A DNA stretch of 64,000 bases from an uncultured Planctomycetaceae bacterium (GCA_963833985.1 CAWIAD010000002.1:512001-576000), one strand, 5' to 3'; counted from the stretch's first letter, positions 1 through 64,000 are shown. Numbers and translations are program-made. Notes: a model not told the origin generated them from the letters alone.

Positions 1-3000
1 GACCAGAGCCTCTGCCTCGCGGAGCTGGATTTCTCGCGGCAGGGTGACGGTCACGCGCTGGCCCTCCTGGGCATGGGCGGCTTCGCTGGGCTGGCCGGCG
101 GCCGATACGCGAACCAGGCCGATGCGTTGGCCCGGCGGCACTTCGAAGGCCAGCGTCTTGAGCCGCAGCGTGCCCCATTTCAGCTCGATGGTCTGGCGCT
201 GAGTGTTTTCGTCCCGTTGCTGCGCGATGGTGCCCCAGCCTTCGGCCGCGGTGAACGGGGCGCGGAAGTCGTCTGGCGTGAGCCGGGGCGCGAAGCCCAG
301 ATGGCCGGCGGGTCCGTGGTACTCGAAGCCGCATGCCGCCAGGAACACGCCGTGGCTGGCCATGGCGCGCGAGTAATGGTCCGAGCATTCGATCTCGTTG
401 TACGGGTTGCGCCGCGCGGGGTGGTAGCGGTCGTGGATCATCCGCACGATGGCCATGCCCTCGGTGACCAAGTTCTCCCAGAGCATCTGAGCGGCCACCG
501 AGTACTCGAAGCCGGTCCAGCATTCGTTGAAGTAAAAGGCAAACGCCGAGTTCGAGCCCGTCGCCTTGTCGGCACCGCCCCTGGGGAAGGTCGTCACCAG
601 CAGGCCTCCCTCGCCGGGCATGGCGTACCAGCGGCCACCGGGGATGGTCTTGAACTTCTGGCGGTACGGGCCCACGTCGGGCGTGAAGTTGTAGCGCCAG
701 AGTGAATGGAGCGCCAGGCGCGCCTCGGGCTGGGGAACGACGCGTGGCAGGTTCACCTGCAAGGCCATGCCGTGGCCGAGCAACTGGTCGCTGTGGCAGC
801 CGACGTTCGTGTTGTTGTGACGGTTATCGGGCGGCTTGTGGATGAAGTACTCGCCGTTGAAGAGCTTGGCGACCAGGCTGTGCCGCCCGGCGTCCACGAG
901 CGTGCGGCAGCGGTCCGCGAACGCGGCGTCGCCCATCTCACCGGCCATCGCCGCACCGGCCGAGAGGGCGGCCAGGTAGAGCGAGCTGATCCAGGCCATC
1001 GGCCCGAACCAGGCGGTGTCCAGCGTGTTCATCTGCTCGCCTTCGAGCAGGCCGTCGGCATCGCGGTCCTGGGCCATGATGAACTCGAGCGACCGCTTCA
1101 CGCGTGGCCAGATGCGCTTGAGGAACTCGGCGTCGGGCGCCATCTGGTGCTCGCGGTAGGCGCGGATGATCGTGCCGCAGAAGCCGTCGTGCGCCACATG
1201 GCGGTCGTTCTCGGCGCGGAAGTCCATTGCGCCGCTCTGGTGCCAGGCCAGGCCGAAGTCGACGCGCTCGCGGAGGTCGCGCTCGATCGCCGGAAAGAGC
1301 CGGGCCATGGACTGGGCGTACTGCCAGACGTGCTGGCAGGTCCCCGCGCAGCAATCGACACCCTCCCAGCCCCAGAAGCGGCCGTTGTCGAAGGCGTGGA
1401 AGGCCTGCGTTGCCAGGCAGTTCGCCGGCGTGAAGGTGCGGTCCAGGAACCAGTAAGGTAAGGTGGAATCGTACCAGGTGCGGTTCCAGAGCCGGGTCTG
1501 GGACGAGAGCCTCTGGAAGTGGTCGGCGACGTAGGCCGCCACGGCATCCGCGCCATGGAAGTGGCGGATGTAGTGCCGCCGGAGCTTCGGCATCCCGGTG
1601 ATGCCGGCCATCTCCCCGGTGACCTGCCCGTAGAACGGGAACCACCACGAGAGCAGGAACGTGAACGTGGCCGTTTCTCCAGGCCCGAGCGTCCGCTTGC
1701 GGCCAAGGGCGCCGATGAGCGGCTCGTTCAGCGGCTTGCGTTTCGGAGCCGCCGGGCCCTGGTTCGCGAACAGGCTCGCCGGGTCGAACTTGCCGTTCTG
1801 CCTGGCGTTCTCGACGTCGACGATCGTGATCAGACCGTCGCGCTCCTCGCCCAGAAGGCTGAGGGCCAGCGAGCCGTAGCCTGGGACGTCGTGCAGCGAG
1901 TCAGAGGCGGGCCGGTCGGTGAAGACGATCTGGTCGACTGTCGTGTGCCCCCAGCTCCCGGTGGCGTCGTCGACAACCTGGAGCTTTGCTTTCTGGCCCT
2001 GGAACTCGCGGACGTCGAAGGCGTCGTGCCTCATCTCGCCTCCGCCGGAGCCGGCCGCCCGGCGCACGACCTTGCCATCCACCAGGAGGCGCAGGCCCAG
2101 GCGATCCGCGTCGCGGCCGCCGCCGATGAGGAACCGGATGAACCGGCGCCCGATGGCGAACTCCGGGCTCGTGAGCGTGCCCTTGTGGGAGTCGGCGGCG
2201 CCGGCGTCCTCGCCGTGCCGCATCATGTGCGTATTCACGAAGCCCTTGCCCTGGTAACCCCTGAGCGTCGTGTAGAAGCGCCGCTCATTCTCGTGGTAGG
2301 GCCGGTCGTCGAAGGCGGAGCCCTCGGCTTTCCAGTTGCCGTAATTCTCGGCTTCAAAGTCGGCGAAGACCACGTCGGGCCTGGCCGGCGACTCCTCGGG
2401 GACCTGAAGGGCCGTGCCCAGCAGGGTCACGCGGTTGCGGGCGCTGGTGTCGAAGGCGTTCTGGCGCCGCAGAGTGAGGCCCCCGTCGCCCGCGCGGCAG
2501 ACCGCGTTTTCGAGCCAGCCGCAGAGGCTCACCTCGGCCGGCGACTGGCTGGTGTTCTTCACCTCGAAGGAGAGCACCGTGGCAGGCAGCGACGAGTCCG
2601 CGACATTGAGCGGGATGAACGGGGAGAAGGCCTCAAGCGTCACGTCGACGGGCAGATCGCCATCGTGGTAAGTCACACGGCCTATGGGGTACTCGCCCCG
2701 GAATGTGACGTCGCGAAACCCTTTCTGGTCAAGGGTCCGGACGACGGTCTTGCCGGCCTGGACCACCTGGAAGGCGAAGCCCTGCTCGACGGCCGGCCGG
2801 GGTTGCAGCGGATGCTCGTAGCGCGGGCCGGCCCAGATGTTGGGCGGGTGCTCCACGGTCGGGGCGGAAGTGAAGATGTCCCAGTACCAGAGACGGCCGT
2901 CGCCGCCCAGGTAGAGCTGTCCGCATGCGATGCCGCCCACGGGCATGCCGACCCAGTTCAGCTCGGCCCCGCGATAGGTCTCGGGCTGGCCGCGCCGGGT

Positions 3001-3228
3001 CAGTCCCCCCACCCACTGCGGACTGAGCTTCTTGTCGGCGGGCACGAGCGTCTCAAAATCCCGATCATCGAACGGCCCGGCCATGGCGGGCAGTTCCCGG
3101 AGCAGCGCTGCGGCCGCCGCGCCGAGGCCCGCCGTGGCCAGGAAATCACGCCGGCCGATGGAGAGAGGCTGAGGCCCGCAGCCGCAGCCTGACGAATCGC
3201 AATCGTTTCGAGGATCTTGCCGTTCCAT
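1..3228 (-). CDS. GH116-family (non-lysosomal glucosylceramidase-like) glycoside hydrolase, Tat-exported; 3' end lies just outside the window
   Basis: Manual minus-strand translation from ATG 3228 gives MERQDPRND...GRRDFLATAGLGAAAA (twin-arginine signal), then GMPVGGIACGQLYLGGDGRLWYWDIF. The frame stays open to base 1. The plus-strand ORFs 73-705, 706-1461 and 1519-3192 are its in-register antisense shadow. Confidence 0.8.
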   Translation of the reverse strand, partial: MERQDPRNDCDSSGCGCGPQPLSIGRRDFLATAGLGAAAAALLRELPAMAGPFDDRDFETLVPADKKLSPQWVGGLTRRGQPETYRGAELNWVGMPVGGIACGQLYLGGDGRLWYWDIFTSAPTVEHPPNIWAGPRYEHPLQPRPAVEQGFAFQVVQAGKTVVRTLDQKGFRDVTFRGEYPIGRVTYHDGDLPVDVTLEAFSPFIPLNVADSSLPATVLSFEVKNTSQSPAEVSLCGWLENAVCRAGDGGLTLRRQNAFDTSARNRVTLLGTALQVPEESPARPDVVFADFEAENYGNWKAEGSAFDDRPYHENERRFYTTLRGYQGKGFVNTHMMRHGEDAGAADSHKGTLTSPEFAIGRRFIRFLIGGGRDADRLGLRLLVDGKVVRRAAGSGGGEMRHDAFDVREFQGQKAKLQVVDDATGSWGHTTVDQIVFTDRPASDSLHDVPGYGSLALSLLGEERDGLITIVDVENARQNGKFDPASLFANQGPAAPKRKPLNEPLIGALGRKRTLGPGETATFTFLLSWWFPFYGQVTGEMAGITGMPKLRRHYIRHFHGADAVAAYVADHFQRLSSQTRLWNRTWYDSTLPYWFLDRTFTPANCLATQAFHAFDNGRFWGWEGVDCCAGTCQHVWQYAQSMARLFPAIERDLRERVDFGLAWHQSGAMDFRAENDRHVAHDGFCGTIIRAYREHQMAPDAEFLKRIWPRVKRSLEFIMAQDRDADGLLEGEQMNTLDTAWFGPMAWISSLYLAALSAGAAMAGEMGDAAFADRCRTLVDAGRHSLVAKLFNGEYFIHKPPDNRHNNTNVGCHSDQLLGHGMALQVNLPRVVPQPEARLALHSLWRYNFTPDVGPYRQKFKTIPGGRWYAMPGEGGLLVTTFPRGGADKATGSNSAFAFYFNECWTGFEYSVAAQMLWENLVTEGMAIVRMIHDRYHPARRNPYNEIECSDHYSRAMASHGVFLAACGFEYHGPAGHLGFAPRLTPDDFRAPFTAAEGWGTIAQQRDENTQRQTIELKWGTLRLKTLAFEVPPGQRIGLVRVSAAGQPSEAAHAQEGQRVTVTLPREIQLREAEALV

Positions 3229-3325
3229 GAGCCGTGCCCTTCATGTCGAATGATCCTGGACCACCCGCTGAAGATAACACGCGCCTGGCTCACGGTCACG
3301 AACGCTGCACGGCGGGCGCCCCGGT

Positions 3326-5635
3326 TCAGAAACGAGGGTCCACCGGCCCGCTCAGGAGATCCAGCACGAGGAGGCTGAAGGGGAACGGCTTGCCCTCGTC
3401 GACGGCCTCGTGGTTCAGACGAATCTCGTAATGGTCGTACGTGATGCCGTCACGGGTTTCCTGCCGCTCATCGGCCGAGAACCAGAACCGCACCGGCCAG
3501 GTCCCGTGGCGTGCGATCTGCTCGTAGTCCGCCTTGACGATCTCGAACTGGCGCCTGGCCGGTTGCGGCTCGCCGACCCGGCGGAGGTAGGTCTCGTAGA
3601 GCCGCAGTCCGGCCTCGATCGACTGCCGCGTCCTGTCCTCGCCCAGCCAGGCGGCCAGGGCGGATTTGCCCTCGCGTCGGAGCTGGTCGCGGAGGATGCC
3701 GACGGCGTTCTCCAGGGTTGCCGCGCCGGCATAGCGCGGCAGGTCCGTACGCAGCCGCTCGCCAAGTTCGCCGGCCCGCGTGCCGGTGAGCGTGCCCGCC
3801 GGCGGAAGCAAGCTGAGCTGCGGCATGCGGCTGGTGTCGATGACCTCGCCGCCGTTGGCCGTGATCAGGCAGCGCAGCGAGGCCTCATTGAGGGAACGGT
3901 CGAGGAACCGAACCTCGCCATGCACGAAGAGCGCGGCGAAGCCGCCCGCCATCGAGCCGCCGAGGCGGGGCAGGGGCTGGTCCGGCGCGAAAGGAAGCTC
4001 GTCTGGCCTGGTCCAGGGCACCGCGTCGGCGGCTTCCACAACCGCCAGCGTATTGCTGGTTCCGTCGGTGATCTCGCCGACGTTCATCCCCTTACCCTCG
4101 CGGAAGAACGCGGTGGGAACCCATTCCTGGGCCGGCTCGTCGACGGGCTCATCTCCCTCCGCGACGCCGGCTGGTGGCGCGGCCTGCGTCCTGTCTGATG
4201 CCTTGGCGGGAGTTGAGACCGGTCGCTTTTCCTTCCTGGCCCTCATGCCCCCCATCGTTCCCGAGGGACTACGTCTCCTGCTGCTCGCTCGGGGACCGCT
4301 CGCGGCGCCTGCTGCACCCTGTGGCTCGGGCTCCGCATTCGGTTGAACGCTCACGAATCCGCGATAGACGGTCGTGAAGGGTTGCCGTCCCGCAACAGCC
4401 GATGCGTAGGCCGCCGGCATGCGCTCCAGGAGGGGCCTGTTGTGCGGGCTGTCCCAGGGCTCATCGAGGTGGAATTCCTTGTAAAGGTCGGAGCGCGAGC
4501 GGCCGTCGTAGTCTTTCAGGTAAGGCAGGATGGCGACGCGCCAGCTCAGGAGCGGCTTGCCGTCGTTGCCGGTGATGGCGGCCGGCGGGTAGTGCCCTTC
4601 CGCGGCCTCATAGTTATGAAGCGCCAGGCCGACCCGTTTCAGGTTGCCGGCGTGCCGTGCCCAGATGGCATCGTCGCCGGGTTTTGATCCGGTCGTGGCT
4701 GTTGCCGCATGGCTGCCGGCAGGCTGCTCCTGTCGCGCCTCGGACTGCTGCCGCAGCAAGCCGGTGCCGAGGCCCACCACACTGGCCGTCAAGACGCACG
4801 CCGCGGCCCATCGGATCTTGTTTATCCACATGGCTCTGGACACCTCCTTCGCTCCCAGGATCACGCTTGAAGAGAGCGGGCCCGCCAGCGGCAGTCCCGT
4901 CCCCAGCCGATGGACGATTTGAACGGTGGAATGGATGAGCGGCCCGGAGCAGGTGGCCGGGGAGGCTTCTTCGACGGCAGCCACTCCCGCCAGAGCCAGG
5001 GACGGAGCAAGCCCGCGCCGGACCATACGGGACCTGAGCTTGTCTCGACCGCGGGACAGCCGGCTCTTCACAGTGCCGACGGGCCAGCCCAGGCGCAGGG
5101 CGGCCTGCTCGTGACTGACCTCCTCGAGGTCGCAGAGCACGATCGGCGCACGCAGTCGTTCGGGCAGCCGGCTGAGTTCTTCGTGAACGATGCGGGCGAG
5201 TTCGGCGGTCTCCGCCCGTTCGCCTGGGAATGTTCCTACGCGGCACTGTGCATAGCGCTCTTCGTGGCGCTTGCGCCGAGAACCGGCGGAACGCGAGCAC
5301 GATGCCACGCGGTAGGCCACTCCGTGCAGCCAGCTCGCCAGCGACTCCCTACGGCGTACGGAGCGCGCCTGCTGCGCCAGCACCAGGAACGTGGCCTGGA
5401 ACGCATCCTCCGCCTGGTGAGTTTCTCCGAGCACCCTGAGACAGACCCTCCAGACCATTCTGCCATGGCGCTGGACCAGGGTGGCAAATGCAGCCTCGGC
5501 GGCATCGTTGCCGCCAGTCATGTACCTTTCCAGAAGATGAGCGTCCGGCAGGCTTCCCAACGCTCCGGCCTGAAGCAGTACGCTGATCTGCCGCAGCACA
5601 CCCGGATACGGCTCTTGATTTGTTGCCACGGTCAT
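3326..5635 (-). CDS. ECF-type RNA polymerase sigma-70 factor with TM helix and C-terminal DUF1559 domain
   Basis: Region 2 AEDAFQATFLVLA...SWLHGVAYR, region 4 LGWPVGTVKSRLSRGR, a hydrophobic helix, then DUF1559 motifs NLKRVGLALHNY, LSWRVAILPYL and ITDGTSNT. Confidence 0.85.
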   Translation of the reverse strand: MTVATNQEPYPGVLRQISVLLQAGALGSLPDAHLLERYMTGGNDAAEAAFATLVQRHGRMVWRVCLRVLGETHQAEDAFQATFLVLAQQARSVRRRESLASWLHGVAYRVASCSRSAGSRRKRHEERYAQCRVGTFPGERAETAELARIVHEELSRLPERLRAPIVLCDLEEVSHEQAALRLGWPVGTVKSRLSRGRDKLRSRMVRRGLAPSLALAGVAAVEEASPATCSGPLIHSTVQIVHRLGTGLPLAGPLSSSVILGAKEVSRAMWINKIRWAAACVLTASVVGLGTGLLRQQSEARQEQPAGSHAATATTGSKPGDDAIWARHAGNLKRVGLALHNYEAAEGHYPPAAITGNDGKPLLSWRVAILPYLKDYDGRSRSDLYKEFHLDEPWDSPHNRPLLERMPAAYASAVAGRQPFTTVYRGFVSVQPNAEPEPQGAAGAASGPRASSRRRSPSGTMGGMRARKEKRPVSTPAKASDRTQAAPPAGVAEGDEPVDEPAQEWVPTAFFREGKGMNVGEITDGTSNTLAVVEAADAVPWTRPDELPFAPDQPLPRLGGSMAGGFAALFVHGEVRFLDRSLNEASLRCLITANGGEVIDTSRMPQLSLLPPAGTLTGTRAGELGERLRTDLPRYAGAATLENAVGILRDQLRREGKSALAAWLGEDRTRQSIEAGLRLYETYLRRVGEPQPARRQFEIVKADYEQIARHGTWPVRFWFSADERQETRDGITYDHYEIRLNHEAVDEGKPFPFSLLVLDLLSGPVDPRF

Positions 5636-5885
5636 TGCTCCCACGAGCGTCCAAGCCATTGCCTGACTGGATAAAGGGTAGTGTCACGAGCCCCAGAAAG
5701 CGTTCCGAGATTTGCAGGAGGAAGAAGGAATCCGAGGGCACCGGGGCCGATTCCAGCGCGGCGATCTTGCCGACTTGCCCGTGACAAGGTGGCGAATCTT
5801 CGTATGATCCGCCGCAGCCGCGGAAACAGGTGCAGCGGGCCGTGGAAGGTACCGCTGGAACCCGAAGTTCGCCCAGGGAGAGGAG

Positions 5886-7849
5886 ATGACGAACTTCGCG
5901 CCAGATCAACGAGTCCGCACGTCGCGCTGTGCCTGGACCGGCAGGGCGAGACCGCTGCTCATTGCCCTGCTTCCGCTCCTGCTGCTGCAAGGCGGTTGCG
6001 CCTCGATTGTGATTCACGAGCAGCCCACGCTCGACCGTACCGCGCTGGTCATCCCGGCCAGCAGCGCAAGGCCACCCGCCGATACCCTCGCCCTCATCCA
6101 GGCCGGCGTGACGCTCGACCGGAAGCATCCCGAATGGGCGGTCGCCTACTACCGGGACGCCGCCCTGGCGGCGCTTCCCTACGTGCTTCACGAGAAGCTG
6201 TCGACCCGCACGGAGATCGAGGCCGCAAGCCCGGCGCAGGGGGTTTACCGGCGGGCGATCGAGTACATGCTGGAAACGGCCCACCGTCAGGCGCAGGCGG
6301 AGGGAAGCTCCTGGACGGACGTGCTCGCACGTACGGGCATCGGCGTGCGAGGACGGGTGGGAATCTACGAAGCCGCGCGCTGGGAAGAGGCTCTGCCAAC
6401 GCGCCGGTTCGACGTGAAGGGCTTCCGCCACCGGGCGGGCAGGGGGGGTGCCGGGGCGCCGGTCGTGGTTTGCCTGACCCGTTCCGGACGGTGGGGCGAG
6501 CCCGCCACCGAGACGAGCGGAGCGCTCGTCGAGCCGTGCGAGGCCCACTTCCCCAGGACCCTCTACCGTGCTGCCGCGGCCACGCTCCGGACGGGAGTCG
6601 GCCCGGACGAGCCGCAGGCGGTTCTGGACCTGCACGACCCGGTCCGCCACCCCGCCATGCAATGGCAGCCCGACGCCCGCGCCCGGCCGTTCCACTGGCC
6701 TATGACATGACGGTCCCACTTGGACGCCAGTTTCATGTCGCCAACCTGAACCTGCTGGGAGCCCTCGGCGTCCTCTTCCCTTCGCAGTACGACGGCCGGA
6801 CCGGCATTTATATGCTTGATCCGTATATGCCGGGCAAGATTCCCGTGGTCTTCGTGCACGGCCTGATGTCCAGCCCGGAAGCCTGGGACAACGCCATGAA
6901 CGACCTGCGCGGCGATCCGGAGCTGCGCAAACGCTATCAGTTCTGGATGTTCTTCTACTCCACGGGGAACCCGATCCTGGCCTCCGCGGCGCGGTTTCGC
7001 AAGTCGCTCTCCGAGCTGCGGACCCAGCTCGACCCCGAGCACGCGGACCCGGCGTTCGACCAGATGGTCCTGATCGGCCACAGCATGGGCGGACTGCTGT
7101 CGCGCCTGGCCATCACCAACAGCGGCCAGACCCTCTGGAACACGGCCTCCAAGGTTCCTCCCGAACAGATTGTCATGGACCCGCCGCTCAAGGACCTGAT
7201 GGTGCAGGCCCTGGTCTTCGAGCCAGTGCCCACGGTCAGCCGGGTGGTCTTCGTGTCGACCCCGCATCGCGGCAGCCCCCTGGGAGACAACTTCGTGGGA
7301 CGGGTCGCATCGAGCATGATCCAGGTCCCCAGTGATATCGTCCAGATTCGCCAGGCCCTGGCCAAGTACAACGGCCAGGTGAATGTGTCCGAAGCCTTTC
7401 GCGGTACCCGCTACGCCACCAGCGTGGCGCAACTGGGGATGGGCAACCCCATCCTCCAGGCCATCAACCAGCTCTCGATGAGCGAGTCCGTGCCGTATCA
7501 CTCGATCATCGGCTACGACGGCAAGGAGCCGCTTCCCGCCGGCGGCGACGGCGTGGTGCCGTACACGAGCGCCCACGTCGATGGCGCTCTTTCCGAGCTG
7601 GTCGTCTCCAGCAACCACTCGGCAGAAGAAAACGAGGAAGCCATCCAGGAGATGCGGCGGATTCTCACGCTCCACTACAACGAGATCGCCCTGACGAGCC
7701 AGGCGCGGAAGAGCGGTCAATCACCCGCGGCTCGCATCACCCGTCCACCCGGGCAAACCCCCGTCCGCTACGCCCTCACACCCCCTGCCGCACCGCCCTG
7801 GAATGATCGCATCACCAGCGCCCTCACTCCGGGCAGGGCCGTGCGCTAG
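5886..7849 (+). CDS. Alpha/beta-hydrolase lipoprotein (lipase/esterase-like), one frameshift near 6690
   Basis: Lipobox-like LQGGC in ORF 5886-6710. The coding continues in the frame of ORF 5681-7849 with VFVHGL, GHSMGG, STPHRGS and GDGVVPY. Confidence 0.75.
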
Positions 7850-7969
7850 GCGAGCCTCATCGCCCACGGAAGCCCCGTCTCTGACGGCCATCCATCGTTC
7901 ACGGTCGTGTTCGCCCGTATCATTCCTGCATCTCGCCGGTCGACGGTGCGAATTCTTGTGTCGCGCCAC

Positions 7970-8007
7970 TTGACTGGTTAACAGTGTTAACTAAGATAAC
8001 AGCGTTA
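7970..8007 (+). promoter_or_regulatory. Sigma70 promoter overlapped by two TetR-type operator palindromes
   Basis: TTGACT(7970)-N16-TAAGAT(7992). Inverted repeats GTTAACA-G-TGTTAAC (7977-7991) and TAAC-AGC-GTTA (7997-8007) lie directly upstream of the tetR-family gene. Confidence 0.7.
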
Positions 8008-8022
8008 GCCAAAGGTTTGGAC

Positions 8023-8664
8023 ATGGGTCCGACAGAGCGTCGTAAACAGGAGCGGGAGATGATGCGGGAGAAGATTCTCGACGCGGCGCGTGAGGTCTTC
8101 GTCGAGAAGGGATTCGAGGCGACCTCGATGCGCACGATCGCCCGCAAGATCGGTTACACCGCGACCACACTCTACGATTACTTCAAGGACAAGGATTCGC
8201 TCTTGCTCAGCCTCTGCGACCTCGATTTCGAGCGGTTCAACGAGGTCCTGGCGCGGACGAGCGGAGCGATCGCCGACCCGGTGGAGCGGCTGCGTGCACT
8301 GGGCCGCGCTTACTTCGCCTTCGCGCGGCAGTATCCGAGCCATTACCGGATGATGTTCATGACGCGGAGACCCCCGGTCGACCCCGCGCAGAGCGATATT
8401 GAGCGCGGCAACGCCGATCAGGATGCCTATGCCTATCTGCGGTCCGTCGTGGCCGAGGCACTGGCCGCCGGCCGGTTCCGAGACGAGTATCACGACGCCG
8501 ACCTGGTCGCCCAGATCGTCTGGAGCAGCGCACATGGTCTGGTGGCGCTTCACCTGGTGAAGGAAGACGACCACTGGTTCAACTGGCACCCCTTTGACGA
8601 AGCAGCCGAGGCGGTCCTCGACGTGTCGCTCAGGGGCCTACTGAAGGCCGACGAGGTACGGTGA
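8023..8664 (+). CDS. TetR/AcrR family transcriptional regulator (WHG-like C-terminus)
   Basis: ILDAAREVFVEKGFEATSMRTIARKIGYTATTLYDYFKDK HTH; WSSAHG motif. Confidence 0.9.
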   Translation: MGPTERRKQEREMMREKILDAAREVFVEKGFEATSMRTIARKIGYTATTLYDYFKDKDSLLLSLCDLDFERFNEVLARTSGAIADPVERLRALGRAYFAFARQYPSHYRMMFMTRRPPVDPAQSDIERGNADQDAYAYLRSVVAEALAAGRFRDEYHDADLVAQIVWSSAHGLVALHLVKEDDHWFNWHPFDEAAEAVLDVSLRGLLKADEVR

Positions 8665-8668
8665 TCTC

Positions 8669-9799
8669 ATGGTCGACCTGGCGCGGAAGATCCTGCTGCA
8701 CGACAAGCTGCGATTCCTGATCACGGTTTCCGGCGTGGCGTTCGCCGTCACACTGGTGTTCGTCCAGGTCGGCTTGTTCGAGGGCTTGCTGGCGAACGCC
8801 TCGGTGACGATCGAACGGATCGACGCCGATCTCTGGGTCACGGCCCGGAACACGCCGAATGTCGATTTCTCGAACACGTTCCCGGAAACTTTTGTCCAGC
8901 GCGTGCGGTCGATCTCCGGCGTGGCGCATGCCGAGAACCTGATCGTCTGGTTCGGCCGCGTCGCCCTGCCCAGTGGGGCCAACGAGAACGCCGTACTCTA
9001 CGCCCTGGAGAACTTCGATCGCTGGGGCCTCCCCTGGTCGATCCAGTCGGGCAGCCCGCGGGACCTGAGGCGTGGGAAATACGTCATCCTGGATGACTCC
9101 GCGATCAAGCGTTTCGGCGCCTTCGCGGTTGGCGACTATCGCGAGTTCTTCGGCCAGAGACTGAAGATCATCGGCACCACGCACGAGGCGCGTTCGTTCA
9201 CCACCAACCCGATCGCATTCGTCGATTACCGGCTCGCCCAGTCGATGATGCGGCAGGAACTGCACAACCGCACGACCTACATCCTGGTGAAGCTGGCGCC
9301 GGGCGCGAACCTAGAAGCCGTGCGCACCGAGATCCGCCGCCGGCTGCCGTACAATGACGTGCACAACCGAGCCGAATGGGCCGCCCGATCGCGGGACTAC
9401 TGGACCAGCAGCACGGGGCTCGGGCTGAACATGATGATGACCGTTTTTCTCGGCTGCCTGGTCGGGGTGGTGGTCGTTGCCCAGACGCTGTACACCTCCA
9501 CCATGGAGCACATCCGCGAATTTGCCACCGTCAAGGCCATCGGCGGAGGGAATGGCCACATTTTCGCGATCATTGGCAAGCAGGCGGCAATCGCGGCCGT
9601 CGTCGGCTTCGGAATGGGCGCTCTGATGACCCTTGCGCTCCGGCCGGCCATGGCAGCCATCGACCTGCGGCTGGTCCTCACGCCGGCGTTTGCCGCTTAC
9701 GTGTTCTGCGGGACCCTGGTGCTGTGCGTGAGCGCCTCGGTCCTCTCGTTCCGCCAGGTGGCCGGCATCGACCCCGCACTCGTCTTCCGTGGTGCCTGA
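8669..9799 (+). CDS. ABC exporter permease, FtsX/MacB (DevC-like) family
   Basis: N-terminal TM helix, periplasmic domain, EFATVKAIG, three C-terminal TM helices, IDPALVFR. Confidence 0.85.
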   Translation: MVDLARKILLHDKLRFLITVSGVAFAVTLVFVQVGLFEGLLANASVTIERIDADLWVTARNTPNVDFSNTFPETFVQRVRSISGVAHAENLIVWFGRVALPSGANENAVLYALENFDRWGLPWSIQSGSPRDLRRGKYVILDDSAIKRFGAFAVGDYREFFGQRLKIIGTTHEARSFTTNPIAFVDYRLAQSMMRQELHNRTTYILVKLAPGANLEAVRTEIRRRLPYNDVHNRAEWAARSRDYWTSSTGLGLNMMMTVFLGCLVGVVVVAQTLYTSTMEHIREFATVKAIGGGNGHIFAIIGKQAAIAAVVGFGMGALMTLALRPAMAAIDLRLVLTPAFAAYVFCGTLVLCVSASVLSFRQVAGIDPALVFRGA

Positions 9800-9912
9800 G
9801 CAGACGTGGACTGAACTGCACAGACGTCGCATGCCGCCGGGTGGGCTCTGCTGTCTTCGGCCGACCACTCCGGAGACGGTGCGCCTGGATCTTGAAGGGG
9901 AGGTTCATTCCC

Positions 9913-10584
9913 ATGAGCGTGCTGGAAGCGTTCGACTTGACCAAGGTCTATCGTGAGGGGACCGAGTCGGTCGCGGTGTTGAACGGTGCCTCGCTCCAGC
10001 TCGATCGCGGCGAGATCGTGGCCCTGGAGGGTCCTTCCGGGTCCGGCAAGACCACCTTCCTGACCATCGTCGGGTGCATGCTCACGCCGACGTCGGGACG
10101 AGTGGTGATCGAGGGACGCCCGGTGGATCCGACCCGGCCCGACAGGCTTCCCGAGTTCCGCCGCGGCTCGATCGGCTTCGTCTTCCAGCAGTTCAACCTG
10201 TTCCCGGCACTGACCGCCCTCGAGAACGTCGAGTACGCCCTCAATCTCAAAGGCGTCAAGGGAACGCCCGCGCGGCGTGAAGCCAGCCGCTTGCTCGACG
10301 CGGTCGGTCTCTCCGAGCGATCCAGCTACTTACCCCGCGACCTCTCCGGAGGCCAGAAGCAGCGCGTCGCGATCGCGCGGGCCCTGGCCGGATCCGCCCC
10401 CATCCTCCTGGCCGACGAGCCGACCGCGAACCTCGACACCCAGGTGGGCACCCAGGTCCTCGACCTCTTCCGCCGGCTTGCCACCGAGGAGAATCGGGCA
10501 CTCCTGATCGTGACCCATGACCCGAAGGTCCGCGCCGTGGCCGACCGCGTGGCGCAAATCCGCGATGGAGTGATCCTGAACTGA
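9913..10584 (+). CDS. ABC transporter ATP-binding protein (LolD/MacB type)
   Basis: GPSGSGKT, LSGGQKQRVAIARAL, LLADEPT, VTHD. Confidence 0.92.
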   Translation: MSVLEAFDLTKVYREGTESVAVLNGASLQLDRGEIVALEGPSGSGKTTFLTIVGCMLTPTSGRVVIEGRPVDPTRPDRLPEFRRGSIGFVFQQFNLFPALTALENVEYALNLKGVKGTPARREASRLLDAVGLSERSSYLPRDLSGGQKQRVAIARALAGSAPILLADEPTANLDTQVGTQVLDLFRRLATEENRALLIVTHDPKVRAVADRVAQIRDGVILN

Positions 10585-10640
10585 GATCCGGTACGCGTGA
10601 CGTCTTACTCATCGACCAACCCGATCCGGGAGAGTGGCTC

Positions 10641-11580
10641 ATGTTTCTTTCCAACTTGCAGAAGCTCTGGCTCCCTGCACTGGGCGCGCTGCTCATGGCC
10701 GGAGCCGTGGTGCAATCGCCGGCGGTGCAGGCGAGGCTGGGAGACTGGGTGCCGGCGCCGTGCGTAGTGGCCTCTCGAACCGGCCACTCCGCGGCGCCGG
10801 CGCCGAATACATCGGGCCTTCCCCGCGTGATCGCCGAGGGGCGAGTGGTGGCCTATCCGGGTGCCGAGGTCGTCGTCGGCACCGAGGCCTCCGGCCGCAT
10901 CATCACCCTCAACGTGCAAGAAAAGTCGGCCGTCCACAGGGGCGACGTGATCGCCGAGCTGAACGCGTCGGACCTGCGTGCCTCGCGCGACGAGGCCGCG
11001 GCGCAGATTGCCGAAGCCGAGGCCGACGTCCGTTATTTCGAGCGCGAGGTGAAACGCGAGGAAGCGCTCATCGCCCGTCGCGCGGGAACGCCCGAGAATC
11101 TGGACACCCAGCGCCGCGGGCTGGATATCGCGCAGCGCGGCGGGCTGCGGCGACGGCCAGCCGCGACCGGTTCGAGGCCCTGATTGCCAAGACGCGAATC
11201 ACCGCACCGATCGACGGCGTGATCACTGCCCGCCATGTTCATCCGGGCGAAACAGTCGAACTCAATGCCGCGATCGTCACCATCGCCGACCTCTCGCGGG
11301 TCCGGATCGAGGCCGAGGTCGACGAGTACGATACCGGACGGGTCGGGCTCGGCGCCCCTGTGTCGATCACCGCCGAAGGATTTCCTGGCGCTTGCTGGCG
11401 TGGGCTGGTCGAGGAGATTCCCGACACCGTCGTCGGTCGCCGACTGCGCCGGAGGACCCGGGCCGGCCGATCGATTCCCGCGTGCTGCCGTTGAAGATCG
11501 CTTTCGACGAATCAACCCCCCTCAAGCTCGGCCAGCGCGTGGAGGTGGAGCTTGCTTCCGTGGCCATTGCCTCCCCGTAG
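10641..11580 (+). CDS. Membrane fusion protein (HlyD/efflux adaptor), frameshifts near 11140 and 11450
   Basis: AEGRVVAYPGAEVVVG, coiled coil, ITAPIDGVI, EAEVDEYD and PLKLGQRVEV are spread over three frames. Confidence 0.75.
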
Positions 11581-11748
11581 ACCTGATTGGCCGGATTTAC
11601 CGGAGAGCCGCAGAATCCCTCAGATCCGTCACAACCGGAACCGATAAAGGTGGAGGGCTCATGACAGGCAACGTCTGCCAAAGCGCGCTCGCGGGCACTC
11701 TGATCTCGCACTCCCCTATCCGGAACACGGTGAAGGAGCTTCTGTTTC

Positions 11749-12018
11749 ATGCGAAAGCAACGCAAACTCGCACCGCGGCTCGAGGTCATGGAAGACCGTG
11801 TGGTGCCGAGCATCTACACCGCCAACATACCGCCGTCCATCAGGTCCGACTTCCACCAGGTTGGTGCCCACGTGAGCAGCTATTACAACTCGGTGAAGAA
11901 TTACTTCACGTCGCTCGTCAATCATCCGTCCGGCCAGACCCACCAGGCCTGGCCGACCGCCCATAAGGCCCCGAGCACCAGCCATGCTTTTCTCGGTATC
12001 CCCTGGCTGAAGTTCTGA
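11749..12018 (+). CDS. Small secreted protein with planctomycete LEPRxLL-type N-terminal signal
   Basis: SD GAAGGAG upstream; MRKQRKLAPRLEVMEDRVVPS matches the RRLxLExLEdRxvps signature. Confidence 0.7.
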   Translation: MRKQRKLAPRLEVMEDRVVPSIYTANIPPSIRSDFHQVGAHVSSYYNSVKNYFTSLVNHPSGQTHQAWPTAHKAPSTSHAFLGIPWLKF

Positions 12019-12191
12019 GTGCGCCATGCGTGCATCCGCCATCCCAACCTCTCGTCTCGGTTGGGGAGCAAGCCGGATGGAGCACTGGCAAGAGCTTGTG
12101 ATGACGGTCGGAAGTCGGTACCAGTCGTTCGAACTGGGACCGATCTGTTCCAGGTCATTTTTTCGGTCCTGCATCCGTACGGCAGAGCGAC

Positions 12192-13106
12192 TCAGGCGAT
12201 GTGGCTTGCTTCGACGGATGTCAGCCGGCGCTGGATGAACGTACCGACGGCTTCGACAGCCCGTGTGGCTTCGGGAAACATCGGCGCCAGCAGGTGCCAT
12301 GCGTGCCACATCCCGGGCCAGGTGACCAGCTCGACGTCCACACCGGCGCTCCGGGCCTTCTGAGCCAGACGCTCGGCATCGCTCCGCAGCAGCTCGTCGC
12401 CGCCAGCGTGAATCAAGAGCGGGGGCAGCCCGCGGAGGTCTCCGTGTAGCGGGGAGATGAGCGGCGACCGGACGTCGTGATTCCCGATGTACAGCGCACG
12501 CATCCGCAGCACGAACTCGGGAGTCAATACGGGGTCCTTGACGGTCCAGAACGTCTCTCCGGTACCCTCGAGATCGGTCGCGGGCGAGAGGCAGACGGCG
12601 GCCGCAGGGAGTGGCTCACCCGCGTCGCGCAGCGAGATCAGGGTGGTGAGCGTGAGGCTGCCGCCCGCCGAATCGCCTGCGATCACGATGTCCCGCGGGG
12701 AGGTCCCATCCCGGAGCAGCCATCGGTAGGCGGCCAGACAATCATCGAGCGCAGCAGGAAAGGGGTGTTCCGGGGCCAGTCGGTAGTCGACCGCCAGGGC
12801 GCGACTGCCAGCGGCCTTGCAAAGCAGGCAGACCATCCGCCGGTGGAGGTTGGTCCAGCCCATGGTCCACGCCCCGCCGTGCAAATAGAGAATGACCGAG
12901 CGTTGCGCAGTGCTCGGCATGCGGATCCACTCGCAAGGCACCCCCCCCGCGCTCACCGGCCGGATATCCGCCTCACGGGGCGGCTTGAAGTAAGGTTCCT
13001 GAGACGCGATGTACGCGCGGAAGTCCTCGACCGTGGCGTCCCACCGGAAGAAACGCCTTCGCACGTCAAGGATCAACCGGATCAGCCGGCTTCGGAGGCT
13101 GCGCAT
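12192..13106 (-). CDS. Hormone-sensitive-lipase family alpha/beta hydrolase (acetyl esterase-like)
   Basis: HGGAW, DYRLAPEHPFPAA, GDSAGG, GMWH. Confidence 0.9.
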   Translation of the reverse strand: MRSLRSRLIRLILDVRRRFFRWDATVEDFRAYIASQEPYFKPPREADIRPVSAGGVPCEWIRMPSTAQRSVILYLHGGAWTMGWTNLHRRMVCLLCKAAGSRALAVDYRLAPEHPFPAALDDCLAAYRWLLRDGTSPRDIVIAGDSAGGSLTLTTLISLRDAGEPLPAAAVCLSPATDLEGTGETFWTVKDPVLTPEFVLRMRALYIGNHDVRSPLISPLHGDLRGLPPLLIHAGGDELLRSDAERLAQKARSAGVDVELVTWPGMWHAWHLLAPMFPEATRAVEAVGTFIQRRLTSVEASHIA

Positions 13107-13480
13107 AAATGATCCCCAAAGCGATCATCGTCGTCCCGAGCCGGCGGACGTGGCAATACCGCTTCGACGAACCATGTCTGCGCAGCGTGATCGGCGGCCT
13201 GATCAACGGCAGCACCCGGAATCGGGCTGCATCCTGGAAGCTGGTCGATGAGCGGGATGCCTTCGCCGGGCTCAATCCGCCCCGCCGGCATGAAGCTGTT
13301 CTTGACCCGTTTCACCGTCGTCACTGCGTGATCAGGTTCATGAAACGGCGTCGGCGTCGGCACCGGCTGTGAACCCTGGGTCGTAATCGGCGGAGAGCGC
13401 TTCTCATGGCAGTCATCGAGATACGCCCGGCTGCCGGGACGGGCCCGGCAGTTGCAGGATGAGCTGATGGCCGATAAGCC

Positions 13481-13514
13481 AAAAAAAGCCCGGCCCCCCA
13501 CGAGGGGGCCGGGC
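13481..13514 (-). terminator. Rho-independent terminator
   Basis: Minus strand reads GCCCGGCCCCC-TCGTG-GGGGGCCGGGC-TTTTTTT (11-bp GC stem followed by U7). Confidence 0.85.
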
Positions 13515-13617
13515 ACAGCCAGGGAGAACGACGCTTGCTCGTGATTCGTAAGTCGGGACCGGAACCGCCAAATTCCAATCCCTCATCAAGGGTTTCGGGT
13601 GGCCTTGATGTTCTGGA
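13481..13617 (-). ncRNA. Candidate sigma54-dependent small RNA (~135 nt)
   Basis: Bounded by a -24/-12 promoter and an intrinsic terminator, has a 5' hairpin CATCAAGG...CCTTGATG, and contains no convincing ORF. Confidence 0.55.
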
Positions 13618-13627
13618 AAGGTGAAAA

Positions 13628-13643
13628 AGCACAAGCCGTGCCA
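13628..13643 (-). promoter_or_regulatory. Sigma54 (RpoN) -24/-12 promoter
   Basis: Minus strand TGGCACGGCTTGTGCT versus consensus TGGCACG-N4-TTGCW: one mismatch, exact GG-N10-GC spacing. Confidence 0.65.
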
Positions 13644-14168
13644 GGCAAGCCCCCGCTACGGAGAATCTCGAGTCCGAATCCTCAAACCACTATAGCGGAG
13701 ATGGTTAGATCGAGGGCGAGAAGCACCAGGCCAAATGGACGGCGTCAGACCAAAATAGTGATTGCTCATTTCTTCAGCATGGAAGTGAGTCTCCTGAGCG
13801 AATACTGAGCAAACCATTCCGACGCGGTTCTCGGATCCAAACAATGCATGCACCATTCATTGGATTGTCGCCATCGGGAGGGGAAACCTCGCGCTGCGGG
13901 CTCACTGGATAGAGGCTAGACTGAGCGGCGGATCGGCGGCAGTTATTCTGGCATGGCGTTTGGATGCGATTGGTGAAGCAGGCCATCATACGGGGCTGTG
14001 CATGGCCGCATGAAGCTACGAGGGCCAGGAGATCGGGTGAGGCTACGCGAGCTTGATGCTCCGACGAAAGCTGCTCTGTAGGATAAGATATAGAGGTTCG
14101 CAGGACTGGCCGACGGTCTTCGCCTCGGAATGACGCTGCCAGGAAGGCGGGGAAAGGACCATGGTTCA

Positions 14169-15909
14169 ATGAAGGTGCTCGTGCTCGGTCTGGACGGAGC
14201 GACCTGGGATATTCTGGAGCCGCTGATGTCGGCAGGCCATCTGCCCAACCTGGCACGCCTCCGGGAAGCGGGCGCCTCGGGTACGCTGGATTCGGTCTTT
14301 CCTCCACTGAGCCCGGTCGCATGGACCGGTGTCATGACCGGCAAGAACTCCGGCAAGCACGGCGTCTTCGAGTTTCTGGAATACGGTCACGACCCGCTCC
14401 GGCCCCGTGTCAATTCGTCACGCTCGATCCAGTCCGAGCTGCTCTGGGAGATCGCCGGCAGGCACGGCAAGAAGACCGTGGCGGGTGGCGTCCCCATGAG
14501 TTACCCGCCACGTCCGGCACGCGACTTTCCCGGGTTTTTCCTGGGTGATTTCTTGAGCCCCGAAAAGGCGGCCGATTTCTCTTCCGACCCGGCCATCTTC
14601 GCAGGAGCTCGAGCGCGCGGTTGGTCCGTATCGCGCCTGGTCCACGTCCACCCATGACGGCGGCAACGAGGCCGGAGTGATTGACGACCTGACCGCCTTC
14701 CTCGACCAGCATCTGAAGACGGTCCTGTTCCTCATGGAACGCTGCGAGTGGGACCTTTTCGTCTTCGATCTCATGGCCACCGATCGCCTGGGCCACGAGC
14801 TCTGGCATGTCTGGGATCTGACCCACCGCGCGGCCCTGGGACGCGAAAAGGAACTCGCCGCACTGCGTCCCAGGTTGATCGAGTTCTGGAAGACGCTGGA
14901 CCGGGGCGTGGGCTCCATCGCCGACCGGCTTCCTCCGGACGCTGCGCTGCTCCTGATGAGCGACCACGGTTTCGGTCCCATCGAATGGTATGTCAACTTC
15001 AACGTGTGGCTACTGGAACATAAGTTTATCGCCCTGGAAGACACCTTCTACGTCAAGCAAAAACACTGGTGTTACCGCCGGGGTTTGACGCCGGAATGGA
15101 CCTACAACGTGATGAGCCGCCTGGGCCTGGCCAGCCATCGGGTGAGCCGGTTTCGGGGCAAGCAGTCCGGCATGCTGGAGCGCCTCAGCGAGTCTGTTTT
15201 CCTTTCACGGCGGCACATCGACTGGTCCCGGACACGCGCCTACGCGCAGGGCAACTTCGGCCAGATCTTCATGAACCTGAAGGGTCGGCAAGCGCTGGGT
15301 TCTGTGGACGCTGCCGATGCCAGGGCGCTGCGCAGGGACCTGAAGGCCGGGTTGCTGGAAATCGCTCACCCCGATACCGGCCAGCCGCTCGTGCAGCAAG
15401 TCTATGATGGCGAGGAGCTGTACCACGGGCCTCATGCCCATCTCGCCCCGGACCTCACCGTGGTGCTCAATGACTGGCGGTACCGGACTATCGGGCTGCA
15501 CGACTTCACCACGCACAAGGTCATCTCCAGGGCGTTCGGACCAACCGGTGATCATCGCATGGAGGGCGTGCTGATCGGCTCCGGTGCTCCCTTCCGCCAG
15601 GGCGCGGCACCGCGCGGAGCCACACTTCTCGACATCACACCGACGGTCCTGCACCTGCTCGGTGTTCCCGTTCCCGACGACGTGGACGGCCGGGTCCTTG
15701 GTGAACTGCTCGAGTTCGATCCAGCGCTCGCGGCGGGCGGGAACGGCAGCGGCTCCGTGCCGCACCAGCAATCGCCCTGCGGCGTGGTGGGCAACGGCAA
15801 GCATGAGGCCGAGGTTCCCTGCCTGTCTCCCATGGCCAACGGTTCGGGTTATAACGAGCAGGAGGATGCCGCCGTCCAGCAGCGTCTGTCGGACCTTGGT
15901 TATCTTTGA
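14169..15909 (+). CDS. Alkaline phosphatase superfamily / type I phosphodiesterase-nucleotide pyrophosphatase, frameshift near 14600
   Basis: VLVLGLDGAT, PPLSPVAWTGVMTG, TDRLGHELW, MSDHGFG, GDHRMEG, C-terminal RLSDLGYL. Confidence 0.8.
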
Positions 15910-16037
15910 TCAGCCCGGAACCCCGGTTGATCCTGTGTCAAGGCGCGACTATGATTGATTTGGCACGACTCCACGGACGTCGTGCCCCGAAAAGTGATGA
16001 TCACATCTCGGTTTCCCGATCTGGAAGGAGGCTGATC

Positions 16038-16106
16038 ATGCCGATGACGTCCAGCCTGGTTCAGTCATCGCCCCCTGGCCCCAGTTCCGGATTCATGAAG
16101 AGCTAG
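16038..16106 (+). CDS. Putative leader peptide / uORF (22 aa, MPMTSSLVQSSPPGPSSGFMKS)
   Basis: Perfect SD AAGGAGG (16025-16031) 6 nt before ATG 16038; lies upstream of the RbfA-like gene. Confidence 0.4.
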   Translation: MPMTSSLVQSSPPGPSSGFMKS

Positions 16107-16270
16107 CATCGCGCCAGGGCCTACGCGCGTCACCGTCATCCAGGTTGTGCGCTTCACGCCGTCTGGCTGTGCTCCAGAGCCCGGACGCCGGCCAGGTCGC
16201 CGGTGCGTGCCGGATCCCGCGCCACGTGAGCGCCATGTCCTGCCCCAACGTTACGTCGAGAGGGTTCATC

Positions 16271-16720
16271 ATGAGGCACACATTCTTTGGACGAACCGAG
16301 AGCGGCCCACATGCCCACCCCGGCTCTGAGGAGGGTTGCGCCAGGCACTCCCGATCGCGGCTCCCGGCCGGAGCGAGGCAGCGCCAGGCGGAGTGCCACG
16401 GCGGGACGGATCGCAAGGCACTCCAGCTTTGCCACCAGGTGGCCGTGACGTTGCAGGAAGTGCTTGCCGATTGCGGCGACGCCGTCCTTCAGGCCCTGCG
16501 CGTGGTTGTGGTGCAGCCCGCGCCGGACGCATCGCGGCTCCTGGTCACGGTGGCCCCTGAGACGCCGCCGGAAGAGAGCCTGGACCCGAACCGCGTGCAG
16601 GAGCGACTGGCACACGCGGCAGGCCACCTCCGTAGCGAAGTGGCCAGCGCGATCACCCGCAAGCGCGCACCGGTGTTGATTTACCGCGTGACGCTCCAGC
16701 CGGATGCCTTTTTCACCTGA
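16271..16720 (+). CDS. RbfA-like (ribosome-binding factor A paralogue, KH type II fold)
   Basis: DRKALQLCHQVAVTL, VQPAPDASRLLVTV and AAGHLRSEVASAITRKRAPVLIY resemble RbfA motifs. Confidence 0.65.
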   Translation: MRHTFFGRTESGPHAHPGSEEGCARHSRSRLPAGARQRQAECHGGTDRKALQLCHQVAVTLQEVLADCGDAVLQALRVVVVQPAPDASRLLVTVAPETPPEESLDPNRVQERLAHAAGHLRSEVASAITRKRAPVLIYRVTLQPDAFFT

Positions 16721-16765
16721 ACGAAGGTTCGCGAATCGCAGCACGGCTCCGGACGCGCCACTGGC

Positions 16766-17818
16766 CTAACCGACGATGATCCGACCCGGCTCATTCACGG
16801 CGCCGGGGTCCTCGATGACGATCGGTCGATCGAGGAACGCTTGGATCGTCCGCGCGTTGGTACGCAGGTGTTCGGTGATCTCGCTGACGGTATAGAGAGA
16901 GCGGCCCTCGGCGAGTGCCAGGGGGAGCAGGATCTGGTCCGCGGAGTGGGGATCGACGGCACCTTGCGCGACAGCCTCGAAGGCCAGCAGCTCATCGACA
17001 ACCTCGTCGGCCACCTGTTCGGAGGGCTTGCCGCGCCGGCCTGAACCAAGAAACGTCGCCGGGACGTTCCCCTCGTGCTCGGCGATCAGGGCCAGCGCGG
17101 CGCCCGGGCCGGGGCCAGGCCAGCGAACGATGTCGATCTCGATTTCAACATCGATACTTGCTGTCGGTTCGCAGGCTCTGAGACGCTCCACCGCCCTGGC
17201 TCGGAGCCGCTCGGCAATGTGGTCGCCGAGGTTGGCGACCCCGGCCTGCCCTCGAATGCGCTGAAGCCGTCCGCGCTGGGTCTGGACCCAGGCTCTGGGC
17301 ACCGCCGGCTCGATCCATGCCTCGAGCCGGCCGCCTCCCCTGGGATAGAAACCAGCGGCCGGCATGCCCAGCGCGATCGGCATGCCCAGGGCGGCGAGAT
17401 GTCCTCGCCAGGAATGTTCCAGGAACGGGTACGCTGGCGCCCTGGGGTTGAAGGTACCTCCCGTCAGAACGACGCGCACCGGCGCAGCGGCGCGCATGGC
17501 CAGAGGAAGTTGCAGCGTCTGAAGCACCAGGCCTGTGGAGCCCGCCGTGCCGATATCAATCGTCAGGTCTCCCGGCGCGTACTCTTGCGGCCGGAAAGTC
17601 AGTTCATGGGAGCCGACGTGGGCCCCGGAAACACTCGCCCGCCCCAGCGCCGCTGCGGCCTCGACGGCCTTCAGGTGCTGGGGCCTGAGGCCCGGCTGAT
17701 CGCGATTGGCACGAATTCGACGCATCCGGAACGGCCGGCCGGTGAGCAGCGAGAGTGAAAGCGACGTACGCAGGATCTGCCCGCCTCCCTCGCCGCGCGA
17801 GCCGTCCAGATGCACCAT
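16766..17818 (-). CDS. rtcA: RNA 3'-terminal phosphate cyclase
   Basis: LDGSRGEGGGQILRTSLSLS, IRANRDQPGLRPQHL, GFYPRGGG, DPHSADQ, TEHLRTN. Confidence 0.92.
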   Translation of the reverse strand: MVHLDGSRGEGGGQILRTSLSLSLLTGRPFRMRRIRANRDQPGLRPQHLKAVEAAAALGRASVSGAHVGSHELTFRPQEYAPGDLTIDIGTAGSTGLVLQTLQLPLAMRAAAPVRVVLTGGTFNPRAPAYPFLEHSWRGHLAALGMPIALGMPAAGFYPRGGGRLEAWIEPAVPRAWVQTQRGRLQRIRGQAGVANLGDHIAERLRARAVERLRACEPTASIDVEIEIDIVRWPGPGPGAALALIAEHEGNVPATFLGSGRRGKPSEQVADEVVDELLAFEAVAQGAVDPHSADQILLPLALAEGRSLYTVSEITEHLRTNARTIQAFLDRPIVIEDPGAVNEPGRIIVG

Positions 17819-18056
17819 GTCGTCCGGGTCAGCGATCAAGTCCGCCACGGGTCCGGATACTCCGCGTTGTTCTTGCCTGCCACGAGGCATCCATGATAAC
17901 CGAACCGGCCCGGGAATCGCCGCATGGGGCGCATGGCTGACCCATCGTTTACCGGCCTGGAGCGGCCCGGGAGATGCTCCGTGGAGAAACCGTCCGTTAC
18001 CCTGACGCATGTACCGCTCCCTGGCCGCGCGTACTTCGATAAGGTCCTGGCCGCGT

Positions 18057-19057
18057 TCAGCGTCCAGTTGTGGGATCTGGGACTTTTGCCGGCCAAACTT
18101 CGCGCGGGCTCGTCGGCGCCCGCGCGGACCCGGCGGCCGCGGGCGCACCGATCTTCAGGGCGAGACCGGGAGCCGGCCGATCACCGTGCGCGACGCTCTC
18201 TCCGGGCAGGCCCAGCTGGTTGCGGTCGGCCCAGACCAGGATCAGCTTCTGCCTCCGCTGGTCGCCATGAGAATTCGCCTGCGTGAACAGGAAAGCCCCC
18301 AGGCTGCGCTCCTGCTCAGGGCGACAGCCGATCACGGCGACCTGGCCAGGCTCGAGGGTCACCGTGGCCGACAGGTCGGGAAGCGATTCTTCTTGCTGTC
18401 CGTCATTGATCCTGAGCTCGCGCGGAGTGTAGGGGGAGGGGCTGGCCGTGGGCTGGAACGAGCGCTGGACCGGCCCGTGGTGGATCTCGGGTGTGAACCG
18501 CAGTGCGACGCTGCTGGTACCGTCGTGCGTGGCGATCACCCGGAAGTACCCGCTGGCGGCCTGGTAGTCCCTGCCGTAAGGATGATTCTCGCGGTTCAGA
18601 AGCATGGTCACCTGGTCGGCCATGTCGCTGATGCTGATGAGCGTGTGTTCGCCATCGTCGAGCAGAAAGGAAGCGGGCTCGACCTTGTGCGGTGGCGGCG
18701 CGCAAGGACGGCCTCGAGCTCGGGCGGCAACTCGCCGGTGATCCGGCCGACACGCAGCCCGTTCACCTGCAAGGCGCGCCGGGCTTCGGGCGTGATCGAC
18801 TGCTCGTCGGCGGCCCTCCAGGCCACTTCGTTGATCGACGGATCATGAAATGAACGATCCAGGATGGCGACCCGGAGCATGCATTTTCGGGGCTCGATGA
18901 GCTGCCCCCGGCGGCCGCTGATCTGTGCCAGGATGTTCTCGGGACGGAGCTGGTTCTTGTGCGGATTGCAGCCGGACAGGCTGGAGAGCACGCTCACGAC
19001 AACCAGGGCCAGGGCCGACACGCCCACCGTCGCCCACCGTCGGCTCTGTGCATCCAT
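18057..19057 (-). CDS. Hypothetical planctomycete lipoprotein, frameshifted near 18680
   Basis: Signal with LSGC lipobox in ORF 18608-19309 (from MDAQ); C-terminal part in ORF 18057-18623. Confidence 0.55.
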
Positions 19058-19519
19058 GAGGCGGAATCCTTTCCGCGACGTCTTGGGGAGAGTCAGACAT
19101 TTGGAGGGTGGAGTGTAGGGCGATCCCGGGGGTCCGTCAACGGGAAAACGGATCCGGTGAACTTCGGGACTTCGAGACCGCGCTTGCAGGCAGTGCAAAA
19201 AGAAAGGGAGGCACCTGCGGCAAGATGCAGGGGCCATGGAATGCGACTCGCTCGCGAAATATGCGAGATCTTCGAGGATTTTGTGTTCTGGGGGCCAGCG
19301 GAAGCGCATGAATTCTCGCGGCCTGATAAAAACCGCCCGTGCACTGGAGTCCTAATGCGCGCCGCCCGGGGCGAAACCGGCTTGTGATCGTCGCTGCCGA
19401 ACTGTATAGGATTCTTAAGCGACGATGCCCCGAGTGCCACATCAGTGAGTGCTTGATAGGCGCGATTGCGAGCCAGACTCGCAACGAATCTCGAATAAGC
19501 AGCATGGAAGGTTACTGAC

Positions 19520-22500
19520 TTGAGCACTCGATTGGCATGGACCAAAGCCTCCGCCCGGACCTTTTTGCAGCCGCTGAGGGCCTTGCTCGACGGCTCCGCG
19601 AATCTTGACCTGTTCTCCCATCTGCTGGTTGGCAGCTCATGCCTGGCGATCTCGCTGTTTCTGCTCTGTCGTTATGTGCGCCCCTGGAGTCGCCGAGACG
19701 TCCCGTATCAGTCGATCATCTCGACGCTCGCGGCCTTCCTCATGATTTGCGGCGTCTCGTCGCTGCTCTACGGTATCGAGGCCGGTACCGGCCGTCCCCC
19801 GATCGCAGCGGTCTCCCTGGCGATGGCCGTCGCGGCCTGCTCGTCCGTGACCGCGCTGGCACTCATGGTGCGCAGAGCAGGTCCGCCCTGCGACCCGAGG
19901 CATTTTGAGAGGGAGATCGCGGACCGGCAGCGCGCCGAGGAAGCGCTGTGCAAGAACGAAGTGATCGCTCGCAGGCTCGCGCTGGCGGCCAGCCGGATCA
20001 AGAGCGCCGTGATGGTCACCGATGCGCAAGCAAGAATTGAATGGGTGAACGAGGGTTTCACGCGGCTGACGGGATACACCCTCGCCGATGCTCAGGGCCA
20101 TCACCCGGGTGAGTTCGTCGAGGGTACCGACAGCGATCCAGGGCTGCCGGCGGCCTTGAACGAACGCATGCGCAGGGCAGGGGTTCCAGGGTGAGCTCGT
20201 CGGCCACGCGCGGTGCGGACGGAAGTACTGGGCCACCATCGAGGTTCAACCCATTCTTGATGAGGCGGGACGGCTGCAAAGTTTCATTGCCGTGGAAAGC
20301 GATATCACGGAACGGAAGCGCGCCGAGCGCCCCATGCAAGTGCAGCACGAGACCGTGAGGATTCTGGCCGAGTGCGGCCGGCTGGAGGAGGCACTTCCCC
20401 GCCTCCTCGCCGCGATCGGTCAGTCGCTGGATTTCGACCTCGGGGAGTGCTGGATGGTTGACCGCCAGACCGGGCTGTTGCGCACCGCGGCCACGCCCTG
20501 GACGTCGCGGCAGGTGGACCGGGACTCCATCGGCACGGCGTTGCCGCGCGCGCGTTCACCGCATGACGGACTGCCCGGGCGTGTCCTTGGCACTGGCTCA
20601 TCAGTCTGGGTCGGCGACGTGAGGCACGAGCCGGGCCGTGGCGCTGAGAACCAGGAAAAGCTCGCCGCCCGGGCCGGACTTCGTGGGGCACTTGGCTTTC
20701 CGATCGCCGTCAGCGAGGCCGGGCCGATCCTGGGGGTGATGTGCTTCTTCTCGCGAGAGCCCCTGGAACGCGACGACCTGCTCTTGCAGGCTTCGATCAC
20801 GCTGGGGCGGCAGATCGGCCTGTTCATCGAGCGACGACGGGCTGAGGACGAGCTGATGAAGGTCAACGCACGGCTCAACGCTCTGCTTGACGCATCCACG
20901 GAAGTCTCGATCATCGCAACGGATCCCCAGGGGTTGATCACGGTCTTCAACCGTGGCGCCGAGCGGATGCTGGGGTATTCCGGGGCCGAGATGGTCGGCT
21001 CGGCAATGCCACTACGAATCCATGACGAGGATGAGGTAGCGGCGCACGCGGCGCGGCTCTCGGCCGAGTTCGGCACCGTGGTCTCGGGCTTTGACACCTT
21101 CGCCGAACGGGCGCGGAGAGGCGGCCACGACGTCGGCGAGTGGACCTACATTCGCAAGGATGGAAGGCGGCTGAGGGTGCTCCTGGCAGTGACCGCGGTG
21201 TTCGACCCCGATGGAAGCATCAACGGCTTTCTTGGCGTCGCCACCGACCTGACCGAGCGGCATCGCGCCGAGCGCGAGCTCCGCGCCAGCGAGGCGCGCT
21301 TTCGCCGCCTGGTGGAGTCGAACATCTTTGGCGTGGTCTTTGGCGACATCAAGGGCAACATCACGGATGCGAATGATGCGTTCCTGGAGATGGTCGGCTA
21401 CACGCGCGAGCAAATGAACGCCGGCCAGCTTCCCTGGGATGCGCTCATCCCCGCAAGCTCGGTGCGGCTCTTGCAGCGCTGCCGCGCCGGGCTGAAGCGC
21501 CGGGGGAGCTGCACTCCCTTCGAGCTGGAATGCCGGCGGGCGGACGGCCAGCCGCTGCCGGTACTCCTGGGCGTGGCCCTGCTGGACGCCCACCGCCCGG
21601 CGGAAGCCGGCGCCCCTGTGGTTGCATTCTGCCTGGACCTCTCGGAACGAAAGAGGCTGGAAGATCAGCTGCGCAGGCACGCGCGTGAGCTGGCGGAAGC
21701 CGACGTCCGGAAGAACGAGTTCCTGGCCATGCTCGGGCATGAACTGCGAAACCCGCTGGCTCCCATCCGCAACGCCGTCAAGATCATGAGACAGCGCGGC
21801 AGCGAAGACCATGCCCTCTGCTGGGCCCGCGATCTGATCGATCAACAGACGCGCCAGATGGCGCAGCTGGTGGACGATCTGCTGGATATCTCGCGCGTGA
21901 CCCGGGGCAAGGTCCGCCTCCAGAGGGAAGTGATCGCGGTCGCCACGATCGTGGCCTACGCCGTGGAGACCAGCCGGCCGCTGATCGACTCCCACCGGCA
22001 TCGCTTCTCGATCAAGCTCCCACCGGAACCCATCCTGGTGCATGTCGACGCCTTGCGCATGGCGCAGGTGCTCTCCAATCTATTGAACAATGCGGCCAAG
22101 TACACCGAGGATCACGGGCACATCCATCTGTCCGTCGCCAGGCAGGGCGAAAACGTCGTCTTCCAGGTCCGTGATAACGGCATCGGAATTGCACCTGAGA
22201 TGCTCTCCATCGTGTTCGACCTGTTCACCCAGGTCGATCACTCGCTGGACCGATCCAGCGGTGGGCTCGGGCTGGGACTGACCGTGGTTCGCAGCCTGGT
22301 CGAGATGCACGGCGGCCGCGTACATGCCACCAGCGAGGGGCTGGGAAAGGGCTGCGAATTCACGGTGCGGTTGCCGACCTGGAAAGCAAGCGAAGCCGTA
22401 CCCATGGAAGAGCTCCCGATCCAGGCGACTGCGCCTCAAGCAGCAGCGCCTGCCGCCTCCGAGACCCCACGCAGCCGCAAGGTGCTCGTGGTCGATGACA

Positions 22501-22916
22501 ATGTCACCTCGGCTCAGAGCCTGGAGCTGCTCCTGGCTCTCGAGGGACACTCCGTGCAGGTCATCCATGACGGCCCCTCGGTGCTGCCGGCCCTCCGCCA
22601 GAACCGGCACGAAGTCGTCCTCATGGATATCGGCTTGCCGGGCATGAACGGCTACGAGGTCGCCCGTCAGATTCGCCAGCAACCGGATCTGAACCATCCG
22701 CTGCTGGTGGCGGTCACGGGCTATGCCGAGGACGCGGCGCGGCAGCTCTCGCGCGAGGCCGGCTTCGACCATCACCTGGTGAAGCCCGTCGATCCCGAGT
22801 CCATCCTGGCTCTGCTGGCGTCGCTCGAGTGGACCGAACCGGACCGCGCCCGCCGAGACTCGAGCTCGGGGGCATTCCACTCCGGCCACCAGAACCAGGG
22901 CGCATCCGCGCTGTAG
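19520..22916 (+). CDS. Membrane hybrid sensor histidine kinase (PAS/GAF/PAS/PAS-HisKA-HATPase-REC), frameshift near 20180
   Basis: TM helices, PAS domains, FLAMLGHELRNPL H-box, NLLNNAAKYT, GLGLGL, receiver VLMDIGLPGMNGY. Confidence 0.88.
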
Positions 22917-23043
22917 CCTCGAAATCCCGCAGCCGATGCACCTCGGCAGCCTGCTCCGCAGCACTCTCTTCCGGTTCGATGCCAAACGCCACAACGCTCC
23001 GTCTTCGGCTCGTGCCCTGGCTCGTGCTGTCGAACGTTCCGGC

Positions 23044-24416
23044 TTATTCTCTCGCGCGATGAAGGTGATGGTCCGCGAAGTCCATGTAAGCGTTCCAGTC
23101 GTCGGCGGTGACGTCGTGCTTGCCGGGCCGGATGCGGTAGCCGATCGTGCTCTTCACCAGCGAATCGGTCGAGGGCTCTGGCCATTTCGTGATGGCCAGG
23201 CCGTCGGTGCCGAGCAGACGATAGACCGGGTCGGCCGCCCGCGCTGCCAGGAACTCACCTTTGGGATCGGCCCAGCGGTCCTCCTCCGCGCTGGAGACCA
23301 GCACGGGCCGGGGCGCAATCAGGGCGATCAGCTCATGCTGATCGAACGGCAAGAGGAACTCGCGCTCACTGAACTTCTTGAAGTTGCCGCAATACCAGTG
23401 TGGAAAGCTGGTGTTGAGATGGGCGACCGTCTCTCCGAAGATGCGCCGGCTGGCGCTGCGCCCCCGGCTCCCGAGTTGTTCGAGATCACGATCGCGAACC
23501 GGGGATCGGCCGCACCGGCCCAGAGCGCCGTCTTTCCCAGCCGCGAGTGGCCCATCAGGGCAACCCTCCGGGCATCGATTTCCTGGGCGGTCTCCAGGCA
23601 ATCGAGCATCCGGCTCAGTCCCCATGCCCAGGCCGCAATCGAGCCCCACTCGTCGGGCTCGGGCCTGGTCTGGCCCGGCTTGTAGAACAGGGGGTGAACC
23701 CCGTTCTTGAAGCCGTCGTCAAAGTCGGGGTCGATGTCGCCGTAGTACGCGGTGGCCAGAGCGTAGCCGCGGCTCAGGATGCGTTCCACCGGCCAGCGCG
23801 ACGCCGCGGCTCCCCGCGATCCCTCGGTGGCCCGGTGGTCGACAACTCCCGCCTGCGGATTATCGGGAAACCAGGCCGTCGACAGCGAGATCCCCGGGTC
23901 CGTGCTGATGGACTGGTTACCCTCGAAGTTCAGTCCGATGAAGGCCGGCACGCGATGGACCGCGGAAGCGTCTTTCGGCAGGTAGAGCAGAAGATGGATC
24001 CGGGGCGCTGACGCATCGTCCTTGAGAACGATTGCCACCTCGCGGCGGATCGCCTTGCCGCCGAGTGCCTCGCGATCTTCCGAGGTGATCGTGCAGACCG
24101 GCTTGATCGGCTGGGGAGGCTCTGGCACCTTGCCGAACATGTACGTCTCGAAGAGCCGCAGGAGCTCTGGCCTGCGCCGGGTGGTCCAGGCTTCGGCTGT
24201 CGCGATGCGCTCGCTGTCGCTGCCCGTCATGGGGTCGGGCAGGGTGTAAAGGCCGACCTTGGTCTCGTCGTAGTTGGCGGCGGGTGGTTGTGCCATGGTG
24301 AGCCGGTCCGGAGCGAGACTTCCAAGAGACAATGACAGAATGGCCGCGAGGTACTGCCGCGAGTGTCTGGAACGCCCCGGGGCGACCGATCCTGGTGGAA
24401 CCGTCAAGCGAGTCAT
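23044..24416 (-). CDS. CE15-like glucuronoyl / acetylxylan esterase, frameshift near 23460
   Basis: [58 protein letters not shown]. Confidence 0.85.
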
Positions 24417-24532
24417 GCGCAAGCTCCGCGGAGTGAACGTGCAAGCCGAAGTCTTCTTTCGCCTACGTGTGATGATGCTCTCCGCGAGGGGCAGGTGCAA
24501 CCGGGAAGCATCGCCGCACGAGATCGGCCGGT

Positions 24533-26090
24533 TCAGAGAGCTTCGCCGCTGGATCTCATCCGCCGGAGCATCTGCATCATCATCTCCCGCTCGGTGATGC
24601 CCATCCAGCAATGGCCCTGGCCTGGGCCGTAGGTGATCGATCCTTCATACGCTGGCGTGGCGCGAGACAGGAATGAGTCAAGCCGGTGCACGGCATTGTT
24701 CAGGAAGTAATCATCGGCCTCGCCTACCCAGATATGGATCTTGCCCTGGAGCTTGGTGCCAAGCACGGCCCAGTTCTCTTCGAGCACCCGGCGCAGGTCG
24801 TAGGCCTTCCAGTGCTCGGCAGCCGCGTGGTCGATGACTCCGGTGCGCGGGTCCCAGAGCGGCACGGGCCGGCCATCGCTTCCGCGCGGGCCGTACGCCG
24901 CGTTCCAGGCGCCCCACTGGCCGCCGGACATGGTCCACGATCCTCCCCGGCCCAGCACGTTCTCCAGCGCGCACTCGTGCCGCATCGTGTACCGCACCTC
25001 ACCCGTCTGATCGCGCGCGGCGGGCCGCTCGAAACCGTGCGGATTGACGTACGCATTCTGGTCCTTGTAAATATCAACAAGCTGGAACGAACGGAAATCG
25101 ACTCCGTCGGGGCAGAACGACCATGCGCCGTTCCAGAAATCGGGATAGAGCACCTGCAACGCGAGCGCGACCCACCCGCCCGTCGAGCCGCCGTCGAGCA
25201 CGCGTGCCGTGCCGCGGCCGATGCCCCGGTAAGTTCTTTCGATATACGGGATCAACTCCTCGGTCAGCGCAGCACCGTAGGGGCCATGGTTGGCCGAGTC
25301 AATCTGGTAGGGATCACCGAGCGGCCCGGCTCCGTCGAGCCCCACCACGATCATCCGCGGCGTGTCTTCGGCCATCCAGAGCGCGTGAAACGATGATCCC
25401 GGATTCATCCTGCGGGCGAAGTCGGTAAACCGACTTCCGTATCCGCCGATGTGCACGCGCAGCGGATAGCGCCGATCGGGCTCGCGTGCGAAGTCGCGCG
25501 GCAGGACCACCACCGCGCAGATCGATGGATCGGCCGTGGAATTCACTCAGCAGTCTCGAGCGAATCTTCACCGATTTCACCAGTTCGGTATCGGCGGGCA
25601 GCGTCTCCGCAGGCACGCTCCGCGACAGCTCCAGGGCGACGGTACCGCCTGTCACCGGGTCCAGCTTCACCAACTTGACCGGGCTGTAAAGGTCACCCGG
25701 CGCATTGGGGTGGTTCAGGTCGGTATTGGTATGCAAGAGCGCCTGCACGGCGTACGTTCGCGGCAGAAGATCAGCGAGCCGTTCGATCGGGAAGATCGTG
25801 GACCGGTCGTCGAGGATCGCCTCCTTTCCCGATGTCATGCCATTGACGTCACGGCCCAGGATGGGCGCCGCGTCCAACCCGGTCTGCCCGACCTGAAGCC
25901 TTGGCTCGGCCGTGCCGGTCTGGCCCAGCACCACCAGAAGGCGCCCCGTCCGCGCCGTGCCTGTGTCCAGGCCCGGTGCCAACGTGACGGCAAATCGGAG
26001 GGTCGTCGCGGCTGGCTCGGCCCCGCTCAACCGCTGAAACGGGAGCAGGCAAGCAAGCAACGTGAGAGACGAGAGCGCTGGCAATTTCAT
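24533..26090 (-). CDS. Secreted putative esterase (enterochelin esterase-like alpha/beta hydrolase), frameshift near 25520
   Basis: Signal peptide; DSANHGPYG, EELIPYIE, GGSTGGWVALALQ, GEADDYFL. Confidence 0.75.
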
Positions 26091-26233
26091 GCACATAACC
26101 TGATAAAAACGGTGGGCCCTGTGAAAGGGCGGACGGATCGTTTTGACCAGGTATGTTAAGGCGACGGCGGGTGCTCTGGAAAGTGGACGGCGTTTCCGAG
26201 ATCAGTGATTGGAAGCTCAGCCGTGGGCGGGGA

Positions 26234-27329
26234 TCACCTGGAATGCGGAGGAGAGAGGTCGGGCACGTCATCGTCCTCGGACTGCCGGGGTGGTCTGGCA
26301 CTGCTGGGCTGACGCTTTGGTGCAGCGGGCTCCGGCATGGCCTGGGGCAGGTCCTCGTCGTTGGGTTGCGGGCGCCTGGCGTTCCCGGAGGATTTCTTGT
26401 TTTTCAAAGGCGCTGGCACCGCGTCCAGCTCGTCGTCGATGTCCGGTTCTGCCTGCGGTCTGACCTCGCGCCGCGGCGCGGATCGGGACGAAGATGGGGC
26501 GGGGTCCGCAAGCGTGTCCCGGCGGATGGCGCCGTCGATCTCGATTCCGTCCGCGTCATCGAGGATCGGCCCGCCGTTCACCACCACCGGAGCCTTCCGG
26601 GACCGCCCCGCGCTGACGATGCGCTCGGGCAGGGCCGTTTTCTCGGAGAGCAGCTTCTGGAGCGAGAGGGTGGAAGGAGGAACGGCCAGAGCGCTGTTGC
26701 TGGCCAGGATGGCGCCTGGGGGCACGGGCTGGTGGTAGTAATACGCGTTGGACTTATGGTCGATCTGGAGCGTGCCGCCCTCGGCCGAGACGCCCGCGAA
26801 GATGCCGTGGCTGTTGGAATAGGAGAGGATCTCGGACTTGAGCGCCGCATCGGTACTGGCCTCGAACCGCTTGCCGGCTGGTCCGGCCGCAACGCCGGCA
26901 TCCACCCCCAGCGTCAGCTTCCCTTTTCCCTTGAGGAACCGGTTCAGGCCCTTCTGGCTCTGAAAGACGAGCACCAGATCGGTCGACTGTGCACCGGCCT
27001 GGGCTCCAAAGCTCCCTCCCAGCAGGTGAATGAAGATCGGGTTGCTCCAGGTGCCATCGGGCTGGCGAACGACGAGCACGCCCTTCCCGAACCTCGCCCC
27101 GAAAATGAAGCTCATCTTGAACATATCTGGAACGATGGCGATGCCCTGCGCCTTGCGCAGTACGGCGCGGGGCATCCCGGTCTTGGGGTTGCGCGTAACC
27201 TCGCTCAGGACAAGAAGCGACTTACCGACAACCGCCTCGGGGTCTTTTTGCGCACTGCGCCGGGCTGGCGGCGAACACGGAGAGAAGGATGGAGATTCCG
27301 ATGATCCTGGAAAGGCACGTGCTTTTCAC
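26234..27329 (-). CDS. Lipid-binding SYLF (Ysc84-like) domain protein, frameshift in an A-run near 27250
   Basis: GARFGKGVL, GGSFGAQAGAQSTDLVL, AGVAAGPAG, YSNSHGIFAGVS; the signal peptide from GTG 27329 is in an adjacent frame. Confidence 0.8.
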
Positions 27330-27521
27330 GGCAGGCAGACTCCTTTGCGGGCTGCAATCTCTCTGTGTCGCCGCATTGAGGGTGTTGCTCGGATGGCGTG
27401 GCATCGGCCGGCAACGCTCTTGCGCCGGCAGCCCGGCCGGTGCGGAGATGCCCCGGGGTTCGGGGCTTTTACCGCTTTCTGAGGGATCGGTCAACCGGAG
27501 TTCCCCACAGACCCGCGTGGC

Positions 27522-29261
27522 GGGTGTAAGACGCGGTTCGCGCCGTCCGAGGCCGGTGGTAGCATGTCAAGTCAAGTTTCCCAAATTGTCCGTCACCGGA
27601 AGTCCAAGGAGGGACCTGCTATGCCTTTCCGTAAGTCACCATCGATGGATCGCACCGGAGTCGAGCAGATGGCCAAAGGGTGGGGGAAAATTGTGGCGCG
27701 ACGGGTCCACGAAGAAGTTGGGCCTGACCTAGACCTCGATGCCGACGACATGGAACAAATGGCCATGACCGCGGCCTGTGCCGTGGCCCAGGGAACCATC
27801 GAGGAACTCCTGAAGCAGAAAGCCTCCCTCTTGGGGGCCGAGCAGCCTTGCCCCAACTGCAAGCGGCTCTGTCCGGTGCAACGCAACGATCGAACCATTG
27901 AATTCTGGGGAGGCAAGGTCACCTACGCCGAACCGAAGTGCCACTGCCCGGCATGTCGCCGGGATTTTTTTCCCTCAGCGTCCGGCCTTGCGCCTCACGC
28001 CACATGACTACAGCCCTTCGGTGCTGCGCAAGATCGTCCGTTGCGGTGCCCGGGAGCCCTCCTTCCGGGAGGCGGCCGAGGCGATGGCGGAATTGGCCGA
28101 GGTGACCATCGGCAGTCGGCAGATCGGCCGCATCGCCCAGGAGGTCGGCCAACAATTGCAGGCCGAGAGAGATCAGCATGTGAGCGAACTTCAAGCCCAT
28201 AAGCTCGAGCCGCGAGTCGAGACACGGCCGGCTCTGGCAGTGGTCGAGGTTGACGGCGGCCGGCTGCAGATTCGCGGCCAGGGGGAAGGGCCCGGTGCCC
28301 ATGATGCGTCCTGGCGTGAGGACAAGATCGCGATTCTGGCCACCATGGCCAATGTCGTCTCGGAATGCGATCCGGAGCCGGAGTTGCCCGCCTGCTACCG
28401 CGACCGGGGATACGTCGAGAAGCTTGTCGGCGGGATCAGCGGGGCGAGCTCGATGGGCCTACAGGAGGCCCCGGCGGAGAACATCGACGAAGCATCTCTG
28501 CCGTCCCCCGGGGATCGGTCCGAGCCGAGGGAAAGGCCCGAACTGGTGGTGCGGACTTACGTGGCGAGCACCTGCTCCAGCGAGCAATTCGGGCCGATGG
28601 TGGCCGCGGAGGCGTGGCGACGCAATCTCATGAAAGCGGCTCATCGGGCGTTCCTGGGGGACGGCTCGGCCTGGATCTGGAAATTGCAGCAACGGCATTT
28701 TCCGACCTTTCTGGCCATCGTTGATTTTCTCCACGCCCTGGGTCACCTGTTCGCGGCCGCCAAGGCTGCGGCGGTCGAGACCGAAGGCCGCTGGGAGTTG
28801 TTCCAGGCATGGGCAGAGGCCTGCTGGAAGGGACGCGTGGGCCAGGTGATCGAGGAACTCCGTACCCTGCGAGATGCCCAGGCGTCCTTATCCGGAGACG
28901 AGCTCGAACGGCTGGCCGACGATGACCCGCGCAAGATCATCGCCCAAGAACTCGGCTACCTGGAGCATAATCGAGAGCGGATGGACTACCCTGCTTATCG
29001 ACGCGGGGGATTGCCGTGGACGAGCAGTCACGTGGAGTCGACCGTGAAGATCTTCAACCGGCGGGTCAAGGGGTCGGAGAAATTCTGGAGCGACGCCGGT
29101 GCCGAGACGATGCTTCAGCTTCGAGCGTCGTTCCTCTCGGAGGACGGACGCCTGGATCGGTACCTCAAAGAGAGGCCCAGCAGCCCCTTCCGCAACTATA
29201 AAGCCAGGGAAACTGGGAAAGCGGCGTAGGACCTCAGAAAAACGAACCGTGTCTTACACCC
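27522..29261 (+). mobile_element. ISKra4-family insertion sequence (1740 bp)
   Basis: Terminal IRs GGGTGTAAGACGCGGTTCG / CGAACCGTGTCTTACACCC; 9-bp target duplication CCGCGTGGC at 27513-27521 and 29262-29270. Confidence 0.88.
27621..29229 (+). CDS. ISKra4-family DDE transposase in two overlapping frames joined at T7CCC (27965-27974)
   Basis: ORF A with Zn-ribbon CPNC...CPACRRDFFP; ORF B with VEVDGG, LGDGSAWIW, DFLHA, SSHVESTVK. Confidence 0.85.
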
Positions 29262-29339
29262 CCGCGTGGCGCGGGGCCGCGGGGCCGGGCGCGGTGAGCC
29301 GCGTTTCACGGCCACGCCGGTCTGCCGCTCGGAAGGCCG

Positions 29340-30692
29340 TCAGCGATTGAAGGGGCCAAGCCACTGAACCATTTGCAGGTTCAGGCCGTAGCGCGTGCCG
29401 GGAGGGTTCACCTTGATCTGCTCACCATTCCAGTTCGGGGCGAAGTTCCCCGAGTAGCAAAGCCATGCCGTACGGCCGTCCTTGCTGATGAACTTCGAGG
29501 GCAGGTTGACAAAGTAGCCCTGCTCACCGAACGACTTCATGTAGGTCACCAGCCTCCAGGGGCCGGTGAGCTGCCGCGATTCCAGGATGTATGTGTCCAT
29601 CCGGGCGCAGGTGTTTCCACCATCGGTCACGAACATGAGGTATGTCTTCAGTGGTGCGACGTATGTCGCCGTCACGCAGCCCATGTGGTTGTTCCACTCC
29701 AGCAAGGGCCGCATCTGCTTCAGCTCGCGGCTCCAGCTCGGCGTTCCGGACGCATCGAGCCCCGCAAAGAACTCGTAAGCCGCGGCCTCGTTGATGCAGT
29801 CGAGTCGCGGCGTGACGCGCAGCAAGTAGACCTGGTCGGCGGTAATCCAGCTCAAGTTGGCCATCCGCGGCCGCGGATCAGAGGGTTCGGCACCCTGGGC
29901 CAGCAGGTAGGCCTTGCCGTCGGGCGAGTGTTCCATGTCCTTGCCAAAATCCACGAAGTGAGGAGCACCGATCTTGATGGGATGGCCCCACATCCCGGTC
30001 TCGCCAAAGAGCGGATGCTCCGGCGTATGCGCCGTCTCGGTCCAGGTCCTGCCGTGATCGGCCGAGACGCGGAAGCCCACCAGCGGCCCCAGCCACGGCC
30101 AGTTGTACACGGTGGCGCCGAACTTCATCATCCCGGCGGGCGCGAGGCAATACGTCCCGTAGAACCAGAGATCTCCGTACGCCAGGCTGCCGCAGGGATA
30201 GCGGCCCGCATAGGGAAATGGATCAGCCGCGACCTTTCCAAGGTTCCGGACCGTCAAGTGCAGCGGATCGTCTCCGATCAGCACGGCCTGGCCGGTCGTC
30301 GCCTTGCCCGGGACCGGCTCCAGCCAGCGCGTGTCGTTGATCTGCTTCTCCACCACTCCGTCGGACGTGGAGCTCTCGCCGTGCACGTCGCCATCGGTCC
30401 ACGGCGAGTACAGGTTGCCGTCGGACGCCCAGGTGGGATACCAGGTGTCGGCGAACCGGTAATCGCTGTGCATGCCGAGGAACCTGATCCCCTGGATCTC
30501 CGTCGACGGCGGGAACGGGCAATCGGCTGGCGGTTCCGACTTCCAGACGAATGGCTCGAACGAACGGCCGGGTTTCGCGGGCTCCTCTCCCCGGGCCGCC
30601 GCCGTCATGATGACTCCCAGGAGGCATGCCAGAAAGACAAGAAACGATCGGTCATCAGGTAAGCGTGTCATTCTGTCTCCATCGACAGTCAT
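29340..30692 (-). CDS. Secreted hypothetical protein, probable beta-propeller (DUF4185/glycosidase-like)
   Basis: Signal peptide, ADTWYPTWASDGNLY, Asp-box-like SADHGRTW. Confidence 0.6.
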   Translation of the reverse strand: MTVDGDRMTRLPDDRSFLVFLACLLGVIMTAAARGEEPAKPGRSFEPFVWKSEPPADCPFPPSTEIQGIRFLGMHSDYRFADTWYPTWASDGNLYSPWTDGDVHGESSTSDGVVEKQINDTRWLEPVPGKATTGQAVLIGDDPLHLTVRNLGKVAADPFPYAGRYPCGSLAYGDLWFYGTYCLAPAGMMKFGATVYNWPWLGPLVGFRVSADHGRTWTETAHTPEHPLFGETGMWGHPIKIGAPHFVDFGKDMEHSPDGKAYLLAQGAEPSDPRPRMANLSWITADQVYLLRVTPRLDCINEAAAYEFFAGLDASGTPSWSRELKQMRPLLEWNNHMGCVTATYVAPLKTYLMFVTDGGNTCARMDTYILESRQLTGPWRLVTYMKSFGEQGYFVNLPSKFISKDGRTAWLCYSGNFAPNWNGEQIKVNPPGTRYGLNLQMVQWLGPFNR

Positions 30693-30716
30693 GCCAGACG
30701 GTCCCACGGCGGGCGT

Positions 30717-31286
30717 TCACGCTCGGCGCACGGTTAGCTCGAACCCATTGCCCACGCTCACGGCGCAACTGGAGAAGCCGTGCAGCGCCCGGAGCCGCGC
30801 CACGAAGGGCGCCAGCTCGACGGAATGGGTCGTGGTATTGTCTGTTACGAGCATGCAGTCCGGCGCGAGCTTGTTCCAGACTCCGTCGAGGTACTGATCG
30901 CTCTGCTCCTTGGTGGCGTCGATGAACACGAAGTCGAACGGGGTGGCGGGCTCAAGGTTGGTCAGGACGGCTCGCGCATCGCCTTCGTGAAAGGTGACCG
31001 CATCGGCCAGCCCCGCTTCGCTCAGGCTCTGCGAAGCGGCCCGTACCTTCTTTGGATCGGCATCGATGGTGTGGACGTGGCCGCCCTGCGCGCTGGCCGC
31101 GGCTGTGAGGTGCAAGGTCGAGAAACCGTAGCTGGTGCCGATTTCGCAGATCGACCGGCAGCGCCCGATACGGACGAGCTGCGCGAGCACCTCGGCCTCG
31201 TCGCGCGGGATCTGCCAGTGATCCTCCACCTGCTCCCGTAACCGATCGACCTTGTCGATCACCGCCTGGATGCGATCTGAAAACAT
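30717..31286 (-). CDS. Class I SAM-dependent O-methyltransferase
   Basis: EIGTSYGFST, FDFVFIDA, VTDN. Confidence 0.85.
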   Translation of the reverse strand: MFSDRIQAVIDKVDRLREQVEDHWQIPRDEAEVLAQLVRIGRCRSICEIGTSYGFSTLHLTAAASAQGGHVHTIDADPKKVRAASQSLSEAGLADAVTFHEGDARAVLTNLEPATPFDFVFIDATKEQSDQYLDGVWNKLAPDCMLVTDNTTTHSVELAPFVARLRALHGFSSCAVSVGNGFELTVRRA

Positions 31287-31474
31287 GCCAAGTGTCCCCG
31301 GGTGCATCAAACGCTCGTAGGCAAGAAATCCATCTTAACACGCGAGCCCGCGACTGCGCCCTTGCCAGCGTCGGCCCGGCCAGTAATCTGGGTTGGGGCA
31401 TGCCGGCGAACGCGTCTGCCCCGCGATGTCTTCCCACCCCTGTTCCTGGTCGCTCAAGGATCGGCAGGCTCGGC

Positions 31475-32608
31475 ATGAAGATCGTGGCCATCGAGGTTTA
31501 CCCGCTGACCGGCGGTACCGTGGACGGGGGCTGGCCACAGGGGCACGAGCCGCAAGAGAACCTGCACACGCTGCTCAGCATCCAGACCGACGAGGGCCTC
31601 TCCGGCTGGGGCAGTTGCTTCACCTCGGGCAAGCTTGTCCTCGGCGCCATCGAAATGCTCTGGCCCCTGCTCGAGGGCCAGTCGGCCGTGGAGCCGGAAC
31701 GGGTCTCGGAGACCCTCCGCCAGGCAAGCTTCTGGCAAGGCAGGGGAGGCGCTGTCGAGCACGCGATCAGCGGCATCGACATCGCACTCTGGGACATCAT
31801 GGGCAAGGCCTGCGGCCAACCGGTCTCGCGCCTGCTGGGCGGCAACTACCGCGAAACCATCAAGCCGTATGGATCGATCCTGTTCGACGAACCGGAGAAG
31901 TTGCGGAAGACGCTGGAGAACGTGGTGGAGCGCGGGTTCCGGGCAATCAAGCTTGGCTGGCGGCCGTTCGGCCGGCGCGACCGCACGTTCGACGAGCTGC
32001 TGGTGCGGACTGCAAGGGCGGCCGTGGGTGATCATGTCGAGCTCATGGTCGACGCCGGCGGCAGCGAGCAGTTCTGGCCGCACGGCGTGAACTGGGCCCG
32101 GAACACCGCCAAGATGCTGGCGGATTACGGCATTGTCTGGTTCGAGGAACCGCTCCCGCCCGATGATCTCGAGGGCTATATCGACCTGACTCGCGTGTCG
32201 CCGGTACCGATTGCCGGCGGCGAGGTGCTCACGCGCCGGCAGGCCTTCCGTCCCTGGATCGAACGCAGGGCCGTGGACATCCTTCAGCCGGACTGCACAA
32301 AGAACGGCGGCCTGAGCGAGTCGCGGCGGATTGCCTGGCTCGCCCACGATCATAACGTCCAGGTCGTCCCCCACGGCTGGAACACGGCCATCGGACTGGC
32401 GGCTGACCTTCAGTTCTCGGCGTCGATCCCCGTCGCGCGCTACGTCGAGTTCCTGACGCCTTGCGCTTACATCGACTCCATCACCACCGAGCCATTCCGG
32501 CTCGACACCGAGGGACAACTCATGATCCCCCAGCGCCCCGGGCTGGGCGTCCACATCGACCCGGAAAAGCTCGCGCGGTACTGCCCGCTACCATCGATCT
32601 TCTCGTGA
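31475..32608 (+). CDS. Mandelate racemase / muconate lactonizing enzyme family protein
   Basis: AISGIDIALWDIMGKA, LMVDAG, WFEEP, AGGE, ILQPD. Confidence 0.9.
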   Translation: MKIVAIEVYPLTGGTVDGGWPQGHEPQENLHTLLSIQTDEGLSGWGSCFTSGKLVLGAIEMLWPLLEGQSAVEPERVSETLRQASFWQGRGGAVEHAISGIDIALWDIMGKACGQPVSRLLGGNYRETIKPYGSILFDEPEKLRKTLENVVERGFRAIKLGWRPFGRRDRTFDELLVRTARAAVGDHVELMVDAGGSEQFWPHGVNWARNTAKMLADYGIVWFEEPLPPDDLEGYIDLTRVSPVPIAGGEVLTRRQAFRPWIERRAVDILQPDCTKNGGLSESRRIAWLAHDHNVQVVPHGWNTAIGLAADLQFSASIPVARYVEFLTPCAYIDSITTEPFRLDTEGQLMIPQRPGLGVHIDPEKLARYCPLPSIFS

Positions 32609-32839
32609 CCCCGGGTCCGGGCGAGCAGTGCCGGTCACGCCTGGGTTCCCTGGCAGTGAGCCGAACTCCGGGAATCGCCGCCAGCGCCCACGCCGGGGCC
32701 AGTGCCGTGAACGCCCTGAGCTTGACGTCCAGCGTCAGACCGGTCATCCTGGACGCACAACTTTGCAATACAAAGTTATAGGGCGGGTCCCCGCCCTCCG
32801 GCAGATCAACCAGGTGCGTATCGGGAGGTTGAAACCGCG

Positions 32840-34576
32840 ATGCGATGGGCAGATCCCGGACCCGTGTTCTGGAGCGAGTCGCAGCGCATTGCGCGGCAAT
32901 GGAGGTTCTACGCATTTCGGTCGTTCCTGGTGGGTGGGCTTTTCCTCGGCCTGGGTGTTGTGACTGGTATCGGTGTCCGGCAGCTCGATCTTCGTCAGGT
33001 CGGCGAAGCGGCCAGGGTCGGCGAGTGGTACTTCGAGGTCATTGCCGCGGTTCAGGTTTCCCTGGTGCTGCTGGCTGCCCCGGCAGCGACCGCCGGGGCC
33101 TTCTGCACGGACATGGCGCGCGGTCATGTCGGCATCATGCTCGTCAGCGGTATCAGCCCGGCGCAGATTGTCTTCGGAACCCTGGGTGCGCGGTTGCTTC
33201 ACCTGCTGGGAGCCGTGTCCTGCGTCGTTCCGGTGCTCTGCGTTGCGTCGTCCCTCGGCGGAGTACCGCCGCAGTCCCTCATCCGTCTGGAGCTCGTCAC
33301 TCTGGGAACGGCCGTGCTTGGCTGTACCGTGGCCCTGGTGGTGTCGATCGTTTCAAGACGGCTTCACGAGAGTCTCATGGCCACGTATACTCTCCTTGCC
33401 GGCTGGGTGATGGGCTACGGCATCCTCTTCATGATCCGGACGACTGCCGCGGGGCGCCTGCTCCCGGCGGGATGGACGCCCTGGCTCCTGAAGGTCAATC
33501 CCTACTGGCTGGCGCTGGAGCCGGTCGTCAGCCCGGGCAGCTTCAAGCCCGGCGAGGAGTGGAGCTTTCTCGCGGGCTCGATCACCCTCTCTCTGGCACT
33601 CGCCACGGTCGCCTGCTGGCGCCTGCAAGCGGCAACGCTCGCCGAGCTTTCACCGCTTCGCAGGCGATCGTGGTTTTCGCGCGTTTCCGTCTTCAGCTCG
33701 ATTGTCAGTCTCGATGCCTCTCCGGTTTTCTGGCGCGAGTGCCGCTCGGCGCCTTCCTCGTTCTGGTTCCGCTTGATCTGGGGCTTCTACGTTGTCGGAG
33801 CCCTGGTCTTCACGGTGCTTGCGGTTGCCGAGTGCACCGCCTCGGGAACGAGGCGCACGGTCTGGGTGCGCCCGTTCAATGGCTTCCAGGCCGCGGTGGG
33901 TCTCGGCCTGCTCAGCCTGCTCACGCCAGCCGCGCTGGCCGAGGAGCGCGCCCGCGGCAGTCTCGACGTGCTGCTCGCGACGCCCGTCTCGACTCGCTCT
34001 CTGGTCCTGAGCAAGTGGCTGGCTTGCTACCGCATCGTACCGCTCCTGGCATTGCCGCCCGCGGTTGTAGCGGCGGCTCATGTTTTGCCCGTGGAGCGCT
34101 GGCCAGGGGTGTTGCTGGTAGCCGGCATGGTGCTGGCCCACGGCGCGGCCGTGACCAGCCTGGGGCTCGCCCTGGCCACGTGGTCCCCGCGCGTGGACCG
34201 GGCCTTGATGCTGTCGGCGACTGCCTCGGTACTGATCACCGTGGGCTGGATTCCTCTGGTCTTGCTCCTCTTCCGCGACAAAACAGTAGCCGTGGGCATG
34301 GCCATGGCAAGTCCGCTCTTCGGGGTCGTCCAGATCACTTCCGACCTGGCAACGGCTTCCCCCGCCGAATGGCGTCTGCACGCGCGCTGGGCGCTGCTAT
34401 GGATCGGCCTGCTCAGCGCGCTCTCCCTCACCTTGCTGCTGGCAACCCTGAGCACTTTCAACCGTTGCGTGGGCCGGATCACGCTGCGAGCCCCCGGGGT
34501 GGAACTGCATCGCCAACCCGCGTCCATGCCGCCAGAACTGACGGCTCACGCAACAAGCTCTCTTGCGGCGCGCTGA
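32840..34576 (+). CDS. ABC-2 type transporter permease (duplicated membrane domains)
   Basis: GPVFWSE N-terminus, many TM helices, AEERARGSLDVLLATP. Confidence 0.75.
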   Translation: MRWADPGPVFWSESQRIARQWRFYAFRSFLVGGLFLGLGVVTGIGVRQLDLRQVGEAARVGEWYFEVIAAVQVSLVLLAAPAATAGAFCTDMARGHVGIMLVSGISPAQIVFGTLGARLLHLLGAVSCVVPVLCVASSLGGVPPQSLIRLELVTLGTAVLGCTVALVVSIVSRRLHESLMATYTLLAGWVMGYGILFMIRTTAAGRLLPAGWTPWLLKVNPYWLALEPVVSPGSFKPGEEWSFLAGSITLSLALATVACWRLQAATLAELSPLRRRSWFSRVSVFSSIVSLDASPVFWRECRSAPSSFWFRLIWGFYVVGALVFTVLAVAECTASGTRRTVWVRPFNGFQAAVGLGLLSLLTPAALAEERARGSLDVLLATPVSTRSLVLSKWLACYRIVPLLALPPAVVAAAHVLPVERWPGVLLVAGMVLAHGAAVTSLGLALATWSPRVDRALMLSATASVLITVGWIPLVLLLFRDKTVAVGMAMASPLFGVVQITSDLATASPAEWRLHARWALLWIGLLSALSLTLLLATLSTFNRCVGRITLRAPGVELHRQPASMPPELTAHATSSLAAR

Positions 34577-34636
34577 ATCTTAAACAATAATTTGACAAGC
34601 CTGCCTGAACTCCACGACAAGGGGCCGAGACCCAGC

Positions 34637-37189
34637 ATGAGAGCCGTGCCGAACCTGTGCGTCATGATGGCCGTCCTCGGGCTCAGCCTCGGCCCAAGGG
34701 TCATGGCGGATGAGCGGTTGACGTTCGAGCGCGACGTCCGACCGATTCTCAAGGAGTTCTGCCTCGACTGCCACGGTGGCGGCGATGCCCCAAAGGGTCA
34801 GCTCGACCTGAGACTGAAACGCCTTGCCGAGCGCGGCGGGGACAGCGGTCCGGCGATCGTGGCGGGCAAGCCGGAAGAAAGCTATCTGCTGGACCGGCTG
34901 CGGGATGCCGAGATGCCCCCGGGCGAGAAGAAGGTCTCGCGCGAGAAGATCGCCGTGATCGAGCGCTGGATCGCTCAGGGCGCCGCCACAGTCCGACCCG
35001 AGCCGCAGCAGTTGCCGCCCGGTATCGACATCTCGCCGGAAGAGCGCTCGCACTGGGCCTACCAACCGATCCGCAGGCCGGTGCCGCCGTCCTTTCGTGG
35101 CGAGGACCGGGTGCGCACGCCGATCGATGCGCTTGTGTCCCGGCGATTGCGTGAGCACGGATTCTCCCTCGCTCCAGACGCCGATCGGCGGACCCTCATC
35201 CGCCGCGCCTCGTACGACCTCACGGGTCTGCCGCCGACCCAACGCGCGCTCGAGACTTTCCTTGCCGATACAAGGAGCGACGCGTACGAGCGGCTCATCG
35301 ACCTGCTCCTCGACTCGCCACGCTATGGCGAGCGGTGGGCGCGGCACTGGCTGGATACGGCCGGCTATGCGGACTCCGATGGTAACGGCAACGAGGATAC
35401 CGACCGTCCTTATGCCTACAAGTACCGCGACTACGTCATCCGGGCGTTCAACGCCGACAAACCGCTCGACCAGTTCCTCATCGAGCAGCTTGCCGGCGAC
35501 GAGCTGGTGCCCCGGCCCTGGAACAACCTCACGCCCCGCCAGGCGGAGACGCTGGCCGCCACGGGCTTCCTGCGGATGGCGGCCGACGGCACCTCGTCGA
35601 GCGCAGGCGACATGGCCCTGGCGTCCAACCAGGTCGTGGCCGACACGCTGAAGATCGTGGGCTCGACGCTGCTGGGCCTCACCGTCGGCTGCGCCCAGTG
35701 CCACGATCATCGCTATGATCCGATCCCCCAGTCCGACTATTACCGGCTTCGCGCCGTGTTCGAGCCGGCACTCGATCCCCAGCACTGGCGGAGACCGGGG
35801 CAGCGCCTCGTCTCCCTCTACCACGATGCCGATCGCGCCCGCGCCGCGGCCATCGGGGCGGAAGTCGGCAAGCTCCAGGCCGAGGTCGACAAGAAAACGG
35901 CGAAGTTCGTTGCGGTCGCGCTCGAGAAAGAGCTGGGAAAGTTCCCCGAGCCCCTGCGTACCAGGCTGCGGCTGGCACGTCAGACCGCGGCAGAGAAGCG
36001 CACGGCCGAGCAGAAGGCGCTGCTGGCTTCCCATCCCAGTGTGAACCTCACGGCCGGCGTGCTCTACCAGTACAACCAGGCCGCGGCCGATGAGCTCAAG
36101 AAAGACCAGGCTCGCGTCAATGCCAAGCGTGCGGAGATGCCCGTCGAGGACTTCGTGGGCGTGGCCGACGAGCAGCCCGGTCTGCGGCCAGAGACCCACC
36201 TGTTTCATCGTGGCGATCATCGCCAGCCCAGGCAGGTTGTTGTACCGGGTGATCTGACCATCGCCGCGGCTGACGGCACACGCTTGGAGATCCGCGACGC
36301 CCCCGGCAACGCACCAAGCTCGGGCAGGCGACTAGCCTACGCTCAGCATCTGGTCAGCGGCCGGCATCCCCTGCTTGGCCGCGCGCTGGTCAATCGCGTC
36401 TGGCTGCATCACTTCGGCCGCGGCCTGGTGGCAACCCCGGGCGACTTCGGCACGCTCGGTTCGCGGCCGACGCACCCCGAGCTGCTGGACTGGCTGGCCG
36501 ACGAGCTCGCGGCCTCCGGCTGGAGCCTGAAGCGGCTGCACCGGCTGATCATGTGCTCGACGGTGTACCGGCAGTCGTCGCGCCGCAATCCGGCGTTCGA
36601 CGCCCTGGATTCCGAGAATGCCCTCCTGGGTCGCTATCCCGTGCGCAGGCTCGACGCGGAATCGCTCCGCGACAGCATCCTGCTCCTGAGTGGACGGCTC
36701 GACCCGACGCTGTACGGCCCGGCGGTGGCGGTGGCCGAGGACTCCGTCGGCCTCGTCAACCCCGCCAACGACTCGCCCAGGCGGAGCATTTATCTTCAGG
36801 TCAAACGCACGCGGCCGGTGTCGCTGCTCGCGGCGTTCAACGCGCCGGTCATGACGGTGAACTGCGAGCGCCGGGTTCCCAGCACGACTGCATTGCAATC
36901 GCTTATGCTCATGAATAGCGATTTTGTACTCAAGGCCGCCAGCGCGATGGCCGCGGGGCTCCAATCGGGAGTCGCGAAATCTGACCTCGCCCGGCAGATC
37001 GAGCAGGCGTGGCAGCGCGTGTACCAGCGTCCGATCACGACCGAGGAGCTGGACTGGGCGCAGGGCTTCGCGGCCGAACAGCGTGCCGCGCTCGATCGCA
37101 CCGGAGCCGCCGGCGACCGGAGCCTGTCCGCGCTTGCCAGCCTGGTCCAGCAACTTCTTGACTCCAACGAGTTTCTCTATGTGGATTGA
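34637..37189 (+). CDS. Planctomycete cytochrome c domain protein with DUF1549/DUF1553 (PSCyt1/PSCyt2/PSD1)
   Basis: CLDCH and CAQCHDH haem motifs, YGERWARHWLD, PTHPELLDWLA. Confidence 0.9.
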   Translation: MRAVPNLCVMMAVLGLSLGPRVMADERLTFERDVRPILKEFCLDCHGGGDAPKGQLDLRLKRLAERGGDSGPAIVAGKPEESYLLDRLRDAEMPPGEKKVSREKIAVIERWIAQGAATVRPEPQQLPPGIDISPEERSHWAYQPIRRPVPPSFRGEDRVRTPIDALVSRRLREHGFSLAPDADRRTLIRRASYDLTGLPPTQRALETFLADTRSDAYERLIDLLLDSPRYGERWARHWLDTAGYADSDGNGNEDTDRPYAYKYRDYVIRAFNADKPLDQFLIEQLAGDELVPRPWNNLTPRQAETLAATGFLRMAADGTSSSAGDMALASNQVVADTLKIVGSTLLGLTVGCAQCHDHRYDPIPQSDYYRLRAVFEPALDPQHWRRPGQRLVSLYHDADRARAAAIGAEVGKLQAEVDKKTAKFVAVALEKELGKFPEPLRTRLRLARQTAAEKRTAEQKALLASHPSVNLTAGVLYQYNQAAADELKKDQARVNAKRAEMPVEDFVGVADEQPGLRPETHLFHRGDHRQPRQVVVPGDLTIAAADGTRLEIRDAPGNAPSSGRRLAYAQHLVSGRHPLLGRALVNRVWLHHFGRGLVATPGDFGTLGSRPTHPELLDWLADELAASGWSLKRLHRLIMCSTVYRQSSRRNPAFDALDSENALLGRYPVRRLDAESLRDSILLLSGRLDPTLYGPAVAVAEDSVGLVNPANDSPRRSIYLQVKRTRPVSLLAAFNAPVMTVNCERRVPSTTALQSLMLMNSDFVLKAASAMAAGLQSGVAKSDLARQIEQAWQRVYQRPITTEELDWAQGFAAEQRAALDRTGAAGDRSLSALASLVQQLLDSNEFLYVD

Positions 37190-38633
37190 TCCCCGCACAC
37201 AAAGCCGTCGCGCCTTCCTGGCCAGCACCTCGTTTGGCGTTGGTGCCGTCGCGCTCGCGGACCTGATGCGGCAGGAGGGGCTGCTGGCCGACACGGTCAA
37301 GAAGCCCGGCGAGAACCTGCCGCTGGACCTCCACCCGCGGGCGCCTCACTTCGCCCCCAGGGCGACGGCCCTGATCTCGCTGTTCATGCACGGGGGCCCG
37401 TCGCACGTCGACCTGTTCGATCCCAAGCCCCAGTTGAGCCGGTCCCACGGCACCGAGTACGGCGGCGATGTTGTCTTCAGTTTCGTCAACCGCGCCAGCA
37501 AGAAGCTCTTCGGCTCACCCTGGAAGTTCTCCAGGCACGGCCAGTGCGGCACGGAGGTCTCCGAGCTCCTGCCCGAGACGGCCCGCATCGTCGACGACCT
37601 GTGTGTGCTCCGCTCGATGCACACCGGGCACAACGGGCACGAGGTCTCCATTCGCTACTTCCACGGTGGCCTGCCGGCCATTGCCGGACGGCCCACGATG
37701 GGAAGCTGGATCGTCTACGGCCTGGGCAGCGAATCGAGGTCGCTGCCGTCATACATGGTCCTGGCCGATCCCGAGGGCCATCCCGTGGACGGCACGATTA
37801 ACTGGTCGAGCGGGTTCATGCCCACGCTCTACCAGGGGACGGTGCTCCGCGCCCAGGAGCCCAGGATCCTCAACCTCGACCCGCCTGGCCAGCTCGCTGG
37901 ATTGCCTCAGCGGCAGAACCTGGCGTTCCTCGACCGGCTCAATCGCCGCCACCTGGCACAGCACCCGGGCGAATCCGACCTGGAATCTCGGATCCACAGC
38001 TACGAGCTGGCCGCGGCCATGCAGACGGCGGCGAAGGAGGCGCTCGACATTTCGAGCGAGCCCGCGCACATCCGCCGGCTCTACGGCCTGGATGACGATG
38101 CGACCCGGGAATACGGCACGCGCTGTTTGATCGCCCGCAGGCTGGTGGAGCGCGGAGTACGCTTCGTACAGCTCTTTCTGGGTGGCCAGCCGTGGGATCA
38201 CCACACCGCCATTCGCCAGAGTTTGCCTGCCATCTGCCGGCGCACCGACCGGCCGGCAGCGGCGTTGGTGACGGATCTCAAGCAGCGCGGACTGCTGGAC
38301 ACGACGCTGGTGCACTGGGGCGGCGAGATCGGCCGGTTGCCGGTCAGCGAGGGAAGCCTCGACGCCAGCGCCGGGCGCGACCACAACGGCCAGGGCTTCT
38401 CAATCTGGATGGCCGGCGGCGGCATCCAGGGCGGCCAGACTTTTGGCGCCACCGACGAGGTCGGCCATCGCGCGGTCGAGAACGTCGTCACCCCCAACGA
38501 CTTTCAGGCCACGGTCCTGCACCTCTTCGGCCTGGACCACAACCGGTTGGTGTACCACGCCAGCGGCCGCGAGCAGCGCCTCACCGACGGCCGACCGGCC
38601 CGCGTCGTCAAGGAGATCCTGAGGAACGCGTGA
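37179..38633 (+). CDS. DUF1501 domain protein (Tat signal)
   Basis: SRRAFL, LFMHGGPSHVDLFDPKP, ARRLVERGVRFVQ, WGGEIGR, GRDHN. Confidence 0.9.
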   Translation: MWIDPRTQSRRAFLASTSFGVGAVALADLMRQEGLLADTVKKPGENLPLDLHPRAPHFAPRATALISLFMHGGPSHVDLFDPKPQLSRSHGTEYGGDVVFSFVNRASKKLFGSPWKFSRHGQCGTEVSELLPETARIVDDLCVLRSMHTGHNGHEVSIRYFHGGLPAIAGRPTMGSWIVYGLGSESRSLPSYMVLADPEGHPVDGTINWSSGFMPTLYQGTVLRAQEPRILNLDPPGQLAGLPQRQNLAFLDRLNRRHLAQHPGESDLESRIHSYELAAAMQTAAKEALDISSEPAHIRRLYGLDDDATREYGTRCLIARRLVERGVRFVQLFLGGQPWDHHTAIRQSLPAICRRTDRPAAALVTDLKQRGLLDTTLVHWGGEIGRLPVSEGSLDASAGRDHNGQGFSIWMAGGGIQGGQTFGATDEVGHRAVENVVTPNDFQATVLHLFGLDHNRLVYHASGREQRLTDGRPARVVKEILRNA

Positions 38634-38649
38634 AACGTCCGGGTAGATT

Positions 38650-38945
38650 TCACGGCAGCAGATCCACCACCGCGATCGTGCCGGCAAACTGCCCGTCGAT
38701 CGTGACCGGCACGACCTGCCCGGGCGAAACATCGACACGGTTGCAATAGACGCCCGCGGCAGGGTCGGCGGCGGTGTGAACCTCGAGCTGACGGTCGCGC
38801 AGGTTCAAGACCCAATACACCGGGATCTCGGCGCGCGCGTACATTTCCAGCTTCTTGCCACGGTCGGTGGCCAGGCTCTTCTCCGCCACCTCGACCACCA
38901 GGCAACAATCCGCGGCCGTGGCATCGCGCGAGGCGTCATACTCGA
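38650..38945 (-). pseudogene. Uma2/DUF820 family endonuclease, C-terminal fragment only
   Basis: LVVEVAEKSLATDRGKKLEMYARAEIPVYWVLNL; the upstream half is replaced by the repeat array. Confidence 0.75.
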
Positions 38946-39336
38946 AGGATAAGGCGAAGGATAAGGAAGGATAAAAGGTGATAAGGGGCCACCCACGCTT
39001 CTGAGAGTGATAAGGGAGAGTGATAAGGAGTGATAAGGGGCCACCCACACTTCTGGCCTCCTACTCAAGAGTGATAAGGTGATAAGTGATAATAAGTGAT
39101 AAGGGGCCACCCACACTTCTGGCCTCCTACTTAAGTGATAAGGTGATAAGGAAGGTGATAAGAAGGTGATAAGGGGCCACCCACACTTCTGGCCTCCTAC
39201 TGGACAAACGGCTTCGACTTGGATACGTTTGTTCATTATGAGATGGGCCAGGTCGAAGTCGACCGCAGGAGGATAAGAGCAGGAGGATAACAAGGATAAG
39301 CAAGGATAAGCACAGGATAAGGGCCACCCACACTTC
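38945..39336 (-). repeat. Left end array: 5 copies of GAAG(T/C)GTGGGTGGCCC, each followed by 3-5 short (C)TTATC-initiated units
   Basis: On the plus strand GATAAGGG(G)CCACCCAC(A/G)CTTC starts at 38980, 39032, 39098, 39168 and 39316, interspersed with GATAA(G) units. Confidence 0.9.
39201..39229 (+). promoter_or_regulatory. Sigma70-type promoter copy within a diverged duplicate of the element end
   Basis: TGGACA-N17-TACGTT; hexamers identical to the copy at 39347 while the spacer differs. Confidence 0.5.
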
Positions 39337-39346
39337 CTTCAGGTAC

Positions 39347-39375
39347 TGGACAAACGGTGCCGGATTAGGTACGTT
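39347..39375 (+). promoter_or_regulatory. Sigma70-type promoter of the Y1 transposase
   Basis: TGGACA-N17-TACGTT, followed by the palindrome GGTCGAAGTCGACC, SD AGGAG and ATG 39448. Confidence 0.6.
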
Positions 39376-39447
39376 TGATCATCACTAGGCGGACCAGGTC
39401 GAAGTCGACCGGGTCACCGATCGTCAGTCGATCAGGAGCACACCAGC

Positions 39448-40815
39448 ATGGCACGGCGGAATCGTGCGGAAGTCGTCGTCGCGGATGAGATGGGGGTCTA
39501 CCACTGTGTGCAGCGGATCGTACGCAGGGCGTTTCTCTGCGGGGTCGATCCGCTCTCAGGCAAGTCCTACGATCATCGCAGGGCATGGATCCGGGACCGC
39601 CTCGAGTCGCTCGCGGGGCTCTTCGGCGTGGAGATCGCCGCCTTTGCGGTGATGTCCAACCATCTTCATGTGATGCTCCGCATCCGTCCTGATGTGGTCA
39701 TGCTCTGGCCCGATCACGAGGTCGCCAGGCGCTGGCTGGTCCTCTTCCCCGGCCGGGTGGAGACCACGCCGGATCCCTCCACAATCCCGACCGCCATGGC
39801 CTGGCCGGTCGAACAGCACGGTCCAAGCCAGGCACCCGGCACCACGGCCTTGCCCTCCAGCGGAGCATTCACCGACCCGCTGGAACAGGCGGTCGCCATC
39901 CTCACCGCGGATCCTTCGCTGATGGCAACGATCCGCGGCCGACTCTCCAGTCTCTCATGGTTCATGCGTGCCCTGGCCGAGCCGATCGCCCGCCGGGCCA
40001 ACCGCGAGGACCGCTGCACCGGCCGCTTCTGGGAGGGCCGGTTCAAGTCGCAACGGCTGCTGGACGAGGCGGCCTTGCTGGCGTGCAGCATCTACGTCGA
40101 TCTGAACCCGATTCGCGCCGGGCTGTCTGATCGACCGGAGACCAGCGAGTTGACTTCCGCCCACGAGCGGATCATGGCCCTGCTCCAGGATGTCCCAGCC
40201 CACTGTGCACCCAGCGCATCACGTCTTGACGTCAGTCCTGTGGCAGTGGCACGGCCGAACGAGGCTCTGTCGTCTGCGGCGGAACAGGATACGCAAGTGC
40301 TTGTGGGAGAACCCCCTGTGGCGTCACCGGCTGCGGAAACCGTCCGCCGGGCCCGACCGCGCGAACACGAACGCGAGCAGGCTCACATGACGCTCCGCGA
40401 TGGCTGGCTCAGCCCGATCGAGCTGGATGAGCGCACCGAGCCGCTGACCACAGCCATGGCAGAACCGCGAGCGGCCGCGGCCGAGACGCCGGGCGAGCCG
40501 ACGCGAGCGCGGCGGGCCAGCAATCGCGGGCTGCTGCCGATGACGCTGGAGAACTACCTCGATTTGCTGGACTGGACGGGTCGACAAATGCGAACCGGGA
40601 GCCTTGGCGTGATACCCGCGGGGCTGGCGTCGCTTCTCGATCGGCTGCAAATCTGCGCCGGGACATGGCTGGAGACAGTGACGCGGTTCGGCCGCCGGTT
40701 CCACCGCGCGGTGGGGCTGGCAGACCACCTGAAGGCGGAAGCTCAGCGGCTGGGCGTGACCTGGCTGCACGGCGTCCGCTGGAGCCAGCAAGCGTTCGCA
40801 CCACCCGGTTCGTGA
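39448..40815 (+). CDS. HUH/Y1 tyrosine transposase (IS200-related, RAYT-like long form)
   Basis: YHCVQRIVRRAFLCG, HUH motif MSNHLH, FWEGRFKSQ, catalytic Tyr in YVDLNPIRAG, C-terminal YLDLLDWTGR. Confidence 0.88.
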   Translation: MARRNRAEVVVADEMGVYHCVQRIVRRAFLCGVDPLSGKSYDHRRAWIRDRLESLAGLFGVEIAAFAVMSNHLHVMLRIRPDVVMLWPDHEVARRWLVLFPGRVETTPDPSTIPTAMAWPVEQHGPSQAPGTTALPSSGAFTDPLEQAVAILTADPSLMATIRGRLSSLSWFMRALAEPIARRANREDRCTGRFWEGRFKSQRLLDEAALLACSIYVDLNPIRAGLSDRPETSELTSAHERIMALLQDVPAHCAPSASRLDVSPVAVARPNEALSSAAEQDTQVLVGEPPVASPAAETVRRARPREHEREQAHMTLRDGWLSPIELDERTEPLTTAMAEPRAAAAETPGEPTRARRASNRGLLPMTLENYLDLLDWTGRQMRTGSLGVIPAGLASLLDRLQICAGTWLETVTRFGRRFHRAVGLADHLKAEAQRLGVTWLHGVRWSQQAFAPPGS

Positions 40816-41079
40816 GCCCGTGGGTCCCCGCCTCGTTTCGAGCGATCGCGGCAAGTCTGGTAGGCCAGGTCTGATCGAGGCCGTGTGACCATCGCGGTCC
40901 TCGATTCGCGAATTCGGCACCGATGGCCAGTGCTCCGTCGCGTGGAAGGATTGTCCACGCCCGCGCAGCGAGCCTCCGCACGTTTTTGCTCCTCCAAGTT
41001 CGGGTCTGGGATGTCGGGACGCGCCGGGAGTGACTCACCGCCGCGGCGCGAGCATCCTGCAGAATGTGGGTGGCCCTAA

Positions 41080-42589
41080 TTCTACTGTATCCTGGGGTTG
41101 ACGAACTGTAAGGTTTTTTCTGATATTCGCTTCCGTCAAGGATATTACAAGGAAGCGAGGGCGTCATGGATCGACGATACGAAGCACGGTTGGCTGACAT
41201 GCTGGCACAATCGCAGGTGTCGCCTGACTTGGTCGATGGTCTGCTGGAACGGTTGGACGTCTTCATCGAGCCGTTCGCTGCGACCCTGAGTGAACCTGAA
41301 CAACATCGACATGCAACCGAGTACGTTACCGGTCTGCTGTCGAAGCTTGAGCACAAGACCGGCGAGGGAATCGCTTATCTCCACGATCAAGAACGACAAG
41401 GAATCCAAAAGTTCATCGGGCACGTGCCATGGGATCATCAACCCCTGCTCACGATCCTGGCGCAGCAGGTCGGCGAGCAACTGGGCGAGAAGGATGGGGT
41501 GATTATCTTCGACCCTTCGGGCTTCCCCAAGAAAGGGACTATGTCGGTGGGCGTCGCGCGGCAGTGGTGCGGCCGGCTGGGGAAGGTTGAGAACTGTCAG
41601 GTTGGCGTCTACATGGCTTATGCGTCTAGAAAAGAGCATACGATTACCAATGTAAGGCTTTACTTGCCCAAGGAATGGGCCAAGGATCGCGACCGCCGGA
41701 ACAAGGCTGGCGTTCCCAAGTCCATCAAGTTCCAGACGCGCCATCAGTTGGCCCTGGCGATGCTGGATGAGCAAGGTGGGTTGCTGCCACACGCGTGGGT
41801 GGCGGGGGACGATGAAATGGGCCGTCCCGCGAGTTTTCGCCAGGCGTTGAGGGAGCGGGGGGAGCAGTATCTGTTGGCGGTTCCGTCGAACACGACGATC
41901 CGCGATCTGGAGGCACCGCCACCGGAATATGGGGGGCGGGGTCAACCCCCCAAGGCTCCTTTCATGCGTGTGGATCATTGGCGTGCGGCCCTGCCGGAAT
42001 CGGCGTGGACGAGGCTCGACGTCCGTGATGGCGAGAAGGGACCTTTGGTGGTCGACGCGATCAAGCGGCGCGTCCAATCTCGAGGACCGGGCAATCGTGC
42101 AGGTTTCGAGGAGGTCCTCTTCATCACGCGTGAGCAACAGGCCGATGGAACAGTTAAACATGATTATTATTTATCAAATAGTAAAGCCGAAACTCCGTTG
42201 ATCGAATTTGGCCGGGTGGCCAAACTGGCGCATCGGATCGAGGAGTGCCTGGAGCGGGGCAAAGGGGAGGCGGGCCTGGCCGATTACCAGGTGCGGAACT
42301 GGATCGCCTGGCATCACCATCAAACCTTGTCGCTCGTGGCCGCGTGGTTCCTGAATCAGGAGACGCGGCGGGGAAAAAATACAGACACCGGCATTGACGT
42401 CACCGCGGTTGCGGCAACTGATCGCAGGGATCATCGAGGAACGTCTCAACGTCAACAGCCCCGAGAAGCTCTCCCGGTGCACCACACGTTGGTTGGAACG
42501 CAACGAGCTCGCCCGATTCTTCCAGCATTACTCACGCAAACTCTTACCCCCTTTGAAGAACCAACTACGAACGTAGAGATACAGTAGAA
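41080..42589 (+). mobile_element. IS701-family insertion sequence (1510 bp)
   Basis: IRs TTCTACTGTATC / GATACAGTAGAA; 4-bp target duplication CTAA at 41076-41079 and 42590-42593. Confidence 0.9.
41166..42587 (+). CDS. IS701-family DDE transposase
   Basis: FDPSGFPKKGTMSVGVARQWCGRLGKVENCQVGV, IEECLERGKGEAGLADYQVRNW; an alternative C-terminus follows GGGAAAAAAT (42371-42380). Confidence 0.9.
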   Translation: MDRRYEARLADMLAQSQVSPDLVDGLLERLDVFIEPFAATLSEPEQHRHATEYVTGLLSKLEHKTGEGIAYLHDQERQGIQKFIGHVPWDHQPLLTILAQQVGEQLGEKDGVIIFDPSGFPKKGTMSVGVARQWCGRLGKVENCQVGVYMAYASRKEHTITNVRLYLPKEWAKDRDRRNKAGVPKSIKFQTRHQLALAMLDEQGGLLPHAWVAGDDEMGRPASFRQALRERGEQYLLAVPSNTTIRDLEAPPPEYGGRGQPPKAPFMRVDHWRAALPESAWTRLDVRDGEKGPLVVDAIKRRVQSRGPGNRAGFEEVLFITREQQADGTVKHDYYLSNSKAETPLIEFGRVAKLAHRIEECLERGKGEAGLADYQVRNWIAWHHHQTLSLVAAWFLNQETRRGKNTDTGIDVTAVAATDRRDHRGTSQRQQPREALPVHHTLVGTQRARPILPALLTQTLTPFEEPTTNVEIQ

Positions 42590-43299
42590 CTAATCAGACA
42601 CCCTAATCAGACACCCTGCAGAATGTGGGTGGCCCCAATCAGACACCGCGGCGCGAGCATCCCGCAGAATGTGGATGGCCCCAATCACGCACCAATCAGA
42701 CGCCAATCAGACGCAGAATGTGGATGGCCCTAATTAGACACCATCGCGGTCCTCGATTCGCGAATTCGGCACCGATGGCCAGTGCTCCGTCGCGTGGAAG
42801 GATTGTCCACGCCCGCGCAGCGAGCCTCCGCACGTTTTTGCTCCTCCAAGTTCGGGTCTGGGATGTCGGGACGCGCCGGGAGTGACTCACCGCCGCGGCG
42901 CGAGCATCCTGCAGAATGTGGGTGGCCCTAATCAGACACCCTCTAATCAGACACCCTGCAGAATGTGGGTGGCCCCAATCAGACACCGCGGCGCGAGCAT
43001 CCCGCAGAATGTGGATGGCCCCAATCACGCACCAATCAGACGCCAATCAGACGCAGAATGTGGATGGCCCTAATTAGACACCATCGCGGTCCTCGATTCG
43101 CGAATTCGGCACCGATGGCCAGTGCTCCGTCGCGTGGAAGGATTGTCCACGCCCGCGCAGCGAGCCTCCGCACGTTTTTGCTCCTCCAAGTTCGGGTCTG
43201 GGATGTCGGGACGCGCCGGGAGTGACTCACCGCCGCGGCGCGAGCATCCTGCAGAATGTGGGTGGCCCTAATCAGACACCCTGCAGAATGTGGGTGGCC

Positions 43300-43375
43300 C
43301 CAAGCAGAGTGCCAAGCAGAGTGCCAAGCAGAGTGCCAAGCAGAGTGCCAAGCAGAACCGCCCCAAGCAGAGTGC
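43300..43375 (+). repeat. 12-bp tandem repeat (CCAAGCAGAGTG)x4, one variant, one final copy
   Basis: Begins exactly at the 3' end of the last GTGGGTGGCCC motif. Confidence 0.95.
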
Positions 43376-43515
43376 AAACGTTGAGGATGAAGGCAGTGGC
43401 TGCGCTGAAAGTCAGCATGCGATGCAGGCCGGGAGGGCAACCGGTCTCTTCTCTCTTTTGTAATGCCATGAATCTTCAAGAGTTACGTTCACGATGGAGG
43501 GTCCCCAGCCAGGTC

Positions 43516-43531
43516 GGGCATGAAAGCTGCT
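43516..43531 (+). promoter_or_regulatory. Possible sigma54 promoter for gltBD
   Basis: GGGCATGAAAGCTGCT has GG-N10-GC spacing but three mismatches to consensus; ~125 bp upstream of gltB. Confidence 0.3.
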
Positions 43532-43657
43532 CTTTCGCCTGCGTTCTGTTCACGGGTCGTTCTCGCAGGTTCGTGCCTTTCACAGCTGAGACTCAGTCAA
43601 GTAGCTTCTTCGCCGCATGACCGGCTCAGCGTTTGAACGGTCAGGCCGGAACTGTCC

Positions 43658-46600
43658 ATGGCACAACTCAAGACTCCGGTTGACTTCGTATCGCTGCCGC
43701 TTGCGAAAGCAGGGCTCTATGACCCGGCTTTCGAGCGAGACTCGTGCGGGGTGGGGTTCGTGGCCGATCTCAGCCGCCGGAAGAGCCACGCGACGATTCA
43801 GAGCGGACTCCAGGTGCTCAAGAACCTGCAACACCGCGGCGCGTGCGGTTGCGATCAGGATACGGGCGACGGCGCGGGCATCCTCATGCAATTGCCCGAC
43901 CATTTCTTTCGAACCGAGAACGTGGCGCTGGCGGACCGGCTGCCCGCCGACGGAGATTATGGCGTGGCATTTGTCTTCCTGCCCCGCGGTGCATCCCAGC
44001 GCCTGATCTGCCATCGGACGCTGGAGGCGATTGTGGCCGCCGAGGGACAGAACATTCTGGGATGGCGTGACGTCCCCGTTGTCTCCTCGTCGATCGGCTG
44101 GCTGGCGCGCTCGCAAGAACCGGTGATGGAGCAGTTATTCATCGGCCGTGGCGAGGGGACGGCCGCGGGGGACGCGTTCGAGCGGAAACTCTATCTGATT
44201 CGCCGCCAGGCCGAGAAGTGGGCCTACTCGGAAAGCATCGGCAACGATGCCCTCGGTTTCGCGATCGCCAGTTGCAGCGCACGCACGATCGTCTACAAGG
44301 GCATGCTCAAGCCGGATCAGTTGCCGGTCTATTTTCCGGACCTGGGCGACTCCCGAATGGAATCGGCCCTGGCCCTGGTGCACAGCCGGTACAGCACCAA
44401 TACGTTTCCGCGGTGGGGGCTGGCACAGCCCTTCCACCTGCTGGCGCACAATGGAGAGATCAATACCCTTCAGGGCAACCTGCACTGGATGCAGGCGCGC
44501 CAGTCCCGGATGAAAAGCCGTGTGCTGGGCGCCGATCTGGAGAAGACCCTGCCACTCGAGTTCGAGGGCATGAGCGACTCGGCGGCCGTTGACCAGGTGC
44601 TTGCACTCCTGGTCCACTCGGGCCGTAGCCTTCCCCATGCGCTCATGATGCTCGTGCCCGAAGCCTACGAGGCAGACCGCTTCATCGACCCGGCCCGCCG
44701 CGCCTTCTACCAGTACCACAGCGGCCTGATGGAGCCCTGGGATGGGCCGGCCAGCCTGGTGTTCTGTGACGGCGTCCGGATCGGGGCCATGCTCGACCGC
44801 AATGGGCTGCGGCCCGGCCGCTACGCCGTCACGCACGATAACCTGGTGGTCCTGGCCAGCGAAGCCGGCGTACTGCCGATCCCGCCCGAGGCAATCCGGC
44901 TCTCGGGACGGCTGCAACCGGGAACGATCTTCCTGGTCGACCTCGCCGCGGGGCAGATCGTCGGCGATGCCGAGCTCAAAGAGTCGATCTGTCGCGCTCA
45001 GCCTTATGGACTGTGGCTGGAAAAGCACCAGGTCCACCTGGCGGACCTGCCCGCGCCGGCCGATGTCCCCGCGGCCGATCTCGAGACGCTGCTCGCCCGC
45101 CAGCAGGCCTTTGGCTACACCCAGGAGGATATCACGCGCATCCTGCTGCCCATGGCCCAGGACGGCAAGGAGCCGGTCTCGAGCATGGGCACCGACATCC
45201 CGCTGGCCGTGCTCAGCCGGCGCAGTCAGATCCTCCCCAATTACTTCAAGCAGCTCTTTGCTCAGGTCACGAATCCGCCCATTGATCCGATCCGCGAGAA
45301 GATCGTCATGAGCACCGAGACTCTCCTGGGTTCCGAGCAGAACCTGCTCGAGGAATCCCCGGAGCATGCTCGGCTCTTGCGTCTCAAGTCGCCCACGCTC
45401 AGCAACGCCGAACTGGCACAAGTGCGAGCCATGCGGTCGGTGGGCTTTCGGCCCCAGACGCTGTCCATCCTCTTCGACCGCAGCGCGGGCGAGGCTGATC
45501 TGGCGCCGGCGCTCGATCGCCTCTGTGCCACGGCCTTGCAGGCGGTCGACCGGGGTGCCACGATCCTCATCCTCTCGGATCGCGGCGTGAATGCCGACCA
45601 GGTGCCGATTCCCCCGCTGCTGGCAACGGCTGCCGTGCACCACCATCTCATTCGCAAGGGCCAGCGCACCCGCTGCGGGATCGTGGTCGAAACCGGCGAG
45701 GCGCGGGAGATTCACCACTTCGCGCTTTTGATCGGCTATGGCGCGGGGGCCGTGAACCCGTACCTCGTCGCCGAGACCTTCGAGGGCCTGGCGCGCGAGC
45801 AGTTGCTCCTGGAGGCTCAAGGCGCACCGCTGGAGCCCGGTCAGGCGTTGAAGAACTACACGAAAGCCATCGACGCGGGGTTGCTGAAGATCTTCAGCAA
45901 GATGGGCATCAGCACTCTGCTGAGCTATCGCGGTGCCCAGGTATTCGAGGCCATCGGCCTGAACCAGGCGGTCATTGACCAGTATTTCCCGGGCACGCCC
46001 AGCCGGATCGGTGGCATTGGACTGGAGATCATCGCGCGGGAGGTGCTGCAGCGTGTCGAGGTGGCGTTCCCGGGCGCGGCCGGTCCCGAGATCCCGCAGC
46101 TCGATCCCGGCGGTGAGGTCATGTGGCGGCGCCGGGGCGAGCACCACATGTGGAACCCCGAGACGATCCAGAAACTCCAGCACGCCCTCAAGAAGCAGGA
46201 GTTTTCCAGCTACAAGGAGTTTGCGGCCGCCAGCAACGACGAGAGCCGGCAGTTCTGCACGCTCCGCGGTCTGCTGGAGATCAAGCCCGCGCGCAAGCCA
46301 ATCCCGCTGGAGATCGTCGAGCCCGCCGCGGAGATCGTCAAGCGGTTCTGCACCGGCGCGATGAGCTTCGGCAGCATCAGCAAGGAGGCCCATGAATCGC
46401 TCGCCATCGCGATGAACCGGATCGGCGGCCGCAGCAACACGGGCGAAGGAGGTGAGGACCCCGCCCGGTTCCGCCGCGACGCCAACGGCGACTCTCGCAA
46501 CAGTGCCATCAAGCAGGTGGCCAGCGGGCGCTTCGGCGTCACCGCCCACTACCTGGCCAGTGCCCTGGAGATCCAGATCAAGATGGCCCAGGGGGCCAAG

Positions 46601-48240
46601 CCGGGCGAAGGAGGTCAGTTACCCGGCCACAAGGTGGACAGCTTCATCGCCAAGACACGGCACAGCACACCGGGGGTGGGACTGATCTCGCCTCCCCCCC
46701 ACCACGACATTTACTCGATCGAGGACCTGGCACAACTGATCTTCGATCTCAAGAACGCGAACCCGCACGCGGAGGTTTCGGTCAAGCTGGTGGCGGCCGC
46801 CGGCGTGGGAACCATCGCCACGGGAGTCGCCAAGGGATACGCTGACCGCATTCTCATCAGTGGCGACGGCGGCGGTACGGGAGCCTCGCCGCTTTCGAGC
46901 ATTCGCCACGCAGGTGTTCCCTGGGAGCTCGGCCTGGCCGAGACCCAGCAGACTCTCGTGCGCAACGGGCTGCGGGGCCGGGTCAGGCTCCAGACCGACG
47001 GCCAGATCAAGACCGGACGCGACGTCATCGTGGCCGCCTGCCTGGCGCAGAGGAATACGGCTTCGCCACGGCGCCGTTGATCGCCATGGGCTGCGTGATG
47101 ATGCGGAAGTGCCACCTGAACACTTGCCCGGTGGGCATCGCCACGCAGGACCCGGTGCTTCGCGCGCAGTTCTCCGGAACGCCCGAGCAGGTGGTCAACT
47201 ACTTCTTCTTCGTGGCCGAGGAAGTGCGGGAACAGCTCAGCGTCATGGGCTTTCGCACGCTCGACGAGATTGTCGGCCGGGCGGACCTGCTCGTTCCGGC
47301 CGACCGCCAGCAGCACTGGAAAGCCAAGCACCTCAATCTCCAGGCCATCCTCGAGGTCCCCAAGGTTCCCCATGGAACGCCGGTCCGTCGCGTCGAGCGC
47401 CAGCCCGACGTGCTGGCTGACCAGCTCGACTGGGAACTGCTGCGTCTCTGCACCGATGCCGTGGAGCACCAGAAGCGCGTCCAGCGGTCGCTGTTGATCT
47501 CCAACCGCAATCGGACGGTGGGCACCCTGCTCAGCTACTTCGTCACCAAGAAGTACGGCGAGCACGGGCTGCGCGAGGACACGATCGACATCCAGTTCAC
47601 CGGCAGCGCGGGGCAGAGCTTCGGGGCGTTCCTGACCCGGGGTATCACCTTGCGTATTCGAGGCGACGCCAACGATTACGCGGGCAAGGGGCTCTCGGGA
47701 GGAAAACTCGTGGTCGCCCCGCCCGCGCAGGCTGGTTTCACCGGCGGTCAGAACGTGATCGTGGGTAACGTTGCGCTCTACGGCGCAACCGCTGGCGAGG
47801 CTTTCTTCCGGGGCTGCGCCGGCGAGCGGTTCGCGGTTCGAAACAGCGGGGCCAAGGCCGTCGTCGAGGGCGTGGGCGACCACGCCTGCGAGTACATGAC
47901 CGGCGGCGTCGTGGTCGTCCTGGGCGAGACCGGCCGGAACTTCGCCGCGGGCATGAGTGGCGGTTACGCGTTCGTGCACGACCCCGCGGGCCGCTTCCGT
48001 GATCGCTGCAACCTCGAGATGGTCGATCTTGTCGCGGTCGATGATTACAAGGACGTGGGCTTGCTGAGCAACCTCATCAACCGCCACGTGCTCTACACCG
48101 GCTCGGACATCGGCAACGAGATCGTCAACGACTTCTCCAATGCCCTGGGAGCTTTCATCAAGGTCCTTCCCCGCGATTACAAGCGGGTTCTGGAGCAGAA
48201 CAAGATCGTCCAGAGGCAATGGGAGCTGATCAATGGCTGA
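43658..48240 (+). CDS. gltB: Glutamate synthase large subunit (frameshift near 47050)
   Basis: [54 protein letters not shown]; second frame [30 protein letters not shown]. Confidence 0.95.
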
Positions 48241-48296
48241 GCGAACGCCCTCACTGGACGCAGCGCTCCCCGTCGCGGCGGTGCTGGAGGGCGCAC

Positions 48297-49790
48297 ATGG
48301 CTGACCCTCGCGGTTTCCTCAACATCGAACAGCAGAAGGCGACGCCTCGTCCCGTTCACCAGAGAATCAAGGATTACCACGAGCTCTACCAGCCGATGCC
48401 CGTGGAAAGCGTGCGTGCCCAGGCCTCGCGGTGCATGGACTGCGGGGTGCCGTTCTGTCATAGCGGCTGCCCGCTGGGGAACGTGATACCAGACTGGAAC
48501 GAACTGGTGCATCGCAATCGCTGGCAGGAGGCTTTGCGGGCGCTGCATGACACGAATAACTTTCCCGAGTTCACCGGCAAAACCTGCCCCGCACCCTGCG
48601 AGGCGTCGTGTGTGCTGGCCCAGGCCGGCGCCACCGTGACCATCAAGGACATCGAGGCGGCGATCGTCGACCGCGGCTGGGAGATGGGCTGGATCACCCC
48701 CAGGCCGCCGGATCGGGAGACGGGCAAGACTGTCGCCATCATCGGCAGCGGGCCCGCCGGCCTGGCCGCGGCGCAGCAACTGCGCCGCGCGGGCCACGCG
48801 GTGACTGTCTATGAGCGCGATGATCGTGCCGGAGGCCTGCTCGCCTACGGCATCCCGGACTTCAAGATGGCCAAGGTGTACGTCGAGCGGCGGATCACGC
48901 AGCTCGAGGAAGAGGGGGTACGGTTCATGCTCAGGGCCGAGGTCGGTACGACGATCGACCCCCTCGAGCTGCGTTCCCGTCACGACGCCATGCTGATGAC
49001 CGTCGGCGCCACCGTGTCGCGCGATCTCGAGATCCCCGGCCGGCAGCTCAGGGGCATCGAGCTGGCGATGCCGTTTCTCACCCAACAGAACCGCCGCAAC
49101 CTCGGGGCTCTGAACGGCGAGACGCCGATCATGGCCACCGGGAAGAACGTCATCGTCATCGGCGGCGGCGACACGGCCGCGGATTGCCTGGGAACATGCC
49201 ACCGCCAGCAGGCCCGCTCGGTGACACAGCTCGACTACAACCCGCGACCACCCGAGGGCGAGAACCCCGACACTCCCTGGCCGCTCTGGCCCAAGGTGCT
49301 GCGAGTCACGCCGGCCCATGAAGAGGGCGGCAAGCGAGACTGGCAAATCCGGACCAAGGCGTTCATCGGCGATGATCGGGGCCACGTCAAGCAGCTGCAC
49401 GCCGTCCGTGTGTTCCAGTACTTTGATGAGGCCGGAGAGCGGCAGTTCGAGGAGGTCCACGGCTCGGAGCTGACCTTTCCCTGCGAGCTGGTCCTCCTGG
49501 CCATTGGCTTCTCCGGCCCCGAGAACCGGCTGCCCCGGGCTCTGGGCCTGGCACTCACCGAGCAGGGGGCTATTAGATGTAACCATCAATATATGACAAG
49601 TCAGAGTGGCGTATTCGCCGCCGGCGACTGCCGCAGAGGCCAGTCGCTGGTCGTGTGGGCAATCGCCGAGGGGCGGGAAGCCGCCCGGCATATCGACCAG
49701 TACATCATGGGTCAGCAGAGCCAGTTGCGAGCCCGCGATCGATCACTGGTCCAGATCGAGCCCCTGCCCGCGGCTACGCCGGGCGCCTGA
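48297..49790 (+). CDS. gltD: Glutamate synthase small subunit
   Basis: [58 protein letters not shown]. Confidence 0.95.
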
Positions 49791-50001
49791 GTGGCGGTGC
49801 CGTCAGATTCGATTCGACCCCGTTTCCCAGCCATGGTAAGGTGTATTGTTTGATTCCTGCCGCCCTCGGAGCCGAGGGTCTCCACAGAGATCCCGCAGTT
49901 CCGGTCCAGCCGGCAGAACGCCAGAACGGCGGAGGTGACTCAGATGTCTCCCGGTCCCATGCTCCAGACTCAGAGACTCCGCCACGGGCCAGACCCAGGA
50001 C

Positions 50002-51471
50002 ATGCCCGCGCTCGAGCCCGGACCGCTGCTCTTCGAGGACTACACCCTCAATCCCAAAGCCTGGGACGAACTCTTTGCAGCGCCCGGGCAGAGCCACCCG
50101 TACTGCAAGGTGCTGCTCGATCGACTGGGCGGTCTGAGCGTTCAGGAATTCCTCCAGCGGCGGAGCCTGGCGGACCTGGTGTTCATCAACAATGGCATCA
50201 CCTTCTCGGTCTACTCGGATCGGCGAGGCACCGAGAAGATCTTCCCGTTCGACCTGATTCCACGCCCCGTCAGCGGCAAGGAATGGGACCTGCTCGAGGC
50301 CGGGCTGGTCCAGCGCATCCGCGCGCTGAACATCTTTCTGGATGACGTCTACCACGATCAGCGGATTCTCAAGGAAGGGGTGATTCCCGCCGATCTGGTG
50401 CTTGAATCCAAGGGCTTTCGCCCCGAGATGATCGGCTTCTCGCCGCCGGGCAAGCAATACGTGCATGTAGTGGGAACGGACCTGGTGCGCGACCAGAAGG
50501 GCGAGTTCCTGGTGCTCGAGGACAACGGCCGGTGTCCGTCCGGCGTGAGCTACGTGATCGAGAACCGGGTGGTGATGAAGAAGGTTTTTCCCCAGCTCTT
50601 CCAGCAGTGCCGGGTGCGCAGGGTGGAGGATTATCCCCGCCACCTCTGGGAAGCGCTCAGCTCGGTGGCGCCGCCGGGCGCCGAGGATCCTCCCACCATC
50701 GTGCTGCTCTCGCCGGGACCTTACAACTCGGCCTACTTCGAGCACTGCTTCCTGGCCCGCCACATGGGTATCGAGCTGGTCTTCGGCCAGGACCTCTTCG
50801 TGCACGAGGAGCAGGTCTACCTGCGCACCACGCGCGGGCCCGAACGAGTGGACGTGATCTATCGCCGGCTCGATGACGACTTTCTCGACCCCCACTGTTT
50901 CCGTGCCGATTCGATGCTCGGCGTTCCCGACCTGATGAAGGCCTATCGCGCAGGGAACGTGACGCTGGCCAACGCCGTCGGCACGGGCGTCGCCGACGAC
51001 AAGGCCATATATCCTTTCGTCGAGGACATGATCCGCTTCTATATGAGTGAAGAGCCCATCCTTAGAAACGTGCCCACGTACATCTGCGCCCGGCCGGCAG
51101 ACCTGGCCTATGTGCTGGAGCACCTTTCCGAGCTGGTGGTCAAGTCGGTGAACGAATCGGGCGGATACGGCATGCTCATGGGCCCGTGGGCGACGTCGCA
51201 GCAGTGCGCCGAGTTCGCCGAGAAACTGCGCACGAACCCGCGCAACTTCATCGCCCAACCGGTGGTCACGCTCTCCACCAGCCCCACCTGGACCGAGGAC
51301 GGCCTGGCCCCGCGGCACGTCGACCTGCGGCCGTACATCGTCAGCGGCAGGTCCACCTGGGTCCTGCCCGGCGGGCTCACGCGCACGGCGCTGGTGAAGG
51401 GCTCGCTAGTGGTCAATTCCAGCCAGGGCGGTGGCAGCAAGGATACCTGGGTAATGGAGAACGGCCGATGA
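50002..51471 (+). CDS. Circularly permuted type 2 ATP-grasp protein (DUF404/407)
   Basis: GITFSVY, FPFDLIPR, VLEDNGRCPSGVSY, PRHVDLRP, VVNSSQGGGSKDTWV. Confidence 0.92.
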   Translation: MPALEPGPLLFEDYTLNPKAWDELFAAPGQSHPYCKVLLDRLGGLSVQEFLQRRSLADLVFINNGITFSVYSDRRGTEKIFPFDLIPRPVSGKEWDLLEAGLVQRIRALNIFLDDVYHDQRILKEGVIPADLVLESKGFRPEMIGFSPPGKQYVHVVGTDLVRDQKGEFLVLEDNGRCPSGVSYVIENRVVMKKVFPQLFQQCRVRRVEDYPRHLWEALSSVAPPGAEDPPTIVLLSPGPYNSAYFEHCFLARHMGIELVFGQDLFVHEEQVYLRTTRGPERVDVIYRRLDDDFLDPHCFRADSMLGVPDLMKAYRAGNVTLANAVGTGVADDKAIYPFVEDMIRFYMSEEPILRNVPTYICARPADLAYVLEHLSELVVKSVNESGGYGMLMGPWATSQQCAEFAEKLRTNPRNFIAQPVVTLSTSPTWTEDGLAPRHVDLRPYIVSGRSTWVLPGGLTRTALVKGSLVVNSSQGGGSKDTWVMENGR

Positions 51472-52523
51472 TCTCACGCGTGGCCGATCACTGTTTCTGG
51501 ATGAGCCGCTACCTCGAGCGGGCAGAGAACACGGCCCGCGTGCTGGAGGTCAACCAGACGCTCCTGCTCGATTTCCCCGTGCCCCTGGAGCAGCAATGGC
51601 AGCCGCTTCTCATCATCAGCGGCATCCACGACATGCCCAAGGACGCCGACGGCGAGCACGTGCAGCACCATCTCACCTGGGAGGCCTCGAATCATGCCAG
51701 CATCGCATCCTCGATCGCGGCTGCCCGCGAGAACGCCCGGAACATTCGCGAGGTGATCAGCGCCGAAAGCTGGGAGCGCCTGAACTATTATTATCTGTGG
51801 ATGCAAAGCAGCCAGGCGCAGTCGCTCTACCACGAAGACCGCAGCGCGTTCTACGGCCAGATCAAGCAGATCAACCAGCTCATGATGGGCATCAGCGAGG
51901 GGACCATGTCCCACGGCGAGGCCTGGGATTTCTTCCAGCTTGGCAAGTATCTCGAGCGCGCTTGCCAGACCGCGCGCATCCTCGACGTCAAGTACCACAT
52001 CCTGCTGCCGACCGTTGACCAGATCGGCACTCCCGTCGATCATGCCCACTGGGTGGCGATTCTCATGAGCTGCTCGGGCTATGAGCCGTTTCACAAGCAA
52101 CGTCCCGGCGCAGACCCCGGTACTGCCGTCTCCGAGTTCCTCATCTTCGACTCCATTTTCCCGCGATCGGTGCGCTTCGGCCTGGGCAAGTGCCGGACCG
52201 CGGCCTATTCGATTTCGGGCCGGCCCCTCGGCAGGCCGGGCAACCAGGTGGAGCGTGCGCTCGACGACCTGTTCGACTGGCTCAACCTGACGCGCATCGA
52301 CGACTTCGTCGAGGCTGGCCTGCACGAGGCGCTCACGAGCGTCATCGACCGGATCCACGGCATCGGCGATGCCATCCACCGCACGTACTTCGACCAGCGC
52401 GGCAGCGTGTCGTTTCCGGAACCGGTCGAAACCCACGCGAGGAAGCCGGCGCTCACCGCAACAGCTCAGGAGCGCTTACCGGCCTCGTTCTCCGCGGATG
52501 TGTCCCGCCATTCGACGTCGTGA
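51468..52523 (+). CDS. Alpha-E domain protein (DUF403)
   Basis: MISRVADHCFWMSRYLERAENTAR, ARENARNIRE, LGKYLERA, FPRSVRF; ATGA overlap with the upstream gene. Confidence 0.92.
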   Translation: MISRVADHCFWMSRYLERAENTARVLEVNQTLLLDFPVPLEQQWQPLLIISGIHDMPKDADGEHVQHHLTWEASNHASIASSIAAARENARNIREVISAESWERLNYYYLWMQSSQAQSLYHEDRSAFYGQIKQINQLMMGISEGTMSHGEAWDFFQLGKYLERACQTARILDVKYHILLPTVDQIGTPVDHAHWVAILMSCSGYEPFHKQRPGADPGTAVSEFLIFDSIFPRSVRFGLGKCRTAAYSISGRPLGRPGNQVERALDDLFDWLNLTRIDDFVEAGLHEALTSVIDRIHGIGDAIHRTYFDQRGSVSFPEPVETHARKPALTATAQERLPASFSADVSRHSTS

Positions 52524-52585
52524 ACTTTCCAGGAACAACCGCGCGGGCGCCTCATCCAGTGCCAGTGCCAGGATAGCCACCCTCC

Positions 52586-55500
52586 ATGCCGATTCACGTT
52601 GCCCTGAACCACAAGACCTCGTATCGCTACCACAGGGAGGTGTCGCTCTTGCCCCAGGTGGTGCGGCTTCGTCCGGCGCCTCATTGCCGCACGCCCATCC
52701 TCAGCTATTCGCTGCGCGTCCTCCCCCAGCCCCATTTCCTGAACTGGCAGCAGGACCCATACAGCAACCATCTCGCCCGGCTGGTCTTCCCCAAGCCGGT
52801 CCGCGAGCTGTCCATCGAGGTGGACCTCGTCGCCGAGATGACGGTGGTGAACCCCTTCGATTTCTTCATCGAGGAATCGGCCGAGACCTGCCCGTTCCGG
52901 TATGACGCGGTCCTGGCCCGCGAGTTGATTCCGTACCTGGAAACCGAACCGGCCGGGCCACGCCTTCAGGCCCTCGTTCATGCGCTGCGGCGAAGCGACG
53001 TGCGCACCGTCGATTACATCGTCGAGCTGAATCGCAAGCTGCACGAGCAGATTCGCTACGTGATCCGGCTGGAGCCGGGCATCCAGCCCTGCGAGCAGAC
53101 CCTGGACCGGCAGAGCGGCTCTTGCCGGGACTCCGCCTGGCTGCTGGTGCAGGTACTGCGGCAGCTAGGGCTGGCGGCCCGGTTCGTCTCGGGATACCTG
53201 ATCCAGCTCAAAGCCGACGTCCCCGCGCTCGACGGCCCCTCGGGAACAGAGGTCGACTTCACCGATCTGCATGCCTGGACCGAAGTCTATCTCCCGGGAG
53301 CGGGCTGGGTGGGGCTTGACCCAACCTCGGGGCTGCTCGCCGGCGAGGGGCATATTCCGCTGGCCTGCACGGCCGAGCCGGGCTCCGCAGCACCCGTCAC
53401 GGGCTCCTACACCTGGAGCAGCCAGCCTGGCGAGGGCGAGCACGACACGTGTGAAGCCGCGTTCGAGCATCTCATGTCGGTGCAGCGCATCCATGAGGAT
53501 CCCCGGGTCACCCGGCCATACAGCGACGACCAGTGGCGGGCCATCGAGGCGCTCGGCCACACCATCGACGAGCGTCTCCGCGCCGGCGACGTCCGCCTGA
53601 CCATGGGCGGAGAGCCCACCTTCGTCTCGATCGACGACATGGACGGCGACGAGTGGAACACGGCCGCTCTGGGAGACGCGAAGCGCAAGCTTGCCGGCGA
53701 GCTGCTCAAGCGTTTGAAGCATCGGTTCGCTCCCGGAGCGATGCTCTATTACGGCCACGGCAAGCTCTACCCCGGCGAACCCTTGCCCCGCTGGTCGCTG
53801 GGCTGTTACTGGCGCAGCGACGGCCTGCCGGTCTGGGAGAACCCGGAACTCTTCGCCGACGAGGACCGCGATTACGGCCACACGCCGGCCGACGCCCAGC
53901 GCTTCATCACCAGGCTGGCGGAACGGCTGGGTGTGGATCCTGAGTGCGCGCAGCCCGCCTACGAAGACGTGCTCTACTACCTCTGGCGCGAGCAGCAACT
54001 GCCGACGAATCTGGATCCCCGCAGCAACAAGCTGGACGACCCCGTCGAGCGGCACCGCCTGACGCAGGTCTTCGATCGTGGCGTGAGCCAGGTGGTTTCC
54101 TATATCTTGCCGCTGAAAGCGCAACAGGCCCAGGCGCAGGCCCAGCCGCAAGCCGCGGCGAGCGGGGACCGGAGCCGCTGGATCAGCGACCGCTGGAACC
54201 TCCGCCGCGGCAGACTCTTCCTGTTGCCCGGCGACTCGTCGGTGGGTTTCCGCCTGCCCCTGGGTTCGCTTCCCTGGGCCACCGAGGAGGATCGCGAGCC
54301 TTTCATCGAGGTCGACCCTTTCGAGCCCCGGGCGCCGCTTCCCCCGCGTGATCCCCGGCCCGCGCAAGCGCAGAAAATCTCGACGATGACCGACACGCCA
54401 CGCCAGGGCGGCGAACCAGATTCCGGCGAGCTGCGCAGGCACTGGGCCGTCGGCCAGAGCATCTCGGGCGTGGTCCGCACCGCGTCTGCGCCGAGCCGCG
54501 TGATGGCAAGATTCACGTCTTCTTGCCGCCCCAGGAGCGGCTCGAAAGTTATCTCGAGCTGATCAGCGCCGTGGAGGCCACGGCCCAGGAACTGAGTCTG
54601 CCGGTGATCATCGAGGGTTATCGCCCGCCCACGGATCCCCGGCTCGAGCATTTCAGCATCACGCCCGACCCCGGCGTGATCGAGGTGAACATCCACCCGT
54701 CGCATTCGTGGGACGAACTGGTGACGCGGACGACGATCCTTTACGAGGAGGCCAGGCAGACGCGGCTGGCCACCGAGAAATTCATGCTCGACGGCCGGCA
54801 CACCGGGACCGGGGGCGGCAACCACGTGGTACTTGGCGGCCCCACGCCCGCCGACAGCCCGGTGCTGCGACGGCCCGACCTGCTACGCAGCCTGATCACC
54901 TACTGGCATAACCACCCGTCGCTCTCTTACCTGTTCTCGGGGCTCTTCATCGGCCCGCATAGCCAGGCCCCGCGGATCGACGAGGCGCGGAACGACAGCC
55001 TCTACGAGATGGAAATCGCCTTCCGCCAGATCCCGGACCGCGGCGGCGCTCCGCCCTGGCTGGTCGATCGCGTGTTCCGGCATCTGCTCGTCGACGTCAC
55101 CGGCAACACGCACCGCGCCGAGTTCTGCATCGACAAGCTCTATAACCCCGACTCTTCCAGCGGACGGCTGGGCCTGGTGGAGCTGCGCGCCTTCGAGATG
55201 CCTCCGCACGCGCGCATGAGCCTGGCCCAGCAGCTCCTGATCCGCGGTCTTGTCGCCCGCTTCTGGGAAAGCCCGATGATCGACCGGCTCATCCCCTGGG
55301 GCACCGACCTGCACGACCGCTTCCTGCTGCCGCACTTCGTCGACCTTGATTTCCAGGACGTGATCGCCGACATGCGGGCCGCGGGCTACGCGTTCCAGCA
55401 GGACTGGTTCGCGCCTCACTTCGAGTTCCGCTTTCCTCAGATCGGCTCGGTCATCGTGAGCGGGATTGTCCTGGAACTGCGTCAGGCCATCGAGCCCTGG

Positions 55501-55977
55501 CATGTACTGGGCGAGGAAACCACCAGCACCGGAACCGCTCGCTTCGTGGATTCCTCTGTCGAGAGAATCCAGGTCAAGGTTCAGGGTCTGACCGAGGGCC
55601 GGCAAGTCATCACCTGCAACGGCCGGCGCGTTCCTCTGCATCCGACCGGGAGTTGTGGCGAGTTCGTCGCGGGCATCCGCTACCGCGCCTGGCAGCCTCC
55701 CTCCTGCCTGCACCCGACGATCCCGATCCATTCACCGCTGGTCTTCGACATCTATGACCCCTGGCTGAAGCGGTCGGTCGGTGGCTGCACTTATCACGTG
55801 GTCCATCCCGGCGGCCGGTCCTACGACACATTCCCCGTGAACGCCAACGAAGCCGAGGGCCGCCGGCATTCCCGCTTCTTCCCGTACGGCCACACGCCGG
55901 GCACCATGGACGTACCTCCGCTCGAGCGGCACCCGGTCTCCCCCGTGACACTCGACCTCCGCCGGCCTCCCGGATGA
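52586..55977 (+). CDS. Transglutaminase-like domain fused to DUF2126 putative amidoligase (frameshift near 54485)
   Basis: [23 protein letters not shown] (C-H-D triad); [41 protein letters not shown]. Confidence 0.88.
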
Positions 55978-56131
55978 ACGGCACCGCCATTCGTCGGCCC
56001 GGGATTCGAGGCCGCCGGGAACCGAAGCGATGGAGCGAACCGGCGAGCTGTCTATAATGCAGGTACAACCCGTTTCATCCCGGTTCGAGTCCATCCATTC
56101 ACAACCGGCTCTGCTCGCAAGGAGTCTCACG

Positions 56132-56851
56132 ATGATCCAGCGCCTGGCGGCGGGAACTCTTGGAATCGCCGTGGTTCTGACACTTGCTGGAATGGTGCAG
56201 ACCACGCCGCAAGCGAGACAGGCTCCAGCCCCGGCAGACAAGGACGGATCCAAGACCCGTACGGACCCGAGCGGTCCAAAATTGCAGGGGAAGACTCCCG
56301 AGAAGGATACGGCCGGCACCACGAAAAAGAAAACGATCGAGAAGGCCACCTTCGGCGGTGGCTGTTTCTGGTGCATGGAAGCGGTCTTCGAGCGCGTCAA
56401 GGGTGTCAAGATGGTCGTCTCGGGCTACGCGGGGGGCAATGTGCCGAACCCCACCTATGACCTCGTTTGCTCGGGACTGACCGGACACGCCGAAGTGGTC
56501 CAGATCACCTACGACTCATCCGTCGTCACCTACGAGAAGCTGCTTTCGATCTTCTGGGCGGCCCACGACCCGACGACGTTGAACCGCCAGGAAGACGACT
56601 TCGGCCCCAACTACCGCTCGATCATCCTCTATCACAACGACGAACAGAAAGAGGCCGCACTCAAGTCCTACCAGGATCTCACCCGGCGCAAGGTCTACCG
56701 ATCCCCCATCGTCACCGAGCTGGTTCCTTTCAACGTCTTCTATCCCGCCGAGCCATACCACCAGGATTACTACCGCACTCACCAGGGGAGCGAGTACAGC
56801 GATATCTATATCGTGCCCAAGCTCAGGAAGCTGAGGTCGAAGCTCAGGTAG
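56132..56851 (+). CDS. msrA: Peptide methionine-S-sulfoxide reductase with N-terminal signal peptide
   Basis: ATFGGGCFWCMEA, TGHAEVVQI, HDPTTLNRQ, AEPYHQDYY. Confidence 0.92.
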   Translation: MIQRLAAGTLGIAVVLTLAGMVQTTPQARQAPAPADKDGSKTRTDPSGPKLQGKTPEKDTAGTTKKKTIEKATFGGGCFWCMEAVFERVKGVKMVVSGYAGGNVPNPTYDLVCSGLTGHAEVVQITYDSSVVTYEKLLSIFWAAHDPTTLNRQEDDFGPNYRSIILYHNDEQKEAALKSYQDLTRRKVYRSPIVTELVPFNVFYPAEPYHQDYYRTHQGSEYSDIYIVPKLRKLRSKLR

Positions 56852-56890
56852 GGCATTGCCGGAACCGCTCGATCCGCGCGAAGAATGCGC

Positions 56891-56921
56891 TTGACCCTCA
56901 CGTTGCGTGAGGCCGTAGCAT
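56891..56921 (+). promoter_or_regulatory. MerR-type promoter/operator (19-bp spacer)
   Basis: TTGACC-N19-TAGCAT with dyad CCTCACG-TTG-CGTGAGG (56896-56912). Confidence 0.88.
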
Positions 56922-56966
56922 TCCCTCGTCGCATTTGCGTTTGCCGGACCAAGAGCGGAGTCGGCC

Positions 56967-57716
56967 ATGGGAACCGAGGCGCTGACGGTGGGAGAGCTGG
57001 CGCGGCGAGCCGGTCTCACGGTTCGCGCACTGCACCATTACGACGAGATCGGCCTGGTCAGGCCGTCCCGGCGCGGCGAGTCCGGATATCGCCTGTACTC
57101 GGCCCGGGACGTGGCACGGTTGCAGCAGGTCCTCGCGCTGCGGCGCCTCGGCTTCCGGCTGGACGAGATTCGAGATTGCCTCGACCGCCCCGATATTTCA
57201 CTTCGGAACCTGGTCGTCGCTCAGATCGAACAGCTCCGGCAGCGGATCACGCGGGAGCAAGATCTCTGCCGCCGGCTGGAGGCCATGCGCGACCGTCTGG
57301 ACGCGGCCGACCTGGTTTCGGTCGAGGAGATCCTTCAAACCATCGAGGTGATGACGATGATCGAGGAGTATTACACACCCGAACAGCGGGACTTCTTGAA
57401 CGAGCGCCGGGCGTTGCTTGGCGAGGAGCGGATGGGGCAGGTTCCGGGCGACTGGGAGCGGCTCATGACCGAGGTCCGGACCGAGCAGGAGCGGGGCACC
57501 GACCCGCTTGATCCTCGCGTGCTCGACCTGGCGCGGCGCTGGACTGCGCTGGTGCACGAGTTCACCGGGGGAGACGCCGGGATCTCCCAGTCCGTCGGGC
57601 GTCTCTGGAACGAGCAGGCGGACAAGCTCCTGGAGGAGCACCCCATGGAGAACGACCCGCGCGTGCTCATGACTTACCTGGGCCCCGCTCTGCAGGCTGT
57701 GCAAGGAACCGCCTGA
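56967..57716 (+). CDS. MerR family regulator with TipAS-like ligand-binding domain
   Basis: TVGELARRAGLTVRALHHYDEIGL...GYRLY; C-terminal DPLDPRVLDLARRW...FTGGD. Confidence 0.88.
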   Translation: MGTEALTVGELARRAGLTVRALHHYDEIGLVRPSRRGESGYRLYSARDVARLQQVLALRRLGFRLDEIRDCLDRPDISLRNLVVAQIEQLRQRITREQDLCRRLEAMRDRLDAADLVSVEEILQTIEVMTMIEEYYTPEQRDFLNERRALLGEERMGQVPGDWERLMTEVRTEQERGTDPLDPRVLDLARRWTALVHEFTGGDAGISQSVGRLWNEQADKLLEEHPMENDPRVLMTYLGPALQAVQGTA

Positions 57717-57898
57717 GCCTGCCAGCCTGGACCGGGTTTGCCCCGGCGACTGCCCGGGATCGCGGACCTTGGCTCCGGGCTGCCGGAGTGGTATGTTACT
57801 CGGGCATCCCCGGGTCCGCCTGGTGACGGCCTCTGCGGGCGGATTCCGCGGAGGCCGAGCGGGCTGGCCGGGGCTGGCTGTCAAGAAGGAGGTTCGCC

Positions 57899-58909
57899 AT
57901 GATACGCGTGGGAATTGTCGGTCTGGGGTTCATGGGACGCATGCATTATCGCTGCTGGAAAGCGATCCCCGGCGCGGCGGTCACGGCGATCTGTGAAGCC
58001 AACCCCAGGGTCCTGGCCGCCGCCGGCGAGCCCGCCGGGGGCAACGTGGGCGGAGCGGCCGACCACGTGGACCTCACCGGGCTCGACGTTCACACCGACC
58101 TGGGCGCGCTGCTTGCCTCCGGGTCGGTCGATGCCCTGTCCATCACGCTGCCCACGTTCCTGCACGCAGACACCACCATCCAGGCGCTCGAGGCCGGCGT
58201 GCACGTGCTCTGTGAGAAGCCCATGGCGCTCACCGTGGCGGACTGCGACCGCATGGCGGCCGCGGCCCGCGCCTCGGGCCGGGTGCTCCAGATCGGCCAT
58301 TGCATTCGCTTCTGGCCCGAGTATGTCGCCTCGCGCGGGCTCATCCAGAGCGGCCTGTTTGGCCGGCCCATTGGCGCGTCATTCCGCCGCTACACGTCCA
58401 TGCCCGCCTGGAGCCCCGATAGCTGGTTTGCCGACGAGAGCCGCAGTGGCGGCCAGCCGCTGGACCTGCACATTCACGACACCGACTATATACACCATGT
58501 TTTCGGCCTTCCCACCGCGGTGAGCAGCGTGGGCGACGCGCCGCAGACCTATATCTCGACGCAGTACCACTACCCCAACGGCCCGGCCATCGTGGCCGAG
58601 AGCACCTGGCGGATGGCCCCCACCTTCGGCTTCGAGATGAGCTTCGTGGTGGTCCTGGAACAGGCCACCATCCTCTACAACTCGTCCAGTACTCCGGCAA
58701 TCCGCGTCTTGACCACCGAGACGGCTCCACCGTTGCTGGAGGTCCCCGAGGGAGACGGCTACCAGCGCGAGATCGAGCACTTCGCCCGGGTCGTGGCCGG
58801 CGAAAACGTTGAGCCCATCATCACGCCCGAGCAAGCGCGCGATACGATTCGACTGGTGCTCGCCGAGAAGCAATCGGCGCGCGAAGGCCGGAAGATCGCG
58901 ATCGACTGA
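57899..58909 (+). CDS. Gfo/Idh/MocA family oxidoreductase
   Basis: VGIVGLGFMG, VLCEKPMA, DLHIHD. Confidence 0.9.
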   Translation: MIRVGIVGLGFMGRMHYRCWKAIPGAAVTAICEANPRVLAAAGEPAGGNVGGAADHVDLTGLDVHTDLGALLASGSVDALSITLPTFLHADTTIQALEAGVHVLCEKPMALTVADCDRMAAAARASGRVLQIGHCIRFWPEYVASRGLIQSGLFGRPIGASFRRYTSMPAWSPDSWFADESRSGGQPLDLHIHDTDYIHHVFGLPTAVSSVGDAPQTYISTQYHYPNGPAIVAESTWRMAPTFGFEMSFVVVLEQATILYNSSSTPAIRVLTTETAPPLLEVPEGDGYQREIEHFARVVAGENVEPIITPEQARDTIRLVLAEKQSAREGRKIAID

Positions 58910-58968
58910 CACCCGCCGATGGAGCTGAGCCGGGGTGGAAACCGGCGCGGCCTGAACATGCCTGGCTC

Positions 58969-60087
58969 TCAGCTCATGGCCGCAACGGCCTCGAGGATGG
59001 CAGAGATGTAGCCGTAAGTGAAAGCGAAGGCCTGGAGGCTCTGGGAGTCGTCCGGGTGCGTCGGAACGTGATCAGGCATGAGCATAAACTCATAGCCAAC
59101 CTCGTGCAGCGTCCGCGCGACCGCGAGCATGTCCATGTCGCCCTCGTCCGGGAAAACCTCCTGGAAATCATCACGATGCCCGCGGATGTTGCGGAAATGG
59201 ATGTTGAAGATCTTTTTGCACCTGCCGAACTCGCGGATGATGTCGTGAATCTCCCGGCGCGGGTCCTGGAGCATCTCGGCCGTGGTTCCCAGGCAGAGGT
59301 TCAGACCGTGGTACGGGCTCTCCTGGATAGAGAGAAACCTGCGCAGGCCTGCGGGCGTTCCCAGCACGCGCACAATGCCCTGGAATCCCGCGGGCGGCAC
59401 GCCCGGATCATGCGGATGACACGCGGCCCGCACCTTGTATTCATTGCAGACGGGAATCACGCGGTCGAGAAAGTACGTGATTCGTTCCCAGGCCATGTCG
59501 GCCGAAACCTTCCCGGCCCGCGTCAAAGGAGGCTCTGCGCGTGCCTCGGCCAGCCGCCAGGTGCTGTAGCGTGAACCACCCCGGCCCGGTGTCGTGCCCG
59601 TACGCAAGACGCCCAGCAAGCTCATGTTGTACTTGAACGCCGGAATTCCGGCGCCCGCACAGGCCGCGATGATCTTCTGGATCTGTTCGATGTCACGGTC
59701 GCGCTCCGGGCTCTTGCCGAGCATGATCGCGCCCCGGCGCTCGCGGTCGATATGGCTGGACGTCAGGAATGGCAGCCCGATCATGTCCAGCGCGATGCCG
59801 TGCTGCTCGCAAAGGTCGCGCGTCCGTTTCAGGTCCTCAACACTCCACACGCCATCCCCGGCCTGGGCGGGCGGATAACCGCAGATATGGTTCACGCCAT
59901 GTCGCTTCAGATAATCGAGCATCCTCGGCGTCGTGGGCCCCTGCTGCGTTCCGAGGTGCATCTTCATAGGCGGGGCGGAACGCGCTTGCGATTCACCCTC
60001 GCCTCGAATCATCGCGCCAGCATGAACCCGCCCGCCAGGAAGCAGGGCCGCGGTACCCATGAGCGAGACAAACGATCTTCGCTTCAT
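58969..60087 (-). CDS. Mannonate dehydratase (UxuA)-like protein with Tat signal
   Basis: MKRRSFVSL, CHPHDP, GLNLCLGT, IHFRNIRG, EVFPDEGDMDM, MPDHVP. Confidence 0.78.
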   Translation of the reverse strand: MKRRSFVSLMGTAALLPGGRVHAGAMIRGEGESQARSAPPMKMHLGTQQGPTTPRMLDYLKRHGVNHICGYPPAQAGDGVWSVEDLKRTRDLCEQHGIALDMIGLPFLTSSHIDRERRGAIMLGKSPERDRDIEQIQKIIAACAGAGIPAFKYNMSLLGVLRTGTTPGRGGSRYSTWRLAEARAEPPLTRAGKVSADMAWERITYFLDRVIPVCNEYKVRAACHPHDPGVPPAGFQGIVRVLGTPAGLRRFLSIQESPYHGLNLCLGTTAEMLQDPRREIHDIIREFGRCKKIFNIHFRNIRGHRDDFQEVFPDEGDMDMLAVARTLHEVGYEFMLMPDHVPTHPDDSQSLQAFAFTYGYISAILEAVAAMS

Positions 60088-60875
60088 CTCGAGGTTCCTC
60101 TCCATTCGGTACTCGAGCAATCTCATTTTCGATGTCATCGCGGAAAGGCCGCTCTCTACACGATTGTGCGGCCGGCGAATTGCGGGCTCAAGCGGGTTGA
60201 GTCATGCTGAGGAGCGAAAGTCAAGAGGCGCTCTCAAGGCAGGAGCACGGCCATGACCAACTTCTCGTTTCACAAGGTGAGTGTTCTGTGCATCATGCTG
60301 AGCCTGGTCTGCGTGCTCCGGCTGGAGGCTGCCCCTGCTCCGGAGCCCATGTTCCAGGCCGGCTTCGCCGAGCGCGACATCTCGCCGGCGATCGGTATGG
60401 AACAGCCGGGCGGGTACGGCAAGGCGTATCATCAATCTTTTCATGATCCGTGCAAGGCCCGCGCCGCGGTGTTCGACGACGGCAAGGCTCGGCTGGCCAT
60501 CGTCGGGATGGATGCGCTGTTCATCCGCCGCCAGACCGTCCAGGAAATCCGGACGGAGATCCAGAAGCAATGCGGCATCGAGCCGGGGTCCATCCTCATC
60601 ACCGCCTCGCACACGCATTCGGGCGGACCGATCGGGTACTTTCTGCCGGGTGAGTTCGACGACGCGCCGCCTCTTGTGAAGTCGCTGGTTCACGACCGCA
60701 CCGTCTGTGCCGATCCCGCATACCTCGCCAGGGTCGAGCGGGCGGTCGTCGAGGCCGTGTGCGCGGCCGACACCGGCAGGACCAGGGTGCGCGGCAGCGT
60801 CGGGTTCGGACTTGAAGACAAGGTCGCGTTCAATCGCCGGTTCCGGATGAGGGTGGGTTATTCCATGACTCATCC

Positions 60876-62321
60876 CATAGCGTCCAACTTAAGGAATTTG
60901 GCCTAGAAAAAAAGAAAGGAAGTCCTTAATCCAGTTCGCGTTGTATCGAGCAAGCGCGTCCTGGAAGAAGGAGCTTCCGTTGGGGATCATAAACAAGGTG
61001 GCCGTGTTGTTGCAATCGAGCTTGGGTTCGAAACTCGACGAGATCGGTCGTGCGACGGGCGTGATCCGGCGGCAACGAAAATTCTCGGGCGCGTCGCTGC
61101 TCAAGACCATGGTTCTGACTGTGATGAAGACGCCTCGCCCCCATACCAACGACTTCGTCGCGACGGCGGCACTGCTGGGTGTGAACGTGACTGCCGAGGC
61201 GATCGAAAAGCGGTTCTCGGAGAAGCTCGTCGCGCACTTCGCGCGGGTTTGGAACACGTGTTGGAGTCCGTCGTGGAGGCGTCGGCGGCCGGCGTGGCGC
61301 TGCTGGACAAGTTCACCGCCGTCGTGATCGCCGACAGCACCACGGTGACCTTGCCCGACGAATTCGAGGCGGAATTTCCCGGCTGCGGTGGCAAAACGGG
61401 CAGTGGTAAGGCAGCGGTGAAAATTCAGGTGGCGTGGGAACTGCGCCGCGGTCAGTTGGAGAAGTTGGAGGTCCATCCCGGTCGTCACAGCGACGCCACG
61501 AGCGTGGACGTGGACGCACCAGTGGCCTCCGGATCGCTGACGCTCCGCGACCTGGGATACTTTTGCCTGGAGCGGTTCCGATCCATCGGCGCAAGGAGCT
61601 TATTGGATTTCGCGTTGGCAACACGGCACGGCCGTTTTCGACGCGGAGGGGCGGCGATGGGAGATGCTGGCGTTTCTCCGACGGCAACCCGCCGGCATGC
61701 CGGTCGACGTGTCGATCGCGGTGGGCGCGGCGGAGCGTCTGGGATGTCGGTTGATCGCCTTGCGAGTGCCTCCGGAGGTGGCGAACCGACGTCGGCAAGC
61801 GGCCTACGAAAAGGCTCAAAAACACGGCCGCGTGCCCACGCAAGAACATCTGGACTTGTGCGACTGGACGATTTTCCTGACCAACTGCCTGGCCGCACTT
61901 CTGACGTGGAAAGAGGTCGTGGTCCTGTATCGGACGCGCTGGCAAATCGAACTGCTGTTCAAACTTTGGAAATCTCACAACCACCTCGCCGAGTCGCGTG
62001 CACACTGGACCAGCATGGAACGCCTGGCGTTGTTCTGGGCGAAACTGATCGGCGTGGTGCTTCAGCATTGGCTGCTCCTGACCGCGAACGCGGCCGATCC
62101 CCGCCGCAGCCACTGGAAAGCGGCCCGCGTCATCCGGGACTGGATGGAATCCCTGACCCGAGCGTTGGATAACATCGACGAGCTCATACGCACCTTGAGA
62201 GACATGGCCACGACGATCGCCAGCGTCGCTCAGAAGAAACGTCGGAAGAAACGGCCCAGCCTATTCCAACTCCTTTTGGATCCAGAACTTCTGGAATGGA
62301 ATCCTTAAGTTGGACGCTATG
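60876..62321 (+). mobile_element. IS4-family (IS231-like) insertion sequence (~1446 bp)
   Basis: Perfect 20-bp IRs CATAGCGTCCAACTTAAGGA / TCCTTAAGTTGGACGCTATG; direct repeat GGGTTATTCCATGACTCATCC at 60855-60875 and 62322-62342. Confidence 0.9.
60980..62308 (+). CDS. IS4-family DDE transposase, frameshifts near 61240 and 61590
   Basis: IADSTTVTLP, RDLGYF, and the YREK motif YRTRWQIELLFKLWKS. Confidence 0.85.
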
Positions 62322-63286
62322 GGGTTATTCCATGACTCATCCCGGCCAGGGAAACCCAGGAATCATCGAGCCCGCCGGCCCCACCGATCCGCAGGTCGGT
62401 GTGCTGGGTGTCTGGAACCAGGAAGGCAAGCTCTCCGGCTGCCTCGTCAATTTTGCCTGTCATGCCACGACCGGGCCGGGCGGAATATCGGCCGACTACG
62501 TTCATTATGTGGAGAAGACGATCCGGGGGCTGCTGGGCGAACAGGCGATCGTGGTCTTCTTGCCAGGCGCTGCCGGCGACGTGACCCAGGTGAATAATCG
62601 CAGTCCCTACCAGATCAAGCAATTCGGCGAGACCTCCGCGCGGTTCGTGGGCGGGCGAGTGGGCGCCGAGGCCGTGAAGGTCTTGCTCGATCTCGAGCAG
62701 GGAGCCGGACCGCTCGGACCTCTGGCGGCCAGGAGCCGGGAATTGCGAATACCACGCCGGCCGCCGTCGCGCGCACCTGGCGCGGGCTCTGGAGCTTGTC
62801 AAGAAGGACCCCGGCACCGTGGACGCCACGGAGTGGATCTTCGCCAAGGAGACGGTTCTGCTCGATGCCCGGAAGGCCCGCGAGCCGGAAGCGGCGGTCG
62901 AGGTGCAGGCTTTGCAGGTCGGGCCGGTCGTCTTGCTGGTTTGCCCGGCCGAATACTTCTGCCAGTTCGGTCTGGACCTGAAGGCACGCAGCCCGTTCCC
63001 GTTCACCTTCCCGGTCTCGCTCGCCAACGACGCGATCGGCTACGTCCCCACCGAGGAGGCCATGGGTCCGCGCGGTGGTGGCTATGAAACCCGTTTGACG
63101 AGCTACAGCAACCTCGAGCCAGGCGCAGGGCGGCGAATCGCCGACGCCCTGATCGAGCTGTCTCGAGGACTGATGCCCGGACTGATTCCCACACCTCCGG
63201 CACGACCGCCCTTTCGAGGCCAGCCCTGGTCCTATGGCAACTTGCCTCCTCAGCTCGATTGACCGAGATCCGCCCTCGCGAAGCGA

Positions 63287-64000
63287 TCAGGGCCGCTGGC
63301 AGTGGGCCGTGAGCGTCTGCCTGGTGCCGTTGAGCAGGACGACGGCTTGAAGGTCAAAGCTCATCCCGGGTCTGATATCGCTGTAGGTATTGCCGAAGAG
63401 GTCGAACGATTGCCGGCCGGAGAACTCGTCCACGCGGCCGTTCGTGTGGGAGACCACGAGCACGTTGTCTCCCTGGTGGACGGCGATCGGCCAGTGGGTC
63501 GGGTCGGGGCGCATCATCCAGCGACGGCCGTTGCTGGCGCTGATGGTCAGTTCCTCGAGAGAGCTTCTCGGGGGGAAGTCGATCACCGCCAGGAAATGCT
63601 GGTCCTTGGTCCCGTCGGCGTGGCCGGGGTCCTCGTTTTCTTTGTGCCCGCCAACGAAATCTCTGGACTCGTCAAGCCAGAGGAAGCTCACGATCGAGGG
63701 CGTGGTGACGGGCGCTGTGGATGCGGGTGCGGGTGCGCTTGCGGGCTTCTCCGGTGCGGCGGGCTGGGGCTGGGAAGCCGGCATGCGCGCCTGAACCTGG
63801 GCGATCTCTTCGGCCGTGGGCGGAGCGACGTCGAGCTCGATGCGCCGGCCCTTCACGCTTCGCACCGTGCCGAAGTTGATCTTGTCCGCGTAAGCCCGGG
63901 CGCTGTAGACCGGCGTCAGCTTGAGCCGAGATGTCTTGTTTTCGGTGCCCCAGCTCGATCCGCCGGAGTGTGAATAGTCCACGAGAGCTGTGGCTTTCTT
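63287..64000 (-). CDS. Hypothetical protein, C-terminal part (5' end outside the window)
   Basis: Open frame of >=231 aa running off the right edge, with a Pro/Ala linker and a beta-rich C-terminal domain. Confidence 0.5.
   Translation of the reverse strand, partial: KKATALVDYSHSGGSSWGTENKTSRLKLTPVYSARAYADKINFGTVRSVKGRRIELDVAPPTAEEIAQVQARMPASQPQPAAPEKPASAPAPASTAPVTTPSIVSFLWLDESRDFVGGHKENEDPGHADGTKDQHFLAVIDFPPRSSLEELTISASNGRRWMMRPDPTHWPIAVHQGDNVLVVSHTNGRVDEFSGRQSFDLFGNTYSDIRPGMSFDLQAVVLLNGTRQTLTAHCQRP

Follow-up and report, generated by a model that had tools for sequence, protein, structure and literature searches.

A 455-aa HUH/Y1 transposase gene and the outward-reading arrays of a linear end motif on both sides of it, found in a window of 64,000 nt from an uncultured Planctomycetaceae bacterium (GCA_963833985.1, CAWIAD010000002.1:512001-576000), belong to a mobile element. 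The distribution of copies shows, as far as sequence can, that the element and its short non-coding derivatives move, and the ends appear to be cut ~11 nt outside the motif and not at it. The type of element is already known: to judge by its features it is an autonomous IS-like element of the TIRYT clade, encoding a TnpA-Y1 protein of subclass 2.3, and what an earlier note on this DNA had called undescribed therefore carries names in the available text of two papers (TIRYT/TIRtron in PMC3733652, subclass 2.3 in PMC6006769).

The element is bordered on its left by the remnant of a Uma2-family host gene (Pfam PF05685; 38650..38942, minus strand) from which the N-terminal ~110 codons are gone. 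A tblastn search with 8 paralogues over positions 36001-46000 of the window returned only the C-terminal part, the missing N-terminal half being absent right of the element, and on this reading of the locus the Uma2 side is a one-sided junction of the window copy. The left end array (38943..39336, minus strand, reading outward) holds five copies of the motif GAAG(T/C)GTGGGTGGCCC, starting at 39336, 39189, 39119, 39053 and 39001, together with short stutter units made of a TTATC(AC) tail; read inward, the innermost motif (39316..39336, minus strand) is GGGCCACCCAC and the outer copies are GGGGCCAC. The transposase ORF (39448..40815, plus strand) is followed by the right inner end (40816..41079, plus strand), which includes the innermost right motif (41062-41076) and is common to a second genomic copy. 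An unrelated IS701 of 1,510 nt (41080..42589, plus strand; NCBIfam NF033540, E 2.8e-106), present in the genome as 13 near-identical copies with ends and target duplications, was inserted within the tail of this first right motif with a 4-nt target duplication, CTAA. The rest of the right array (42590..43374, plus strand) holds nine more motifs in units of 11 to ~200 nt with the tail AATCAGACAC or AAGCAGAGTG, so that the right motif GAATGTGGRTGGCCC occurs in ten plus-strand copies starting at 41062, 42621, 42667, 42716, 42914, 42961, 43007, 43056, 43254 and 43286.

Our recount returned the 5 left and 10 right motifs of the earlier note, 15/15 pointing away from the gene, and the arms of the element are inverted, 19 nt long and 89% complementary. 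The (T/C)AATC said to follow most right motifs does so at six of the ten copies and is missing from the other four. Nor is the right array the single chain that had been described: the IS701 splits it, and a 340-nt tandem duplication (42590..43282, plus strand; period 340, 2.0 copies, 99% matches) supplies four of its ten motifs. Two contigs from one soil read run (0.06 of words) cover only positions 39382-39676 of the locus.

Beyond the gene, a scan of the 10.2-Mb genome located the commonest motif form, TGTGGGTGGCCC, 47 times against 1.4 expected under an order-5 Markov model. Folding of six end fragments gave z values of -1.17 to +1.05 relative to shuffles, with 0/6 folding better, and the motif is therefore not a hairpin, as its earlier description as non-palindromic implied. 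It contains GTGG, yet no conserved stem follows this across homologues; a GTAG-REP is a palindromic REP with a GT(A/G)G foot, and no significant fold was found in any of the six fragments. A CRISPR-like or REP-hairpin reading of the arrays was discarded given their variable units and the lack of a stem. Two further de novo repeat classes, TTTTTGCGG and AACCACAGA, have fixed internal repeats, which is a different geometry, and were set aside.

Across 79 homologous loci, GGRTGGCM was found outward-facing in 66 of 71 left flanks (at least 200 nt long) and 31 of 54 right flanks (at least 500 nt long), and inward-facing in only 2 left and 1 right flanks, for a background of 0.05 per 400 nt; in 23 of the 54 right flanks the motif was absent within 800 nt. 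The variants GGRTGGCCC, GGRTGGCAY, GGGTGTC, GACTGTC and GCMTGTC required 9 changes on a quick tree of 66 proteins, many of them near-copies, versus 31.9 after shuffling of the labels, which were patterns set by the analyst. Both the outward motif in homologue flanks and its co-variation with the protein tree, which the earlier note had named as checks, were thus recovered, and gammaproteobacterial relatives carry GGGTGTC-like motifs.

The window protein carries the signatures NHLH (71-74), FWEGRF (from 194, with WE at 195-196), YVDLNP (216-221) and TS (236-237). Among 110 aligned homologues H74, Y216 and L219-N220-P221 do not vary and H72 hardly does; the catalytic HUH and Tyr are also invariant or nearly so in an alignment of 43 homologues. 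At least 7,765 related proteins were counted among 8,000 candidates scored, the closest named relatives being Isosphaeraceae, and relatives from Alteromonadales and Vibrionales are 318-356 aa long. The HUH-to-Tyr spacing is 112-113 in 62 of 66 homologues and 133-144 in the window's clade of four, with ~32 aa extra in the window's clade (144 vs 112-113). The Pfam Y1_Tnp, NCBIfam RAYT and NCBIfam IS200 models matched only under their cut-offs (NF047646 for RAYT, 39.7 bits vs 80; NF033573 for IS200, 13.9 bits vs 55); together with YVDLNP and the lack of a hairpin, these scores uphold the earlier view that the locus fits neither IS200/IS605 nor the hairpin REPtron. A structure predicted from the 110-row alignment (mean pLDDT 80.5, vs 53.8 with the 43-row alignment) had E. 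coli TnpA-REP (4ER8) as its top solved match, with Z 11.3 and rmsd 3.0 over 159 aligned residues, at Foldseek rank 1 with an E-value of only 0.039; a TnpA-REP fold is the best match for the predicted model.

In the accessible part of PMC6006769, table 1 gives NHYH, WE, YVDLNP and TS for subclass 2.3, whose members have a HUH-to-Tyr distance of ~110 aa and a length of ~325 aa or more; subclass 2.3 is nested in subclass 2.1, which is equated there with the TIRYTs of PMC3733652. By its motifs and spacing, the window protein is a member of subclass 2.3, and by the definition available in PMC3733652 (a Y1 gene between inverted repeats other than GTAG-REPs) the element, as read from its sequence, is a TIRtron. 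The TIRYT consensus GGGGWSAS, which is common to some TIRs only, differs from GGGGCCAC by one mismatch, and the inward readings GGACAC, GGACAG and AGACAG of related clades fit its WSAS part.

Within the window the Y1 gene is single, as had been stated; in the genome (G000) it is not, a 99% copy being located at G000:C2:2519136. This second copy (G000:C2:2518841-2520769) differs from the first at 14 of 1,930 alignment columns, one difference being a frameshift, and its flanks and outer arrays are unlike those of the window copy, from which it follows that the arrays expanded during the move or later, and that they build up separately at each locus. The gene left of the second copy is decayed, with stop codons. 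The same genome holds dispersed short non-coding elements (~55-170 nt) that carry this motif at either end, and a sister family, which has a motif of its own and stutters in the same way, is present there in 14 near-complete copies. In Pirellulaceae SH449 the coding sequences of five copies are 1-6 nt apart, and these near-identical genes are nevertheless joined to three different right-end sequences, a pattern that gene conversion could also give. For 38 elements (duplicates included), no G000 reading frame carried both flanks, 7 having a match near the junction, and no target duplication stood out among them (7 informative). A plasmid search returned no empty Shewanella site, and the GC skew of G000 is too flat to show a strand bias.

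For the analysis of junctions, positions were numbered starting with the base that follows the TG(G/T)C core. Sister ends were compared in 212 pairs from 108 ends, which are non-independent and come in many cases from one genome (G022): identity is 0.97 at +1, 0.53-0.67 at +9 to +12, 0.40 at +13 and at most 0.33 from +14. This drop at ~+10 to +13 indicates that a tail of ~10-13 nt travels with the element, whose junction with new DNA lies at that point and is ragged; a number of sister ends already part at +2 to +8, the outer tail of the second copy included. Short tandem duplications were present at 37 of 266 ends and at 63 of 3,000 random sites (17/149 ends vs 36/4,507 in a first pass). Their outer ends fall at +9 to +17 in 36 of 37 cases, with a mode of +11, and their starts lie between -11 and +8, mostly from -3 to +3 (2/37 above +3, with starts up to +8 allowed). 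The overlap between repeats was at most 1 nt at 30 of the 37 duplications (control, 58/63), and annealing is thus not needed to make them.

Larger arrays share this outer boundary. The 16 arrays parsed have 185 junctions, of which 121 end at +10 to +15; starts reach inward to -187, and the start peak is partly built in, as the parse took starts up to +4 only. The IS701 was excised in that parse with an error of 3 bases, so that one array has an affected first junction, and microhomology was taken from the set of 37 duplications instead. Units had been thought to end at the motif: their actual ends lie ~10-15 nt beyond the TGGC core, and many short units hold no motif. Of the 8 gene-attached arrays with at least four motifs, 6 have inner context that becomes shorter towards the outside (rho -0.55 to -0.79), in keeping with mostly outward growth, and such shortening is absent in the window's right array, in a further array (L065) and in two orphan arrays. 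Arrays of 46 motifs over 1,332 nt and of 26 motifs were found in G005, and one of 8 in G003; most ends are plain, with at least two motifs in 25 of 126 clusters and at least four in 1 of 126 (79 loci). By eye, two other Y1 genes of G000, which belong to a different Y1 group and whose motifs are of subclass 2.1 type, are flanked by outward arrays of the same kind, their AACTGAC ends show a duplication in 7 of 18 cases, all ending at +10 to +13, and three GTAG-REP RAYT loci of G000 have ordinary palindromes.

The transposition junction and the stutter thus have one boundary, which would mark the cut site. The nick had been placed directly 3' of the motif; we predict it ~11 nt further out, where the duplications end and where the element joins new flanking DNA. 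For duplications whose outer end is fixed, whose inner start is free with a pile-up at the motif edge, and which need no microhomology, the simplest chemistry would be a nick, a run-in and a resealing. In this model, to which we lean slightly, the HUH enzyme would bind the end signal and nick the inward-reading strand roughly one helical turn beyond it, give or take a few bases, which would leave the tyrosine attached to the 5' end on the element side. Transposition would result when the bound end is handed to a target elsewhere: the element, or one end of it, would join new DNA and carry its ~11-nt tail along. Ends that act apart would leave one-sided junctions and adjacent deletions. Where no transfer takes place, a host polymerase would extend the free 3'-OH of the flank into the element and displace the bound strand, usually stopping at the bound protein after 7-16 nt and sometimes going much further; the new 3'-OH would then attack the phosphotyrosine, and the resulting tandem duplication would be fixed by replication. 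As every added motif would offer the enzyme another site, arrays would grow, mostly outward. Steps of nicking, extension and resealing were proposed earlier for BIME growth, according to the Fig. 7B legend of PMC3333891.

A less probable reading, though one to which we give real weight, keeps the distance and changes the strand. Here the outward-reading strand would be nicked, leaving an element-side 3'-OH, and the products would come from one-ended transfer into the sister chromatid, or from excision and re-insertion of a single-stranded circle, as for IS608 and in the BIME excision model, with no polymerase step. It would account for the one-sided junctions, the missing microhomology and the long units, using chemistry already established for IS200/IS605 and TnpA-REP in the available text of PMC3333891. 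Alone, however, it leaves the units of 7-16 nt that start at the motif edge unexplained: circles of this size would be without a motif and probably too small to be recognised, and a sister exchange between two ragged cuts should yield changes of 1-5 nt instead.

It is improbable that the arrays were built by ordinary slippage during replication and by unequal recombination between low-complexity tails, with an enzyme that does no more than bind the motif or plays no part at all. Tails are often C/T- or A/G-rich, and the 340-nt duplication, like the later expansion of the large arrays, could be driven by RecA or slippage; the first duplications, however, are 7- to 14-fold enriched at element ends, stop at the same outer boundary as the transposition junction, vary in sequence from locus to locus and mostly lack microhomology. 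We rate marginally lower a staggered double cut by a dimer, in which the outward strand would be cut at ~+1 and the inward strand at ~+11 and fill-in with rejoining would duplicate the ~10-nt stagger, as in a target duplication without insertion. The start peak at -3 to +3, the ends at +10 to +14 and the sister ends that part at +2 to +5 would suit such a cut, but sister-end identity does not step down between +1 and +3, units with starts from -7 to -187 would require a second mechanism, and the known Y1 enzymes in the accessible sections of PMC6006769 cut single strands. An assembly artefact is very improbable: although the arrays and the 340-nt duplicate are known from assembly, different arrays of the same build stand at the second locus and at orphan loci, others occur in the independently assembled G003 and G005 and in many short-contig genomes, and an IS701 with a clean target duplication lies inside the array.

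Extended to the whole group, the nick-and-run-in model would make the TIRYT clade, with its thousands of proteins in subclasses 2.1 and 2.3, an unrecognised active IS family whose members read a linear motif, nick one helical turn outside both inverted ends and rely on strand-displacement synthesis by the host, with aborted events writing locus-specific tandem repeats of host DNA. We put this forward tentatively, as possible and less probable than the model for the element itself. A literature search that covered neither subscription journals nor ISfinder returned no account of subclass 2.3 ends, of mobility as a unit, of the +11 boundary or of the stutter; Figure 9/S5 of PMC3733652 may hold related ends. 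For groups 2.1 and 2.3 of the class 2 Y1 proteins, the classification paper, in its accessible part, saw no evidence of movement (PMC6006769).

If the extended reading is true, bacterial chromosomes would have in this enzyme a sequence-directed writer of short tandem repeats. Subclasses 2.1 and 2.3 are the largest class 2 Y1 groups and have hitherto been without a known DNA substrate or mechanism; the locus and its relatives supply a candidate recognition motif, a predicted cut distance (~+11) and a predicted by-product. Such activity would account for a class of short tandem repeats peculiar to single loci, and for one-sided deletions, in the genomes of planctomycetes and marine gammaproteobacteria. 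An enzyme that nicks and joins DNA under the direction of a motif and needs no hairpin could also serve as a tool. The stutter footprint also points to how such enzymes may move DNA.

Compared with known systems, the element is closest in layout to the TIRtron, which in the available text of PMC3733652 likewise has a Y1 gene between inverted non-REP repeats, the repeat being dispersed in the genome as singles, dimers and clusters; the GGGGWSAS core of some TIRs is resembled by the outer left copies here, with one mismatch. It differs in its class, as the examples described fall in subclasses 2.1, 2.2 and 2.5 and none in 2.3 in the accessible part of PMC6006769, and the available TIRtron text (PMC3733652) mentions no cut position, whole-element copies, nested end arrays or tail stutter. 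With subclass 2.3, as set out in the same part of PMC6006769, the protein shares NHxH, WE, YVDLNP, TS, a long HUH-to-Tyr spacing, a long C-terminal tail and several copies per genome. The likeness to REPtrons (RAYT with REP-BIME), from what is available of PMC3333891 and from PDB 4ER8, lies in the fold, the Y..NP signature, cutting away from the bound site and local repeat amplification, and the nick-extend-reseal mechanism is borrowed from Fig. 7B of that paper. Unlike a REPtron, the element has no GTAG foot or hairpin, its units have one semi-fixed and one free end with host-derived tails, and it moves as a unit, which REPtrons are said not to do.

IS200/IS605 elements (IS608, ISDra2) share the HUH/Y1 chemistry and the lack of a visible target duplication. 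They have a short TnpA with Y...Q, subterminal hairpins and distinct ends, whereas the element described here has a 455-aa protein with YVDLNP, the same signal inverted at its two ends, no hairpin and ragged junctions. ISSod25 was considered as a known name for the family and dropped, as the single passage found assigns it to the IS91 family. IS91-type rolling-circle elements nick at an origin end, have a polymerase run-in of variable length and give one-ended events, and the model proposed here resembles them in these respects. The element differs from them in that its enzyme has a single tyrosine and a predicted TnpA-REP fold, and in that each of its two ends bears an origin-like signal.

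To compare the two ends of single elements, we counted matches between their tails (the nucleotides just outside the motif core) over positions +3 to +9, numbered outward from the core, in 22 elements carrying homologues of the window's transposase (from among L032-L097), and obtained 3.64 matches between left and right ends of the same element, against 2.72 between elements (p 0.0004). This greater likeness within elements may be explained by kinship; the other option is exchange between the two ends of an element. The Pirellulaceae SH449 genome carries five copies (L100-L104) whose genes are nearly identical, yet which have three different right ends of ~240 nt, the switch point lying directly after the stop codon.

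The left ends were further distinguished by the sequence GTCAA, located at most 22 nt inside the motif in 57 of 68 left ends versus 1 of 30 right ends (homologous loci L021-L099). On the strand of the gene it reads TTGAC and resembles a -35 box. As judged from sequence, the promoter of the transposase gene may therefore abut motif-bound transposase, which suggests that the gene could repress itself.

Beyond the window element, the source genome (G000) contains two Y1 genes of the subclass 2.1 type (C2:3098961 and C2:2427263) with large outward AAAAATGAACTGACAC arrays on each side, and a third (C2:6400672) with GATGTCCC as ends. Short motif-ended elements are clustered at C2:488000-511000, C2:1449000-1461000, C2:2584800-2588800 and C2:2630400-2634300, several of them fused directly to transposase gene fragments of the sister family. 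To the left of the second copy of the window element (C2:2518841-2520769) lies a degenerate gene interrupted by three stops (C2:2518408-2518791) that resembles an ECF sigma factor; the N-terminal part of this gene was not found on the right side of the copy. Downstream of the window element, the translated reading frames at 43658-48240 resemble a glutamate synthase large subunit that would be broken into two frames at ~47077.

In the nearest homologue with a name, the right flank (L021:2300-2600) has another motif in place of the window's, AATCGGTCTGACCCC, which shows stutter (tandem duplications of end pieces) of a like kind; read inward, this motif fits the TIRYT consensus GGGGWSAS. AACCACAGA, with 57 sites in the source genome, belongs to an abundant family of 9-nt repeats of the CACAGAGA type in which inverted pairs are common, and at these sites the family lacks the +11 geometry, in which duplications cease ~11 nt outside the motif. 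The STAR elements of staphylococci are direct-repeat arrays whose origin is termed unknown in PMC3532100; the window motif (41065-41077) bears only a short resemblance to the STAR consensus, T(G/A/T)TGTTG(G/T)GGCCC(C/A).
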